A stretch of 64,000 nt of DNA, from assembly GCF_049554935.1 (NCBI RefSeq), contig NZ_CP186926.1:800001-864000 (forward strand), read 5' to 3'. Each line of letters starts with the position of its first letter. The first letter of the stretch is position 1. Under the pieces are notes generated by a model, which saw only the letters and a program-made list of their open reading frames with translations, was not told the DNA's origin and ran no database searches. Made by a program: the position numbers and the translations under genes. Positions 1 to 64,000 of the stretch are shown one piece after another. Source of the stretch: Methanocaldococcus indicus (GTDB lineage: Archaea; AGJL01; Methanococci; Methanococcales; Methanocaldococcaceae).

Positions 1-644
1 TTTGGTATTTAGTAGCTATCCCATTTTGGATTTATGGAATAATAAAGTTAAAGAAGTTATTTAGTAAAATGCCAGAAGTTAAGCCTCTTGTTGCTATTGC
101 AGGGGCTTATATGTTTATATTAAGTTCATTAAAAATGCCATCTGTTACTGGAAGTTGTTCTCACCCATGTGGTAATGGTTTAGGTGCAGTGTTATTTGGT
201 CCTGCTGTTACATCAATTTTAGCAGCTATTACATTGTTATTCCAAGCTTTACTGTTAGCTCATGGAGGGATTACAACTTTAGGAGCTAATTGTGTTTCTA
301 TGGGTATTGTTGGACCAATTGTTGGTTGGGCATTATACAAAGCTTTAAAAGGAAAAATAAATTCTACTTATGCTGTTGGTTTAGCTGCTATGTTTGCAGA
401 TTGGGCTACTTATGTTACAACATCTATTCAATTAACATTAGCATTTCCAGGAGACAATCCAGTAAATACATTTATGGCATTTGCAACAGTATTTGCAGTT
501 ACTCAAATCCCATTAGCTATAGCTGAAGGTATATTAACAATGATAATCTGGGACTACTTGAAGAAATTAAGACCAGACTTATTATTGAAGTTGGGAGTTA
601 TTGATGAAAGTGAAGTTTCACATATAACACCAACAACACACTAA
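1..644 (+). CDS. cbiM: Cobalt ECF transporter S component CbiM (5' end lies upstream of the window)
   Basis: Hydrophobic protein with [12 protein letters not shown] and [13 protein letters not shown] motifs; frame open from the window start; first gene of cbiMNQO. Confidence 0.93.
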
Positions 645-660
645 AAAATTAGGTGATATA

Positions 661-939
661 TTGGAAGCCAAACATTTAATTCTCTTAGGAATTGTAGCAA
701 TATTAATGGTCCTTCCACTAATATTAAAACCAAATGCTGAATTTGGAGGAGCAGATGATGCAGCTGAAGGAGTTATAGAAAAAGTAGACCCTAACTACCA
801 TCCATGGTTTGAGCCAATTTGGGAACCTCCAAGTGGAGAAATAGAAAGTCTATTGTTTGCTTTACAAGCTGCTATAGGAGCTATAATTATTGGTTACTAT
901 ATAGGATACTTTAGAGCTAAGTCTCAATACTCTCAATAG
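661..939 (+). CDS. cbiN: Cobalt transport protein CbiN
   Basis: FGGADD, PWFEPIWEPPSGEIESLLFALQAAIG motifs; AGGTGA SD before a TTG start. Confidence 0.95.
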   Translation: MEAKHLILLGIVAILMVLPLILKPNAEFGGADDAAEGVIEKVDPNYHPWFEPIWEPPSGEIESLLFALQAAIGAIIIGYYIGYFRAKSQYSQ

Positions 940-968
940 ATTTTTTTATTTTTTTGGGGGAATATAAG

Positions 969-1745
969 ATGTTATCTGTTGATTACATCTCTTTTAACAA
1001 TAAACTAAAAAATGTAAATCCTAAGCTAAAAGTTTTATTTGCTACTGTATCTTTATTTGTTGCTGTTCTTTCTAAGTCAGCTATAGTTCCTCTTTTAATA
1101 TCATTAATTATGATATATTTGACTCTATTTAAAGCAGAAGTTCCAAAAAAAATTTATTTGACTTTATTAACCCCTGTTATTGGTTTTGGTTTATTTAATT
1201 TAGTATTTATGGGATTTTGGTATGGAAATACTTCAATAATAAGCTTTGAAATATTTAATATTACAATTGGTTTCAAAAAAGAAGGGTTAGAGTTAGGGTT
1301 GTTAGTTTTTAGTAGGATGCTTGGTGGAGTTACATCCACATTATTTTTAGCTTTAACTACACCAATGACTGAATTAATGTATGTATTAAGAGATTTAAAA
1401 TTACCAAGTATTATAGTAGAAATAACCATGATGATGTATAGGTATATTTTTGTTTTATTAGATGAATTAATAAGAATGCAACAAGCTCAAGAAACAAGAT
1501 TGGGCTATGTAAATTTAAAAACCTCATACAAATCCTTAGGAATGTTGGCAGTTAATTTATTTATAAGAACATTTGAAAAAGGAGAAAAAGCATATATTGC
1601 CATGATTTCAAGATGTTATGATGGAGAACTGAAATCATTAACAAAAATAGAAAATCCAAAATTAGCATATACTTTGTTAGTTATTTTATTTGGAATATTT
1701 ATGATTATTCTAAGCTATTTAACTAAGTATATGAAAATATTATAA
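969..1745 (+). CDS. cbiQ: Cobalt ECF transporter T component CbiQ (start ATG 969 preferred over 954)
   Basis: Membrane protein with MYRYIFVL, AQETRLGY and AMISRCY conserved Arg motifs. Confidence 0.92.
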   Translation: MLSVDYISFNNKLKNVNPKLKVLFATVSLFVAVLSKSAIVPLLISLIMIYLTLFKAEVPKKIYLTLLTPVIGFGLFNLVFMGFWYGNTSIISFEIFNITIGFKKEGLELGLLVFSRMLGGVTSTLFLALTTPMTELMYVLRDLKLPSIIVEITMMMYRYIFVLLDELIRMQQAQETRLGYVNLKTSYKSLGMLAVNLFIRTFEKGEKAYIAMISRCYDGELKSLTKIENPKLAYTLLVILFGIFMIILSYLTKYMKIL

Positions 1746-1769
1746 TATAAATTTTTTTTTGGTGTTATT

Positions 1770-2612
1770 ATGAGCTATATTTTAGAGACAAGAGATTTAC
1801 ATTATATTTATCCAGATGGAACCCATGTTTTAAAAGGGATAAACTTTAAAGTTAAAGAAGGAGAGATGGTGGCTCTTCTTGGACCTAATGGAGCTGGAAA
1901 ATCAACTTTATTTTTACACTTTAATGGAATTTTAAAACCAACAAAAGGAGAAGTATTGATTAAAGGGAAACCAATAAAATATAATAAAGAAGGTTTAATA
2001 AAAGTTAGAAAAACTGTTGGTTTAGTTTTTCAAAATCCTGATGACCAAATATTTGCTCCAACAGTTTTGGAAGATGTTGCTTTTGGACCATTAAATTTAG
2101 GTTTATCAAAAGAGGAAGTTGAAAGGAGAGTTAAAGAAGCTTTAAAAGCTGTAGGTATGGAAGGTTTTGAGGATAAACCGCCACATCATCTAAGTGGAGG
2201 GCAGAAGAAAAGAGTAGCTATAGCTGGAATATTGGCTATGGAACCAGATATAATTGTATTAGATGAACCAACAGCAGGTTTAGACCCTTTGGGAGCATCT
2301 CAAATAATGAAACTTTTGTATGAATTAAATAAACAAGGAAAAACAATTATTATATCTACTCATGATGTTGATTTAGTTCCTGTTTATGCAGATAGAGTTT
2401 ATGTAATGTATAATGGACAAATTTTAAAGGAAGGAACAGTAAAAGAAGTTTTTGAAGATGTAGAAAGTTTAAGAAAAGCACATTTAAGATTACCAAGAGT
2501 AGCTCATCTTGTTGAAATTTTAAACAAAAAAGATAATTTAAATTTAAAAATGGGATATACTATAGGGGAAGTTAGAAGAAATATCTTAGAATATTTAAAA
2601 GAAAAATGTTAA
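1770..2612 (+). CDS. cbiO: Cobalt ECF transporter ATPase CbiO
   Basis: Walker A GPNGAGKST, FQNPDDQ, LSGGQKKR, LDEPT. Confidence 0.94.
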   Translation: MSYILETRDLHYIYPDGTHVLKGINFKVKEGEMVALLGPNGAGKSTLFLHFNGILKPTKGEVLIKGKPIKYNKEGLIKVRKTVGLVFQNPDDQIFAPTVLEDVAFGPLNLGLSKEEVERRVKEALKAVGMEGFEDKPPHHLSGGQKKRVAIAGILAMEPDIIVLDEPTAGLDPLGASQIMKLLYELNKQGKTIIISTHDVDLVPVYADRVYVMYNGQILKEGTVKEVFEDVESLRKAHLRLPRVAHLVEILNKKDNLNLKMGYTIGEVRRNILEYLKEKC

Positions 2613-2625
2613 TTTTATATTTATA

Positions 2626-4530
2626 TTATTTTATTCTTAAACTATCTAAATTTCTTGGTGCATAAGTTTCTTTTTTAAATAATCTTCTAACTGACTCAGA
2701 GAAATCTAAACACTTACTTTCTTCTCCATGAACCATAATAATCCTTTCTGGGGAAGGTTTAACTTTCCTAACATATCTCATTAATTGTTTTCTATCACTA
2801 TGCCCAGAAAACCCTTCAATTGTAACAACCTCTAAATTAACTGGAATTGACTTAGTTTTTCCATTACTTGTAATTATTGGAATTTCTTTCCAACCTCTTT
2901 GTATCTTTCTACCCAATGTTCCCTCTGATTGATAGCCTACAAATATAATAGCATTTTTTTCATCTGGAGCTAAATTTTTTAAATATTCAACACTTGGCCC
3001 ACCAGTGAGCATTCCAGATGTTGCCAATATTATTGCTGGTTCATCAGAATCTATAATATTTCTTCTTTCCTTTGCACTACCTACTCTTTTAAATACCTCT
3101 GATAAGAAAGGATTATCTCCTTCATGGAATATCTTTTGTCTCATCTCCTTAGATAAATATTCTGGATATGCTGTATGGATAGCTGTTGCTTCCCAAATCA
3201 TACCATCTAAATATACAGGAGCATTAAATATTCCTTGATTGTATCCTTCTTCTAAAACTAACATTAACTCTTGTGCTCTTCCAACTCCAAACACAGGAAT
3301 CAATATTTTACCTCTCCTATCAATTACCTTACTAACAACTTCCAATAACTTCTGCTCTGCTTCATCTCTTGTAGGTAGAACATCATCAAATCCTCCATAA
3401 GTAGATTCAATAATTAAAGTTTCTAATCTTGGAAACTGTGTAACTGCTGGCTCTAACAATCTTGAACTTTCATATTTTATATCCCCTGTATAAGCTAAGT
3501 TATATAATCCATCTCCTATATGTAGATGAGCAATAGCAGAGCCAAGAACATGGCCAGCATTATGTAAAGTTAATTTTATAGTTGGACTTATATCAGTTGT
3601 TACTCCATAATCTATTGGTATTGTATGTTTAACACATGTTTTAATATCCTTTGAATCATATGGGATAAATTTACCTTCTTTTTTTGCTATTTCCAAATAA
3701 TCTTTTTGTAAGAGAGTCATCAAGTCTCTTGTAGGTCTTGTGCAATAAACAGGACCATCATAACCATATCTAAACAATCCTGGGACAAAACCACAGTGGT
3801 CAAGATGAGCATGAGTAATTATAACAGCATCTAAATCCTCTATACTAAATTCTGGTGCATCAAAATAAGGATATGCTTTATCTTCACAGGCAATATTTAC
3901 TCCACAATCAATTAAAACCTTTGTATCTGGAGTTTGGAGATATAAACAACTTCTACCTACTTCTCTTGCTCCACCTAAGAAGCTAACTCTAATCCAATAG
4001 TCATCTTTTTTTATAACTTCTCTAAAAATTTTTCTTCCTATTCTTCTTAAAATTTCTTTTACATCATCTCTTTCTCTGAAAAGAGTAGCCCTAATTGCCT
4101 TAATAGTTTCAGATTGTATAGGTGGAACTCTCACAGGTTTAGGGGCCCATTTGATAGCTTTTTTTATAGCTTCTAATGTTTTTCCTTCTTTTCCAATAAC
4201 TAACCCAGGTTTTTTTGATTCAATAATAACCTCTCCTGTTGTAGGCTCAAAAATAATATTCTCTATTCCAGCATCTTCTGGAACTATCTCCAATATCATT
4301 TTTTTGGCTTCTTCTGGCTCTATTAATACAGATGGGTCTGCTCTTATAGAAATTCTTTTTCTAATCTCTTTTGCTATATTTCTAACTATTTCATTACTAT
4401 AAACTTCTGGATTTTTTACATATACCACTAATTCTGGACCTTCAAACTGAACATCAACTATTTTTGCTTCTTTTGGAGATAATTTTATAATTTTATTTTT
4501 TAGTTCTTCTAAAACTTCTTCAACTGTCAA
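2626..4530 (-). CDS. fttA: Beta-CASP ribonuclease aCPSF1 / transcription termination factor FttA
   Basis: N-terminal KH domains (GLVIGKEG), HAHLDH metallo-beta-lactamase motif, FSGHSD, VHGE; 634 aa; adjacent to psmB. Confidence 0.95.
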   Translation of the reverse strand: MTVEEVLEELKNKIIKLSPKEAKIVDVQFEGPELVVYVKNPEVYSNEIVRNIAKEIRKRISIRADPSVLIEPEEAKKMILEIVPEDAGIENIIFEPTTGEVIIESKKPGLVIGKEGKTLEAIKKAIKWAPKPVRVPPIQSETIKAIRATLFRERDDVKEILRRIGRKIFREVIKKDDYWIRVSFLGGAREVGRSCLYLQTPDTKVLIDCGVNIACEDKAYPYFDAPEFSIEDLDAVIITHAHLDHCGFVPGLFRYGYDGPVYCTRPTRDLMTLLQKDYLEIAKKEGKFIPYDSKDIKTCVKHTIPIDYGVTTDISPTIKLTLHNAGHVLGSAIAHLHIGDGLYNLAYTGDIKYESSRLLEPAVTQFPRLETLIIESTYGGFDDVLPTRDEAEQKLLEVVSKVIDRRGKILIPVFGVGRAQELMLVLEEGYNQGIFNAPVYLDGMIWEATAIHTAYPEYLSKEMRQKIFHEGDNPFLSEVFKRVGSAKERRNIIDSDEPAIILATSGMLTGGPSVEYLKNLAPDEKNAIIFVGYQSEGTLGRKIQRGWKEIPIITSNGKTKSIPVNLEVVTIEGFSGHSDRKQLMRYVRKVKPSPERIIMVHGEESKCLDFSESVRRLFKKETYAPRNLDSLRIK

Positions 4531-4656
4531 AAATAATCACCTTACAATTTTTAATTTATGTTTATATATAAATTAATAAAATTTTTATGTTAAAATAGAT
4601 AAAAATATTGAAATATTCTGTGCAAAAATTAATTTTATGAAAATATATAATTTAAT

Positions 4657-5298
4657 TTATTTCTTTCTTAAACTCTTTAAAAAATTATCTATCTCTTCAT
4701 CCTCTAAAATTTTCACTCCTTCTTTATTTATAACAGCTAAGGATATACCATTTCCAGTGAAGGTATCTCTTTCACTTGCAGCTTTGATAGCTTTAATAGC
4801 TAATTTAATTGCTTTATCTAATGGTAAATCTTTTTTATATTCAGCTTCTAAAACCCCATATGCTACTGGACTTCCAGAGCCAGTGGCTGTGAAAGTATAT
4901 TCTTCACTAAATCCACCTAAGGGGTCTATTGAGAATAACTCTCCCTTATTTTCATCTAAGTTATATCCTCCTAAGATAAGCATAGTTAAGTATGGATAGA
5001 ATCTGCTTGAATGTAAAATATTAGATAAGAGAGTAGCACAATTCTTAGGAGCTAAGTATCTTCCAGCTCTCATTCTGTATAATCTTGCCTCAGCTATTAG
5101 ATATCTTATTATAGCTTGTGCGTCTCCAACACTTCCTGATATAGTTAAAGCTAAATAATCATCAATTTTATGAACTTTTTTAGCATTTTTATCAGCTATT
5201 AAATTTCCCATAGAAGCTCTTTTATCAGCTGCTAAAATAACTCCATCTTTATATATAAGTCCTACTGTTGTAGTTCCTTTCATTCTCATGTCATCCAT
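4657..5298 (-). CDS. psmB: Proteasome beta subunit
   Basis: Propeptide followed by KGTTTVG, ADKRAS, ATGSGS. Confidence 0.97.
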
Positions 5299-5325
5299 AA
5301 ATACATCACCTAAAAAAGTTAAATC

Positions 5326-6693
5326 TTAATATGTCTTAGCAATAGCTATATAATCCCTATCTTTATATCTTGTTTTTCCTAAAATAGTTGCTTCTACTTT
5401 TTCCTCTAAATCTTCATTATAAATCTCTTCATTAAATGGAATTAAAACAATTCCCTTTCTTTTTTCTAATATCTCTTTAATTTCATTTACATTATTAACA
5501 ATAGTTATATATTCATCAAATTTTTTCCATGCTTTTTCTTTCATATATTCCATAATATTATTTAAAGTTTTTTCTATCTCTTCTAAATTGTCCTCATCTA
5601 TTTGTAACTTTTCATTTGTATCTCTTCTATATATGGTTATTTTTTTATTTTCAATATCTTTTGGACCTATTTCAATTCTTAGAGGGACTCCTTTTAATTC
5701 CCATTCATTAAACTTCTTTCCTGGTCTTAAATCTCTATCATCCAATAAAACTCTATATTTATCTTTTAATTTGTTATATATCTCTTTTGCTTTATCCATA
5801 ACTAACTCTTCTTTTCCTTTAAATATTAATGGAACTATAACTATCTGATAAGGAGCCACAATTGGAGGTAAAATTAGACCTTTTTCATCACCATGTATTG
5901 CTATTATTGAGGCAATAGCTCTATCAGATATACCATAACATGTCTGATAACCATAATCTTTATCTCCTGTTGGTGTCTCAAAAACTATATCAAATGCTTT
6001 TGAAAAGTGTTGTCCTAAATTATGGACTGTTCCAATTTGTATAGCTCTACCATCTGGAAATATAGTATCAAAAGCAACTGTATATTTTGCTCCTGGGAAT
6101 TTGTCCCATTCTGGTCTTGTAGATATTAAATAAGGAACTCCAATGGTATCAAAGAATTTTTTATATATTTCTATTGCTTCTCTTACTTGTTTTTCAGCAT
6201 CTTCTTCTGTTGAGTGTATTGTATGTGCTTCTTTAAAAGTCATAATTTCTCTTAATCTTATTAGAGGTCTTGTATGTTTTGTTTCATATCTAAATGTATT
6301 AACTATTTGATATATTTTAATTGGCATATCTGTATGAACTTTAATCCACTGCTTAAACATATAGTATATGGATGTCTCAGATGTTGGTCTTAAAGCTAAT
6401 TTTACATCTAACTCTTTACTACCTCCATGAGTAACCCAATAAACCTCCTCCTCAAATCCTTTAATATGCTCTCCTTCTTTTTTTAATAAGGTTTCTGGAA
6501 TCAATAATGGGAACAAAGTTTCTTCATGTCCTGTTCTATCTAACAAATCTCTTAAAATCTCAAATGTATATTTTCTAATTTTAAAACCATAAGGTAGATA
6601 AACACCACACCCTTTTATAGGATACCTTACATCAAAAATTCCAGCTCTTTCTAAGATATTGGAGTACCACTCAGAAAAATCCAAATGTCTCAC
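5326..6693 (-). CDS. proS: Proline--tRNA ligase (archaeal type)
   Basis: [31 protein letters not shown]-terminal AKTY. Confidence 0.96.
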
Positions 6694-6694
6694 C

Positions 6695-7138
6695 CTAATC
6701 TCTCATAGTTGCTTTTAATCTTTTTTCGTAAATTAATAAATCTAAGGCATCTAATATATTATTAACCACAACATCAGCAGATAAAATAGCATTTATATTA
6801 GCTCCTTCTTTTCCAATAACACATATTCCTAAATCAGCTTTCTCTAATATATATTTATCATTTTTACCATTTCCAATAGCAACAATATAATTATTATTTT
6901 TCTTTAACTCTAAAAGTATCATTAGCTTAGCTATTCCTTCACTACCATATTTTAATTTATCAACCTTTTTATAACTAACCCCTAATTTTTTACCAATATC
7001 TTCCAAAGTTCCAAAAGTATCAGCAGATAGTATATAAATATCAAATTTCTTTTTTAATTTTTCTAATCTTTCCTTTACACCTTCAATTATTTCCCCATCC
7101 AATGCAATAGTTCCATTTAAATCCAAAAGAAGTATCAT
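6695..7138 (-). CDS. HAD-family hydrolase (soluble P-type ATPase-like)
   Basis: DLNGT motif I, SADTFG, IGNGKND. Confidence 0.8.
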
Positions 7139-7809
7139 TCTATCATTCCTTTAAACATAAATAATCCATCATCAGAGCCAAGGATTTTTTGAGAAGCTCT
7201 TTCAGGATGAGGCATTAAAAAGAGGGCATTAAACTTTTCATTACATACTCCTGCTATATTATCAATTGAACCATTTGGATTTACATCTTCTTTAACTTCT
7301 CCTGTCTCATCACAATACTTAAAGACAATCATATTGTTTTTATATAAATAATCTAAATCATCATCATTTGCATAGAATCTTCCTTCTGCATGAGCAATTG
7401 GAATCTTTAAAACTTGTCCTTTTTCATAAAATCTTGTAAATGGAGTTTTATTATTTTCAACTCTAATATACACCCATTTACATATAAATCTTGCATTTTT
7501 GTTTAAAGTAAATACACCCCTTGAAAATCCTGCCTCTAAACCTATTTGAGCTCCATTACAGATTCCTAAGACAGGTTTTCCCTCATCTATCATCTTTCTT
7601 AAAGCATTGATTATTGGAGTTCTTGATGCTATAGCTCCAGCTCTTAAATAATCCCCATAAGAAAACCCTCCTGGAATGACAGCTCCATCATAGTTTGATA
7701 AATCTTTTTCTGTATAAAACACTAACTTTGCTTTTCCACCAGCTAACTCAATAGCTTTACAAACATCTAAATCACAATTACTACCTAAAAATTTAATAAC
7801 TGCTATCAT
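7135..7809 (-). CDS. purQ: Phosphoribosylformylglycinamidine synthase subunit PurQ
   Basis: GSNCD, PGGFSYGDYLRAGA, GICNG, MPHPER. Confidence 0.97.
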   Translation of the reverse strand: MIAVIKFLGSNCDLDVCKAIELAGGKAKLVFYTEKDLSNYDGAVIPGGFSYGDYLRAGAIASRTPIINALRKMIDEGKPVLGICNGAQIGLEAGFSRGVFTLNKNARFICKWVYIRVENNKTPFTRFYEKGQVLKIPIAHAEGRFYANDDDLDYLYKNNMIVFKYCDETGEVKEDVNPNGSIDNIAGVCNEKFNALFLMPHPERASQKILGSDDGLFMFKGMIE

Positions 7810-7815
7810 AAAGCT

Positions 7816-8118
7816 TCACTCCAATTCAGATGTTATGACATTTAACATCTCTTTTATTAGAATAGGCATTTTTTCTGTTCTTTCACTCAACTCTAAAATT
7901 TTCTTTTTTAATCTTTCATCATCACATCTTTTTATATCTCTTGCCTTTATTGTTTTTCTACCTTCTTTTTTAGCATTTTTTTCTGCAACTTCTGTTGTTA
8001 TTTTTATTATTTCTTCTAAAAGGTTGCAGATTTCTTCAACAGCCTCAGCAGAGATGTTGAGATTAGTATGTTGTTTCATCATTCTTTTTATGGTTGCTCT
8101 TGGTAACATTAATTTCAC
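7816..8118 (-). CDS. Archaeal histone variant with C-terminal extension (MJ1647-like); start may be ATG 8109
   Basis: Histone fold LPRATIKR...ISAEA...GRKTIKARDI plus a ~30 aa helical tail. Confidence 0.88.
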   Translation of the reverse strand: MKLMLPRATIKRMMKQHTNLNISAEAVEEICNLLEEIIKITTEVAEKNAKKEGRKTIKARDIKRCDDERLKKKILELSERTEKMPILIKEMLNVITSELE

Positions 8119-8717
8119 TCCTCATCAATTTTTAAAGCTTTTATTCTAATTAATGGAATTAATTTAACTCCTGCTATTTCATCTAATCCACTCTTATCAA
8201 TTAAAACAACAATTAACTTAGGATTACAAATCTCTTTTAAGTTTTTTACACACTCTTCTAATGTTTTTCCACTTGTTACAACATCATCAATTATAACAAC
8301 TCTCTTTTTATATATATCTGAGAAGTTGTTTGAGACAATTCCAGAAGATTCTTCATTGGGTAAATGTTTTTTTGGAATATAGATGGTGAAGTTTTTATTT
8401 AACTCATTAGCAACAAAAGTAGCTAATGGAACTCCACTTGTTGAAACTCCCACAACAGCATCAAAATCATAATCTTTTAAAATATCAACAATTATATCTG
8501 AAAGATATTTTAATCTATTTGCAGATGAACCTATATTTCTCCAATCTATATAAATATCTATCTTTTCTTTTTTCTTTTCCTCTTTTAACAACTTTTCGGC
8601 ATTTAACACCAAATATCTTGCTGTATCTGTTGAAACATTCAACTCATCAGCTATCTGGCTAATAGATAGTCCTGATTTTCTTAATTCAATAACTTTATTT
8701 AATAATTCTTTGTCCAT
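8115..8717 (-). CDS. HTH plus phosphoribosyltransferase-fold protein (PyrE-like / GfcR family regulator)
   Basis: N-terminal HTH (GLSISQIADELNVS) and PRT motif VVIIDDVVTSGKT. Confidence 0.85.
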   Translation of the reverse strand: MDKELLNKVIELRKSGLSISQIADELNVSTDTARYLVLNAEKLLKEEKKKEKIDIYIDWRNIGSSANRLKYLSDIIVDILKDYDFDAVVGVSTSGVPLATFVANELNKNFTIYIPKKHLPNEESSGIVSNNFSDIYKKRVVIIDDVVTSGKTLEECVKNLKEICNPKLIVVLIDKSGLDEIAGVKLIPLIRIKALKIDEE

Positions 8718-8819
8718 AATACATAACCTTTCATTTATTTTAAAAAATTATCTTAAAACAATTTTAATAATTAGAGAATAATAGTAAGATATAGTATATA
8801 TCTATTAAGGTGTTGCATA

Positions 8820-10202
8820 ATGTTTATAAATAAATGGATTGAAAGAGAAGATATTGAAGTTATAAATCCATACACATTAGAAATTATAAAAAAGATTCCT
8901 GCATTGAGTAGAGAAGAGGTTAAGGAAGCTATTGATTTGGCTTATGAAAATAAAGATAAAGCAAAACTCTCTAAAACTAAAAGATACAATATACTTATGT
9001 ATATATCTAATAAAATTAAAGAGAAAAAGGAAGAATTAGCAAAAATTTTAGCAATTGATGCAGGAAAACCTATTAAACAGGCAAGGATAGAAGTAGATAG
9101 GGCTATAACAACATTTAAATTAGCTGCTTTTTATGTTAAGGAATTAAGAGGAGAGGTTATAGAGACAAATGATAAACTTATTTTAACAAGAAGAGAACCA
9201 ATAGGTTTATTAGCAGCTATAACACCATTCAACTTTCCATTAAATTTATCTGCCCATAAAATAGCTCCATCAATTGCAGTAGGTAACTTTATTTTACACC
9301 ATCCTTCTATAAAAGCTCCATTAGCTACTATTGAGTTGGCTAAGATTATTGAAGAAGCTTATAAAAAATATTCTGACTATGTGCCATACTATCTATTAAC
9401 TGGTTTAGGGGAAGTTGTTGGAGATGAGTTAGTTGTCAATGAAAAAATAAATATGATTTCTTTTACAGGGAGTACATATGTTGGAGAGGAGATAACAAAA
9501 AAAGCAGGATTTAAGAAGATACATTTAGAGTTAGGGGGTGTTAATCCAAACTTAGTTTTAAAAGATGCTGATATAAATAAAGCTGTTAAATCTCTTGTAA
9601 AAGGTTCTTTTTTATATGCTAAACAGGTATGTATTGCTGTTGGAGTAATTTTGGTGGATGAGGAGATAGCAGATACATTCATTAAAAAGTTTGTTGAAGA
9701 AACTAAAAAATTGAAAGTAGGTAATCCATTAAATGAGGAGACAGATGTTGGCCCAGTTATTACATTAGAACATGCTAAATTTGCTGAAACATTAATAAAT
9801 AGAGCTATTGAAGATGGAGCAAAACTCTTGTTAGGAGGTAGAAGGGAGAAATCTATCATTTATCCAACTATTTTAGAGGTTGATAGAGATAACTTCTTAT
9901 GTAGAACTGAAACATTTGCCCCTATTGTTCCAATAGTTAGATGTAGTGAAGAGGAGATGTTAGATATAGCAAATTCCCTTGAATATGGATTGCATTCAGC
10001 AATATTTACTCAAAATATAAATAAAGCACTTTCTTTTGCTGAAAATTTAGAGTTTGGTGGTGTTATTATAAATGACTCTTCATTATATAGAGTGGATAAT
10101 ATGCCATTTGGAGGAGTTAAAAAGAGTGGTTTAGGTAGAGAGGGAATAAAATATGCAATAGAAGAGATGAGTGAAATTAAAACTATTTGCATATCAAAAT
10201 AA
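8820..10202 (+). CDS. Aldehyde dehydrogenase, probable lactaldehyde dehydrogenase (MJ1411-like)
   Basis: ITPFNFP, SFTGS, LELGG, catalytic QVC, ETFAP, PFGGVKKSG. Confidence 0.88.
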   Translation: MFINKWIEREDIEVINPYTLEIIKKIPALSREEVKEAIDLAYENKDKAKLSKTKRYNILMYISNKIKEKKEELAKILAIDAGKPIKQARIEVDRAITTFKLAAFYVKELRGEVIETNDKLILTRREPIGLLAAITPFNFPLNLSAHKIAPSIAVGNFILHHPSIKAPLATIELAKIIEEAYKKYSDYVPYYLLTGLGEVVGDELVVNEKINMISFTGSTYVGEEITKKAGFKKIHLELGGVNPNLVLKDADINKAVKSLVKGSFLYAKQVCIAVGVILVDEEIADTFIKKFVEETKKLKVGNPLNEETDVGPVITLEHAKFAETLINRAIEDGAKLLLGGRREKSIIYPTILEVDRDNFLCRTETFAPIVPIVRCSEEEMLDIANSLEYGLHSAIFTQNINKALSFAENLEFGGVIINDSSLYRVDNMPFGGVKKSGLGREGIKYAIEEMSEIKTICISK

Positions 10203-10892
10203 AAAATATAGAATAATTCCAAAGATTCCACCTAATAAATTAGCTAAGAAGTTTGTAATTTCATTATTTACTATCTTTTTTCTTTCTAATGTAGCCCCAA
10301 TATAGCTATCAACAATATTCCCTAAGAATCCTGCTATTGTTGAAGATACTAAAAGTTTAAAATCATTAAATAATATAAAACCAACAACACCAATTAAAAA
10401 ACTGCCTAATAATCCAGCCAATAATCCCAATAGTGTAATCCCCCCATCCTCTCCTTCTTTAACTTCTTTAAAAGTAGTTATTAATCTTGGTTTTTCATTA
10501 GAAAGTATTCCTATCTCAGAGGAAAATGTGTCTGAGGTTGCTGATGCAATAGATGCTACATAACCTACTAATCCAAAATTAAAACCAATTAAATATAAAA
10601 TAGCAAAAATTAGAGGAGGTAATCCATTAGCTAAAACATTTTTTAGCCCTCTACAAACTTCTAAATTTTTTAATTTTTTCTTCTTTTCTTTTCCTAATCT
10701 ACTTGCCAATGAGCATAAAACAAAAAAAGATAACAAAATTAAGAAAAATTTAAATCCACAAAAATATATTAAGAAAAATCCCATTATAGCAGATGCTAAA
10801 ATACCTTTGTTATCTAGTGTTTTACTTCTTTTTATTATTATAGAGAGAATCAATACAATAACTATTGCCAATAAAAATCTAAGTATATCCAT
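10194..10892 (-). CDS. DUF92/TMEM19 family membrane protein
   Basis: NVLANG, SDTFSSEIG, GGITLLG, DSYIGATLE, NEITN. Confidence 0.88.
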   Translation of the reverse strand: MDILRFLLAIVIVLILSIIIKRSKTLDNKGILASAIMGFFLIYFCGFKFFLILLSFFVLCSLASRLGKEKKKKLKNLEVCRGLKNVLANGLPPLIFAILYLIGFNFGLVGYVASIASATSDTFSSEIGILSNEKPRLITTFKEVKEGEDGGITLLGLLAGLLGSFLIGVVGFILFNDFKLLVSSTIAGFLGNIVDSYIGATLERKKIVNNEITNFLANLLGGIFGIILYFLF

Positions 10893-10907
10893 AACATTCC
10901 CAAATAG

Positions 10908-10983
10908 CGCCCCCGGGGGGATTTGAACCCCCGACCTTCGGGTCCGAAGCCCGACGCTCTAATCCTGGCTAAGCTACGGGGGC
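10908..10983 (-). tRNA. tRNA-Arg(TCG), CCA not encoded
   Basis: Reverse complement folds as a cloverleaf; anticodon arm TCGGG-CT-TCG-GA-CCCGA; GGTTCAAATCC T arm. Confidence 0.95.
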
Positions 10984-11296
10984 TATTTTTTTATTAAATT
11001 TTTTATTAACATTAAAGTTTATTATACTATATAATATACTATATATGAATTATGTTAAATGAATTTTATTTTTTTTTTATGAATTTTAATATCATAATAA
11101 CAAATAGTATTATTTAAAGGTCATAATTAAGTTACAATAACTTAAAATTTTACAAAAATCTCCTAAACCAAAAATAATCTATTAAAAGCAAATTAAACTA
11201 AAAAATAAAAATTTTCAGGATAATAGCAATAAAACTTAAATACTATTTTAAGATAATATTACATACCCAAAAATAAATTAAATGGTGATTATATTT

Positions 11297-11545
11297 ATGA
11301 TTTATGGAGTTTTATTAAACATTCCAGAAAAACATGCTACAAAGTATGAGGATTTAATTAGAAAAATTATTGGTGAAGGGATAGCAAGGGGAGACATTTT
11401 ATCCTTTTGTGAAGCAAGATATAAAGGAGATATTGCTTTTGTTATGTTGGCTAGGTCAAGAAGAGCAGCTGAAAGAGTTTATGAATACTTAAAAGAACAT
11501 CCAATTTATGTAAAAATAATAGAAATTGAAGGAAAAGGAGATTAA
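11297..11545 (+). CDS. Small hypothetical protein (possible ferredoxin-like alpha/beta fold)
   Basis: GGTGA SD upstream of ATG 11297; codon usage like neighbouring genes; no motif recognised. Confidence 0.7.
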   Translation: MIYGVLLNIPEKHATKYEDLIRKIIGEGIARGDILSFCEARYKGDIAFVMLARSRRAAERVYEYLKEHPIYVKIIEIEGKGD

Positions 11546-12885
11546 TATTTTTCTCTTATAGTTTTTATTACATTTTCTACAATTTGTGGAGCTAATCCTA
11601 TATAGCTGTTATAATCCATCAATCTCTCAATATCTTTCTCACTTAAATATTTCCTAATCTCTTCATTTTCTAATAAAACATCTTTTAAATGTCTATTCTC
11701 ATTATATGCTTTCATAGCTAAATCTCTAACTAATTTATAAGCTCTTTGTCTTCCAATTTTTTTAGCCAATTCTATCATAACTCTTTCAGCCATTATTAGT
11801 CCTTTTGTTAATTCTAAATTCTTTTTACAGTTCTCTTTATTTACTCTTAATTTTTTAATACCCTTTATTGACAAATTTAAGATATGGTCAGTTAATACAG
11901 AAACCTCTGCAAATATGCATCTTTCTGAGGATGAATTTGTTAAATCTCTCTCCTCCCAAAGAGGTATATTATCCATCTCAGCAATACATAAAGATTTTAT
12001 AACTCTTGATAATCCACAAATTTGTTCAAATGTTATAGGATTTCTTTTATGTGGCATTGTTGAAGAACCTACTTGTTTTTTATAGTCAAATTCTTCCTCT
12101 AACTCTCCAATCTCTGTCCTTTGCATATTTCTAACTGTTACACCTATCTTGTTTAATGTTTGAGCAATTAAAGCCATTAAATTTATAAATTCTGCATGTC
12201 TATCTCTTTGAATAACTTGGTTTGTTATTAAATCTGGTTTTAGATTTAAAATTTCTGCAACTTTTTTATGCACTTCTAAACCTTTCTCTCCCATAGCTGC
12301 ACAAGTTCCAACAGCCCCAGTCATCTTCGATACTAAAACTCTCTCCTTTAATTCTTTTAATCTATCTAAATGTCTGTCTATTTCTGCTGCCCAAAGAGCA
12401 AATCTCATACCATAAGTTGTAGGAATAGCATGCTGTCCATGAGTTCTTCCCACACATACAGTATATTTATGTTCCTCTGCTTTCTCTAATAAGACATTTA
12501 AAAGCTCTTTTAGTTTATTCTCTATTATATTTAGGGTTTCTTTAATTAATAAGGAGTTTGAAGTATCAACTATATCATTTGAAGTAGCTCCAAAATGCAC
12601 ATATTCCCCAGCTTCACCACAAACCTCTGCTAATGCCCTAACCATAGCCATAACATCATGTTTAATCTCTTTTTCTATCTCTTTAACTCTTTCCAAAGAG
12701 ACATACTTTACAGATGCCTTTTTATATATCTCCTCTGCATGTTCTTTTGGAATTATGCCAAGTTCCCCTTGGGCTTTTGCTAATGCACCTTCAACCTTTA
12801 ACATCTTATCTAACTTATTCTTTTCTTCCCAAATCTTTCTCATCTCTTCACTACCATACCTATAATCAATTGGATGAACTGCCAA
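11542..12885 (-). CDS. purB: Adenylosuccinate lyase
   Basis: HFGATSND, GRTHGQHA, GSSTMPHKRNP signature. Confidence 0.97.
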   Translation of the reverse strand: MAVHPIDYRYGSEEMRKIWEEKNKLDKMLKVEGALAKAQGELGIIPKEHAEEIYKKASVKYVSLERVKEIEKEIKHDVMAMVRALAEVCGEAGEYVHFGATSNDIVDTSNSLLIKETLNIIENKLKELLNVLLEKAEEHKYTVCVGRTHGQHAIPTTYGMRFALWAAEIDRHLDRLKELKERVLVSKMTGAVGTCAAMGEKGLEVHKKVAEILNLKPDLITNQVIQRDRHAEFINLMALIAQTLNKIGVTVRNMQRTEIGELEEEFDYKKQVGSSTMPHKRNPITFEQICGLSRVIKSLCIAEMDNIPLWEERDLTNSSSERCIFAEVSVLTDHILNLSIKGIKKLRVNKENCKKNLELTKGLIMAERVMIELAKKIGRQRAYKLVRDLAMKAYNENRHLKDVLLENEEIRKYLSEKDIERLMDYNSYIGLAPQIVENVIKTIREKY

Positions 12886-12908
12886 AATTTCACCTCTAAA
12901 TTAATTAA

Positions 12909-12980
12909 CGCCCCGGCCGGGATTTGAACCCGGGTCTTAGCATCCGCAGTGCCAAAGGATATCCACTACCCCACCGGGGC
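12909..12980 (-). tRNA. tRNA-Arg(GCG), CCA not encoded
   Basis: Cloverleaf; anticodon loop CT-GCG-GA; GGTTCAAATCC. Confidence 0.95.
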
Positions 12981-13015
12981 AAAACAAAAAAGTTAAAATT
13001 AATTAATTTTAATTT

Positions 13016-13720
13016 TTAACAAAGTTTTTTTAGCTCTCTTACAAGTTCTCTATCAATTTTTCCAGTGTTTCTGTCTCCTCCTTTACAAGCAGCTCCTCTA
13101 ACTCCAACTATATCAGTCCCAATATCTTTTAATATTGGGAAATGTTCTTTTTTAATACTTCCAGCTAATGCACATTTTAATCCATAACTATGTGCTTCTT
13201 CTACAAATTCAGCTAAAATTTCTTTATCTAAGAAGTCAAATAGTGTTTTACCATCTTTTATAGCAGTGTCAAGCATGGCTACATCTGCTCCTGCATCTCT
13301 TGCAATTTTTGGAATTATTAATGGTTCAACTGCATTAACTCTATATGCATCTGCATATCCAGCAGCAACAACAATCTTATTATCATCATAATCTTTAACT
13401 GCCTTAACTACATTTTTCATAATGTCCAAAGCTTGATAGTAGTTTTTAGCTCCATACAATCCAACTTTTATATAATCTGCTCCTGCAATACAAGCTCCTA
13501 AAGCTGCTAATGACACAGTTCCTGGTTTGTATGGAACATCTCCAACAGTTGCACTAACTAACAACTCTTTTGGAGTAACCTCTCTAATCTCTCTTATCAC
13601 CCAAGGAAAATTCGCACCTAATGAGCCTTCTTTTGGATTTTTAACATCTATTATATCAGCCCCTCCTTCTATTGCTTCTATTGCCTCTTCTTTATTAATT
13701 GGACTTACTAATAATAGCAT
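13016..13720 (-). CDS. mfnB: (5-formylfuran-3-yl)methyl phosphate synthase (methanofuran biosynthesis)
   Basis: [37 protein letters not shown]. Confidence 0.93.
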
Positions 13721-13788
13721 ACAACCACCTAATACATATTTAACTTAAAATTATTCTATTATACTATTTATAACTTTGATGGTGATAA

Positions 13789-15114
13789 ATGATGAAACTT
13801 TTTGGAACATCTGGAATAAGGATGAAGAACTTACATCCTAAGATAGCTTATAAAGTAGGTTTAGTTTTAGGTGAGAAATATAGAAATATATTAATTGGGA
13901 GAGACACAAGAACAACAGGGAAGATGTTGGAAAGCTCCTTAATCTCTGGAATTTTGCAAAGTGGAGGTAATGCTATTCTTTCTAATATAGTCCCTACACC
14001 TGTTTTAGGTTTTAATGCTAAGTATTATGATGTTGGAGTTATGATAACAGCATCACATAATCCTGGAGAATACAATGGAATAAAAATTTTTAAGAAAGAT
14101 GGAATTTCTCTAAATAAAAAAGAAGAGGAAGAAATTGAAAATAATATAAATAAAGAATTTGAAGTAAATTGGAAGATTGTAGGGAAATGTTATAATGACA
14201 ATCAGACAATAAAAAGGTATAAAGAATTTATTTTAAATAAGGTGGAAATAGAAAAAGAGCATAATATTTTAGTTGATTGTGGAAATGGAGCTGGAAGTTT
14301 AGTATCTCCTTATCTATTGAAAGATGTTGGTTGTAATTTAATATCAATAAATAGCCATATTGATGGAAGATTTTCAAGAGTTCCAGAGCCAAGTGAAGAA
14401 CATTTAAAAGAAACTATGGAAATAGCCAAGGCATTGAATAGGTTGTGTATTGTTCATGATGGAGATGCTGATAGAGTAGGAGTTATAGATGAAAAAGGAA
14501 GATTTTCAGATTTTGACAAGTTAATGGCTATTTTTTGTAAATTTTTAGTTGAAAAATATAACATAAAAAAGATAGTTACTACTGTTGATAGTTCAATAAT
14601 CTTAGATAATATTTTAAAGGATTATAATGTAGAAATATACAGAACAAAAGTTGGAGATGTTTATGTCTCTGAGGAAATGATTAAAAGAAATGCCAAATTT
14701 GGTTGTGAGCCAAGTGGCACATGGATTCATGGAGATATACATCTTACTCCAGATGGAATTTTAAGTGGATTAAGAATTTTAGAGATGTTGGAATTTTATA
14801 ACTCTCCACTATACAAATTGTTAGATAGTGTTAAGAGCTATATTAACATAAGAGAAAAAATTTACTGCAAGAATGAATTAAAAGATAAAGTTATGAATTA
14901 TATAATTGAAAATGGAGAAAAAGTTTTTAAAACTAAGCCAGAAATTGTAGATGGTGCAAGATTTAATTTAGATGATGGTTGGATTTTAATAAGACCATCT
15001 GGGACAGAAGAGTATATTAGAATTAGAGTAGAAGCAAAAACAAAAGAATTAGCTAAGAGTTTATTAGATAAAGGAATTAAGTTAGTTAAAGAGGCCATAC
15101 AAACTTTTGAATAA
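13789..15114 (+). CDS. glmM: Phosphoglucosamine mutase / phosphohexomutase
   Basis: LFGTSGIR, TASHNP, DGDADR, RPSGTE. Confidence 0.88.
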   Translation: MMKLFGTSGIRMKNLHPKIAYKVGLVLGEKYRNILIGRDTRTTGKMLESSLISGILQSGGNAILSNIVPTPVLGFNAKYYDVGVMITASHNPGEYNGIKIFKKDGISLNKKEEEEIENNINKEFEVNWKIVGKCYNDNQTIKRYKEFILNKVEIEKEHNILVDCGNGAGSLVSPYLLKDVGCNLISINSHIDGRFSRVPEPSEEHLKETMEIAKALNRLCIVHDGDADRVGVIDEKGRFSDFDKLMAIFCKFLVEKYNIKKIVTTVDSSIILDNILKDYNVEIYRTKVGDVYVSEEMIKRNAKFGCEPSGTWIHGDIHLTPDGILSGLRILEMLEFYNSPLYKLLDSVKSYINIREKIYCKNELKDKVMNYIIENGEKVFKTKPEIVDGARFNLDDGWILIRPSGTEEYIRIRVEAKTKELAKSLLDKGIKLVKEAIQTFE

Positions 15115-15149
15115 ATAATATTACTTTTTTTAATTAGTGTTATTAGTTA

Positions 15150-15210
15150 GTATTAAATACAAACATTTTTATATTACTTTTAGTATTAACTTATGAAAAA
15201 TTTTTAATAC
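15150..15210. promoter_or_regulatory. Two tandem NikR-type operators overlapping the ABC transporter promoter
   Basis: GTATTA-N16-TATTAC (15150-15177) and perfect GTATTA-N16-TAATAC (15183-15210); TATA-like TTTATATT at ~15168. Confidence 0.72.
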
Positions 15211-15223
15211 AAAAGGTGATAAA

Positions 15224-16384
15224 TTGAGAAAGTATGTATTAATATTTATGATAATTGGATTAATAATTCCCATTATAAGTTTAGCAGGATGTACTCAACA
15301 ACAAGAGAGTGTAACACAAGAATCTCAAAATATAGTAACAACAACTAACAATAATGTTGCTGATGAATATAAGACAATAAAAGACATGTGGGGTAGAGAT
15401 GTAAAAATAAAGAAGAATATTAATAGAGTTGCTTTACTTGATTTTACTGGAACATATATTAAAGTTATGAAAATCTGGGGAATTGATGATAAGGTTGTAG
15501 CTGTTGACCATTCTCAAATGAAGAATCCATTTTTAAAGGTTATATGTCCAAGATTAGAAACAGATATTGTTGATGTTGGTAATTCAAGAGAACCTAATTA
15601 TGAAACATTAGCTGCAACAAAACCTGATGTTGTTATTGTAAGAGCATTTGTAACAAACAAAAACAGAGAAGAAGCATACAAAAAACTTGTTGAAAAATTA
15701 AATAGCTTAGGAATTCCAGTAGTTATTTTGTTACATCCTACATCATATGAACAACCAAATGTTAAAACTATGTGGGAAGAAATAAGAATCTTAGGAGAAA
15801 TATTTGATAAAAAAGATGAAGCTAATAACTTAATTAGTTATCTAAATGGATATGTTGTATTAATTAAAAATAGAACAAAAGATATTCCAGAAAATGAAAG
15901 AGTAAGAACTTTATTATTTGCTACTCCTGACTATATGCTTGGAAAAAGAACAATTCAATCATACTTCTTAGAGGATATAGTTGGAGGTAAGAATGTTGTT
16001 GAAGAAGGTTCATGGTTAAAAACATCTCCAGAAGATATAATTAAATTAAATCCTGATGCATTAATTATATTAGGACATGCTGGTTATTTACCTCCTGAAT
16101 ATGTATATGAAGGAAAAGATTTTGGAATAAACTGGAAACTTGTTCAAAGTATAAATGCAATTAAAAACAAAAAAGTTGGTAGTTTAGGTATAACTGAATG
16201 GAGAGCTACAATAGAGTTTCCAATAGGATTGTTAAGAGAAGCTAAAACATTGTATCCAGACAGATTTGAAGATATTGACCCAGATAAAGAAGAAATTAAA
16301 TTATACAGAGATATCTACCACTTAAATGACAAACAAATTGAAGAAGCTATTAAAGCTCAAAGAACTATGTTAAATCCACATTAA
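15224..16384 (+). CDS. ABC transporter substrate-binding lipoprotein, FhuD/BtuF (metal-chelate) type
   Basis: Lipobox SLAGC, IKDMWGRDV, PNYETLAATKPDVVI, EDIIKLNPD. Confidence 0.88.
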   Translation: MRKYVLIFMIIGLIIPIISLAGCTQQQESVTQESQNIVTTTNNNVADEYKTIKDMWGRDVKIKKNINRVALLDFTGTYIKVMKIWGIDDKVVAVDHSQMKNPFLKVICPRLETDIVDVGNSREPNYETLAATKPDVVIVRAFVTNKNREEAYKKLVEKLNSLGIPVVILLHPTSYEQPNVKTMWEEIRILGEIFDKKDEANNLISYLNGYVVLIKNRTKDIPENERVRTLLFATPDYMLGKRTIQSYFLEDIVGGKNVVEEGSWLKTSPEDIIKLNPDALIILGHAGYLPPEYVYEGKDFGINWKLVQSINAIKNKKVGSLGITEWRATIEFPIGLLREAKTLYPDRFEDIDPDKEEIKLYRDIYHLNDKQIEEAIKAQRTMLNPH

Positions 16385-16427
16385 CTCCTTATTTTTACCA
16401 TCATTATTTTTTATAAGGTGATTTATA

Positions 16428-17408
16428 ATGAGAAAGCTATTTTTAATATGCTTTTCATTTATTTTAACAGTATTTTTAGGATTTATATGTCTTTGTATTG
16501 GTAAGTACTACATTCCAATTAATGAAATAATAACATTAAATTTATCAAAAGAAATTTATAAAACCATAATTTTTGATATTAGATTACCAAGAATTATTAT
16601 GGCTATTTTAGTTGGGGCAGCTTTAGCTGTTTCTGGTGCTACATATCAAGGAGTGTTTAGGAATCCATTAGTAAGTCCATATATTTTAGGAGTTTCTTCT
16701 GGGGCAGCTTTTGGAGCTGCTTTATCTATTATATTTCCAGAATTCCCTTTATCCTTACAACTTTCAGCTTTTGTATTTGGATTATTAACAGTGTATTTAG
16801 CATACAGTTTAGCAAGAGTTAGAGGGAGAGTTCCATTAGTTACTTTATTATTAGCAGGAGTTATATTGGGGTCATTTTTTAGTGCTATGGTTGCTATTTT
16901 CCAATATATTGCTACTGAAGCCCAGCTAAAAGCTATTGTTTTCTGGCTTATGGGTGGATTGTATTCTGCTTCTTGGGATGATGTAAAAACTACTGGAATC
17001 TTAATCCCAATAGGAATTATCTTACTACAAATATATTCCTGGAAACTAAATGTTTTATCTTTAGGAGATGATGAAGCAAGAGCTTTGGGAATAAACACTG
17101 AAAGATTAAAAATCTTATTAATTACATTAGCTACTTTTATAACTTCATTGGCTGTATCTGTCACTGGGATTATTGGTTGGGTAGGTTTAATGATGCCACA
17201 TGCTGCGAGGTTAATTATTGGTCCAGACCATAGGTATTTATTACCACTATCTGCAAGCTTTGGAGCTATATTTCTATTAATTTGTGATACAATAGCAAGA
17301 ACTATAACAACTGGTGAGGTACCATTAGGAATTGTCACATCTTTATTAGGTGCTCCATATTTGATTTATCTAATTAGAAATAAGAAGAATTTATTCTTTG
17401 GTGATTAA
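16428..17408 (+). CDS. ABC transporter permease, FecCD/BtuC family
   Basis: RLPR, FRNPLVSPYILGVSSGA, EARALG, GIIGWVGL..PH. Confidence 0.93.
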   Translation: MRKLFLICFSFILTVFLGFICLCIGKYYIPINEIITLNLSKEIYKTIIFDIRLPRIIMAILVGAALAVSGATYQGVFRNPLVSPYILGVSSGAAFGAALSIIFPEFPLSLQLSAFVFGLLTVYLAYSLARVRGRVPLVTLLLAGVILGSFFSAMVAIFQYIATEAQLKAIVFWLMGGLYSASWDDVKTTGILIPIGIILLQIYSWKLNVLSLGDDEARALGINTERLKILLITLATFITSLAVSVTGIIGWVGLMMPHAARLIIGPDHRYLLPLSASFGAIFLLICDTIARTITTGEVPLGIVTSLLGAPYLIYLIRNKKNLFFGD

Positions 17409-18170
17409 ATGCTCACAATTAAAAATCTTTCAGCAGGTTATGGAAACACTAAGATTATAGAAAATATATCATTTTCTGTTAAAGAGGGTGAAATTTGTGG
17501 GATATTTGGTCCTAATGGTGCTGGAAAATCTACACTATTAAAATGTATTGTGGGATTCATAAATCCTATTAGTGGGGATATATTAGTCAATAATGAAAGT
17601 ATCTTAAAGTATCCTCCTGAGAAAAAAGCTAAAATAATATCTTATGTCCCACAAGAGCATAAACCTCCTTTTCCATATTTAGCTAAAGAAGTAGTTTTAA
17701 TGGGAAGAACACCACATATAAGTTCAATATTTGGTCCTAAAAAGGAAGATATGATAAAGGCTTTAAATGCTATGAAAACTCTAAATATTGAACATCTATC
17801 AGATAAACCATACACTGATTTAAGTGGAGGACAAAGACAGTTAGTATTATTGGCAAGGGCATTAGCTCAAGAAACTAAAATTATGGTGTTAGATGAACCA
17901 ACATCTGCTTTAGATTTTAAAAATCAAATATTAATATTTAATATTCTAAAAAAATTGAGTAAAAAAGGATATACTATATTAGTATGTGTCCATGACCCAA
18001 ACTATATTTTATGGTTTTGTGACAAAGTAGCCGTTATTAACAATGGTAAATTATTAGATTTTGGAAATCCTAAAAAAGTTCTTAATAAGGATATTTTAAA
18101 AAGATTGTATGGTAATTTATGCAAAATAGAAAATAATATAGTTGTCCCAAATTTAAAAATAATTAATTAA
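17409..18170 (+). CDS. ABC transporter ATPase, FepC/BtuD family
   Basis: GPNGAGKST, LSGGQRQ, LDEPTSALD. Confidence 0.93.
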   Translation: MLTIKNLSAGYGNTKIIENISFSVKEGEICGIFGPNGAGKSTLLKCIVGFINPISGDILVNNESILKYPPEKKAKIISYVPQEHKPPFPYLAKEVVLMGRTPHISSIFGPKKEDMIKALNAMKTLNIEHLSDKPYTDLSGGQRQLVLLARALAQETKIMVLDEPTSALDFKNQILIFNILKKLSKKGYTILVCVHDPNYILWFCDKVAVINNGKLLDFGNPKKVLNKDILKRLYGNLCKIENNIVVPNLKIIN

Positions 18171-19423
18171 GGTTTTTTAATCCATTGAACTTTTCCAGTT
18201 TCAGAGTTCCAGATACCAACTAACTTCCAACCATCTTTTGTAACAGCAAATATTCCATAATTACCAGAAGCTCTATCATTCCATATATTTAATTTTATAT
18301 ATCCTGTTACTGGTTTAACACCAAACTCTCCTTTTGAGTACTTTTCAGTATTCTCTTTTATTAATTTTGCTAATAAATCAGCGTCATATTTTCCTTTTGT
18401 CTCATTTAACATCTCTGCATATGACAATGATAATACCCACGCCGCATCACAAGCAACTAATGGATAAACTTTAACTTTTCCTTTAAATCCTTTTTTATGA
18501 TACTCATCAATTAGTTTCTTAGCTTCATCTGTTTCAGAGTAGAATATTGTTGAATACAAACCAACTTTTATAGCATTTTCTCCTGCATTTAATACTTTGT
18601 TACTAAATGCTGTTCCATCTGAACCAAACCATTTGTAATTTAAAACTGGTGAATCTTTTGGAATTTGAGATAATAAAGTTCCTACTTCATCAAATCCAAT
18701 AACTAAAACTGCTGTATCTTTATTACTTTTTCCATTTAAAGCTGATTGAATTTTTTGAATGTAAGGACTCCAATCTGTTGGTGATGGAGTAGATGGGTAT
18801 GGAATAGTTGTTATTACATTTAATCCTAATTTATTTGCATTAGCTATTACTGCAGATGATAAACCCTTACCCCATGCATCATCTCTATATATTATAACAA
18901 TATTCTTTATGCCATCATCTTTTAATACTGATGCTATTGCTTTTCCTTGGAATTCATCAGTTGGGACAAATCTAAATATATATTTTTTTTGTTCAGGAGT
19001 TTCAAATCCTAATATTTTTGGTGGAGCAGTTGAAGACTGAGAAATGACAATTAATTTATTTGAATTTACATAATCTTTTATATTTTTTAACTCACTACTT
19101 GATGTAGGGCCAATAAATGCATTTATTCCCATAGCATGTAAAGCCTGAACTTTGTCTAAACATATTTTTGGATTACATTGTGTATCTGTATAAAAGAACT
19201 TCACAGTGTAAGGGATGTTATGTTCTTTAAAGTAGTTGTTTATATTCTCTTCTTCAATACTCAATATTTCCTTTGTTTGTTGTCCTTCTGATGCTAAATC
19301 TCCAGATAAATCTAATAAAACCCCAATTTTTATCTCATTATTTTTATTACTTTGTTGAGTGCATCCTGCTAAAAAACTTCCTATTAAGATTGGAACTAAC
19401 AAAAGTATTAGCCACTTTCTCAT
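18167..19423 (-). CDS. LivJ/LivK-type amino acid-binding lipoprotein (no cognate transporter adjacent)
   Basis: Lipobox FLAGC, IKIGVLLDLSG, IGPTSS, FRFVPTDEFQG, YRDDAWGKG. Confidence 0.87.
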   Translation of the reverse strand: MRKWLILLLVPILIGSFLAGCTQQSNKNNEIKIGVLLDLSGDLASEGQQTKEILSIEEENINNYFKEHNIPYTVKFFYTDTQCNPKICLDKVQALHAMGINAFIGPTSSSELKNIKDYVNSNKLIVISQSSTAPPKILGFETPEQKKYIFRFVPTDEFQGKAIASVLKDDGIKNIVIIYRDDAWGKGLSSAVIANANKLGLNVITTIPYPSTPSPTDWSPYIQKIQSALNGKSNKDTAVLVIGFDEVGTLLSQIPKDSPVLNYKWFGSDGTAFSNKVLNAGENAIKVGLYSTIFYSETDEAKKLIDEYHKKGFKGKVKVYPLVACDAAWVLSLSYAEMLNETKGKYDADLLAKLIKENTEKYSKGEFGVKPVTGYIKLNIWNDRASGNYGIFAVTKDGWKLVGIWNSETGKVQWIKKP

Positions 19424-19445
19424 TTTCTCACCTTATTTTTAGATA

Positions 19446-19459
19446 GGAAATGAATTTCC
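19446..19459. promoter_or_regulatory. NrpR-type nitrogen operator GGAA-N6-TTCC
   Basis: TAGGAAATGAATTTCCTA palindrome 23-36 bp upstream of ATG 19423; second one-mismatch site TGAA-N6-TTCC at 19509-19522. Confidence 0.72.
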
Positions 19460-19539
19460 TAGTAATATTTATAATGATAAAATATAAAAATATTTTGTTT
19501 ATATTAATTGAATAAAATTTCCTATTTTGTGAGGATAGT

Positions 19540-20184
19540 ATGAAATGTGAAATTTGTGGAAAAGAAGCAAAATACTGTGTTTATGGAGTTTATATTTGTG
19601 AGAACAACAAATGTTTAGAAGAAGCTAAAAAATTGTCTTATGCAAGACATAAAAATAGAGTTGTAGCTGTTGGTTCAAAAAATCCTGTAAAAGTGGAAGG
19701 AACAAAAGAAGCTTTTGAGAAAGTTTTAGGATACTATGAGGTTGTTGGAGTTGAGGTAGATAGCTCTGTGTCTCCTCATCCAATAGGTTTAGAGGAAACT
19801 TATTTAGGAGCTTTAAATAGAGCAAAAAATGCATTTGAAAAAATTGACTGTTGTTATTCAGTTGGTATTGAGGCTGGGATGATAAAGATAGGAAATCATT
19901 ATTTAGATGTGCATATAGCTGTTGTATATGATGGAGTTAAGGAAACTGTTGGAATTTCTCAAGGTTTTGAGTATCCAATGATAGCAGTTAACAGAATTTT
20001 AAATGGTGAAGAAGGATGTAAAATAGCTGAAGAAATTTCTGGAATTAAAGATATAGGTAAAAAAGTTGGTTTTATAGGATATCTAACAGATAACAATATA
20101 ACAAGAAAAGATTTAATTAGAGAGAGTGTGATAATGGCATTAATTCCAAGAATGAAAAAGAATCTAATCCTATTCCAAATTTAA
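19540..20184 (+). CDS. Inosine/xanthosine triphosphatase (YjjX/DUF84) with an N-terminal Cys-rich domain
   Basis: VGSKNPVK, ETYLGALNRA, VGIEAG, IGYLT..ITR. Confidence 0.88.
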   Translation: MKCEICGKEAKYCVYGVYICENNKCLEEAKKLSYARHKNRVVAVGSKNPVKVEGTKEAFEKVLGYYEVVGVEVDSSVSPHPIGLEETYLGALNRAKNAFEKIDCCYSVGIEAGMIKIGNHYLDVHIAVVYDGVKETVGISQGFEYPMIAVNRILNGEEGCKIAEEISGIKDIGKKVGFIGYLTDNNITRKDLIRESVIMALIPRMKKNLILFQI

Positions 20185-20840
20185 TATGTGTATCCTGCAG
20201 GAATTACATGGACATTGTCAAAATAACAACCTTTTCCACCAAACCCTATTCCACCATATAATATAGGATGAGTATCATTATACTCTAAATACTTCTGTCC
20301 TTGAACTTTTAGAATTATTTTACCTTTATTTGCAATTATTGTATATCTTAAAAACATTGGCCCTAAAGTAGTTGCAGCAGTTAAAGATTGAGCTAATTTT
20401 TCAACTTTTGTATGGTTAAACTTATATAGTACATATCCATTTATATTTGGATTTATTAGTATATAGTATCCAACAGTTGCATTGTCTTGTAACCTAAAGT
20501 AAATTCTTGCTTTATCCATATCTTTTGGAACTAAAACATCAATTGAATATACAAAGTCAGTATAATTTATATCTAAATACATAATGCCATCTTTTACACA
20601 TTGAACAACTTTGTTATTTCCTGGATTTTGATTAGCTCCACCAACTCCTAAATTTAAAGCAGGTGGGAGAGTAATTATAAAAGTTCCATTTTTTACTTTC
20701 CATTCTCCAAAAGGTGCTGTTTGTCCTAACTGATATTCTGAAAAATCATCATAAAATTCTCCAACACCTTTTTTAAAACAACCTGATAATGTAGTTCCTA
20801 AAAGAATAATAACTATTGAGAATATTAACAATTTTTTCAT
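20181..20840 (-). CDS. Lipoprotein with a concanavalin A-like beta-sandwich (DUF1080-like) domain
   Basis: Lipobox LSGC; FYDDFS...GEWKVKNG...GGIGF...FDNVHV pattern. Confidence 0.7.
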   Translation of the reverse strand: MKKLLIFSIVIILLGTTLSGCFKKGVGEFYDDFSEYQLGQTAPFGEWKVKNGTFIITLPPALNLGVGGANQNPGNNKVVQCVKDGIMYLDINYTDFVYSIDVLVPKDMDKARIYFRLQDNATVGYYILINPNINGYVLYKFNHTKVEKLAQSLTAATTLGPMFLRYTIIANKGKIILKVQGQKYLEYNDTHPILYGGIGFGGKGCYFDNVHVIPAGYTY

Positions 20841-21949
20841 AGTTCTTCACATAACAATTTTTTTAGTTCAGTTAATGATGCATCAGTTTTTATACCTCTT
20901 GGATTGTAGTGAGTTCTACTAACTTTGTATCCCTTATTTTTAAGTTTTTCTATTAGTGTGTTTATTGGTGGAACAGAAATTTTTAAAACTTTTCCTAATA
21001 AATGAGTGTCATAACATCCAACTTTATCAATTTCTTTCTCTTCATTTATTATTGATAGTATTTTATAAGCTCTCTCAAATCCTCTCTCTTCTGATAACTC
21101 TAAAGCTCTTTCAACTACTTTTTTATCATATAAATTTTTTATATAAAATGGACCTTTAAACTCTTTATTGTATCCATCTTCAAAAGAGTTTATAATTTTT
21201 TCTCCATCAACATCTTTAATATATCCTAAATCTTTAAAGGCTTTATCTGCTTTTTTAGCTCCTCTATCAACTTTTAAATAGACTCTAACATAATGGTCAG
21301 TTGCATGAGCTAATACAGGAGTTAGATACAACTCATACTTAGTAGCTACTCTTAAACAATATCCAACTAAAATTCTTAAAGCTAATTCATGACAGTCCTT
21401 TGTTAATAAAGGATAAGCTAAATATTTCCTTAAACATGATTTAACAGCTCTTCCACATAGTGCAGCTGTATCTGTTGCAGTTAAACATAATAGTGAATTT
21501 TTTGGTTTTAATGCTCTTAAAGCTGAGTCAATATATACAGAAGGAGAGCCAAATGGGTCTATATCCACAACATTAAATCCTCTAAAAAATCTATTCAAAA
21601 ATAGATTTGCATCTTCATTAAACACTTCTGTTTTATCTTTTAAATTATTTATTTCTATATTTTCTAAGATTTTTTTATATGCCTTAGGATTTATATCATT
21701 TAAATAAACTTTAACATCTTTACTCTCTATCTCCTTTGCATATCTCAATCCTCTTACACCACTTCCAGATAGTGCATCTGCTATTAATGCACTATCCTCT
21801 TTATGATATATCTCTAAAAATGCATCAACTACACACACAGCAAAATCTCTCCCAGTTCTCATTTTAGGATTATAAAAAACTTCATCTTTTTTAGTTACAC
21901 TGATATTATCTGGAACATTAAAGGATATCTTTCCCTCTTCTATAAGCAT
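20837..21949 (-). CDS. trm1: tRNA (guanine-N2)-dimethyltransferase Trm1
   Basis: VFYNP, DALSGSGVRGLRY, DIDPFGS, TATD, DHYVR, IKTDA. Confidence 0.96.
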   Translation of the reverse strand: MLIEEGKISFNVPDNISVTKKDEVFYNPKMRTGRDFAVCVVDAFLEIYHKEDSALIADALSGSGVRGLRYAKEIESKDVKVYLNDINPKAYKKILENIEINNLKDKTEVFNEDANLFLNRFFRGFNVVDIDPFGSPSVYIDSALRALKPKNSLLCLTATDTAALCGRAVKSCLRKYLAYPLLTKDCHELALRILVGYCLRVATKYELYLTPVLAHATDHYVRVYLKVDRGAKKADKAFKDLGYIKDVDGEKIINSFEDGYNKEFKGPFYIKNLYDKKVVERALELSEERGFERAYKILSIINEEKEIDKVGCYDTHLLGKVLKISVPPINTLIEKLKNKGYKVSRTHYNPRGIKTDASLTELKKLLCEEL

Positions 21950-22460
21950 ACAACCACCTTAATTTATTTAAACAATCTCTACAAAAAAATATATCCTTAT
22001 AATCTACATCTAAAATAGAATTTGAAAAGCTCATAACACATCTTCTATTTTTACAATGTTTCAAACCTAAAACATGTCCAATCTCATGCACAGCTTCTTT
22101 TAAAGCTCTTATTTTATATAAAAAGTCATTTCTTTGCATTCCATAAAACTCTGGATTTAATCTTTTTAAAGAAATTATAGCTCTCTTTCCCAATAATTCT
22201 GCTTCTCCAAAAACAAAATTTAAATTGTTGGCGTATAAATCCTCCTCTGTTATTCCTAATGTTATTCCATCTTTAAATATTGGAAGATATTTTAAAAGAA
22301 TTGTAGAACAGTATTGATTTCTTAAAGGATTGTATGCAATATCTAAAATTTTAATTGGTTCTAATAACTCAACATCTCCAAAGAGTTTTTCTAAATTGGT
22401 TGATAGAAAATCTAATATCTCTTTATTAACTTTTCCAATAGGTTGAATATATATTTTCAT
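21918..22460 (-). CDS. amzA: Archaemetzincin Zn metalloprotease (start probably MKIYIQP rather than 22502)
   Basis: LNFVFG, KEAVHEIGHVLGLKHC...CVM.FSNS...FCRDC. Confidence 0.92.
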   Translation of the reverse strand: MKIYIQPIGKVNKEILDFLSTNLEKLFGDVELLEPIKILDIAYNPLRNQYCSTILLKYLPIFKDGITLGITEEDLYANNLNFVFGEAELLGKRAIISLKRLNPEFYGMQRNDFLYKIRALKEAVHEIGHVLGLKHCKNRRCVMSFSNSILDVDYKDIFFCRDCLNKLRWLYAYRRGKDIL

Positions 22461-22583
22461 AATAATTAACCTCATTTTTAAGATTTGATAGATATTTAAC
22501 AAACTAATAAGTAAAGTATTAAAAGTATTTATGTAATGATAAATTACTTAAAAGATTATTTACAAATATCTGAGGTGTTGTAT

Positions 22584-22838
22584 ATGGCAAAGGTTAAGAT
22601 AGAATTATTTACTTCACCAATGTGTCCTCATTGTCCAGCTGCTAAGAGAGTAGTTGAAGAAGTTGTAAGTGAAATCCCTGATGTTGAAGTTGAATATATA
22701 AATGTTATGGAAAATCCTCAAAAAGCTATGGAATATGGGATAATGGCAGTTCCTACAATTGTTATTAATGGTGAAGTTGAATTTATAGGTGCTCCTACAA
22801 AAGAGGCATTAATTGAAGCTATCAAAAAGAGATTATAA
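22584..22838 (+). CDS. Thioredoxin (MJ0307-like); start at ATG 22584 after a GAGGTG SD
   Basis: CPHC active site, AVPT cis-Pro loop. Confidence 0.93.
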   Translation: MAKVKIELFTSPMCPHCPAAKRVVEEVVSEIPDVEVEYINVMENPQKAMEYGIMAVPTIVINGEVEFIGAPTKEALIEAIKKRL

Positions 22839-22900
22839 AAAATTATAATATAAACATAAATATATTATTTTTAAATTTAAAAATTAATTTTTGTGAGAAT

Positions 22901-23362
22901 ATGAAAAAAACAAAGGCAATTGTTTTAGCAGATAATGCTTTAACCACTCCTGGGAGATTGGTTAGATATATAAATTCATTAAAACTTCCAGTAGATGTTA
23001 AAGAAACTTGTTTTGGTTGTTATATTGAGGGAGATTGGGATTTAGTTGATGAATTAGCTCAAAAAATTAGAGATTTTGAAAGAAATAGAATATTTTGCAG
23101 AGATAGGGGTTATCCTATTTGGGATAAAAGAAGATGTAGAGCTTTTAGAGGAGGAGGTCCAAGAGAAGGATTTCACCAGTTAGAAGCAGAACAGAGTGTT
23201 TTATCATATTTAGGTTTAGCTTTGGATGATATAGATAAAAATGGACTAAAAGATTTAAATGAGATTTTAGAAAAGGAAAGAAAATTAATAAAAGAAGAGA
23301 AGTATCTTCCAGTAGATAAATTTAAAATGATTGTTGAAAAATATGTACAAGAGAGGAAGTAG
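22901..23362 (+). CDS. Methanogenesis marker protein 6 (DUF2102)
   Basis: VKETCFG, RRCRAFRGGGPREGFHQLE. Confidence 0.88.
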   Translation: MKKTKAIVLADNALTTPGRLVRYINSLKLPVDVKETCFGCYIEGDWDLVDELAQKIRDFERNRIFCRDRGYPIWDKRRCRAFRGGGPREGFHQLEAEQSVLSYLGLALDDIDKNGLKDLNEILEKERKLIKEEKYLPVDKFKMIVEKYVQERK

Positions 23363-23699
23363 ATTTGAAAGAGAACTAAAAACTATATTAGAAAGTTATG
23401 GTTATGCTGTTGTTAGAAGTGCTGGAAGTAAAGGAGTGGATTTAATTGCTGGAAAAAATGGAAGAATATTAATATTTGAATGCAAATCTACAAATAAAGA
23501 GAAGATATATGTGCAAAAAGAAGATGTTGAAAAATTAATAAACTTTTCTGAAATTTTTGGAGGAATTCCATATTTAGCTATAAAAATTAACAAAAAAATC
23601 TTTTTTATAAATCCCTATATTTTAGAGAACAACAACAAAAAGAGTTATGCTATTAGTGAAGATTTTTTATATACTCTATCTATTGAAAATATTATTTAA
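23343..23699 (+). CDS. hjc: Holliday junction resolvase Hjc
   Basis: YKRGSRFEREL, VVRSAGS, VDLIAG, FECK. Confidence 0.93.
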   Translation: MYKRGSRFERELKTILESYGYAVVRSAGSKGVDLIAGKNGRILIFECKSTNKEKIYVQKEDVEKLINFSEIFGGIPYLAIKINKKIFFINPYILENNNKKSYAISEDFLYTLSIENII

Positions 23700-24234
23700 T
23701 ATGGTTTAAAATAGCTTTTTCTATATCTTCTACTTTTTCCAAAACCTCTATCCCTTCCATCTCTCTAAGTTTATTCACATTCTCAACATCTATCTTCCTA
23801 ATATATAGAGTTAGAGTTTTACCATTGGGTAAGAGAGTGGTTAATTCTCCCTCTTTATTATCAGGTGGAAATATATAGACAGGCATTCTGACTTTCATTG
23901 CTTGTGCAACTGAATTTGTTATTAAAGTATCTGCTATTCCATGAGCTATTTTAGCTGTTGTATTAGCTGTTGCAGGAGCAACCAATAAGATATCATACTT
24001 CCCTGTTTGTAACTTTCCAGCTAAAAATGGAGCATTAGAATCAATCTCAACTTTTATTTTACCAAATTCTTCCTCTAACTTATTCCAAAGTTTATACCAC
24101 TTAACTACAACTTTTGCATTCTTTGAAAGATAAACATCTACATCTAAATTATATTTTTTCTTTAACTTTATCATCAAATCTACAACTTCTGGTAGTTTAT
24201 CTCCACATCCAGTTATACACCAAGCTATTCTCAA
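23692..24234 (-). CDS. afpA: Archaeoflavoprotein AfpA family
   Basis: IAWCITGCG, APATANTTAKIAHGIADTL. Confidence 0.85.
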   Translation of the reverse strand: MRIAWCITGCGDKLPEVVDLMIKLKKKYNLDVDVYLSKNAKVVVKWYKLWNKLEEEFGKIKVEIDSNAPFLAGKLQTGKYDILLVAPATANTTAKIAHGIADTLITNSVAQAMKVRMPVYIFPPDNKEGELTTLLPNGKTLTLYIRKIDVENVNKLREMEGIEVLEKVEDIEKAILNHIK

Positions 24235-24309
24235 TATTCCACCTTTTAATATCTTTAAATGTTATATATAATAATCCTCATAAAGTATTTTATATTAAGG
24301 TGATTTGTT

Positions 24310-25020
24310 ATGGCAAAGTATGGAATTAAAATTTATGAAGATGGATATGAAATAGTTAGATACTCAACTGTCTATACTGATGAAGGTGTAGAAGAATTAG
24401 AAGAGACATATCTAAAAGTATCTGCTGATGATTATGAATCTATCTTAGGTTATTATGAACCATTTCCAAAGAAAGAGTTTAGATTTGTAGGTAATTTAGA
24501 TGATTTAAAAATTGTTAAAGGTACTGAGATGAGAACATCTGTTCCTATCCCTTTATCATTATGTAGAGGGGAGTATGTTAAAAGAATAGATGAGGAAGAT
24601 GAAAGAATAACATATTTAGATATAAAAGGAATTCCTATCCAAAGAGGGATTATAACTGCTATTGTTGTTGGAATTCAACATAAAAAAACTACAACTGGAA
24701 AAGATTACACAATATTTAGAGTATTTGATGGATATGGTTGGGGAAGAGTTAGATTATTTGGAATTAAAGCAAATCCAGATATATATAATGGGATGTTTAT
24801 AAGAGGTTTTGTTAGATTTGGATATATGGAATTTGAGACAGAAGAAGGTGTTAAAAGAAAAGCTATTACACTATCATTAAATGATTTACCTGTTATAGTT
24901 CAACCTAAGGAGTATATAGTTCATAAGAAATTTGTTGAAGAGGTTATAAAACCAAAACTACCAGAATTATTTGGAGAAGAGCAAAGTAAAGAAGAAAATG
25001 AAATTATAATAGAGGAATAA
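24310..25020 (+). CDS. Hypothetical protein with a probable OB fold (RPA32/Rpa2-like)
   Basis: AGGTGA SD; GKDYTIFRVFDGYGWGRVRLFG...GMFIRG resembles the RPA OB-fold DDGTG strand pattern. Confidence 0.6.
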   Translation: MAKYGIKIYEDGYEIVRYSTVYTDEGVEELEETYLKVSADDYESILGYYEPFPKKEFRFVGNLDDLKIVKGTEMRTSVPIPLSLCRGEYVKRIDEEDERITYLDIKGIPIQRGIITAIVVGIQHKKTTTGKDYTIFRVFDGYGWGRVRLFGIKANPDIYNGMFIRGFVRFGYMEFETEEGVKRKAITLSLNDLPVIVQPKEYIVHKKFVEEVIKPKLPELFGEEQSKEENEIIIEE

Positions 25021-25034
25021 AAAGGTTGATATTT

Positions 25035-25739
25035 ATGGTATTAGGAAAACTCAATGAGCTTCATCCTGGAGCACAAATTATAACAAAAGTTAAAATCTTA
25101 GATATTAGAGAAAGAGAAACTGATGAAGGGTCTATATTCTATACTGGAAGTATGGTAGATAAAGATGGAATAGCTAATTTTATAACTAATGTTCCCTTAG
25201 AAAAAGGAAAATATTATAAAATCTTTGGAAGAGTAACAGATGATAAAAGTATCAGAATTATTGAAAGAGATATAAAAGGAGAACATCTACCAAAAGAGAT
25301 TCCTCCAATTCCAGATGAAGAGCTATTTAACAGAGGACAACCATTAGATATAAAAATTCCAGGAATTTTGGAGATTTCTTTACAAAATATATATGTAAAT
25401 TACTACTGCAAAACATGTAAGTCAATTGTTGAGCCAAAAATAAAACCAAGAGGTTTAGTATATATCTGTAAGAACTGTGAAGAAATATCTCCTGATGATG
25501 TAGATGTTAAAATAAAGGTATTTGGAAAGATACATTTTGGAACATCTTCAAATAGGTTTTATATGCCTCACAACACATTAGAAAAAATTATTCCAAATGT
25601 AATTGATTTATTAGAAGAGTATGGAATTGATGATACTATTAGGAGAATTGTATATAAGCTCCATGCAAAAACATTTTTAGTTAGAGGATTTGAAGGAAAA
25701 GAGGGGAACTATATAATAACTGATATAGAAGATATTTAA
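25035..25739 (+). CDS. Hypothetical OB-fold plus Zn-ribbon protein (RPA large-subunit-like)
   Basis: KLNELHPG..KVKILD..MVDKDG..LEKGKYYKI OB pattern; CKTC...CKNC zinc finger; HFGTS. Confidence 0.62.
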   Translation: MVLGKLNELHPGAQIITKVKILDIRERETDEGSIFYTGSMVDKDGIANFITNVPLEKGKYYKIFGRVTDDKSIRIIERDIKGEHLPKEIPPIPDEELFNRGQPLDIKIPGILEISLQNIYVNYYCKTCKSIVEPKIKPRGLVYICKNCEEISPDDVDVKIKVFGKIHFGTSSNRFYMPHNTLEKIIPNVIDLLEEYGIDDTIRRIVYKLHAKTFLVRGFEGKEGNYIITDIEDI

Positions 25740-26824
25740 AACATTGAGTAGATAATACTTCCTAAGATTATCCACCATATAATCATTGTTATTGAATTAA
25801 GAGTTCTCTCATTTATTAAATATTCTAAAAATATTCCTAATCTACTTACTATTTTATATTTACTATCTTTAAACAACTCTGGTATAGCTGTCCAAACAAA
25901 ATATCCATCCAATGGTTTAGCAGGAAGAAGATTAAATAAAGCTAATAAAAAGTTAAACATATATGTCCAATATAATGTATTTACTAAGTAAGATATCCAT
26001 CCTGATACAGTTACATATATTCCCAATTTTCCTTTATCATTTGTTTTTATATTATATTCGAAAATTTTTCCATCCCTTATAACTTTAACAATATATTCTT
26101 TATTTGGTTCTAATGTTTTTGCAGCTTTTTTAAAATCTTCTAAATTATTAATTTTTATATTTCCAATTTGATATATAATATCTCCTTTTTTTAAGAAATT
26201 TTTAGCATTATAATCTGTTTTTACAACTTTTATCTCTGCTGGTAGATTGTAAGATATTGGCAATAGCAACATAACTATAATAAACAATAACATATTTGCC
26301 ATAGGTCCAGCAGCTGCTATAACTCCTCTAATTTTTTTATTTATTTCTTTAAATTTATCATCTAACTCTACAAAAGCTCCTAATGGAAATCCTAATAAAA
26401 ATATTAGCCCTGTGCTTTTAACATTTACATTATAAGATTTTGCAAATACACCATGTGCTAATTCATGTATAGTTATAGCTATTGTTATTCCTATCAATCC
26501 TGGAATCCATGGGATTACATTACCAAATAAAAAGATAATTGGTTTAGCACTATCTTTTGGAACTGCTCCTGAGACTAAATTAACTATAAAAAATATCAGA
26601 TTTATAAGCATATAAAATCCTAAAATTCCAGCTATTGGAACTAAGTATATACCTATTTTTTTCCAAATCTTAAATTTTCCTAAGTAATCTATTAACTCTA
26701 AACCTATTTTTGTCTTTAATATTCCAAATATTCCTCCATACACCTTTAAATTTATTTTTTCTCTTATACTATACATTATAAGCCATAGTACAATAGCTAA
26801 TATTAAAATTATTTTTGAATACAC
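25736..26824 (-). CDS. Site-2 protease (M50) with PDZ domain
   Basis: HELAH, GAFVE, AGPMAN, FNLLPAKPLDG. Confidence 0.93.
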   Translation of the reverse strand: MYSKIILILAIVLWLIMYSIREKINLKVYGGIFGILKTKIGLELIDYLGKFKIWKKIGIYLVPIAGILGFYMLINLIFFIVNLVSGAVPKDSAKPIIFLFGNVIPWIPGLIGITIAITIHELAHGVFAKSYNVNVKSTGLIFLLGFPLGAFVELDDKFKEINKKIRGVIAAAGPMANMLLFIIVMLLLPISYNLPAEIKVVKTDYNAKNFLKKGDIIYQIGNIKINNLEDFKKAAKTLEPNKEYIVKVIRDGKIFEYNIKTNDKGKLGIYVTVSGWISYLVNTLYWTYMFNFLLALFNLLPAKPLDGYFVWTAIPELFKDSKYKIVSRLGIFLEYLINERTLNSITMIIWWIILGSIIYSMF

Positions 26825-27429
26825 CTAAAACCACCATTTAAGTAATCTTTAACTTCCTTAGCTAAATCTACAACCTTTTTTACATTTTCACTCTTTATTA
26901 TAATACTGTCTGATGTAGCAACAACTTCTTTATTTTTAAGTATATAATCCACATTTTTTACACAAAAAACATTAAAACCTCTCTCCTTTAAAATTTTTGC
27001 TAAATCTCCACTTCTTGATTTTTGAGCATCTAAATAAACCTCAACCTTTTTATCTCTTATCTTATCTTTTAAAATATCTGACAAAATATCTATAACTTTT
27101 AGAAAATCTGAAATTTTATACTTACCTCTCTCTAAATCTCTATATATGTTATCATCACACAAAAAAGCTCTACCAGCCAAAAGAGCTTTTATAGTTATTA
27201 ATACATTAAATCCATCAATAGCTAAGTTATCTACATCCTCTAATTTTGTTAGTTTTTTCTTAGTTATCTTTATCTCTTCATCTGTATGTATAGACCTTAA
27301 AATTTTATCTCTTTCTTCTTTTGTTAATTTATAATGATTTCCTACAAAGTTAATAGCAACCTTTTTTTTATATCCTCTATCAATCAAATATTTAAAGTCT
27401 TTTTTTGCATCCTCTATTTTATTGGACAT
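26809..27429 (-). CDS. DUF434 family protein (PIN/NYN-like)
   Basis: YLIDRGY, FVGNHYKL, IDGFNVLIT, YLD..SRSG, VATSDS. Confidence 0.85.
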   Translation of the reverse strand: MSNKIEDAKKDFKYLIDRGYKKKVAINFVGNHYKLTKEERDKILRSIHTDEEIKITKKKLTKLEDVDNLAIDGFNVLITIKALLAGRAFLCDDNIYRDLERGKYKISDFLKVIDILSDILKDKIRDKKVEVYLDAQKSRSGDLAKILKERGFNVFCVKNVDYILKNKEVVATSDSIIIKSENVKKVVDLAKEVKDYLNGGFRCIQK

Positions 27430-27938
27430 ACCTCTTCACAGTCATAACAAAATATACAGCTATCAACATCTACCTTTATTATACATCTATCTATAAACTC
27501 CTTAGGAGATAAAATAGCTTGATTAGGACATTTTTCTATACACTCTAAACATAATTTACATTTTCCTTCTTCTCTATATTTGCAATAGCATAAACCACAA
27601 TTTTTACATCTATCTTTTAATATAACAGGAGTTTTTGGTTTAGGAATTTCATTTTTTATAACTGGGATTGGACAAAATAATGCACATATTCCACATTTTT
27701 TGCACAGTTCCTCATTTATATCAAATCTATTCTTATTTATAGCCGGACATATCTCTACACAAATTCCACAACACTCACAAATATAACTCCTAAATTTAAA
27801 AATAGTTATTGCTTCAGTTTGGCACACTTTAACACATAATCCACAACCTATACAGTTATTTAATTCAACTTTTTTAGTTTTTGAAAAATTTTTATTATCA
27901 TTAAAAAATAGATATTTAATTATGTCCTTTATTTTCAT
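27414..27938 (-). CDS. Polyferredoxin / multi-[4Fe-4S] protein
   Basis: Several CxxCxxCxxxC(P) motifs; start placed at ATG 27938 because the longer ORF overlaps tRNA-Asp. Confidence 0.88.
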   Translation of the reverse strand: MKIKDIIKYLFFNDNKNFSKTKKVELNNCIGCGLCVKVCQTEAITIFKFRSYICECCGICVEICPAINKNRFDINEELCKKCGICALFCPIPVIKNEIPKPKTPVILKDRCKNCGLCYCKYREEGKCKLCLECIEKCPNQAILSPKEFIDRCIIKVDVDSCIFCYDCEEVCPIK

Positions 27939-27983
27939 ATTTCCACATATATAAAACAATAAATATATATTTATATAATAAAA

Positions 27984-28061
27984 TGGCGCCCTGGCCGGGA
28001 TTTGAACCCGAGTCACGGGAGTGACAGTCCCGTATGATAGGCCGGGCTACACCACCAGGGC
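27984..28061 (-). tRNA. tRNA-Asp(GTC)
   Basis: Cloverleaf, CGGGA-CT-GTC-AC-TCCCG, encoded CCA. Confidence 0.97.
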
Positions 28062-28089
28062 TCAAAAGCCAAGGATAAACCTTAAATAG

Positions 28090-28208
28090 TGGCCGGCGGC
28101 GTCGCCCCTTTCCCGCCAGATGGCAGTACTCGGGGCATCGCTGGGGGGCTTAACTTCCGGGTTCGGAATGGGTCCGGGTGTGGCACCCCCGCTATGGCCG
28201 CCGTGCCA
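28090..28208 (-). rRNA. rrf: 5S rRNA
   Basis: GC-rich ~119 nt with GGCCATAGC, CCCATTCCGAACCCGGAAGTTAAG and GAGTACT motifs; ends pair. Confidence 0.96.
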
Positions 28209-28214
28209 GTGAAG

Positions 28215-28288
28215 CGGGCCCGAGGGGATTTGAACCCCCGACCACCTGGTTAAAAGCCAGGCGCTCTGCCAGGCTGAGCTACGGGCCC
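28215..28288 (-). tRNA. tRNA-Lys(TTT)
   Basis: Cloverleaf, CCTGG-CT-TTT-AA-CCAGG. Confidence 0.96.
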
Positions 28289-28321
28289 AATTAAGGTGGA
28301 GTAATAATATACCTATAACTC

Positions 28322-28340
28322 ATATATATACTTTACGGTT
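28322..28340 (-). promoter_or_regulatory. Internal BRE/TATA promoter upstream of tRNA-Lys-5S-tRNA-Asp
   Basis: Reverse complement AACCGTAAAG-TATATATAT matches the methanococcal stable-RNA promoter form. Confidence 0.6.
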
Positions 28341-28346
28341 TTGAAG

Positions 28347-28423
28347 TGGTCCGGCGGGCCGGATTTGAACCAGCGACATGGGGATCTACAGTCCCCCGTT
28401 CTACCAGGCTGAACTACCGCCGG
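28347..28423 (-). tRNA. tRNA-Tyr(GTA)
   Basis: Cloverleaf, C1-G72 pair, CT-GTA-GA, encoded CCA. Confidence 0.96.
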
Positions 28424-28431
28424 ACTTAAAA

Positions 28432-28509
28432 TGGTGGGCCTGCCCAGATTTGAACTGGGGTCTCAGGATCCCAAATCCCAAAGGATAGACCAGGCTACCC
28501 CACAGGCCC
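28432..28509 (-). tRNA. tRNA-Pro(TGG)
   Basis: Cloverleaf, TT-TGG-GA loop, encoded CCA. Confidence 0.96.
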
Positions 28510-28539
28510 TCTGGCAAGGAAAACCTAATATTATATAAA

Positions 28540-28616
28540 TGGAGCCCCGGGGGGGATTTGAACCCCCGACCACCTGATTACAAGTCAGGCGCTCTACCAG
28601 GCTGAGCCACCGAGGC
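28540..28616 (-). tRNA. tRNA-Thr(TGT)
   Basis: Cloverleaf, CCTGA-CT-TGT-AA-TCAGG, encoded CCA. Confidence 0.96.
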
Positions 28617-28648
28617 TCACTTGCGTAATAATTAAAATACGAAACTCA

Positions 28649-28656
28649 TATATAAA
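28649..28656 (-). promoter_or_regulatory. TATA box of the tRNA-Thr...5S operon
   Basis: AGAAAAA-TTTATATA on the minus strand ~33 bp upstream of tRNA-Thr. Confidence 0.65.
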
Positions 28657-28705
28657 TTTTTCTATAATCAATTAATTCTTATATTTGAAATAATATTCAG
28701 TAAAG

Positions 28706-28713
28706 TTTATATA
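28706..28713 (+). promoter_or_regulatory. TATA box of initiator tRNA-Met
   Basis: CAGTAAAG-TTTATATA followed ~22 nt later by ATGC. Confidence 0.65.
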
Positions 28714-28749
28714 CCCCTTTTCTGATATATATAGAATGCTCTTTTATGA

Positions 28750-28828
28750 AGCGGGGTGGGGTAGCCAGGTCCATCCCGCCGGGCTCATAACCCGGAGATC
28801 GGAGGTTCAAATCCTCCCCCCGCTACCA
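28750..28828 (+). tRNA. Initiator tRNA-Met(CAT)
   Basis: A1-U72 pair, GGG/CCC anticodon stem, CT-CAT-AA, encoded CCA. Confidence 0.96.
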
Positions 28829-28903
28829 TTTTTTTCTTTTTATAAATTTTTTATTAAATTCAACTTTTTTGTTGTTTTTTTATATCTAAATTAAGGTGAG
28901 ATA

Positions 28904-29482
28904 GTGTATAAAATATTAAAGATTTTAGATGTTGTTAGAGTTCCTCCCTCTAAGTTTGGGAATGATTTAAAGGAGACAGTTAAATCTATTTTAATTGAAA
29001 AATATGAAGGTAGATTGGATAAAGATGTTGGTTTTATTTTGTCTATTGTTGATGTAAATAATATTGGAGATGGGAAAGTAGTTCATGGAGATGGAGCTGC
29101 ATATCATCCTGTAGAGTTTGAAGTTTTAGTATATGTTCCTAAGATGTATGAGTTAATTGAAGGAGAGGTTGTAGATATTGTAGAATTTGGAGCTTTTGTT
29201 AGACTAGGTCCATTAGATGGATTAGTTCATGTCTCTCAAATAATGGATGATTATGTTAGTTATGACCCTAAAAGAGAAGCAATAATTGGTAAAGAGACTG
29301 GAAAAGTATTAGAGATTGGAGATAAAGTAAGAGCAAGAATTGTGGCAATTAGTTTAAAACCTGAAAGAAAGAGAGGTAGTAAGATAGCATTAACAATGAG
29401 ACAGCCATATCTTGGAAAATTAGAATGGATAGAAGAAGAAAAAAGAAAAAGAGAAAAAGAAACAACTAAGGTGAAAAATTGA
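28904..29482 (+). CDS. rpo7: DNA-directed RNA polymerase subunit Rpo7 (E')
   Basis: GDGAAYH, S1 domain [32 protein letters not shown]. Confidence 0.97.
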
Positions 29483-29658
29483 AAGCTTGTTTAAGATGTA
29501 AGTATTTAACAAATGAAGAAGAATGTCCTATATGTGGAGCTCCAACAAGTGATAACTGGACAGGACTAATTATTGTATTAAATCCAGAAAAATCTGAAAT
29601 AGCTAAAAAAGCTAAAATAAGCATTAAAGGAAGTTATGCTATAACTGTGAAGGAATAA
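29479..29658 (+). CDS. spt4: Transcription elongation factor Spt4 (RpoE''), 59 aa, absent from the ORF track
   Basis: TTG start after AAGGTG; [10 protein letters not shown]...CPICG...[17 protein letters not shown]...GSYAITVKE*. Confidence 0.95.
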
Positions 29659-29664
29659 AAGACT

Positions 29665-30147
29665 ATGTTAAAGTTACCAAATAGTTTAAGAGAAGAATTA
29701 AAGAAACCTTTTGGGGATGTTTATAGAGATATTCCATTATTAAATGGAGATATAATAACAGTTGGAGATGTAGTAACAAAAACATTAATTGAGAAAAATA
29801 TAATTCCAAAATTGGCAATAATTGACTTTAAAACTAAAAGAAACATCCCCATTAAGATAAATCATAAGTTTGATAAAGTATATTATATAAAAAATCCTCC
29901 TGGATATATATCTGATGAAGCAATAGAAAAAGTTAAATATTTATCTAATAAATCTATTAAAAACTATGCTATTGTTGTAGATGGTGAAGAAGATTTATTA
30001 ACTTTGATAGTTATAAAATATTTTCCTGAAGGAGATTATGTCCTTTATGGACTTCCTGATGAAGGAGTAGTAGTTATGAAAATTGACAAAAACATAAAAA
30101 ACAAAGTTGATAATATCTTAAAAAAATTTGAAAAGGTGAGTAAATGA
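29665..30147 (+). CDS. GTP-dependent dephospho-CoA kinase (DUF359)
   Basis: LKKPFG, TVGDVVT, NPPG, VDGEEDL, YG.P.EG; conserved position after spt4. Confidence 0.9.
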   Translation: MLKLPNSLREELKKPFGDVYRDIPLLNGDIITVGDVVTKTLIEKNIIPKLAIIDFKTKRNIPIKINHKFDKVYYIKNPPGYISDEAIEKVKYLSNKSIKNYAIVVDGEEDLLTLIVIKYFPEGDYVLYGLPDEGVVVMKIDKNIKNKVDNILKKFEKVSK

Positions 30148-30443
30148 TTATAAACATTATATCAAAAAGATACAATCCATTGTTAAAGAGAACAGAAGTA
30201 AGATTTTATATTGACCATGATGGAGCAACACCTAAATTTATGGAAGTTAGAGATAAGTTAGCTGCTATGTTAAATGCAGATAAAAATTTATTAGTTGTTG
30301 AGAAAATTGTAGAAGAGACAGGAATGCAAAGAGCAAGAGGTTATGCAAAATTGTATGACTCAGAAGATATGTTAAGATTTATAGAAAGAGAACACATTTT
30401 AAGAAAAAATGGACTAATTGAAGAAAAAGAAGGTGAAGAATAA
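30144..30443 (+). CDS. rps24e: 30S ribosomal protein S24e
   Basis: NPLLKR, GATP, GYAKLY. Confidence 0.96.
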   Translation: MIINIISKRYNPLLKRTEVRFYIDHDGATPKFMEVRDKLAAMLNADKNLLVVEKIVEETGMQRARGYAKLYDSEDMLRFIEREHILRKNGLIEEKEGEE

Positions 30444-30626
30444 ATGACAAAAGGTAAAAAGACAGCTAAATATAAATACTACAAAGTAGAAGGAGACAAA
30501 GTTGTAAGATTAAAAAGATTCTGTCCAAAATGTGGTCCAGGAGTATTTTTAGCAGAACATTTAAATAGATACTCTTGTGGAAGATGTGGATATATGGAAT
30601 GGAAACAACCACAAAAATCAGAATAA
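30444..30626 (+). CDS. rps27ae: 30S ribosomal protein S27ae
   Basis: [21 protein letters not shown]. Confidence 0.96.
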
Positions 30627-30637
30627 AATAAATTTTT

Positions 30638-31618
30638 CTAATCTTCTTTTTTATAATATTCTATAGTCTTTATAGCTGAACTAACAACCATCTCTCTAAT
30701 GTTAGGAATTTCTTTTTCTAAACTATCTAAGATTTCATGGCATCTTCTTCTTATACTATCTCCTCTTTCTCTACTATATGGGCACACTTCTTTATCTTTG
30801 TAGTATTCTATTCTACACTCATCTAATGCTTTATATATATCCCTCTCTAAAATTGGGAGAAGAGGTCTTATTATTGTGCATTCCTCTAACTCTAACTTTA
30901 ATTCTTTAAAATCTACAACTCTTTTATTAAATTTTGTTATAGGTTTCATCATTTTAATTCTTTCTCCTTTAAATAAATTGGATAATATTGTATCAGAGTT
31001 ATCATCTAAATTATGTCCATAAGCAATCTTTATTTTTTCATAGGGAATATTTTCTTTCTCAGCAAGTTCTTTGGCAAACTTCCCTATTAAGTATCTTTTT
31101 ATAATTGAGCAAGAGAAACATGGAGAAAATTCCATTCCTTTGGAGTATTTAGTCAATAACTCAGAAAGATAAACAACATCTAAATCAGATTTTAAAACTA
31201 TTAAAGGAATATCTAACATATCACAATGCTCTTTAATTTTCTCTATACCTTCTTTATTCCAAGGTCTAACTCCACCAATATTTACATCTACTGTTACTGC
31301 ATAAATCTTAATACCCATTTTTCTTTTATAGCACTCTAAAAGATGCAAAAGAATTAAACTATCTTTTCCTCCACTATATCCAACTAAAATAATATCTCTT
31401 GGAGATAGAAGTTTATTTTTTGTTATAAATCTTCCAACTTTTGTAGAAATATATTCATAAGCTCTTGAATAGACAACTGGGATATTAAATATTTCTTCAA
31501 TTTTTTGTTTTTTTGTTTTTGAAAGTTTGGCATATCTCTTATTATTTATTATTATCTTATCTTTTCTGAGAGTTATAAAAAATGGATTTATATATTTTTT
31601 TAACTCTTTAATATTCAT
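30638..31618 (-). CDS. PP-loop tRNA thiolation enzyme, TtcA/TtuA family
   Basis: SGGKDS, PCFSC, GHNLDD, IIRPL, CPY. Confidence 0.85.
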   Translation of the reverse strand: MNIKELKKYINPFFITLRKDKIIINNKRYAKLSKTKKQKIEEIFNIPVVYSRAYEYISTKVGRFITKNKLLSPRDIILVGYSGGKDSLILLHLLECYKRKMGIKIYAVTVDVNIGGVRPWNKEGIEKIKEHCDMLDIPLIVLKSDLDVVYLSELLTKYSKGMEFSPCFSCSIIKRYLIGKFAKELAEKENIPYEKIKIAYGHNLDDNSDTILSNLFKGERIKMMKPITKFNKRVVDFKELKLELEECTIIRPLLPILERDIYKALDECRIEYYKDKEVCPYSRERGDSIRRRCHEILDSLEKEIPNIREMVVSSAIKTIEYYKKED

Positions 31619-32454
31619 AATATTCCCTGTTTTAATAATCCCTCATCAACTGGATTTATATCTTTATTTGTTATCTTTTTATATAATTCCCTATAATTAC
31701 AATTAACTCCCTTTCTTTTAAAGAAGTTAGTTATATTAATACAATCTCTAATCAACAAAGGATTTGCTAATGGATGTTGAATAACAACACTTTGAGAGAA
31801 ATCAATAAAAACTGGTTCATCATCTTTAACTAATATGTTGTATTCACTTAAATCTCCATGGACAAGTTCCCCCTCTTGATAGAGTTTAATCATACTTTCC
31901 TCAATAATTTTATAAAACCTATTCCAATCAACTTCAACCTCTTTTAATTTTGGAGCTGGAACTCCTCTATATCCCACAAAATCCATAACTAATATATTCT
32001 CTCTTCTAACTCTGGCCTTAGGTGCATTTATAATTTCTGAAGCTCTTTTTAAATTTCTAAATTCTTTTTCAACCCATGCATGAATTATCATTCTTCTACT
32101 ACTCTTCCTTAAATGAAATCTTGGGTCTCCTTGGATGTATTTACTCATTGTCTTAAAATCACAAGTAGCAACTCTATAAACCTTAACAGCTCTATAAAAT
32201 TTACCTTTTCTTGCTTTTATTACCACAGCTTCCTTCCCAGAGTTAATAATTCCTATATATTCAGTTAAATGCTTACCAACTAACAAATTAAATAGATTCA
32301 TTAATGTTCTTTTGTCAAATATCTCATTAGCTGTCTTTAACTCTTCTAAAAATTTTCTTTCTCTTTCTATTAATTCTTGATATTCTTTGTCTATTTTAAA
32401 TTCTTCTTTTCTTGTTAATAAATCTAAAAATTTATTATAGTCTATATTAGACAC
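31615..32454 (-). CDS. rio1: RIO1-type serine/threonine kinase
   Basis: SGKEAVV, AVKVY, WVEKEFRNL, VHGDLSEYNIL, IDFSQ; downstream of eif1a. Confidence 0.93.
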   Translation of the reverse strand: MSNIDYNKFLDLLTRKEEFKIDKEYQELIERERKFLEELKTANEIFDKRTLMNLFNLLVGKHLTEYIGIINSGKEAVVIKARKGKFYRAVKVYRVATCDFKTMSKYIQGDPRFHLRKSSRRMIIHAWVEKEFRNLKRASEIINAPKARVRRENILVMDFVGYRGVPAPKLKEVEVDWNRFYKIIEESMIKLYQEGELVHGDLSEYNILVKDDEPVFIDFSQSVVIQHPLANPLLIRDCINITNFFKRKGVNCNYRELYKKITNKDINPVDEGLLKQGIL

Positions 32455-32468
32455 CTTAAATAATTTGT

Positions 32469-32786
32469 TTATAATAATAGTTCATCTAAATAACCTTTTC
32501 TTTTTAGCCATTCTACTTGTGTTTTTGTATATCTCCAAATAATATCACACTTTTCATCTCCTTGGACTACCCAAGGTTTAACAATAACAATATCCCCCTC
32601 TTTTATCCATATTCTTCTCTTTAATCTTCCTGGAATTCTTGCTAATCTAACTTTCCCATCTAAGCATCTTACTCTCATTCTACTTGCCCCTAACATCTGC
32701 TCTACTATACCTAAAATCTCATTTTCCTCTTTATTTGGAATTCTCACTCTAATTTGTTGTTCTTGCTGTTGTTCCAAGTTTATCAC
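32469..32786 (-). CDS. eif1a: Translation initiation factor aIF-1A
   Basis: [31 protein letters not shown]. Confidence 0.96.
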
Positions 32787-32931
32787 CCATACTTTGTTTT
32801 TTAGTATTTTAGAAAATATTTTATATTATTTATACCTACTAATTTCATATCTCTAAGTATTCTCTAATTTATTAAAGATAATACTTTTGTCATTAAATAA
32901 ATAATTTAATGATGTTATGGGGGATTATACT

Positions 32932-34002
32932 ATGCTATATGGTATTGTAGGAGCAGGATTGTCTGGGTCGGTAATATATTCATTATTAAAAAGAGAAGGT
33001 TTTAATATAAATATCTATGAGCCACTTTTAGTTAGAGGATGTAAAAGTTCATTATTTTTTATGAACAAAAAAGAGTATAGGTTAATAACATATTCTCTAA
33101 AAAAATGTGGTATTGACTTTAAGGACTATGTGACAAATGAAATTAATGAGATTCAAGTTGAAGATATCATAACAAACCCCAAGAAAAAAATATTTTGTGT
33201 AGATAAATCAAAATTACTTGAAGATTTAGTACCAAGAACTGTAATTATACATAGAGAGGTTTCTTTAGCATCTAACAAGTATGTAACTAAACTTTTGGAT
33301 GGTAAGATAGTTAGGGAAACTACAACAAAATCTGATTTAGATGAACCTGTTTTAATAGATGCATCAGGAGCAGCTAAGATATTAATCCCAAAATCAAATA
33401 AATATGAACAAACCATAAGAACATGTCAGTTTTTGGTTAAATCTCTAAAAAATATTGATAGAGTAATATTTGACAATATCAAAATTAAGAAAGGATACAA
33501 TATAGTTAATCATTATAGAATATATCCTGTTTCAAATGGACTATATCATATATGTACAATGCAGTATGAAAATGATGAAATAAAACTATGGAAGGATTTA
33601 GAAGATTATGGATATGAAAAACTTGGAAAATTTGAAAGAATATGTGGATGCACATTTAAAATATCTGGAAATCTTATAGATAATGGATTTATTTGTGGAA
33701 AATATAAAAATAGGTATATTTTTGGAGTTGGAGAGAGTATAGGTTTAACTGACTGTTTTGGTAATGGTAATACTTACGCAATTATTTCATCTTTTTTATT
33801 ATATAGAGCTCTAAAAAAATATGAACTTGAAAAAGCTCTTATAGCATATAAAAAAGAAATTTTAAAAATGTCCAAATATTTAGATGTTGAGAAGAAATCC
33901 ATTAGTAATTTCAATATTTTTACAATATCAAAAATACTACAATACTACTTTAATATACCATTTACATCAACAGCTAAAATATTAGTTAAATCAGTTATTT
34001 AA
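32932..34002 (+). CDS. Divergent FAD-dependent oxidoreductase (geranylgeranyl reductase-like fold)
   Basis: IVGAGLSG Rossmann motif, IDASG, GVGESIG. Confidence 0.7.
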   Translation: MLYGIVGAGLSGSVIYSLLKREGFNINIYEPLLVRGCKSSLFFMNKKEYRLITYSLKKCGIDFKDYVTNEINEIQVEDIITNPKKKIFCVDKSKLLEDLVPRTVIIHREVSLASNKYVTKLLDGKIVRETTTKSDLDEPVLIDASGAAKILIPKSNKYEQTIRTCQFLVKSLKNIDRVIFDNIKIKKGYNIVNHYRIYPVSNGLYHICTMQYENDEIKLWKDLEDYGYEKLGKFERICGCTFKISGNLIDNGFICGKYKNRYIFGVGESIGLTDCFGNGNTYAIISSFLLYRALKKYELEKALIAYKKEILKMSKYLDVEKKSISNFNIFTISKILQYYFNIPFTSTAKILVKSVI

Positions 34003-35094
<1,092 letters not shown>

Positions 35095-35100
35095 ATTTGC

Positions 35101-36027
35101 TCACTCAAATTCAATAGTTGCTGGTGGTTTATCAGTTATATCAAATACAACTCTTGCAACATTTGGGACTTCTGATGTTATTCTTTTAGATATCTTTTTT
35201 AATAAATCAAAAGGAATCTCAGGAACATGGGCAGTCATAGCATCTAAGGATTTAACCATTCTAACAGCAACTATCCAATTGTATTCTCTTTCATCTCCTT
35301 TTACACCTGTTGCTTTACAATCTAATACAGCAGCAAAGTATTGCCATAACTCTCTATCCAACCCAGCTTTTTTTACCTCTTCCTCAACAATAGCATTAGC
35401 TTCTCTACAAATGTTTAATTTTTCTTCTGTTATCTCTCCTAAAACTCTAACAGCCAAACCTGGCCCAGGGAATGGTTGTCTATAAACAATACTATCAGGA
35501 AGTCCTAACTCCTTAGCTAAAACTCTTACTTCATCTTTATAAAGTTCTCTCAATGGCTCAACAACTTCCAAAACCATTCCAGATGGAAGAGCTATATTAT
35601 GGTGACTCTTAATTTTCCCTTCTGTTTCTATCCAATCCGGAGCAATAGTCCCTTGAACTAAAACCTCTGCTCCAATATCCTTAGCTACTTCTTCAAAAAT
35701 TCTAATAAAGAGTTCTCCAATAATCTTCCTTTTTTCTTCTGGGTCCTTAACTCCTTTTAAAGCTTCTAAAAATTTATCTTTTGCATCAATAACAATTAAA
35801 TTTAGTTTATCTTTAAAAGCTTTTTCTACCTCTTCTCTTTCACCTTTTCTCATTAATCCAGTATCAACAAAAACAGCTGTTAAATTGTCTCCAATTGCTT
35901 TACTTGTCAATAAAGCAGCAACAGAACTATCTACTCCTCCACTTAATGCAATTATTGCTTTCCTATTTCCTATTTGTTTTTTTATTTCTTCTATACTCTC
36001 ATTTATAAATTCTTTTGGATTGAACAT
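35101..36027 (-). CDS. guaAB: GMP synthase subunit B (ATP pyrophosphatase)
   Basis: [32 protein letters not shown]. Confidence 0.95.
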
Positions 36028-36030
36028 AGT

Positions 36031-36339
36031 TTATTCCTCCTTTAAATCTCCTCTACATGCTTTTAAATGTTTTAAAGCATTCTCTTCAAATTTTTCAGCT
36101 AAATTTTTTGGGCAATTTATCTCTTCTGATAGATATTTAGCTAAGCAAGTAGCTAACAACAAAATAGCTGCTTTTTGCTCACATTTTAATCTATATATGT
36201 GGTGTGGCTTAACATTTAATTTCTCATACAACTCTAAAATTTTTTTACAGTCATCAGATTCTTTAAAGTCATCTGGAACAATTTCATTTATAGTATATAT
36301 AAAGAATTGATGCAATCTCATTAGCTGCTCTTTATGCAT
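36031..36339 (-). CDS. UPF0058 family protein
   Basis: MHKEQLMRLH...YEKLNVKPHHI..K.EQK.AI. Confidence 0.8.
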   Translation of the reverse strand: MHKEQLMRLHQFFIYTINEIVPDDFKESDDCKKILELYEKLNVKPHHIYRLKCEQKAAILLLATCLAKYLSEEINCPKNLAEKFEENALKHLKACRGDLKEE

Positions 36340-36481
36340 TTGAATAACCTTTAATATTTTTAGACTTAAACTATATATGTCAAAAATTAATAATTTTTTC
36401 GGTTAATTAAAAATTTCTAATTATCCATTAACTTTATATAATAAATTCCTTAACTTTAATATAATAAATTGTGTGGTGATT

Positions 36482-36814
36482 ATGTCATTTTTTCAGATTG
36501 TAGGGAAGAAAGGATGTATTGAAGTACTTTACAAAATTAAAGATGGAATTAATACATTTACACTTATAAAGAATAAGTTAGATTCTGAAGGTTTAAATCT
36601 TAGTACAAGAACACTATCAGAGAGGTTATCTGACTTAGAAAGGGAAGGTCTTATAAAAAAAATTCAAAATAAATATATCCTAACAAAAAAAGGAGAAGAA
36701 GCATTAGAAATTATAGAGTATATAATAGAATGGGAAAAAAGATGGGAAGAAGTAAAACTACCTAAAATTATTGTTAGTATGCTTGGAGATATATCCTCAG
36801 GTGAGAACAAATGA
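36482..36814 (+). CDS. HxlR-like winged-helix transcription regulator
   Basis: STRTLSERLSDLEREGLIKK...YILTKKG. Confidence 0.85.
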   Translation: MSFFQIVGKKGCIEVLYKIKDGINTFTLIKNKLDSEGLNLSTRTLSERLSDLEREGLIKKIQNKYILTKKGEEALEIIEYIIEWEKRWEEVKLPKIIVSMLGDISSGENK

Positions 36815-37572
36815 AGATTATAACATTTGGAATAGCAAAAGGAGGGACTGGAAAGACACTAATAACTGCTAATGTGGCATTAGCATTAGCTAATAGAAAT
36901 AAAAAAGTCCTCTTAATTGATTGTGATATTGGTTCAAAATCATTAACATATATATTTGATGTTAAGCCAAAATATACTCTATCAGAGGTTATAAATAAAA
37001 AAGAAAATATAAAAAAGGCAATTTATCCAACAAAATACAACAATATTGACATTATTTTAATGGGAGAGTCATTAGATGATTATGTAAATTTAAATATAGA
37101 TTTAGTTGATGAGATGAGTAAGTTGGATTATGACTATATCTTAATTGATGCACCAGCTACTTCAACAGGGATAGAGACATATATCTCATTAGGATTATCA
37201 GATTACTTTATTCCTGTTATTGACTATAATGCATTATCTCCAAGCCTACAGGGAGCAATAAATACTTTGATTATTGGAAAGAATTATTTGGAATGTAATC
37301 CAGCAGGATTTATTATAAACAATGCTGGAAATATACCAGAGTCAATAATAAAGGATATTGAGAAAATTTTAGGGGTTGAATGTATTGTAACAATCCCAAA
37401 ATTGTTAGTTTTAGAGCAGGCATATGAAAAGAAGATAATCCCATATAAATACAGTAGAGATTTTGGAAAATTAATAGATAAGATAGCAGATAAATTAGAG
37501 GAGTTAGAAGATATCAAAAAAAGAGGCCTACCAGAAGTTTTAAAAAAGATAAATGAAAATATCTTATTCTAA
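36811..37572 (+). CDS. MinD/ParA family ATPase
   Basis: Deviant Walker A KGGTGKT, LIDCD, DYILIDAPA. Confidence 0.88.
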   Translation: MKIITFGIAKGGTGKTLITANVALALANRNKKVLLIDCDIGSKSLTYIFDVKPKYTLSEVINKKENIKKAIYPTKYNNIDIILMGESLDDYVNLNIDLVDEMSKLDYDYILIDAPATSTGIETYISLGLSDYFIPVIDYNALSPSLQGAINTLIIGKNYLECNPAGFIINNAGNIPESIIKDIEKILGVECIVTIPKLLVLEQAYEKKIIPYKYSRDFGKLIDKIADKLEELEDIKKRGLPEVLKKINENILF

Positions 37573-37583
37573 GGAGGAGATAA

Positions 37584-38192
37584 ATGAAGAAGTTGATAGT
37601 TATTGACTTTGACAGTACATTGGTTAATAATGAGACAATAGATGAATTAGCTAAAGAGGCAAATAAAGAGAAGGAAATTAAAGAGATAACTAAGTTGGCT
37701 ATGAATGGAAAGATAGATTATAGAGATTCTTTAATTAAGAGAGTTGAACTAATAAAAGGGTTAGATTTGGAGAAAGTTAATAGAGCAATAAGTAGGATAA
37801 CACTAACAAAAGGAGCAGAAGATGCAATAAAGGAATTAAAAAAAAGAGGTTATATTGTAGCTGTTGTTAGTGGTGGTTTTGATATTGCAATAAAAAAATT
37901 TAAAGATTTAGGAATTGACTATATTATAGCAAATGAACTAATTTTAAAAGACAATAAAGTTGTTGGAGTAAAAGAGAAAGTTATTGACAAAGGGAAAATT
38001 ATAGATAAACTTATGAAAAAAGAGAAAATAGATAAAGATAACATTGTTGTTGTTGGTGATGGAGCTAATGATTTAAGCATGTTTAAAAAAGCTGGATTGA
38101 GGATAGCTTTTTGTGCAAAACCTATATTAAAGAAGGAAGCAGACATAATTATTGAAAATAGAGATTTGAGGGAGATTTTAAAGTATGTTTAA
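37584..38192 (+). CDS. serB: Phosphoserine phosphatase
   Basis: [30 protein letters not shown]. Confidence 0.95.
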
Positions 38193-38985
38193 ACATAAAA
38201 AAAAGTTAGGGCAGTGTTTTTTAAAAGATAAAAATTTTGTATATAAAGCAGTTGAATCTGCTAATATAACAGATAAAGATGTTGTTTTAGAAATAGGTTT
38301 GGGAAAGGGAATTTTAACAGAAGAACTTGCTAAAAGAGCAAAAAAAGTTTATGTTATTGAATTGGATAAATCTTTAGAGAGATATGCAAATAATCTAAAA
38401 GAAAGATATAGCAATATTGAGATAATTTGGAATGATGCTCTTAAAGTAAATTTAAATAAATTAGATTTTAATAAAGTTGTTGCTAACTTACCATATCAAA
38501 TTTCTTCTCCAATAACTTTTAAATTGTTAGATAGAGGTTTTGATTTAGCTGTTTTAATGTATCAATTAGAGTTTGCAAATAGAATGGTTGCAAAAGAAGG
38601 AACAAAAGACTATGGAAGATTAACTGTTGCTGTGCAATCTCTTGCTGATGTAGAATTATTATGTAAAGTTCCTCCATCAGCATTCTATCCAAAACCAAAA
38701 GTATCATCAGCATTAGTAAAAATAACTCCAAGAGAAAAGTATAAAATAGAGAATAAAGAATTTTTCAAAAAATTTTTAAGAGCTATTTTTCAACATAGAA
38801 ACAAATCACTAAGAAAAAGTTTAATTGACTCATCCAAAGAGTTTGGATTAGAAAAAAGTGAAATAAGAGAGATATTAGAAAAATTTATAAAAGAGGAGAA
38901 TGTTGATTTATCAAAGAAAGTTTTTTGTTATTCTGCTCCTGAACTTATTGAGATTTCTAACAAGTTAAGTAGGTATATAGAATGA
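38185..38985 (+). CDS. rsmA: 16S rRNA m62A dimethyltransferase
   Basis: [30 protein letters not shown]. Confidence 0.95.
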
Positions 38986-39437
38986 TTGTTGTAGTTGGTG
39001 GGACATTTGATAAACTCCATAAAGGACATAAAGAACTATTAAAATTTGCCTCAAAATTAGGAAAAAAATTGGTTGTAGGAATAACATCTGATGAATTTGC
39101 TAAAACATACAAAAAACATGAAATTGAACCTCTCACAATAAGAGTAAAAAATCTTAAAAAATTTTTAGATAGTGAAAATATAAACTATGAAATAAAAATT
39201 ATTGATAATCCTTTTGGAGATACTGTTGAGAATAAGAACTATGATATAATTGTAGTGACAGAAGAAACACTAAAAAATGCTAAAAAAATTAATGAATTAA
39301 GGATAAAAAAAGGACTAAAACCTTTAAAAATTGTTATTTTTGATTATATATTAGCTGAAAATGGAAAACCTATATCATCTACAAGAATAAGAAAAAAAGA
39401 GATAGATAGGAATGGAAAAGTTTATTCTCCTTTATAA
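38982..39437 (+). CDS. coaD: Phosphopantetheine adenylyltransferase
   Basis: [25 protein letters not shown]. Confidence 0.92.
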
Positions 39438-40915
39438 TCCTTCATAATTTCACTTATATACATACTTAAACCACTAACAGCAGCAACAACTTCCTTTTTT
39501 CTTTCAAATACTTTGTCAGATAGAACTTTATACATATCTACAGTTTCAGCAACATATTTTTTGACCTTTGGCATCAATACAGATTTATGTTTTTCTATAT
39601 AGTGAGTAGATAAATTACCTTTTATAAAGTCCTCTTCTTCCATAATTGCTCTATGTAATGGAATATTTGTTTTTACTCCAATTATAACATACTCTTTTAA
39701 TGCCCTTCTCATCCTTGCTATTGCCTCTTCTCTATCTCTCCCATAGGTTATTAGCTTGGCTATTAAAGAATCATAGTATGGTGGTATCTCAACACCTCCA
39801 TGAGCTCCACTATCAATTCTAACTCCTGGCCCTCCTGGAGACCTATATAACCTAATCTTTCCTGGTGAAGGAACAAAGTCATTTAATGGGTCTTCTGCAT
39901 TTATCCTACATTGTATTGCATGCCCTCTAAATTCTATATCATCTTGTTTTAATGTTAATTTTTCTCCATCAGCCACTTTTATCATTGCCTTAACTAAATC
40001 AATTCCAGTTATTTGTTCTGTTACTGTGTGCTCAACTTGAATTCTTGTATTCATCTCTAAAAAATAGAATTTACCATCTTGGTATAGAAATTCCATAGTT
40101 CCTACACTATCATAATCAATTGCTTTAGCCCCTTTCTTAGCAGCTTCTCCCATTATTTCTCTCATTTCTTCATCAATTATTGGAGATGGGGCTTCTTCAA
40201 TTAATTTCTGTCTTCTTCTTTGTATAGAACATTCTCTTTCTCCTAAATGGACAATATTTCCATATTTATCAGCTAAGATTTGAATCTCTATATGTCTTGG
40301 ATTGTCTAAATATTTCTCAATAAATATTGTTGGGTCTCCAAATGCATTTTTAGCTAATGTCCTTGCAGATTCTATAACCTCCATTAACTCTTCCTTGTTG
40401 TGAGCAATACTTATACCAATCCCACCTCCACCAGCAGATGCTTTAACAGCAACAGGAAAACCTATTTGTTCAGCTATTTCAATTGCCTCATCTACATTCT
40501 CCACAGCCCCATCACTACCTGGAATTGTTGGAACTCCTGCCTTTTGCATAATCTTCTTAGCATTTATCTTACTTCCCATAGCTTCAATTGCATCTGGATG
40601 TGGCCCAATCCAGGTAAAACCTCTTTTCACCACTTCTCTTGCAAACTTAGCATTTTCAGCTAAAAAACCATATCCAGGATGTATAGCATCTACACCAGCT
40701 TTTTCAGCAACATTTAAAATAGCTTCCATATTTAAATAACTCTTAATAGCAGGAGCTTCTCCAATACAATAAGCTTCATCTGCCAAAGAAACATGTAAAG
40801 ATTTTCTATCTGCTTCAGAATAAACTGCTACTGTCTTAATCCCCAACTCCCAGCAAGCTCTTACAACCCTTATTGCTATTTCTCCCCTATTTGCAATTAA
40901 AACTTTTTCAAACAT
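39422..40915 (-). CDS. pycA: Pyruvate carboxylase subunit A (biotin carboxylase)
   Basis: [39 protein letters not shown]. Confidence 0.95.
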
Positions 40916-41027
40916 AAATATTCACCATCTATCATTCAATAAATTCTGTATAAAAATCAAAGTTCTTCAATTGGACTTAAAAATAAAATTTCAAAAATTT
41001 TTATATTTACATAAAAAATTAAATTAA

Positions 41028-42731
41028 TTATTTAATAATCATAATAACATCTCCAATATTCACAGTTTCTCCTTCCTCAATTAATATTTTTTCTACTATA
41101 CCATCTCTTGGGCTTTCAATTGGATGCTCCATTTTCATAGCTTCTACAATAGCTATAATATCTCCTTTTTTAACTGTATCTCCTTCTTTAACTTTAATTT
41201 TAGTTATCATACCTTTAACAGGAGATGTAACAGCTCCTTCAATATCTGCTTTAATTACCTCTCTCTTTCTCTTCAATTCTGTTCCTATTTTTGGCTCTAT
41301 TTTAACTTCAAATCTTTCTCCATCTACTTCAACAATATACTCTGTTGGAATATCTAAAATCTTCTCTATTTTCTTAGGTTGAGGTATAGGCTCAGCTTTT
41401 AATTCTCCTCTTAAAAACTTAACAGCTATTTGTGGGAACAATGCATAAGTTAATATATCTTCCTCTTTCTTAACAATTCCTAATTTTTCAGCCTCTTCTT
41501 TAACTTTTTCCCATTCTGGTTCTAATAAATCTGCTGGTCTGCAAGTAATTGGTTTTTCATCTTCATCTAAAACTCTTTTTAACAACTCCTTACTTATTGG
41601 AGCTGGTGGTTTTCCATATAATCCTTTAACATACTGAGCTACTTCATTAGTTATAATCTTATATCTTTCCCCAGTTAATACATTCATTACTGCCTGAGTT
41701 CCAACAATTTGAGAGATAGGGGTTACTAATGGTGGATATCCTAAATCTTTTCTTACTCTTGGAACTTCTTCTAAAACTTCATTTAATTTATCTAAAGCTC
41801 CTTGCTCTTTTAGTTGTGAGATTAGATTTGTGAGCATACCTCCTGGAATTTGGTAGTAGAGAGCTTTAGCATCTGGAATAAGTGCATGGTCTGGAATAAG
41901 AGCTTTATATTTCTCTCTAATTTTTAAGAAATAGTCTCTAATTTCTAAAAGTAAATCTAAATCTAAGTTAGTATCATACTTAGTTCCTTTTAAAGCTGCA
42001 ACTAAACTCTCAGTTGGGAAGTGAGATGTTCCCATAGATAGAGGAGATATAGCTGTATGAACAATATCTACTCCTGATTCAATTGCTTTCATTAATGAAA
42101 GTGGAGCTAATCCACATGTGCAATGGCTATGGAACTTAATAGGAAGTCCAACTTCTTTCTTTAAAGCTTTAATTAATTTTTCTGTTTCATAAGGAGTTAA
42201 TAATCCTGCCATATCTTTAATATCAATTACATCAACTTCTAAATTAGCCAATTCTTTTGCAAATTCTACAAACTTCTCAACTGTATGGACAGGACTTATG
42301 GTATAACATATACATCCATGAACTTCTGCACCTAATTTTTTAGCAGTTTTTATAGCTGTTTCCATATTTCTAATATCATTTAATGCATCAAAAATCCTAA
42401 ATATGTCTATTCCATTCTCCACAGCTTTTTCTATAAATTTTTCAACTATATCATCAGGATAGTGCCTATATCCAACTAAATTTTGTCCTCTTAAAAGCAT
42501 CTCCAAAGGTGTTTCTTTAATTTTTGATTTTAATGCCCTTAACCTTTCCCATGGGTCTTCATTTAAGTATCTTATACAGACATCAAAAGTAGCACCACCC
42601 CAAACTTCCATAGAGTAAAAACCTACTTCATCCATTTTCTCTGCAATAGGTAACATATCTTCTGTTCTTAACCTTGTAGCCATTAATGACTGTTGAGCAT
42701 CCCTAAATGTAACATCTGTTATTTTAACCAT
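41028..42731 (-). CDS. pycB: Pyruvate carboxylase subunit B
   Basis: RDAQQSL, WGGATFD, IKDMAG, IPGGM, biotin site EAMKM. Confidence 0.95.
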   Translation of the reverse strand: MVKITDVTFRDAQQSLMATRLRTEDMLPIAEKMDEVGFYSMEVWGGATFDVCIRYLNEDPWERLRALKSKIKETPLEMLLRGQNLVGYRHYPDDIVEKFIEKAVENGIDIFRIFDALNDIRNMETAIKTAKKLGAEVHGCICYTISPVHTVEKFVEFAKELANLEVDVIDIKDMAGLLTPYETEKLIKALKKEVGLPIKFHSHCTCGLAPLSLMKAIESGVDIVHTAISPLSMGTSHFPTESLVAALKGTKYDTNLDLDLLLEIRDYFLKIREKYKALIPDHALIPDAKALYYQIPGGMLTNLISQLKEQGALDKLNEVLEEVPRVRKDLGYPPLVTPISQIVGTQAVMNVLTGERYKIITNEVAQYVKGLYGKPPAPISKELLKRVLDEDEKPITCRPADLLEPEWEKVKEEAEKLGIVKKEEDILTYALFPQIAVKFLRGELKAEPIPQPKKIEKILDIPTEYIVEVDGERFEVKIEPKIGTELKRKREVIKADIEGAVTSPVKGMITKIKVKEGDTVKKGDIIAIVEAMKMEHPIESPRDGIVEKILIEEGETVNIGDVIMIIK

Positions 42732-42849
42732 ACTATCCCCTACTAATTTTCTTAAATCAACAAAAAGAGATATTGTTAAAATTTTTGTAGTAAATATTAT
42801 ATATAAGTTATTATCTAATTTTTCACATATGTGATAAAATGGTGATATA

Positions 42850-43611
42850 TTGAATATAAAAATTGTTGTAGATAATATAACCTATACAGGATTAATAGGG
42901 GAGCATGGTTTATCTATAATTTTGGAAGATGACAAATATAAAATTTTATTTGACACTGGAAAAAGTGCAGAAGTTTTAGAGAATAATTTAAAGATGTTAG
43001 GTGAAAATAAAAAATTTGATTATATTGTTTTATCTCATGGGCACTATGACCATTGTAATGGTTTAAAATATATTATTAGAGAGAAGTTATATAACAAAAT
43101 ATTTGTTGGTGAGGGTAGTTTAATAGATAGATTTTATAATGGAAAATATATTGGAATAGCCAATGAGATAAAAGAGTTTTTAAAAAAAGAAGCTATATTT
43201 ATAGACAATCATATTAAAATAGATAATGATTTTTATATATTTAAGATAAATGAAAGAGAGTTCTGTTATGAGCCAGAGAATTTTGTTGATAAAGATGGAA
43301 ATATTGACTTAGTGTTAGATGAGATAGCCCTCTATTATAGAGGAGTTTTATTAACAGGATGTTCTCATTCTGGAATTATAAATGTTATTGAAACTGCTAA
43401 ACAATTTGGAGATATTAAATTTGTTGTAGGAGGTTTCCATTTGATAAATTCATCAGATAATTATTTAGATTTAGTTTATAACTATCTAAAACATCAAGAT
43501 TTTAATTTTATGCCTCTCCATTGTACTGGTTTTTATGCAATATCCAAGTTATCAAACTTAAAGAATTTTGTTTTAGGATATAGTGGTAAGATATTAAAGT
43601 TAGAGGGTTAA
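42850..43611 (+). CDS. MBL-fold metallo-hydrolase (archaeal dihydropteroate synthase-like family)
   Basis: EHGLS, LFDTG, SHGHYDH, GCSHSG, GGFHL, HCTG. Confidence 0.85.
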   Translation: MNIKIVVDNITYTGLIGEHGLSIILEDDKYKILFDTGKSAEVLENNLKMLGENKKFDYIVLSHGHYDHCNGLKYIIREKLYNKIFVGEGSLIDRFYNGKYIGIANEIKEFLKKEAIFIDNHIKIDNDFYIFKINEREFCYEPENFVDKDGNIDLVLDEIALYYRGVLLTGCSHSGIINVIETAKQFGDIKFVVGGFHLINSSDNYLDLVYNYLKHQDFNFMPLHCTGFYAISKLSNLKNFVLGYSGKILKLEG

Positions 43612-43612
43612 T

Positions 43613-44461
43613 ATGGAAGAACTAAAAAAGCCATTAATTGTAAGTATTTTTGGAAATATTGTTCTTTCAGTTATCAAAATTTTTGTAGGATATATATATA
43701 ATAGTATATCTTTGATATCTGACGGATTTCATTCTTTATCTGATGTAATAACCAGTATTATTGGATATTATGGAATAAAAATCTCACAGATGCCAGAAGA
43801 TGAAAACCATCCTTATGGACATAGTAGATTTGAGACACTATTTTCATTAATTATTGGATTAGCTTTGTTATTAACTGGATTTGAACTATTAAAGATGTCT
43901 ATTGATAAAATTATAAATATTGGGACTGTGGAGGTTAATGCCATAGTTCTTGGAGTTGCTATCTTGTCTATAATTATCAAAGAACTAATGACACAATACT
44001 CACTATATATAGGTAGGAAATACAACAACTCTATTTTAATAGCTGATGCATATCACCATAGAAGTGATGTTCTAAGTACAATAGTTGTTTTAGTTGGGTT
44101 AATTTTAGAAAAATTTGGATTTATATATGGTGATGGATTAGCAGGGGTTATTGTATCTTTAATGGTAGCTAAAGCAGCTATTGATATATGTAAAGATAGT
44201 ATAGACAAACTTACAGGAAAATCTCCTTCAAATGAAATATTGAATAAAATAAAAGAAACAGTTTTAAAAATAGATGGAGTAAAAGGTTATCATGACTTAA
44301 AAGCTCATTATGTTGGCCCTGATATATTTGTAGAGATACATGTTGAGGTTGATAAAGATTTAAGTGCAAAAGAACTGCATGATTTAGAGACAAAAATAAC
44401 AAAAGAGATTGAAAATATTAAAGGTATTAAAAGAGCATATGTGCATTTAGACCCTATTTAG
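43613..44461 (+). CDS. Cation diffusion facilitator (FieF-like) transporter
   Basis: DGFHSLSD, HPYGH, DAYHHRSD, C-terminal VHLDP. Confidence 0.93.
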   Translation: MEELKKPLIVSIFGNIVLSVIKIFVGYIYNSISLISDGFHSLSDVITSIIGYYGIKISQMPEDENHPYGHSRFETLFSLIIGLALLLTGFELLKMSIDKIINIGTVEVNAIVLGVAILSIIIKELMTQYSLYIGRKYNNSILIADAYHHRSDVLSTIVVLVGLILEKFGFIYGDGLAGVIVSLMVAKAAIDICKDSIDKLTGKSPSNEILNKIKETVLKIDGVKGYHDLKAHYVGPDIFVEIHVEVDKDLSAKELHDLETKITKEIENIKGIKRAYVHLDPI

Positions 44462-45150
44462 CCCCAAACTTTTTTAAAGTGTTCTAATGCCTCAACAATA
44501 TCCTTTAACTTACTAACAGGGAATGCCAAAATTAGTTCTTCATCTTTTATTTTTGCATATTTTCTTGAACCATTACATCCCAATGTCATATTTGGAGCTT
44601 TTCTTGTATATACTCCTGCAACTGCATCAGCACATAAGGACTGTATTCCTGCAAAATCTGCCTGGAATCTAACTCCTTGATGGTAGAGTATAGCTTGGAC
44701 TAATCTTAATGCTTTTTTAGGAACACCTATAAATAATACTGAATCTGGAACAAAGTCAATATCATCCAATGGAGCATATACTGTTGCATATATTTCTTCT
44801 TCAACTTTTGGAATTGCTTCAACTACTTTTTTAGCTACTTCTTCATCTTTGTAGTTTCCTAATTTAACATACAATTTTCCAGTTGCTAATGGTTCTGGAG
44901 GATTTCTAAATATACCTAAGGCATAAGCTCCTCCTTTACATAGATGTTTCTCAACTGTTGCATAGAATTTTTTTCTTTCTAATCTTGCTATTTGTATCAT
45001 TTCACAGTGTCTTTTCTCCTCTTCTATTTCATTGTATCCAGAAGGTATTTCATCTTTATTTTTAGCTAATTTTACTCCTACTAATGGAGTATCTAAATCT
45101 AACAATTCCATAACTTTTTTTGCTAATTCTCTTATTTCATTTATTTCCAT
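44458..45150 (-). CDS. DUF169 family protein
   Basis: PLVGVK, RHCE, CKGGAYALG, QSLCAD, LGCNGSR. Confidence 0.85.
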   Translation of the reverse strand: MEINEIRELAKKVMELLDLDTPLVGVKLAKNKDEIPSGYNEIEEEKRHCEMIQIARLERKKFYATVEKHLCKGGAYALGIFRNPPEPLATGKLYVKLGNYKDEEVAKKVVEAIPKVEEEIYATVYAPLDDIDFVPDSVLFIGVPKKALRLVQAILYHQGVRFQADFAGIQSLCADAVAGVYTRKAPNMTLGCNGSRKYAKIKDEELILAFPVSKLKDIVEALEHFKKVWG

Positions 45151-45304
45151 CAGTATCACCTGTTAATTGTTGTGTATAACTTATGAACATAAGACTATCT
45201 ATCCCAATTGATATATAAAATTTTCTATTTAATTTAAACCATAAAATTTATATACTTGTTTTGATAATATTTATTACGCGTCGTTATGGCTCTTTTATAG
45301 TCGT

Positions 45305-45381
45305 GGGCTCGTGGTCTAGCTGGCTATGATGCCGCCCTGACACGGCGGTGGTCGGGAGTTCGAATCTCCCCGAGCCCACCA
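45305..45381 (+). tRNA. tRNA-Val(GAC)
   Basis: Cloverleaf, CCGCC-CT-GAC-AC-GGCGG, encoded CCA; TTTATATA at 45247. Confidence 0.96.
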
Positions 45382-45442
45382 TTTTCGTATTATTTGATTA
45401 TTTGATTAATCTTTTTATCGTTATTTTTTTGTTGTATCTATA

Positions 45443-46045
45443 TTATTCATTATTTTTTCGTATTGCTCTTAATATTCTATATCCTCCTTTTATTTTTACA
45501 GTTTCTACATTTCCAAATACATTTTCTATATAATTAGCTAAAGATTTTGCACCTTGCTTAGTTTGAATAACTAACCATAACTCTCCATTATCCTTTAAAT
45601 ATTTTTTAGCTTCATCAACTAATTTGTGTAAAACTTCTTTTCCAGCTCTTATTGGAGGATTAGTTATAATCTTATCAAATTTTTTATCTTTAATATTTTC
45701 AAATAAATCAGAATATTTTACTTCAACATTTTCATTTCTTATATTATTTAGCTTAATATTTTCCTTAGCTAATTTTAGAGCTCTTTTGTTAATATCAACC
45801 ATCAATACTGAATTTACTTCATCAGCCAAAGCTATTCCAATAACTCCATAACCACAACCCAAATCTAAAATATCATCATCCTCTTTTACTTCAACAGTCT
45901 CAACCAACAATTTAGTTCCTTTATCTATCTTTCCATAAGAAAATACTCCACTATCTGTTTTAAACTTAAATTTCTTTCCTCTCAAAATATCTTCAATAAT
46001 TTTTATATTTGATTTTGAAGATGGATTTTTTGAAAAATAATGCAT
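45443..46045 (-). CDS. RsmC-like class I SAM-dependent methyltransferase (MJ0882-like)
   Basis: HYFS, GVFS..IDKGT, LDLGCGYG, TNPPIRAG. Confidence 0.9.
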   Translation of the reverse strand: MHYFSKNPSSKSNIKIIEDILRGKKFKFKTDSGVFSYGKIDKGTKLLVETVEVKEDDDILDLGCGYGVIGIALADEVNSVLMVDINKRALKLAKENIKLNNIRNENVEVKYSDLFENIKDKKFDKIITNPPIRAGKEVLHKLVDEAKKYLKDNGELWLVIQTKQGAKSLANYIENVFGNVETVKIKGGYRILRAIRKNNE

Positions 46046-46066
46046 AATTCCTCACAAAAAATATTA

Positions 46067-46651
46067 TTATTCTTTTTTTCTACCTACTGGCATTAATAAT
46101 AAAGGTTCTTCTTCAATATTTAATATTCTTTTTACTTCATCATCATAAAAAGCTCCAACTGAAACTGTTCCTAAGTTCAATCTTGTAGCCATTAAATAGA
46201 TATTTTGAGCAGAGTGTCCAACTTCCATATACACATATCTATAACCTCTTTCACCATAAACACTAACAGTTCTATAAAAATCTGCTGCAATAATTATTGT
46301 TATTGGAGCAACTGCAATAAACATCTGATGTAAAGCTGCAAGAGCCAACTCCTTACTATGTTCTTCCTCAGATAACCATAATAAAGCATGCTCTTCAGGG
46401 ATATATTTATAAATTCCTTCATCTAATCCTATAACATCTTTAACATTTATATAAATCTCCAATGGATATGTTGCACCAGCAGAAGGAACAGTTTTGAAAC
46501 CTCTCTCATCAGTTACTCCATAAGCTGCAAATAACAAATAGGAAAGTTCATGGAGAGTTAATGGCTCTCCTAAAAACTCTCTTACAGACCTTCTTTCATA
46601 CATTACTTTTACTAAATCTATCTCATGAACTTCTGGAAGTTCAATTTTCAT
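46067..46651 (-). CDS. SagB/ThcOx-type nitroreductase family protein
   Basis: RRSVREF, PSAGATYPLE, YGERGYRY, EVGHSAQN, VGAF.D. Confidence 0.9.
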   Translation of the reverse strand: MKIELPEVHEIDLVKVMYERRSVREFLGEPLTLHELSYLLFAAYGVTDERGFKTVPSAGATYPLEIYINVKDVIGLDEGIYKYIPEEHALLWLSEEEHSKELALAALHQMFIAVAPITIIIAADFYRTVSVYGERGYRYVYMEVGHSAQNIYLMATRLNLGTVSVGAFYDDEVKRILNIEEEPLLLMPVGRKKE

Positions 46652-46723
46652 ATTTTCACCTAAATATCAAAGAATAAAATTACAAATAATAATTTGTTTA
46701 TATTTGTATTGTTTATATACTTT

Positions 46724-49372
46724 TCATTTTGTATCTTCTTTTAATACTTGTGCATTTATTTGGCTGAGAGTTTCTTTTATTTTTAACTCATAATCAGATT
46801 TTTTCAGCTTACCATTAGTAGCTTTTATTTCAATTATTATCTCTATATTTTCAAAGGTATTTTCTAAGGTTCTCATAATATACCTGTAAAAATCAGATAA
46901 CTTTCCTCTTGGAATTTTTACTTCAAGAGTTAGTTCATTTATTGTTGGTTCTATATAATTAGGAATCTCCTGAGTTTTTTTATTATCTTCAATCTTTTGT
47001 TTAATTTCTTCTTTCTTTTCTTCTGTTTTTGTTTCTATAATTTTTATATCTGTTGTTTCAAGTTTTTCTTCTTTAGGAGTTTTGTCTTGAGATTCTTTCT
47101 TTTCACATAATTCTTTTTTTATTATGATTTCATAATCTTCAAACTCTATCTTAGGTGTTGTATTTATTGTAATACATTCAATTTTTCCATTTTTTAAAAT
47201 TCCAAAGCCAAAGAAACCATTTTTTACACCATCTTCAATAGACTTTATAAAGTTATTTTTGGATATTCTTGGTTCTCCTGGTGTTGTTAAAAGGGCTTTG
47301 TAAAGTTGTTTTATTGGAAGATAATCTTTATTTGTAAGATATTTATGTAATATTAAAATTGGGGATAATTTTTCTATAATTTCCTTTTCTTCTTTTAATT
47401 TATCAAATATCTCCTCTGTTATTGTTTTTTTAACACCATAGGTAGGAATACCAAGGTCTATCTCTTTTATTCCATCTTTTCCTGGGAGGTAGATTATTCT
47501 ATAGAAATATCTAAGTTTATCTCTTTCATCTTTAATTAGTTTTTTAATTTTCTCTTCAACATCTTTTTTCTGCTGTTCAGTTAGAACTATGTATTTATCT
47601 TTTTTAATACTCTCCCATGCTAACTTCTCTCTTAAAAATTTTTCAAAGTTGTGTCTTTCAGATTCCAGAGGACATAAGAAAATAAGAGTATTTTTATAAA
47701 CTCTTGGATTATCTCCGTAATTTTGAATTATTTCATTAATAAATTCTTTATCATTTGTTGGTAGAACTATAAGTTTTAATTCCTCAGAGTCTGGAATATC
47801 TTTTGATGTTCTTGGATATATGTAGGTTTTGAGCTTTTTACCAAGGTATTTTTTTAGGAGAGTTTTAATTTCTTCCTCTATAACTTCATTTTCAATCTCA
47901 GCCATTTTTGTAATTATAGTTCTGTTCAGATTTGGCTGATTTTTAAAGAAATATCTTTTTTCATCTTTCCATAAGTAATAAAGATTATCTTCAAGATTAC
48001 TAACTACTTCTGAGATAACTGTTGATGGTATAGTAGGGTCTGAGCATGTTAGTTTTAGCTCCCCAAGAGTTATACCTTTAATTTCTCCTCCTGAAAATGA
48101 GTAGAGAAAGATGGTAGTTGCTACTTTAGTTCCAAGCTTTAAGCCCTTATATGTGTCTCCAAGGAGTTTATCTACTTTCTTAGCATTTGAGTTATTTGCT
48201 GTTATATCTGCTGATAAGACACTTTCATATTCTTTTCCAATGTGCTTAATTAGTTCCTCTGCCAACTCTCCAAAGCTTAGGTCAAAGTCACAAGGTCTTA
48301 TTAATGGAATTGATGAATCTTTTAATTTATATGTAACAAGGGAGAGAATTCTTAAAACACCTCTTGTTCTTTGGAATGTTGGAATACTACCCCATCTATA
48401 ATGTAATACATCAACAACTTCAGGATGGAATGGATAGCTTTTTATCATTTTTTCTCTATATTGAGATTTATTGTTTATTAAAATACCTTCTCTTTCATAG
48501 TAGTCAATAAATTCATCTACAATATTTTTTACTTCTTCCTCATCAATTCTTTGGAATAATCTTTTTCTTATAATTTCATAAATTTCCTCTCCAACTACAG
48601 GAGTGTAAATTTTTTCAACTCTTCCAATAACCTGTTGTAGTCTTGTTAATAACTCCTCTGCTACTTCTTCATCTGCATATTCAATAATACTTGCTGGCAA
48701 TGTTATAACAAGAAGAGTGTTATTTAAAGATTTGACAGTTTCAGATAATTCTTGAAGAAATGCAATTGTTTGAGATGCTAAGTTTGATTCTCCTACTTTA
48801 ACACCTCTTGCTTTTACTACATACTCTAAAACTTCATCCATTAAAATTAAAACTGGTTCATGCTTCTCTAACAGTGCCCTTAACTTCTCCCTACCTGGAG
48901 AAATTGGAGAGCTAAGAGTTTTTATCTCTCCTTCAAGCTGTTTCTCAATCTCTCCCCATAAGGTTCCTATTATCTTACCATCTTTTTCTTCTGGGGTTAT
49001 TGCTGTCCCAACAATTGTAACAACCTTTGCCTTTATTGGTTCTATTCCTTCTACATATTTTTTAGCAATTTCTGGATTTTTAAATGTGTGATAAAGAGTG
49101 ATTAATGAATGTGTCTTCCCTCCACCAAATGGAGTTTGTATTTGGATTATTGAGTCTCCTCCCTCTCCTTTTAATCTTTTTGAAGCAATTTTTATTAAAG
49201 ATTTTAATCCTGAAGTTAAGTAAGTTTTTTTAAAGAATAGTTCTGGGTCTTTGTAGTCATCAGGTGCTCTATTTTTATAAACTTCCCATAAATCTGCAGC
49301 AAATACATCCATTGTTAATCTTCCTTCTAATATATCCCTATGAGGTACTGCAACTAAGTGAAATGGTTTCAT
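46724..49372 (-). CDS. DUF499 family AAA+ ATPase (BrxC/PglY-related)
   Basis: PH.DI..G..FAADL, FFKKTYLT, TPFGGGKTH Walker A, LILMDE Walker B, SYPFHP, FQRTRGVLR. Confidence 0.9.
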   Translation of the reverse strand: MKPFHLVAVPHRDILEGRLTMDVFAADLWEVYKNRAPDDYKDPELFFKKTYLTSGLKSLIKIASKRLKGEGGDSIIQIQTPFGGGKTHSLITLYHTFKNPEIAKKYVEGIEPIKAKVVTIVGTAITPEEKDGKIIGTLWGEIEKQLEGEIKTLSSPISPGREKLRALLEKHEPVLILMDEVLEYVVKARGVKVGESNLASQTIAFLQELSETVKSLNNTLLVITLPASIIEYADEEVAEELLTRLQQVIGRVEKIYTPVVGEEIYEIIRKRLFQRIDEEEVKNIVDEFIDYYEREGILINNKSQYREKMIKSYPFHPEVVDVLHYRWGSIPTFQRTRGVLRILSLVTYKLKDSSIPLIRPCDFDLSFGELAEELIKHIGKEYESVLSADITANNSNAKKVDKLLGDTYKGLKLGTKVATTIFLYSFSGGEIKGITLGELKLTCSDPTIPSTVISEVVSNLEDNLYYLWKDEKRYFFKNQPNLNRTIITKMAEIENEVIEEEIKTLLKKYLGKKLKTYIYPRTSKDIPDSEELKLIVLPTNDKEFINEIIQNYGDNPRVYKNTLIFLCPLESERHNFEKFLREKLAWESIKKDKYIVLTEQQKKDVEEKIKKLIKDERDKLRYFYRIIYLPGKDGIKEIDLGIPTYGVKKTITEEIFDKLKEEKEIIEKLSPILILHKYLTNKDYLPIKQLYKALLTTPGEPRISKNNFIKSIEDGVKNGFFGFGILKNGKIECITINTTPKIEFEDYEIIIKKELCEKKESQDKTPKEEKLETTDIKIIETKTEEKKEEIKQKIEDNKKTQEIPNYIEPTINELTLEVKIPRGKLSDFYRYIMRTLENTFENIEIIIEIKATNGKLKKSDYELKIKETLSQINAQVLKEDTK

Positions 49373-49401
49373 AATTTTTCCCCCTTCCTATATTTTTAAA
49401 T

Positions 49402-50418
49402 TTATCTCAAAACCTCTTTAATAGCATGCCACTCAATTATTGAGGTAGGTTTGATTATACCATTAACAACATCATAAAACAAAATTTCATTTTCCACTAA
49501 AAATTTAAATTCTTTAATTAACTCTCTTTTAATAATTTCATAGTCCTCAACTTTAATTTTATCTCTAAATTTATTTAAAATTTCATATATTTTATTTTCA
49601 TCTAATTCATCTGGCATATTTGCAATTAAAAACATTAATCCATCTTTCTCAATATTAATCCACTGCTTTATTGTTTCTTTAACAGATAAGCCAAGTTTTT
49701 TGTTATTTATCAGCTGAGAGATTTCATAAGGTAAAGAGAGATAATTTGAGGCATAATTTAGTTCATCCTCACTAAAACCCTCTTCTTTTAAAATCTTCTT
49801 TATTGTTTCTTTCTCTAACCAATCAATTAAATAATATTCTGAGGCATTTTTTAATGTTGAATTTCTATAAATTTCCTCAATAAATAATGTATCTGATGTT
49901 AAACAAATAACGTGGCATAGATGCTCCATTTTAGTTAGAGAAACAAAGAGGTTAAATAATTCATTCAATAATGATTTATTTCCATTAAAGTAGATATTTT
50001 TTAGTTTTTGAAGTTCATCTATAATTAAGACAGGTTTTTTTCCTTCTTGAATAACAGCATTTATTGATTCATTTATCTTAGCAAAAACATCATTCAAAGA
50101 CAAATTGTTAAAATCAAAATTTTCCTCAACTCCAAATTTAAACACTCCTAAATTAATCTCTAATTTATTTAGAAGATATTTTTTATCTGACTTTTCAAAA
50201 AATACTCTTAAAAATTCATCTTTTGTAGGAGTGGCATATTTCCTTAGGTTATAATAGAAAAACACTATATTACTGTTTTCCAATTCTTTAATAACTCTTC
50301 TCATTACTGTTGATTTTCCAGATGACTTTGGACCATAAATAAATAATATAGAGTTTGGTTCTAACTGCACATAAGTCTTTAAATATTTAAGTTCTTTCTC
50401 TCTATTATGGAATTTCAT
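49402..50418 (-). CDS. Archaeal ATPase (ATPase_2 family, Methanocaldococcus-expanded), paralog 2
   Basis: MKFHNREKEL, YGPKSSGKST, LIIDELQ, HVICLTSD. Confidence 0.9.
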   Translation of the reverse strand: MKFHNREKELKYLKTYVQLEPNSILFIYGPKSSGKSTVMRRVIKELENSNIVFFYYNLRKYATPTKDEFLRVFFEKSDKKYLLNKLEINLGVFKFGVEENFDFNNLSLNDVFAKINESINAVIQEGKKPVLIIDELQKLKNIYFNGNKSLLNELFNLFVSLTKMEHLCHVICLTSDTLFIEEIYRNSTLKNASEYYLIDWLEKETIKKILKEEGFSEDELNYASNYLSLPYEISQLINNKKLGLSVKETIKQWINIEKDGLMFLIANMPDELDENKIYEILNKFRDKIKVEDYEIIKRELIKEFKFLVENEILFYDVVNGIIKPTSIIEWHAIKEVLR

Positions 50419-50432
50419 TTTATACACCAAAT

Positions 50433-51440
50433 TTATTTTAAAACCTCTTTAATAGCCCACCACTCTATTATTGATGTAGGCTTGATTATTCCATTTATAA
50501 CATCATAAAATAAAATCTCATTCTCTATTAGGAATTTAACGTCATCAAAAATTTCATCTTCAAAATTATCAATACTTACTTTTATCTTATTGTTAAATTT
50601 ACTTAATATTTTTAATAAATTCTCTTTTCTATCTTTATTTGACTTTAATAAATACATCAATCCATCTTTCTCAATATTTATCCACTGCTTTATTGTTTCT
50701 TCTACCGACAAGCCAAGTTTTTTATTATTTATTAATTGGGTGATTTCATAAGGTAAAGAGAGATAGTTTGAAGCATAATTAACTTCTTCCTCACTAAAAC
50801 CCTCTTCTTTTAATATCTTCTTTATTGTTTCTTTTTCTAACCAATCAATTAAATAATATTCAGAAGCATTTTTTAATGTTGAGTTTCTATATATTTCCTC
50901 AATAAATAATGTGTCAGAGGTTAAACAAATAACATGGCATAGATGTCTAACTTTTGTTAAATGGACAAAGAGATTGAATAATTCATTTAATAATGATTTA
51001 CCACCATTAAAGTAGATATTTTTTAGTTTTTGCAACTCATCTATTATTAGAATTGGTTTCTTTCCATCTTTGATAACTGCCTCAATTCCTTCATAAATTT
51101 TATTAAATATGTTATTTAATTTTATATTGTTGAAATCAAATTTTTTCTCAACACCAAACTTAAAAATTTTTAGATTAATTTCTAATTTATTTAGAAGATA
51201 TTTTTTATCTGACTCTTCAAAAAATATTTCTAAAAACTCTTCTATTGTTGGTGTGGCATATCTTCTTAAATCATAATAAAAAAATACTATATTGCTATTT
51301 TCTAACTCTTTAATAACTCTAAGCATAACAGTTGTTTTTCCAGAAGATTTAGGGCCATAAACAAATAAAATAGCGTTTGGTTCTAACTGCACATATGTTT
51401 TTAAGTAGTTGAGTTCTTTCTCTCTATTGTAAAATTTCAT
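50433..51440 (-). CDS. Archaeal ATPase (ATPase_2 family), paralog 1
   Basis: MKFYNREKEL, YGPKSSGKTT, LIIDELQ; long stretches identical to the neighbouring paralog. Confidence 0.9.
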   Translation of the reverse strand: MKFYNREKELNYLKTYVQLEPNAILFVYGPKSSGKTTVMLRVIKELENSNIVFFYYDLRRYATPTIEEFLEIFFEESDKKYLLNKLEINLKIFKFGVEKKFDFNNIKLNNIFNKIYEGIEAVIKDGKKPILIIDELQKLKNIYFNGGKSLLNELFNLFVHLTKVRHLCHVICLTSDTLFIEEIYRNSTLKNASEYYLIDWLEKETIKKILKEEGFSEEEVNYASNYLSLPYEITQLINNKKLGLSVEETIKQWINIEKDGLMYLLKSNKDRKENLLKILSKFNNKIKVSIDNFEDEIFDDVKFLIENEILFYDVINGIIKPTSIIEWWAIKEVLK

Positions 51441-51492
51441 TTTATACACCATACTCCATAGGAAAATAAAGGTTATGCTCCAATTAATTAAG

Positions 51493-52041
51493 CTAATTTT
51501 TCTTCATTTTTTCATCAGTTTTAATTTGAATTTTCATATACTTCTGATTTATCAAAGTTATTTTGGATTTTAGCTTATTTATGATTATCATATTAATACT
51601 TATATCAAATATGATTGCACTTATCAAATCTGCAAGCAAGTAAAAAGTTAGGGCTATGTTTAGTATAAATGAAATTTTAAAATAAAACAAATATGTATTG
51701 TAGGCAGTAATGAAGTTATTATTCACAATGTCAAACTTTTGGTTAAGAAGATTAATTTGGTTTTGAGTAATATTGCAATATTGTTTTATTTCTTCAATGT
51801 CTGCTTTTGTTATATTCTCCCTTCTTAATTTTTCATATTTTTGCTTATATTCTTGCAATTGTTGTTGTAATTGTGATATTTGTTGTTTTAATGCACTTAT
51901 TTCAGCATCCTTTTGCTCAATCTGTTGAATATACGGCTGAGATTTAGTAGATATTAATATTTGACTTAAAGACGATAAAAGAATTATAATAATTGGTAGA
52001 ATAATGATGGCAACAATTAATAATTCTATCATTTTCTCCAT
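51493..52041 (-). CDS. Hypothetical membrane protein: TM - Gln-rich coiled coil - TM
   Basis: AGGTG SD; hydrophobic N-terminus, heptad ISALKQQISQLQQQLQEYKQKYEKL, second hydrophobic segment. Confidence 0.75.
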   Translation of the reverse strand: MEKMIELLIVAIIILPIIIILLSSLSQILISTKSQPYIQQIEQKDAEISALKQQISQLQQQLQEYKQKYEKLRRENITKADIEEIKQYCNITQNQINLLNQKFDIVNNNFITAYNTYLFYFKISFILNIALTFYLLADLISAIIFDISINMIIINKLKSKITLINQKYMKIQIKTDEKMKKN

Positions 52042-52064
52042 TAACAACACCTATTTTTAAAGAT

Positions 52065-54788
52065 TTAAAAGAACTCATCCAATCTTCTTTGCTCTTTTGC
52101 TGATTTTATAATGTTTTCTCTTCCAACTAAGAATCCATCAAGTAGTTTTTTCTCTTTGCTATCTTTTGGCAGAGTTTCAGATATTGCCTGAGCAAATTTG
52201 AAAAAGCTATCTTTTAAGTAGTTTGTCTCTTGGAGAGTTTTTATTATTCCTTCTTTATCTCCCTTCTCCCAGAGTTTTAAAACTTTATGGAGAACATCAA
52301 CTAAATCCTTTGGCTCTTTCAACTCTTCCAACTTTCTTTCATGAGGTCCTAAGAGGTAGATATATTCCTTATCTTTCTTTATAAATCCCTTGTTCCATTC
52401 TTTCTCTAAGTTTAAGCCCACACTTTGAGCTAATTTCCTTGCCTCATCAAAGATGACTTTTGATGTTCCATAACTCCATCTGTAAAGGAGGTAGAATCTT
52501 GATAATGGAGATAGTTCATCTGCAAAACCATTGTGGATAATTTGTTTAACTGCATAGTCAGTTACAATCTCTCTAACATATTCAAGGAGTTTATCTCCCC
52601 TTATCTCATTTCCTTCATAGTCCATGATTTTGTTGTATTTTCCAAATACTTCAATTGCAGAACCAATTGCAGAGATGAAGAAATCAGCCCCTCCAATTCC
52701 TTCCTTCCAGAGTTTGTCAAGTTTTTTGTGTAAGTGTTTTTTAATTTCTTCCTTAACTTCATTTAGCCAACCAATTTCTTCTTTTTGCATCTTTCTTGCT
52801 ACAATGTAAATTGATGATGCCAATGCAGCTGATTCTTTTGCTCTTAATCTTGATTTCATTTCTGTGTGTATTGGATAACTTGCAGTTATAACTAATCCAG
52901 ATTCTAAGAGAGCATTTATAACTGTTTCCCATCCTTCTGTTGTTTTATGTGCATAGACAATAACTGCTATTCCATTTGGCTTTAAAACTCTATATATTTC
53001 TTTAAATGCCTTTTTTAGATTTTCTTCAAAGAATTTTTTGCCATCTTCAACTGTCCAACCTTCATGTTTATAAGCAACAATTTCTTGAGATTTTGGAGTT
53101 AGTGGGGTTGAGAACAGATCTGGATATAAATCTCCAATGGTCCTTTTTAACCAAACATAGAAAAAGTCAGAGAGATAAGAGTAAGGAACATTATCATAGT
53201 ATGGTGGGTCTGTAAAGACAGCATCAAAGAAATTATCTGGATATGGAAGAGATGTTGCTGATGCTTGGGATACTTTTGGTATGAAATTATTTTCTGTTGG
53301 TGGAATTTGAGAAAAATGTTTTAGTGCTTTAATTACCCAATCTAAATTTGATTCCCATCCAAATGATTCACATATTGGAATGGACTCAAAATAATCCCAT
53401 ACCATACCTAATGCCTGTCTCTGCATAGCAGGACTTGCTTTTTCTCCAGTTACATGCCAATACCCCAAATTAGAACAATAAATCATTATTCTATCCAATC
53501 CTAAAGCCAAATATGTAACAACTGCCTTAGCATAATCCTCTTTATCTTCAATATCCTTCCTATCTTTCAAGTCATCTAAAATTTTATAATAAGCTTCTTT
53601 AATCTTATCCATAAATGTAATTAATGCCAATTTTTGCCTTGAATTGAACAAATCTCCCCATGTTTTTATATGATAATTTTCTCGTGGAGCAAATGGTCTT
53701 TGTGTAATCGTATGAACAATAGGAATTTCCTCATTAGGCACAGGGTCAAATCCCCACTTATCAATAAACTCCTCCCTTTTCTTCTCCGAATACTTCTCTG
53801 CATCTTTGAAAATCTCTAAATCTTTTTCAGTTGCTACTCTGTATTTTTTACCTTTCTCTTTTGGATTGTGTAAAACCACTGCTATTAATCTCTCCCTATT
53901 CTTTCCTTCTTTAAACAAATTCCTCAAAGTCTTTGCATCAATAACAGAACCACAAACTGGGCATGTAACTATTGCTCTCCTAACAGTCCCTTTTGATGGG
54001 TCAAAATTTTTAGGCATCTTCTCATATCCATCTCCAACAATCTTAAATTTAACTTCCCCATCTTTAACATAAGGATACAATGCAACTTTTTTATTCTTTT
54101 TCTTAGCTAACCAAAACTGCCTCATTAGTGGAATCTCTGCATTACAAGATGGGTTTTGGCATGGAACTGTTCTTGCCCAAATATATCCAACTGGAATATC
54201 TCCATTTTCTTCAACTGGATAAAATTTCCCAATCTCTTTCTTTGCTTCCTCTAAAACCCAATTACCCCACTTTTTAACATCTTCAAGTAGTGGGTTGTAA
54301 ATTTCCTCAGCTCCTAAGGAATTTTTTCTCTTCATTCTTCCATATTTTTGTGGAAATTCTAAAACTGCCTTTAATATCAAAACAGCTACTGGATTATAGT
54401 CATTTGCATAAACCTCACATCCCAACCTCAAAGCCTCTAAAGGTATTGCCCCTCCCCCTGAAAATGGGTCTAAAACTCTTGGCACATATCCCAAAGATTT
54501 TTTAATATCTTCTCTTGCTTTTTTTATAATTTTAGAGTTTGTTGAATTCTCCCACTTAGCCAATTTTTTTATAAATTCTTTTATTTCATCCTCTTTCTCC
54601 TCTGAATATTCAATTAAAGATGCATAACTTGTAGTCCTTGAAGATGCTAATGGTCTTCTTGCCCACCATATATGTAAAGTTGAGATATGTCCATGTCTAA
54701 TGTTTTTTTCTCTTGCTGATTCCTCACTAACTTCCTTAACTGGAAACACTTCCTCAATAAATGCCCTCTTTATTGGAAATTCTTTCAT
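52065..54788 (-). CDS. DUF1156-containing amino (probably N6-adenine) DNA methyltransferase with Zn ribbon
   Basis: HIWWARRPLA, SAM motif VLDPFSGGG, CQNPSC/CPVC, catalytic TDPPYY. Confidence 0.92.
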   Translation of the reverse strand: MKEFPIKRAFIEEVFPVKEVSEESAREKNIRHGHISTLHIWWARRPLASSRTTSYASLIEYSEEKEDEIKEFIKKLAKWENSTNSKIIKKAREDIKKSLGYVPRVLDPFSGGGAIPLEALRLGCEVYANDYNPVAVLILKAVLEFPQKYGRMKRKNSLGAEEIYNPLLEDVKKWGNWVLEEAKKEIGKFYPVEENGDIPVGYIWARTVPCQNPSCNAEIPLMRQFWLAKKKNKKVALYPYVKDGEVKFKIVGDGYEKMPKNFDPSKGTVRRAIVTCPVCGSVIDAKTLRNLFKEGKNRERLIAVVLHNPKEKGKKYRVATEKDLEIFKDAEKYSEKKREEFIDKWGFDPVPNEEIPIVHTITQRPFAPRENYHIKTWGDLFNSRQKLALITFMDKIKEAYYKILDDLKDRKDIEDKEDYAKAVVTYLALGLDRIMIYCSNLGYWHVTGEKASPAMQRQALGMVWDYFESIPICESFGWESNLDWVIKALKHFSQIPPTENNFIPKVSQASATSLPYPDNFFDAVFTDPPYYDNVPYSYLSDFFYVWLKRTIGDLYPDLFSTPLTPKSQEIVAYKHEGWTVEDGKKFFEENLKKAFKEIYRVLKPNGIAVIVYAHKTTEGWETVINALLESGLVITASYPIHTEMKSRLRAKESAALASSIYIVARKMQKEEIGWLNEVKEEIKKHLHKKLDKLWKEGIGGADFFISAIGSAIEVFGKYNKIMDYEGNEIRGDKLLEYVREIVTDYAVKQIIHNGFADELSPLSRFYLLYRWSYGTSKVIFDEARKLAQSVGLNLEKEWNKGFIKKDKEYIYLLGPHERKLEELKEPKDLVDVLHKVLKLWEKGDKEGIIKTLQETNYLKDSFFKFAQAISETLPKDSKEKKLLDGFLVGRENIIKSAKEQRRLDEFF

Positions 54789-57700
54789 TAAATATCACCA
54801 TTATTTAATTTAACTTTTTTAGGAGTTTCTTTAAATTTCCATTCATTGGTTGGAATTATAAACCTAACTACTTCAACTTTTTCAATAGCTTTTAAATTCT
54901 CAGCAGGGTTTTTTATAGTATAGAGTGTTGGATTTTCCACAGCATTCTCCACAATGTATAGCCAATATTTATCCTTAAACCTCTTAGCCATAAACCATTC
55001 ATTTGGAGTTAAAGCAACTTCTCCAGTTGTAGCTCTTGCCTTAACTTCAATATATCTCACTTCTCCATTACCTTCTGAATAGATATCATATCCCAAATTC
55101 TTTGAAGAAACATCAATAGGATTTCTCCCATTCATTTTTTCATATGCCATAGCTACTTCCATTCCAATTCTCTCAACTTCTTCATCACTAACCATCTTTC
55201 TCTCTGATATAACTCTTATAGCTCCAACAAACTCTGGCATGCTAATAGTTAAATTTTTCTGTCTCTCAATTTCTTCTTTTAATTTTTCTAAAGCTTCTTC
55301 ATACTCTTTCTTCTTCCTTTCAGCCATTGTAATTGGTAAATCCATCTTCTTTCCTTCACTCTCCTGCTTCTCATAATATTCCAATATTTTTGAATCCAAT
55401 TCAGATATCAAATTCTCCAAGGATTTAATTCCATACTTCTTTTTAATATTTGCCTGTCTCTCCCTCTCTTTAAGAATATCATTTTTATATTTCATTAATG
55501 ATGATATTGCACATTTTCTTGCTTTCTCTTTCCTTTCCTCTATATTCTCAATCTCAATGCCTTTAATATCTGTTGGCACTAAGTCCCAGATTATTGCTGG
55601 ATTTATCTCCTCAAAATTACTTCCATCATCATATATAGCAAATAATCTTTTTCCAGCAATTTCTCCAGTTCCATCTTTAACTTCTCCTTCAAAAAACCAT
55701 ATAATTCCATCATATTTTCCAGAAACATCTTTAAATACTGCTCCTACTTTACATTTATCTAAATAATTCCTTAAAACCCATTCTAAAACTGCCTCAAATA
55801 AAGGATGCCCAAAGGAAACATATTCTACATCTGAATTTTTCATAGCAATTTCTTTATCAAAAGTAATTTTTGCATATCTCTTTGCCAACTCTCCCCAAGT
55901 GTTTTTAAACTTCTCTTCATTTGCTATCTTTCTAATCTCATAAGGAATTGAATCAACCCTATAATAATCTTTAACTTTAACAATTTTTCCTCCAGCTTTT
56001 TTAAATGCTTTGATAAAGAATGCCTCAGTATATTCTGGAGCTAATCTATACCTCTTACTTTTTTCAGAAATTTCTTTTATTCTTGTATAGTCAATTTCTC
56101 TAATTGCTAAGCTGTCTCCCAATGCCTCTTTAACTCTCCTTAAATATTCTTCATCAACATCAATCTCAATCTCCTTCAATATCTCCTCAACATCTCTTGC
56201 ATTTGCAGCTGCTTCAAGGACAAGTTGATAGAGTTTTTTTCCATAAAATATCTCTCCAATGACATCAAAGACCTTATCTCCCAAATGTTTTCTAATCTCC
56301 TCTAATTTATTAAGCAATCTTAATAAAACCTTTCCCTCTCTTGTATTGTCTGCAACCAAATTGTAAATAAAAACCTCTCTTGTCTGTCCATATCTATGAA
56401 TTCTACCCATTCTCTGCTCTAACCTGTTTGGATTCCAAGGAATGTCATAGTTTATCATAATATTACAAAACTGTAAATTAATTCCTTCCCCAGCAGCTTC
56501 AGTAGCTACCATAATTTGAGCTTCATTTCTAAACTCCTGCTCAGCCCTGATTCTATCTTCAAGTTTCATTCCTCCATGTATATATGTTACAGAATGCCCC
56601 CATGATTTTATTTTTTCCACTAAATACTCCAAAGTATCTCTTGATTCTGTAAAAATTAGAATTTTATGGTCTTTTGGGTATTTTTCCAATAATTCTTTTA
56701 ATTCTCTAAGCTTTGTCTCTTTCTCAGATGCTATAATCTCATCAGCCATTTTTATTAACTTATTTATATATTTAATTTCTTTCTTTAATTCATCAATATT
56801 CTCAGAAACAGTTAAAGTTTCCCATATCTCTTCAATTTTCCATCTTTCTGTCTCATCATAATCATCAATATCCTCAATATCTTTAAATAATAATTTATTA
56901 TCTGTCAAATCCTTAATTTTCTCTAATCTTTTCTTCCTTCTCTCCAATGAGCATCTTAATGCATAGACACTTGAAGCAAATCTCCTCTGCAAGATTAATA
57001 AAGCAAAAGCCACATTTTTTTTTTTATCATTTTTTAATGCCTTGTTATATTGCTCAATCACATACTTAGATAATGCATTATACAGCCTCATCTCTTCATC
57101 TGAGCATGAAAATTTTATAGTTTTAACATGTCTTGGCAAAAACAATGGTTTTCCATCAAAATCAACTAAATCCTCCTTTAATCTTCTTATAAATAATGGA
57201 TTATCCTTATTTTTAATAGATTCTTCAATCATATCAGCAGATGAGAAAAATCCTGGATATAATAAATCTAAAAATAATCTAAAGTTTTCAGCATCTCCTC
57301 TGTGTGGTGTTGCAGTTAAAAATAGTAAATGCTCAGAAGTTCTTGATAAAACTTCTCCTAATCTGTATCTATCTGTTTTTTTAGTTTTATCTCCATATTT
57401 GTAGGCAGACATTTTATGAGCTTCATCAACAACAACTAAATCCCAATGGACACTCCCCAAAGATGCTAATATATCCTCCTGCTTAGCAAAATCCATAGAT
57501 GTTATTACTTGGTTATATTTTTCCCAAACATTTACCCCATAGTTGTTATTTATAAGGTTTCTATCAACAACTACAAAATTCTCTGAAAACTTTTCTTTTA
57601 ACTCTCTTCTCCACTGGTCTTTTAAATGCCCTGGAACTACAATTAATATTCTTTTTGCTAATCCTCTAAGCTTTAACTCCTTAATAACCAATCCAGCCAT

Positions 57701-58099
57701 TATTGTTTTCCCAGCTCCTGGGTCATCTGCTATCAAAAACCTAATCCTTGGAAGCTTTAAGATATAGTTATAGACAACATCAATTTGATGAGGTAGTGGG
57801 TCTATTTTTGAGACTGTTGTAGCTAAGAATGGGTCAAAGAGATACGCTAACCTAAATCTATATCCTTCCAATCCAAGAAAAACCTCTTCAGCATTCTCTG
57901 AAAAATTTAGTTTCTCAATATCATGGGTTTTAATTTTATCTAAATCATCTTTTGGAATTATGTTGTCAATGTATTTTTTAGATTTTGTCATAACCCCAAC
58001 AATTCTTATAGAATCTCCAAAATCTTCTATTTCCAATATTCTTACAGGTTCTGGCCAGTGTGGGGATTTTATAACACTTCCTTGCTTTAATTCAATCAT
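54788..58099 (-). CDS. SNF2/RapA-like helicase with C-terminal DUF3883-type PD-(D/E)XK nuclease (start ATG 58099 or 58111)
   Basis: PLPHQ, ADDPGAGKT, DEAH, LTATPH, GEGINLQ, EQRMGRIHRYGQ; C-terminal GYDIYS...YIEVK...LTPNE. Confidence 0.92.
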   Translation of the reverse strand: MIELKQGSVIKSPHWPEPVRILEIEDFGDSIRIVGVMTKSKKYIDNIIPKDDLDKIKTHDIEKLNFSENAEEVFLGLEGYRFRLAYLFDPFLATTVSKIDPLPHQIDVVYNYILKLPRIRFLIADDPGAGKTIMAGLVIKELKLRGLAKRILIVVPGHLKDQWRRELKEKFSENFVVVDRNLINNNYGVNVWEKYNQVITSMDFAKQEDILASLGSVHWDLVVVDEAHKMSAYKYGDKTKKTDRYRLGEVLSRTSEHLLFLTATPHRGDAENFRLFLDLLYPGFFSSADMIEESIKNKDNPLFIRRLKEDLVDFDGKPLFLPRHVKTIKFSCSDEEMRLYNALSKYVIEQYNKALKNDKKKNVAFALLILQRRFASSVYALRCSLERRKKRLEKIKDLTDNKLLFKDIEDIDDYDETERWKIEEIWETLTVSENIDELKKEIKYINKLIKMADEIIASEKETKLRELKELLEKYPKDHKILIFTESRDTLEYLVEKIKSWGHSVTYIHGGMKLEDRIRAEQEFRNEAQIMVATEAAGEGINLQFCNIMINYDIPWNPNRLEQRMGRIHRYGQTREVFIYNLVADNTREGKVLLRLLNKLEEIRKHLGDKVFDVIGEIFYGKKLYQLVLEAAANARDVEEILKEIEIDVDEEYLRRVKEALGDSLAIREIDYTRIKEISEKSKRYRLAPEYTEAFFIKAFKKAGGKIVKVKDYYRVDSIPYEIRKIANEEKFKNTWGELAKRYAKITFDKEIAMKNSDVEYVSFGHPLFEAVLEWVLRNYLDKCKVGAVFKDVSGKYDGIIWFFEGEVKDGTGEIAGKRLFAIYDDGSNFEEINPAIIWDLVPTDIKGIEIENIEERKEKARKCAISSLMKYKNDILKERERQANIKKKYGIKSLENLISELDSKILEYYEKQESEGKKMDLPITMAERKKKEYEEALEKLKEEIERQKNLTISMPEFVGAIRVISERKMVSDEEVERIGMEVAMAYEKMNGRNPIDVSSKNLGYDIYSEGNGEVRYIEVKARATTGEVALTPNEWFMAKRFKDKYWLYIVENAVENPTLYTIKNPAENLKAIEKVEVVRFIIPTNEWKFKETPKKVKLNNGDI

Positions 58100-58321
58100 A
58101 AAAATCCACACTCTAAATTTGTTAATTAATAATATTTAATTTAGTTTCAATATTGTTATATAGAAAAGTTCTTATTGTGTAATTTCTAATTTTTAATATC
58201 TAAAATTTAGGTTTATGATATACACTTAAAGAGCTACTCATTAATAGTTTAAATACTTTAACTTTTAAATTTAAAAAATGGATAAACTATTAAAATTACC
58301 TAATCACATAAACTATAATTT

Positions 58322-58767
58322 ATGAAGAGAATTATAATCTCAATAATATTATCTATTTGTATGTATTATTATATCAATACAGTTTTTACCTGATATACAA
58401 AGTAAGTTGATTAGTGTTGTAATTTTTTTAGTTTTAATGTGGAGTTTAGAAGCTTTACCTATAGGAGTCACATCTTTACTGCCCATTATACTGTTTCCAC
58501 TATTAGGAATCCTACCAATCAATGATGTAACTTCAAACTATTCTAAACCCTATTATATACAAATTAGGAAGTTATAATTTACTTTTAGTTGCCACTATTT
58601 GTGGTAGTTATGCATTTATGTTGCCAATAGCTACTCCTCCAAATGCTATTGCTATGTCTGGAATTTTAAAAACAAAAGATATGATTAAATATGGAATCAT
58701 TTTAAATATTTTAGCAATAATTTTAACAACAATTATAGCAACATACTACTGGAAAATATTCATTTAA
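58322..58767 (+). pseudogene. Remnant of a DASS/SLC13 sodium:dicarboxylate or sulfate symporter (frameshifted, large internal deletion)
   Basis: N-terminal WSLEALPIGVTSLLPIILFPLLGI lies close to C-terminal SYAFMLPIATPPNAI...KDMIKYG; in-frame stop after MKRIII...VFT; only ~450 bp in total. Confidence 0.88.
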
Positions 58768-58780
58768 AGGAGGATTTATT

Positions 58781-59524
58781 ATGAAGATAGCAATTGTAGG
58801 TAAAGGTGGATGTGGTAAATCAACAATAACAGCATTGTTAGCCAAAGAACTATCTAAAAATAAAAAAGTTTTAGTTATTGATGGAGATGAATCTAACATA
58901 ACACTTCATAACATTTTAGGAGTTGAAAAGCCAAAAAAAGAATTTTTGGAATATTTAGGTGGTAGAAAGGACTTTATGAAAAAAATTAAAGGAAAAAAAG
59001 ATATTAAAATATTTGATAAATTGAAAATAGATAATCTTCCTGAGGAATGTATAACCAAAAAAGGTAATATATACTTCTTAATGATTGGAAAAATCCATGA
59101 TTTTGGAGAAGGTTGTGCATGTCCTATTGGAGTAGTGTTAAGAGAGTTTTTAAAATCTTTAGAGTTAGATAATGATGAAATAGTTATTTTAGATACAGAG
59201 GCCGGAATAGAACATTTTGGTAGAGGTGTTGAGGGAGGATGTGATATAATAGTTGGAATTATAGACCCTACTTATGAATCTATACAACTATCTAAAAAGA
59301 TAGAAGAAATAGGTGAAAAATTAAATAAAAAAGTATTCTTTATTTTAAATAAAGTTGATGATGAAACAATAGATTTAATCTTAGAAAATATAAATAAAGA
59401 TAAGGTTATTGGAATTTTAAAGAATAACAAAGAAATTGTTAAAAAGAGCTTAAAAGGAGATAGTTTGGACTTAGAAATAGATGAAATCAAGGAGATAGCT
59501 AAAAAAATTATATCAATGAAATAG
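58781..59524 (+). CDS. cooC: CooC-type nickel-insertion ATPase
   Basis: GKGGCGKST, GCACP metal motif, DTEAGIEHFGRG. Confidence 0.88.
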   Translation: MKIAIVGKGGCGKSTITALLAKELSKNKKVLVIDGDESNITLHNILGVEKPKKEFLEYLGGRKDFMKKIKGKKDIKIFDKLKIDNLPEECITKKGNIYFLMIGKIHDFGEGCACPIGVVLREFLKSLELDNDEIVILDTEAGIEHFGRGVEGGCDIIVGIIDPTYESIQLSKKIEEIGEKLNKKVFFILNKVDDETIDLILENINKDKVIGILKNNKEIVKKSLKGDSLDLEIDEIKEIAKKIISMK

Positions 59525-60227
59525 CTTCTTTTAAGCTAATTTTTCCTTTATATATTGCTGAACCAATAACTACTCCATAAACACCTATTCTTTTAAGATT
59601 TTTAATATCTTCTATTGATGATACACCTCCTGAATATATAATATTAAGTTTTGTATTTGTTACAACATCTTTTATAACATCTAAGTTTATACCTCTCATC
59701 AATCCCTCTGTATCTACATTTGTAAATAAAATGTATTTTAATAAATCTTCATACTCTTTTATAATCTCCAAAGGACTTTTGTCTATTTTCTCTTTCCATC
59801 CTTTTATAACAACCTTATTGTTTTTTGATTCAACAGCTAAAACAACTCTATCCTTCCCGAATTCATCTACCAACTCTTCCAAAAATTTTTTATTTAAAAT
59901 AGCTTTTGTTCCTACTATTACTCTATCAACACCTAAATCTATTAGTTTTTTAGCTTTTTCTAAATCTCTAATTCCTCCACCAACTTCAATAGGGACATTT
60001 ACATTTTTTACAATTTCCTCAATTATATCTAAGTTATCTCCTGTTCCTAATGCCCCATCTAAATCAATAACATGCAAATACTTAGCCCCTTCATTAACAA
60101 ACTTTTTAGCTACTTCAACTGGATTATCCAACTCTAAAATTTTATTATTTGGATTTCCTTGGACAAGTTGCACACATTTTTTGTCTTTTATGTCAATTGC
60201 TGGAATAATTAACAATATTATCACCAA
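59508..60227 (-). CDS. hisA: ProFAR isomerase HisA
   Basis: IPAIDI..CVQL.QG, LHVIDLDGA, EVGGGIR, SGGV, GSAIY. Confidence 0.95.
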   Translation of the reverse strand: MVIILLIIPAIDIKDKKCVQLVQGNPNNKILELDNPVEVAKKFVNEGAKYLHVIDLDGALGTGDNLDIIEEIVKNVNVPIEVGGGIRDLEKAKKLIDLGVDRVIVGTKAILNKKFLEELVDEFGKDRVVLAVESKNNKVVIKGWKEKIDKSPLEIIKEYEDLLKYILFTNVDTEGLMRGINLDVIKDVVTNTKLNIIYSGGVSSIEDIKNLKRIGVYGVVIGSAIYKGKISLKEAISLI

Positions 60228-60231
60228 TTAG

Positions 60232-61209
<978 letters not shown>

Positions 61210-61210
61210 A

Positions 61211-62320
61211 ATGATATACTTTGGAGAAGGTAGTTTAGGTTTGGCAAATGTTAATATATCAATTGGAAATGATAAATATTTAGATTATATATTATCTAAT
61301 TCACTATCAGAGGGAATATTTGCCAATTTAAGACCAAATTTAATAGTTAAGCCAATAACAATAGTTAAACCAAGAGAACCATTAGACAATGAAATAAAAA
61401 AAGAGTTATTTTATGGAGTTATTCAGTATGCAGTTGCTAAGGCCGTTGCAGATTTAGATTTAAATGAAAATCTGAAAATTATTGTTTCAGTTAATATTCC
61501 AGATGTGCCTCTATCAAAACTACATAAAAGAAAAGTTTTTCAAAGTTTTTATTCATCTACAAAGTTGGCAATAAAAAGAGCATTAAATAATTATCCATCC
61601 ATAGAGAAAATTAAAAAAGAAAAGTTTAGAGCACTCCATCCATTAGTTGGATTTAGAGATTGTAAATTAGAAAATACTCCATATCTACAAATTGCCTTAG
61701 ATGTTCCTACTATGGAAGATTTAGAGTTTATTTTAAATTCTCTACCAAATAGTGACCATTTAATTTTAGAGGCTGGAACACCTCTTATAAAAAGGTTTGG
61801 TTTAGAGGTTATAGAAGAGATAAGAAATTACTTTGATGGTTTTATTGTTGCTGACTTAAAAACTCTTGACACAGGAAGAGTTGAAGTAAGATTGGCTTTT
61901 GAACATACTGCCAATGCTGTTGTAATTAGTGGATTAGCACCAAAAGAAACAATTTTAAAGGCCATAGATGAATGTGAAAAATGTGGATTGATTAGCTATT
62001 TAGATATGCTAAATGTAGATAATCCCAAAAAACTTTATAACTCATTAGAAAAAAAACCTGATGTAGTAGTTCTACATAGAGGAATTGATGAGGAAAAGAA
62101 CAAAAAAATTGATAATATAAAATTTGATTGCTTAACTGCTATAGCAGGTGGAGTTAGATTAGAAGATATTGATAAATTAATAGAGATTTATGATATTGTT
62201 GTGGTTGGTAGAGCAATAACAAAATCCAAAGACCCTGGAAGAGTTGTTAGATACATATTAAATAAAATGGGATATGATATTGACACATATAGGTTATATT
62301 TTGATGAGGATGAGATGTGA
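61211..62320 (+). CDS. Fae-like domain fused to 3-hexulose-6-phosphate synthase
   Basis: N-terminal [17 protein letters not shown]; C-terminal [30 protein letters not shown]. Confidence 0.88.
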
Positions 62321-62325
62321 TTTTT

Positions 62326-62745
62326 ATGTTTAAATATTTTGAGACAACAGCAGATTTAGGAATATATGCAGAAGGAGAAAGTTTAGAAGAAGCTTTTAAA
62401 GAAGGGGCAAGAGGATTATACAATGTTATGGTAGATATTGACAAAGTTGATAAAAAGGAAAAAATTGAGATTGAAGTAGAAGGTGAAGATTTAGAAGAAC
62501 TACTATATAACTTTTTAAATGAGCTCTTATTTTATACTGATGTATATAATATAGTTTTTTCAGATTTTGATATAAAAATAGAAAAGTTAAATGGAAAGTA
62601 TAAACTAAAATGTATTGCTTATGGTGAAGAAATAAACAAAGAAAAACACAATATAAAAGAGGAAGTTAAGGCAGTTACTTACCATTTAATGGAAGTTAAA
62701 AAAGATGGCAATAAATATATTGTAAGGTTTGTTATAGACCTCTAA
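62326..62745 (+). CDS. Archease
   Basis: [27 protein letters not shown]. Confidence 0.93.
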
Positions 62746-62939
62746 CCTAATACCTCTATAATTTTAGCTAATATTTTTCCTTTACCTCCTCTTGGCTCTG
62801 CTAAAACTCTTCCACAAGCTAAGCATTTTACTACTGTTGCAGGATTACTAAATATTATTTGCTCATTATTACATTCTGGACATTGAACTTTTATAAATTT
62901 AGTTCTTGGTTGAGGGATGATTTTAGATAAATCATCCAT
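62742..62939 (-). CDS. rps27e: 30S ribosomal protein S27e
   Basis: [16 protein letters not shown]...[11 protein letters not shown]. Confidence 0.96.
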
Positions 62940-62957
62940 ATTTTCTCACCTTTTAAT

Positions 62958-63242
62958 TTATTTTTCAAAGAATTCAAACCTTGCTGACCTAAAACATCCA
63001 TTAGCTTTTGTGTGCATTTTTCCACAAACTGTACATTTAAATCTTAAATCTATCTTTTTAACTGGTTTAGACCTATCTGGTTTAGGTCTTGGGAACCCCC
63101 CATATCCTGCTGTAACTCTTCTGAACTGTCTTTGACCCCAAGTTAATTCACTTGCCTTACCTTTTTTTGCCTTCTCTACAATATGAATTGTGTGCTTCTT
63201 ACAGTAAGGACAGTATCTTTTTATTTTCTTAGGCATTTTCAT
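62958..63242 (-). CDS. rpl44e: 50S ribosomal protein L44e
   Basis: [25 protein letters not shown]. Confidence 0.96.
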
Positions 63243-63703
63243 AATTTCCACCTAATTTCCTCAATAATATTGTGTTTTTTTAAGATATTAGCTACTTTTT
63301 TATCAAGTGTTATAATATCCTCTTTGTTTAATGAGCAAATATATCCATTAAATATAAAAGAAGGAAAATTCTTTAAAACTCTTACAACTTCAATATCATT
63401 TATAATATTTATATGTTGTGGTTCTATACAACTATCCTCTTTTTTTGTTTCCAATTTCAAATCAAAAATCATATTAAGAATTTCTTTCTCCTCTTCTGTA
63501 AGATTTTCTTCACATCCAAATAATAAGGACTTATATATTCTTACTTTCCTTAAATTTCTATAAAAATATAAAGCCCTCTTTTTTTCTAATCCTTCAATAT
63601 TTTTAATATATTCTCTAACTTCATTGTAAAAATTATTATCAAGCTCTAAAATACTGTCTGATTTTATCTCATCAATAAATAGCTGCTTCAATTTTTTTAA
63701 CAT
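63239..63703 (-). CDS. GINS family protein (Gins15/51-like)
   Basis: ELDNNFY, R..KS, NLTEEEK A-domain; [10 protein letters not shown]...L.KED..TL...ANIL B-domain; conserved position upstream of rpl44e-rps27e. Confidence 0.78.
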
Positions 63704-64000
63704 AACCTCTCACAAAAGTTTTTGATTTAAATAATTATTGTCCATTCTAAATATACCTATTTTTTCGTTAATTGTCTAAATTTGGATTTATTAATTTATC
63801 CTTTTAATTTTTAAAAAAAGTGAATCAAACAATAAAATATTATAAACATTGTGAATCAAAAAATATTTCTTATAAAATCTCTTTTAAATTTTCTCAAAAA
63901 TAAACTTTAATAAAATCATAAAAAATATATAAACTATTCTCATGAAATAAAGTTAATTTTAATTCTTCTCAATAGAATAATCTTACTGACCACACATATA

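Follow-up and report, generated by a model that had tools for sequence, protein, structure and literature searches.

The window analysed here, a stretch of 64,000 nucleotides from Methanocaldococcus indicus, contains six co-oriented and tightly packed ORFs on the minus strand (46724-58111), arranged in the order HmaA - HmaB - membrane gene - ATPase - ATPase - HmaC and separated, in this direction, by -1, 14, 40, 2 and 29 nt. One base is common to the helicase (HmaA) stop and the methylase (HmaB) start (TAATG). This packing, the 1-nt overlap and the motifs quoted in the initial annotation were all confirmed in the ORFs and the sequence, and all six frames are open with their catalytic motifs intact. 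Translation likely begins a few codons into the longest ORFs, at 58099 for HmaA and at a position that gives 182 aa for the membrane protein. The description of the operon as interrupting housekeeping DNA holds only in part, since its upstream flank is the broken remnant of a sodium:sulfate symporter on the opposite strand (58347-58767) rather than a complete housekeeping gene. None of the ORFs at 40-64 kb of the window was recognized as an integrase gene, and no repeat pair bracketing the locus was found. The GC content of the three inserted genes is 24-25%, compared to 29-34% for the core genes and 28% for the genome. A promoter scan with a sigma-70 model, which is unsuited to archaea, performed at chance level (60 vs 66.9).

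HmaA (54788..58111, minus strand, 1107-aa ORF) is a SNF2 helicase with a C-terminal NOV_C/DUF3883 PD-(D/E)xK nuclease, as indicated by PADLOC (HmaA as the top match for the protein, E 6.2e-212, residues 7-1069), by Pfam (SNF2-rel_dom, Helicase_C and NOV_C, the last with E 2.7e-23) and by the motifs GAGKT 132, DEAH 229 and QRMGRIHR 566. The nuclease motif is complete (D1009...E1022-V-K1024...E1038); the earlier assignment of the helicase-fused nuclease as effector is supported. HmaB (52065..54788, minus strand, 907 aa) is a DUF1156 adenine DNA methyltransferase by the same three lines of evidence: PADLOC HmaB is its top match (E 3.1e-134), Pfam places DUF1156 at the N-terminus (E 2.5e-20, residues 14-64), and the motifs DPFSGGG 107 and DPPY 527 are accompanied by a zinc-finger insert with two CxxC-type pairs at 210 and 276 (CQNPSC, CPVC). 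HmaC (46724..49372, minus strand, 882 aa) is a DUF499 AAA+ ATPase (Pfam E 4.2e-51; motifs GGGKT 83, LMDEV 177 and YPFHP 313) whose top match, PADLOC HmaC (E 9.9e-142), aligns over profile positions 3-928 from residue 1 of a protein without the N-terminal HEPN extension; judged by eye from the sequence, its last 70 residues seem to alternate between strand and helix, at the position where Type-1 BR ATPases end in an RRM-like domain. Sequence searches found no solved structure related to HmaB or HmaC. Compared to the copy in a related genome, G001, HmaA is 90% identical with a dN/dS of about 0.08, and the core genes as a whole fall at 0.08-0.17, i.e. under purifying selection.

On the basis of full-length PADLOC matches to HmaA, HmaB and HmaC in the order A-B-C, the locus is, as judged from sequence, almost certainly an intact representative of Hma (Type-1 BREX-related, BR), a previously described system. 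Type-2 BR (DUF499, DUF3780, DUF1156 and PLD-helicase), reportedly the 'restriction-like' system of Gao et al. 2020, shares the DUF499 ATPase, the DUF1156 methylase and the SNF2 helicase core; we rejected this assignment, as DUF3780 and the N-terminal HKD/PLD nuclease are absent from the Pfam matches and the NCBIfam models NF042962-NF042964 scored far under their cut-offs (224/1200, 194/1000 and 154/1100). Type-3 BR and BREX were likewise rejected, none of the six proteins matching PglZ or BrxB in Pfam or PADLOC; those systems carry PglZ and an inactive STAND (BrxB-like) gene, whereas both small ATPases here keep Walker A and Walker B. The earlier reading as a BREX-related triad without PglZ was upheld. 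By contrast, its candidacy as a novel six-gene system was not, because the PADLOC/HMM comparison led to Hma, which is already named and catalogued (PMC8565338, PMC11232893, PMC12839542).

Hma was described as a helicase-nuclease, DNA methylase and ATPase system (PMC8565338), and Type-1 BR as a DUF499-centred system found in 2,446 taxa, 203 of them archaeal (PMC12839542). The system of Halomonas meridiana has been partly tested: its HmaA blocks phage T4 by nicking DNA, and genes have been inserted at about 66.5% of hma loci (PMC11232893). The M. indicus locus shares with these the three proteins (NOV_C helicase, DUF1156 methylase and DUF499 ATPase) and their order, the absence of PglZ and the presence of cargo genes within the operon; D1009, E1022, K1024 and E1038 of HmaA, matched by motif without alignment, correspond to Halomonas D1084/E1104/K1106/E1121. 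It differs in its archaeal host, in an HmaC without the N-terminal HEPN that is found in 1,370/2,446 Type-1 BR taxa, and in its cargo, a pair of nuclease-less archaeal ATPases and a membrane protein where known cargo includes Septu, AAA_21 or GmrSD-like genes.

As the initial annotation implied, the locus is not universal among relatives: the neighbourhood comparison found a close HmaC in 7/40 Methanococcales genomes and in 10/133 genomes of a Thermococcus-centred phylum search. In three close relatives (G028, G031 and G035) HmaB is directly followed by HmaC, a triad without insert, and the G001 locus and one locus of G005 hold other cargo (ATPase-DUF234, MNT-HEPN, OLD and AAA_21/DUF3226). One G005 locus has decayed to a broken ATPase and HmaC remnants, as would be expected if the operon were a mobile cassette, selfish or in decay, that does not serve defence here. 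We give this explanation hardly any weight, in view of the six open frames, the intact catalytic motifs and the core dN/dS of 0.08-0.17, and of the homologue with measured anti-phage activity (PMC11232893).

The two small ATPases (passenger 2, 50433..51452, minus strand, 339 aa; passenger 3, 49402..50430, minus strand, 342 aa) belong to one archaeal family with intact Walker A and Walker B, presumably the MJ-type STAND ATPases expanded in Methanocaldococcus. Like other PF01637/MJ1010-like proteins they have a full ATPase_2 domain and an MJ1010-like C-terminal domain (for passenger 2, ATPase_2 E 6.5e-55 and PF21690 E 4.4e-8), and they lack the DUF234 nuclease domain that a 454-aa relative, an insert of the Hma locus in G001, possesses. 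PADLOC PDC-S01 was rejected for both, as its matches are N-terminal and not whole-length (E 3e-6 to 4e-3). Passenger 3 is 79% identical to its neighbour and 86% identical to a third genome copy (G000:C1:1242863), with which it groups in the tree (support 99/93). Relatives at E<=1e-30 occur in 17/17 genomes of the genus, with 1-15 per genome, and across related genomes 49 full-length close copies are spread over about 27 sites, with 43 of the copies not adjoining DUF499; by eye, no flanking DNA past a ribosome-binding site is common to the copies. A DUF499-specific ATPase subfamily was rejected, since the six DUF499-side copies do not form a single clade (p-AU 2.4e-6), a tree argument weakened by likely gene conversion, as same-site copies fall in several clades.

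These data bear on the idea that the six genes form an integrated variant in which a small ATPase takes the place before HmaC that the STAND-like BrxB takes before BrxC, while the membrane protein anchors the complex at the envelope where DNA enters. An ATPase lies immediately before DUF499 in 8/10 DUF499 loci of genera g1 and g5 (two are fragments and one is broken), spanning two DUF499 lineages that are only 27-29% identical, and the G001 locus repeats the order HmaB-membrane-ATPase-HmaC; in addition, two public runs from a single study yielded contigs that extend, in near-identical sequence, across the HmaC|ATPase and ATPase|ATPase joints. Such persistence before DUF499 exceeds that of a random passenger and is left unexplained by a passenger reading. 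On the other hand, the DUF499-side copies are no clade, most close copies reside elsewhere, three relatives have the bare triad, and none of the 18 DUF499 loci of the Thermococcus-centred search has this ATPase <=1.5 kb upstream. With the features of the membrane protein, described below, also weighed, we regard the integrated arrangement as improbable.

The remaining insert (51493..52050, minus strand, 185-aa ORF, likely 182 aa) encodes an unnamed protein without an enzymatic domain, predicted to be all-helical and to cross the membrane twice, the two segments being separated by a coiled coil. Pfam, PADLOC and NCBIfam gave weak coiled-coil matches only, none convincing. Its family (50 clusters at 50% identity, E<=1e-10) has two hydrophobic segments in 43/43 members, and Pfam returned coiled-coil families only, in at most 5/72 members. 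The monomer structure model (pTM 0.34) breaks the helix at residues 75-78, the conserved ENITKxD motif, a break that would suit a hairpin. No PDB fold matched at E<=0.001, the ESM Atlas search of the family gave generic helical-hairpin structure rows (best feature score 0.79), none of 498 candidate stretches from viral contigs was confirmed, and a plasmid search found nothing.

The link of this family to restriction-modification (RM) loci, a further point for an integrated role, is very strong, with 21/25 loci inside or immediately next to RM operons of Type I, IIG or III or Hma operons. Yet the gene adjoins unrelated RM types (Type I, IIG, IIB-like and III) at shifting positions, lodged between hsd genes and beside PIN, HEPN, MNT, Mrr-TPR and PDC-S18 passengers, and the one soluble stretch of any size in its product is predicted to lie outside the cell, which would leave little to bind a cytoplasmic enzyme. 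It occurs in just 2/40 Methanococcales genomes. The two Hma loci that hold it (the genome under study, G000, and G001) share the insertion position, and a tree test did not support independent acquisition (p-AU 0.21; G001 on a long branch). In two public runs of one study (X2 and X3) contigs cover the neighbours and only poorly the membrane gene, and both show a loose contig end at 52064, the HmaB stop; this hints that the insertion slot varies among strains, though a coverage hole in one study proves nothing.

We consider the membrane gene likely to be an independent defence gene that acts at the envelope and is carried along within restriction loci. A single cargo gene embedded in a restriction locus has a precedent in PrrC of EcoprrI, from which this protein differs in having no enzymatic domain. 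A fuller proposal, which we offer tentatively and rate as possible but doubtful, is an archaeal family of single-gene envelope-level defence proteins riding in Type I, II, IIG, III and Hma loci, in which an external coiled coil, glycosylated and flanked by two anchors, would prevent viruses from entering or being released. That it acts specifically as an archaeal analogue of tetherin is very improbable: the likeness to tetherin/BST-2 (PMC4160573) is one of topology only (a membrane anchor on either side of a long helical stretch, here predicted extracellular), with no sequence or fold match and a second anchor that here is a predicted transmembrane helix and not GPI. A tether of this kind would be an extended parallel dimer spanning two membranes. 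Literature searches for the ATPase family, for membrane cargo in RM loci and for an archaeal tetherin returned no entry describing these proteins, though the supplements of PMC12839542 and PMC11232893 may include the locus or its cargo.

On the basis that bare triads exist, that the ATPases occupy many sites and are not one clade, and that the membrane gene sits in varied RM loci, we read the three inserted genes as passengers and not as the distinct variant first proposed; the core probably does not require them. Taken as a whole, it is reasonably probable that an intact Hma operon defends this archaeon against viruses or plasmids and that the inserts are passengers rather than subunits. In such a system HmaB, judging from its DPPY motif, would methylate adenines in a host motif, HmaC would serve as an ATP-driven DNA-scanning scaffold, as suggested by its likeness to BrxC (PMC12839542), and HmaA would use its C-terminal nuclease to nick foreign DNA that is unmarked or replicating; nicking and activity against T4 have been demonstrated only for the HmaA of Halomonas. 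The pair of small ATPases would likely derive from a roving gene, devoid of a nuclease domain, that this slot tolerates.

Towards methylation-based self/non-self discrimination, the step proposed in the initial annotation and in PMC12839542, we lean only slightly. It is short of support because HmaA alone protected E. coli from T4 and was non-toxic without HmaB, and because T4 propagated on an HmaB-expressing host behaved unchanged (PMC11232893). Together with the finding that only 85.3% of hmaA genes have hmaB nearby and only 80.7% have hmaC (PMC11232893), these results favour HmaA as a stand-alone sensor-nuclease that recognizes viral replication intermediates and slows the cell, with HmaB and HmaC as regulators or directed against other invaders and no methylation test at all. 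We nevertheless think this rather unlikely, as the HmaB experiment involved one phage in a foreign host (PMC11232893). Moreover, hmaA and hmaB share one base at this locus, and the methylase, which is under purifying selection, retains its motifs. The heavy modification of T4 DNA may also have made the published HmaB test less sensitive.

With this locus, Hma gains an intact example from a hyperthermophilic archaeon, and because no solved relative of either protein was found, heat-stable HmaB and HmaC could serve structural and biochemical work, including work on the role of the methylase. The membrane protein is a candidate for a non-enzymatic archaeal antiviral defence encoded by one gene, and its presence inside an Hma operon indicates that the family is not tied to a single type of restriction enzyme.

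The locus is a new member of the known Hma (Type-1 BREX-related, BR) system. Its six minus-strand ORFs (window 46724..58111), their spacing and every motif quoted in the initial annotation were all found in the window sequence, and PADLOC returned nearly full-length best matches for HmaA (helicase-nuclease, 54788..58111; E 6.2e-212), HmaB (DUF1156 methylase, 52065..54788; E 3.1e-134) and HmaC (DUF499 ATPase, 46724..49372; E 9.9e-142); the kind of system had been correctly recognised. Pfam assigned SNF2, Helicase_C and NOV_C to HmaA, DUF1156 to HmaB and DUF499 to HmaC. Type-2 BR models scored far below cut-off, and sequence comparison found no solved structure matching HmaB or HmaC. The proposal that the system is novel had to be abandoned, since the literature already names it Hma (PMC8565338; 1,638 instances in 26 phyla) and renames it Type-1 BR (PMC12839542; 2,446 taxa, 203 archaea among them).

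We consider it probable that Hma acts like a restriction-modification (RM) system and that the three inserted genes are independent passengers; the RM-like mechanism of the initial annotation is also that proposed in PMC12839542. HmaB would methylate host DNA, HmaC would scan DNA and self would be told from non-self, a discrimination for which the sole published test was negative. A possible but distinctly less probable alternative is that HmaA acts alone: according to PMC11232893, Halomonas HmaA by itself blocks T4, an activity that depends on its nuclease residues as well as on helicase motif VI, and nicks supercoiled DNA, and propagation of T4 on HmaB made no difference to its behaviour. 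That the locus has no defence role seems to us highly improbable.

Among 40 genomes of the order (5 genera), close HmaC (at least 48%) occurred in 7, the present genome included; 6 others had a DUF499 that is longer and distantly related. The distribution is thus patchy. The core is 84-90% identical to that of the related genome G001 (dN/dS 0.08-0.17), compared to 70% for the neighbouring nitroreductase, which suggests exchange between species. The gene content of this genome (1.44 Mb, 28% GC) is that expected of a Methanocaldococcus-like methanogen. GC content ranges from 29-34% in the core genes to 24-25% in the three inserted ones. Downstream lie the nitroreductase and a small-domain methyltransferase; upstream, on the opposite strand, are a CooC/MinD-like ATPase and the remnant of a sodium:sulfate symporter (58347-58767, plus strand), whose start and end persist as two fragments in different frames with the middle missing. 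No repeat bracketing the locus was found. A tRNA-Val gene (45305-45381) lies 1.3 kb from HmaC, and six tRNA genes cluster at 27984-28828 within a 47% GC stretch. The second contig (22 kb) carries an EVE-like gene at its start (judged by N-terminal likeness), a small-ATPase remnant near 10158-10249 and, at its end, an SNF2 helicase that shares 26% identity with HmaA.

Inserted genes occur in ~66.5% of hma loci according to PMC11232893. HmaC directly follows HmaB without insert in G028, G031 and G035; G001 has the order HmaB-membrane-ATPase-HmaC as here, with four genes between HmaA and HmaB; and of the two loci in G005, one has MNT-HEPN, OLD and AAA_21/DUF3226 as cargo, the second being a broken remnant. 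A Thermococcus-centred search of the phylum yielded DUF499 matches (E<=1e-30) in 16 of 133 genomes (18 loci), with varied genes in the slot before HmaC and, within 1.5 kb, neither small ATPase nor membrane gene in that slot at any of the 18. In several Thermococcus-group Hma loci (L137, L139, L142, L143), HmaC is directly preceded by a different gene of 350-361 aa with a hydrophobic N-terminus. What follows nitroreductase-TatD differs between genomes: Type-1 Hma in G001 (L018), a broken ATPase-HmaC remnant in G005 (L024) and, in G013 (L026), a different DUF499 system. The G005 remnant could have arisen by deletion between two copies of the ATPase gene. In the present genome, Hma is found on the opposite side of the nitroreductase. 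A second DUF499 system, present in six genomes of the order (L025-L029, L085), is arranged as methylase, DUF499 (~1,100 aa), a 150-aa gene that matches nothing in Pfam and helicase-NOV_C, with an additional EVE in G013.

The two small ATPases (50433..51452 and 49402..50430), mutually 79% identical, both consist of PF01637 and an MJ1010-like tail without nuclease (Pfam). A third copy, 86% identical, lies between other genes of this genome, and relatives occur in 17 of 17 genomes of the genus. Comparison of 40 regions (39 around the higher-scoring of ~156 matches, one around a DUF499 gene), together with the loci above, yielded 49 full-length copies with more than 60% identity, placed as bare ORFs at ~27 unrelated sites across Methanocaldococcus-like genomes, a manual grouping in which two or three sites may coincide and which takes neighbour identities, presumed from N-terminal sequence, as given. 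By eye, only a ribosome-binding site is common to their flanks. GC-rich hairpin-like repeats adjoin several copies (L026, L066, L080, L018). A single clade of the six copies on the DUF499 side was rejected (p-AU 2.4e-6), and the HmaC-adjacent ATPase of the present locus falls together with the third copy in this genome (99/93). Copies from one site are also scattered across the tree, a pattern suggestive of gene conversion that weakens the tree-based conclusions. Counting against passengers and for an integrated six-gene machine, which we regard as improbable, the ATPase directly precedes DUF499 at 8 of the 10 loci of genera g1 and g5, which span two DUF499 lineages; these placements may represent only two inherited events, and genus g3 has none in four loci.

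The membrane gene (51493..52050) is rare, occurring in 2 of 40 Methanococcales and in 4/133, 9/401 and 1/301 genomes of other sets (8/401 in a further set overlapping that with 9/401). The 25 different loci that we inspected count L088 and its duplicate L094 once, and likewise L089 and L112, which represent a single gene. At 21 of them it lies within or directly adjoining an operon of RM or Hma type (Hma at 2, Type I at 15, Type IIG-like at 2, Type III at 1 and a fused HsdR_N-methylase with specificity gene at 1), some RM names coming from BLAST to scanned neighbours and L119/L120 and L087/L088 being close kin. Its placement varies (hsdS/hsdR gap, hsdM/hsdS gap, behind hsdR, behind res). It lies two genes from a C5 methylase in L132 and ~4.7 kb from an N6/N4 methylase in L133, and no RM gene was recognised on the 1.1-1.6 kb contigs of L095 and L096; the last three loci, found after the hypothesis was formed, comprise one adjacent, one two genes off and one at 4.7 kb. 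In the tree, the present copy clusters with those from Type I RM loci (SH-aLRT 97). It shares ~31% identity with that of G001, but a joint origin of these two Hma copies was not rejected in a tree test.

Pfam, PADLOC and NCBIfam gave the protein, which belongs to an unnamed family, weak coiled-coil matches only. Successive searches recovered 12, then 34 relatives, and a further one reached 91 clusters with a threshold of E<=0.001, of which 50 passed E<=1e-10; almost all members stand alone and are 150-205 aa long. The structure model (pTM 0.34) has three helices with a break at a conserved ENITKxD motif, and a fold search with it gave no significant match. All 43 members of at least 145 aa have two hydrophobic segments flanking a ~98-residue loop. 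Their C-tail is basic (mean +5), and every member has one or more N-x-S/T sequons (113 observed versus 59 expected from shuffles, a comparison among related sequences rather than a formal test). On the basis of these segments, tail and sequons, the loop is predicted to face outward. Because of this predicted topology, and because the gene takes up different positions beside RM types that are unrelated to one another, we favour the membrane protein as a candidate separate defence gene acting at the envelope over an anchor.
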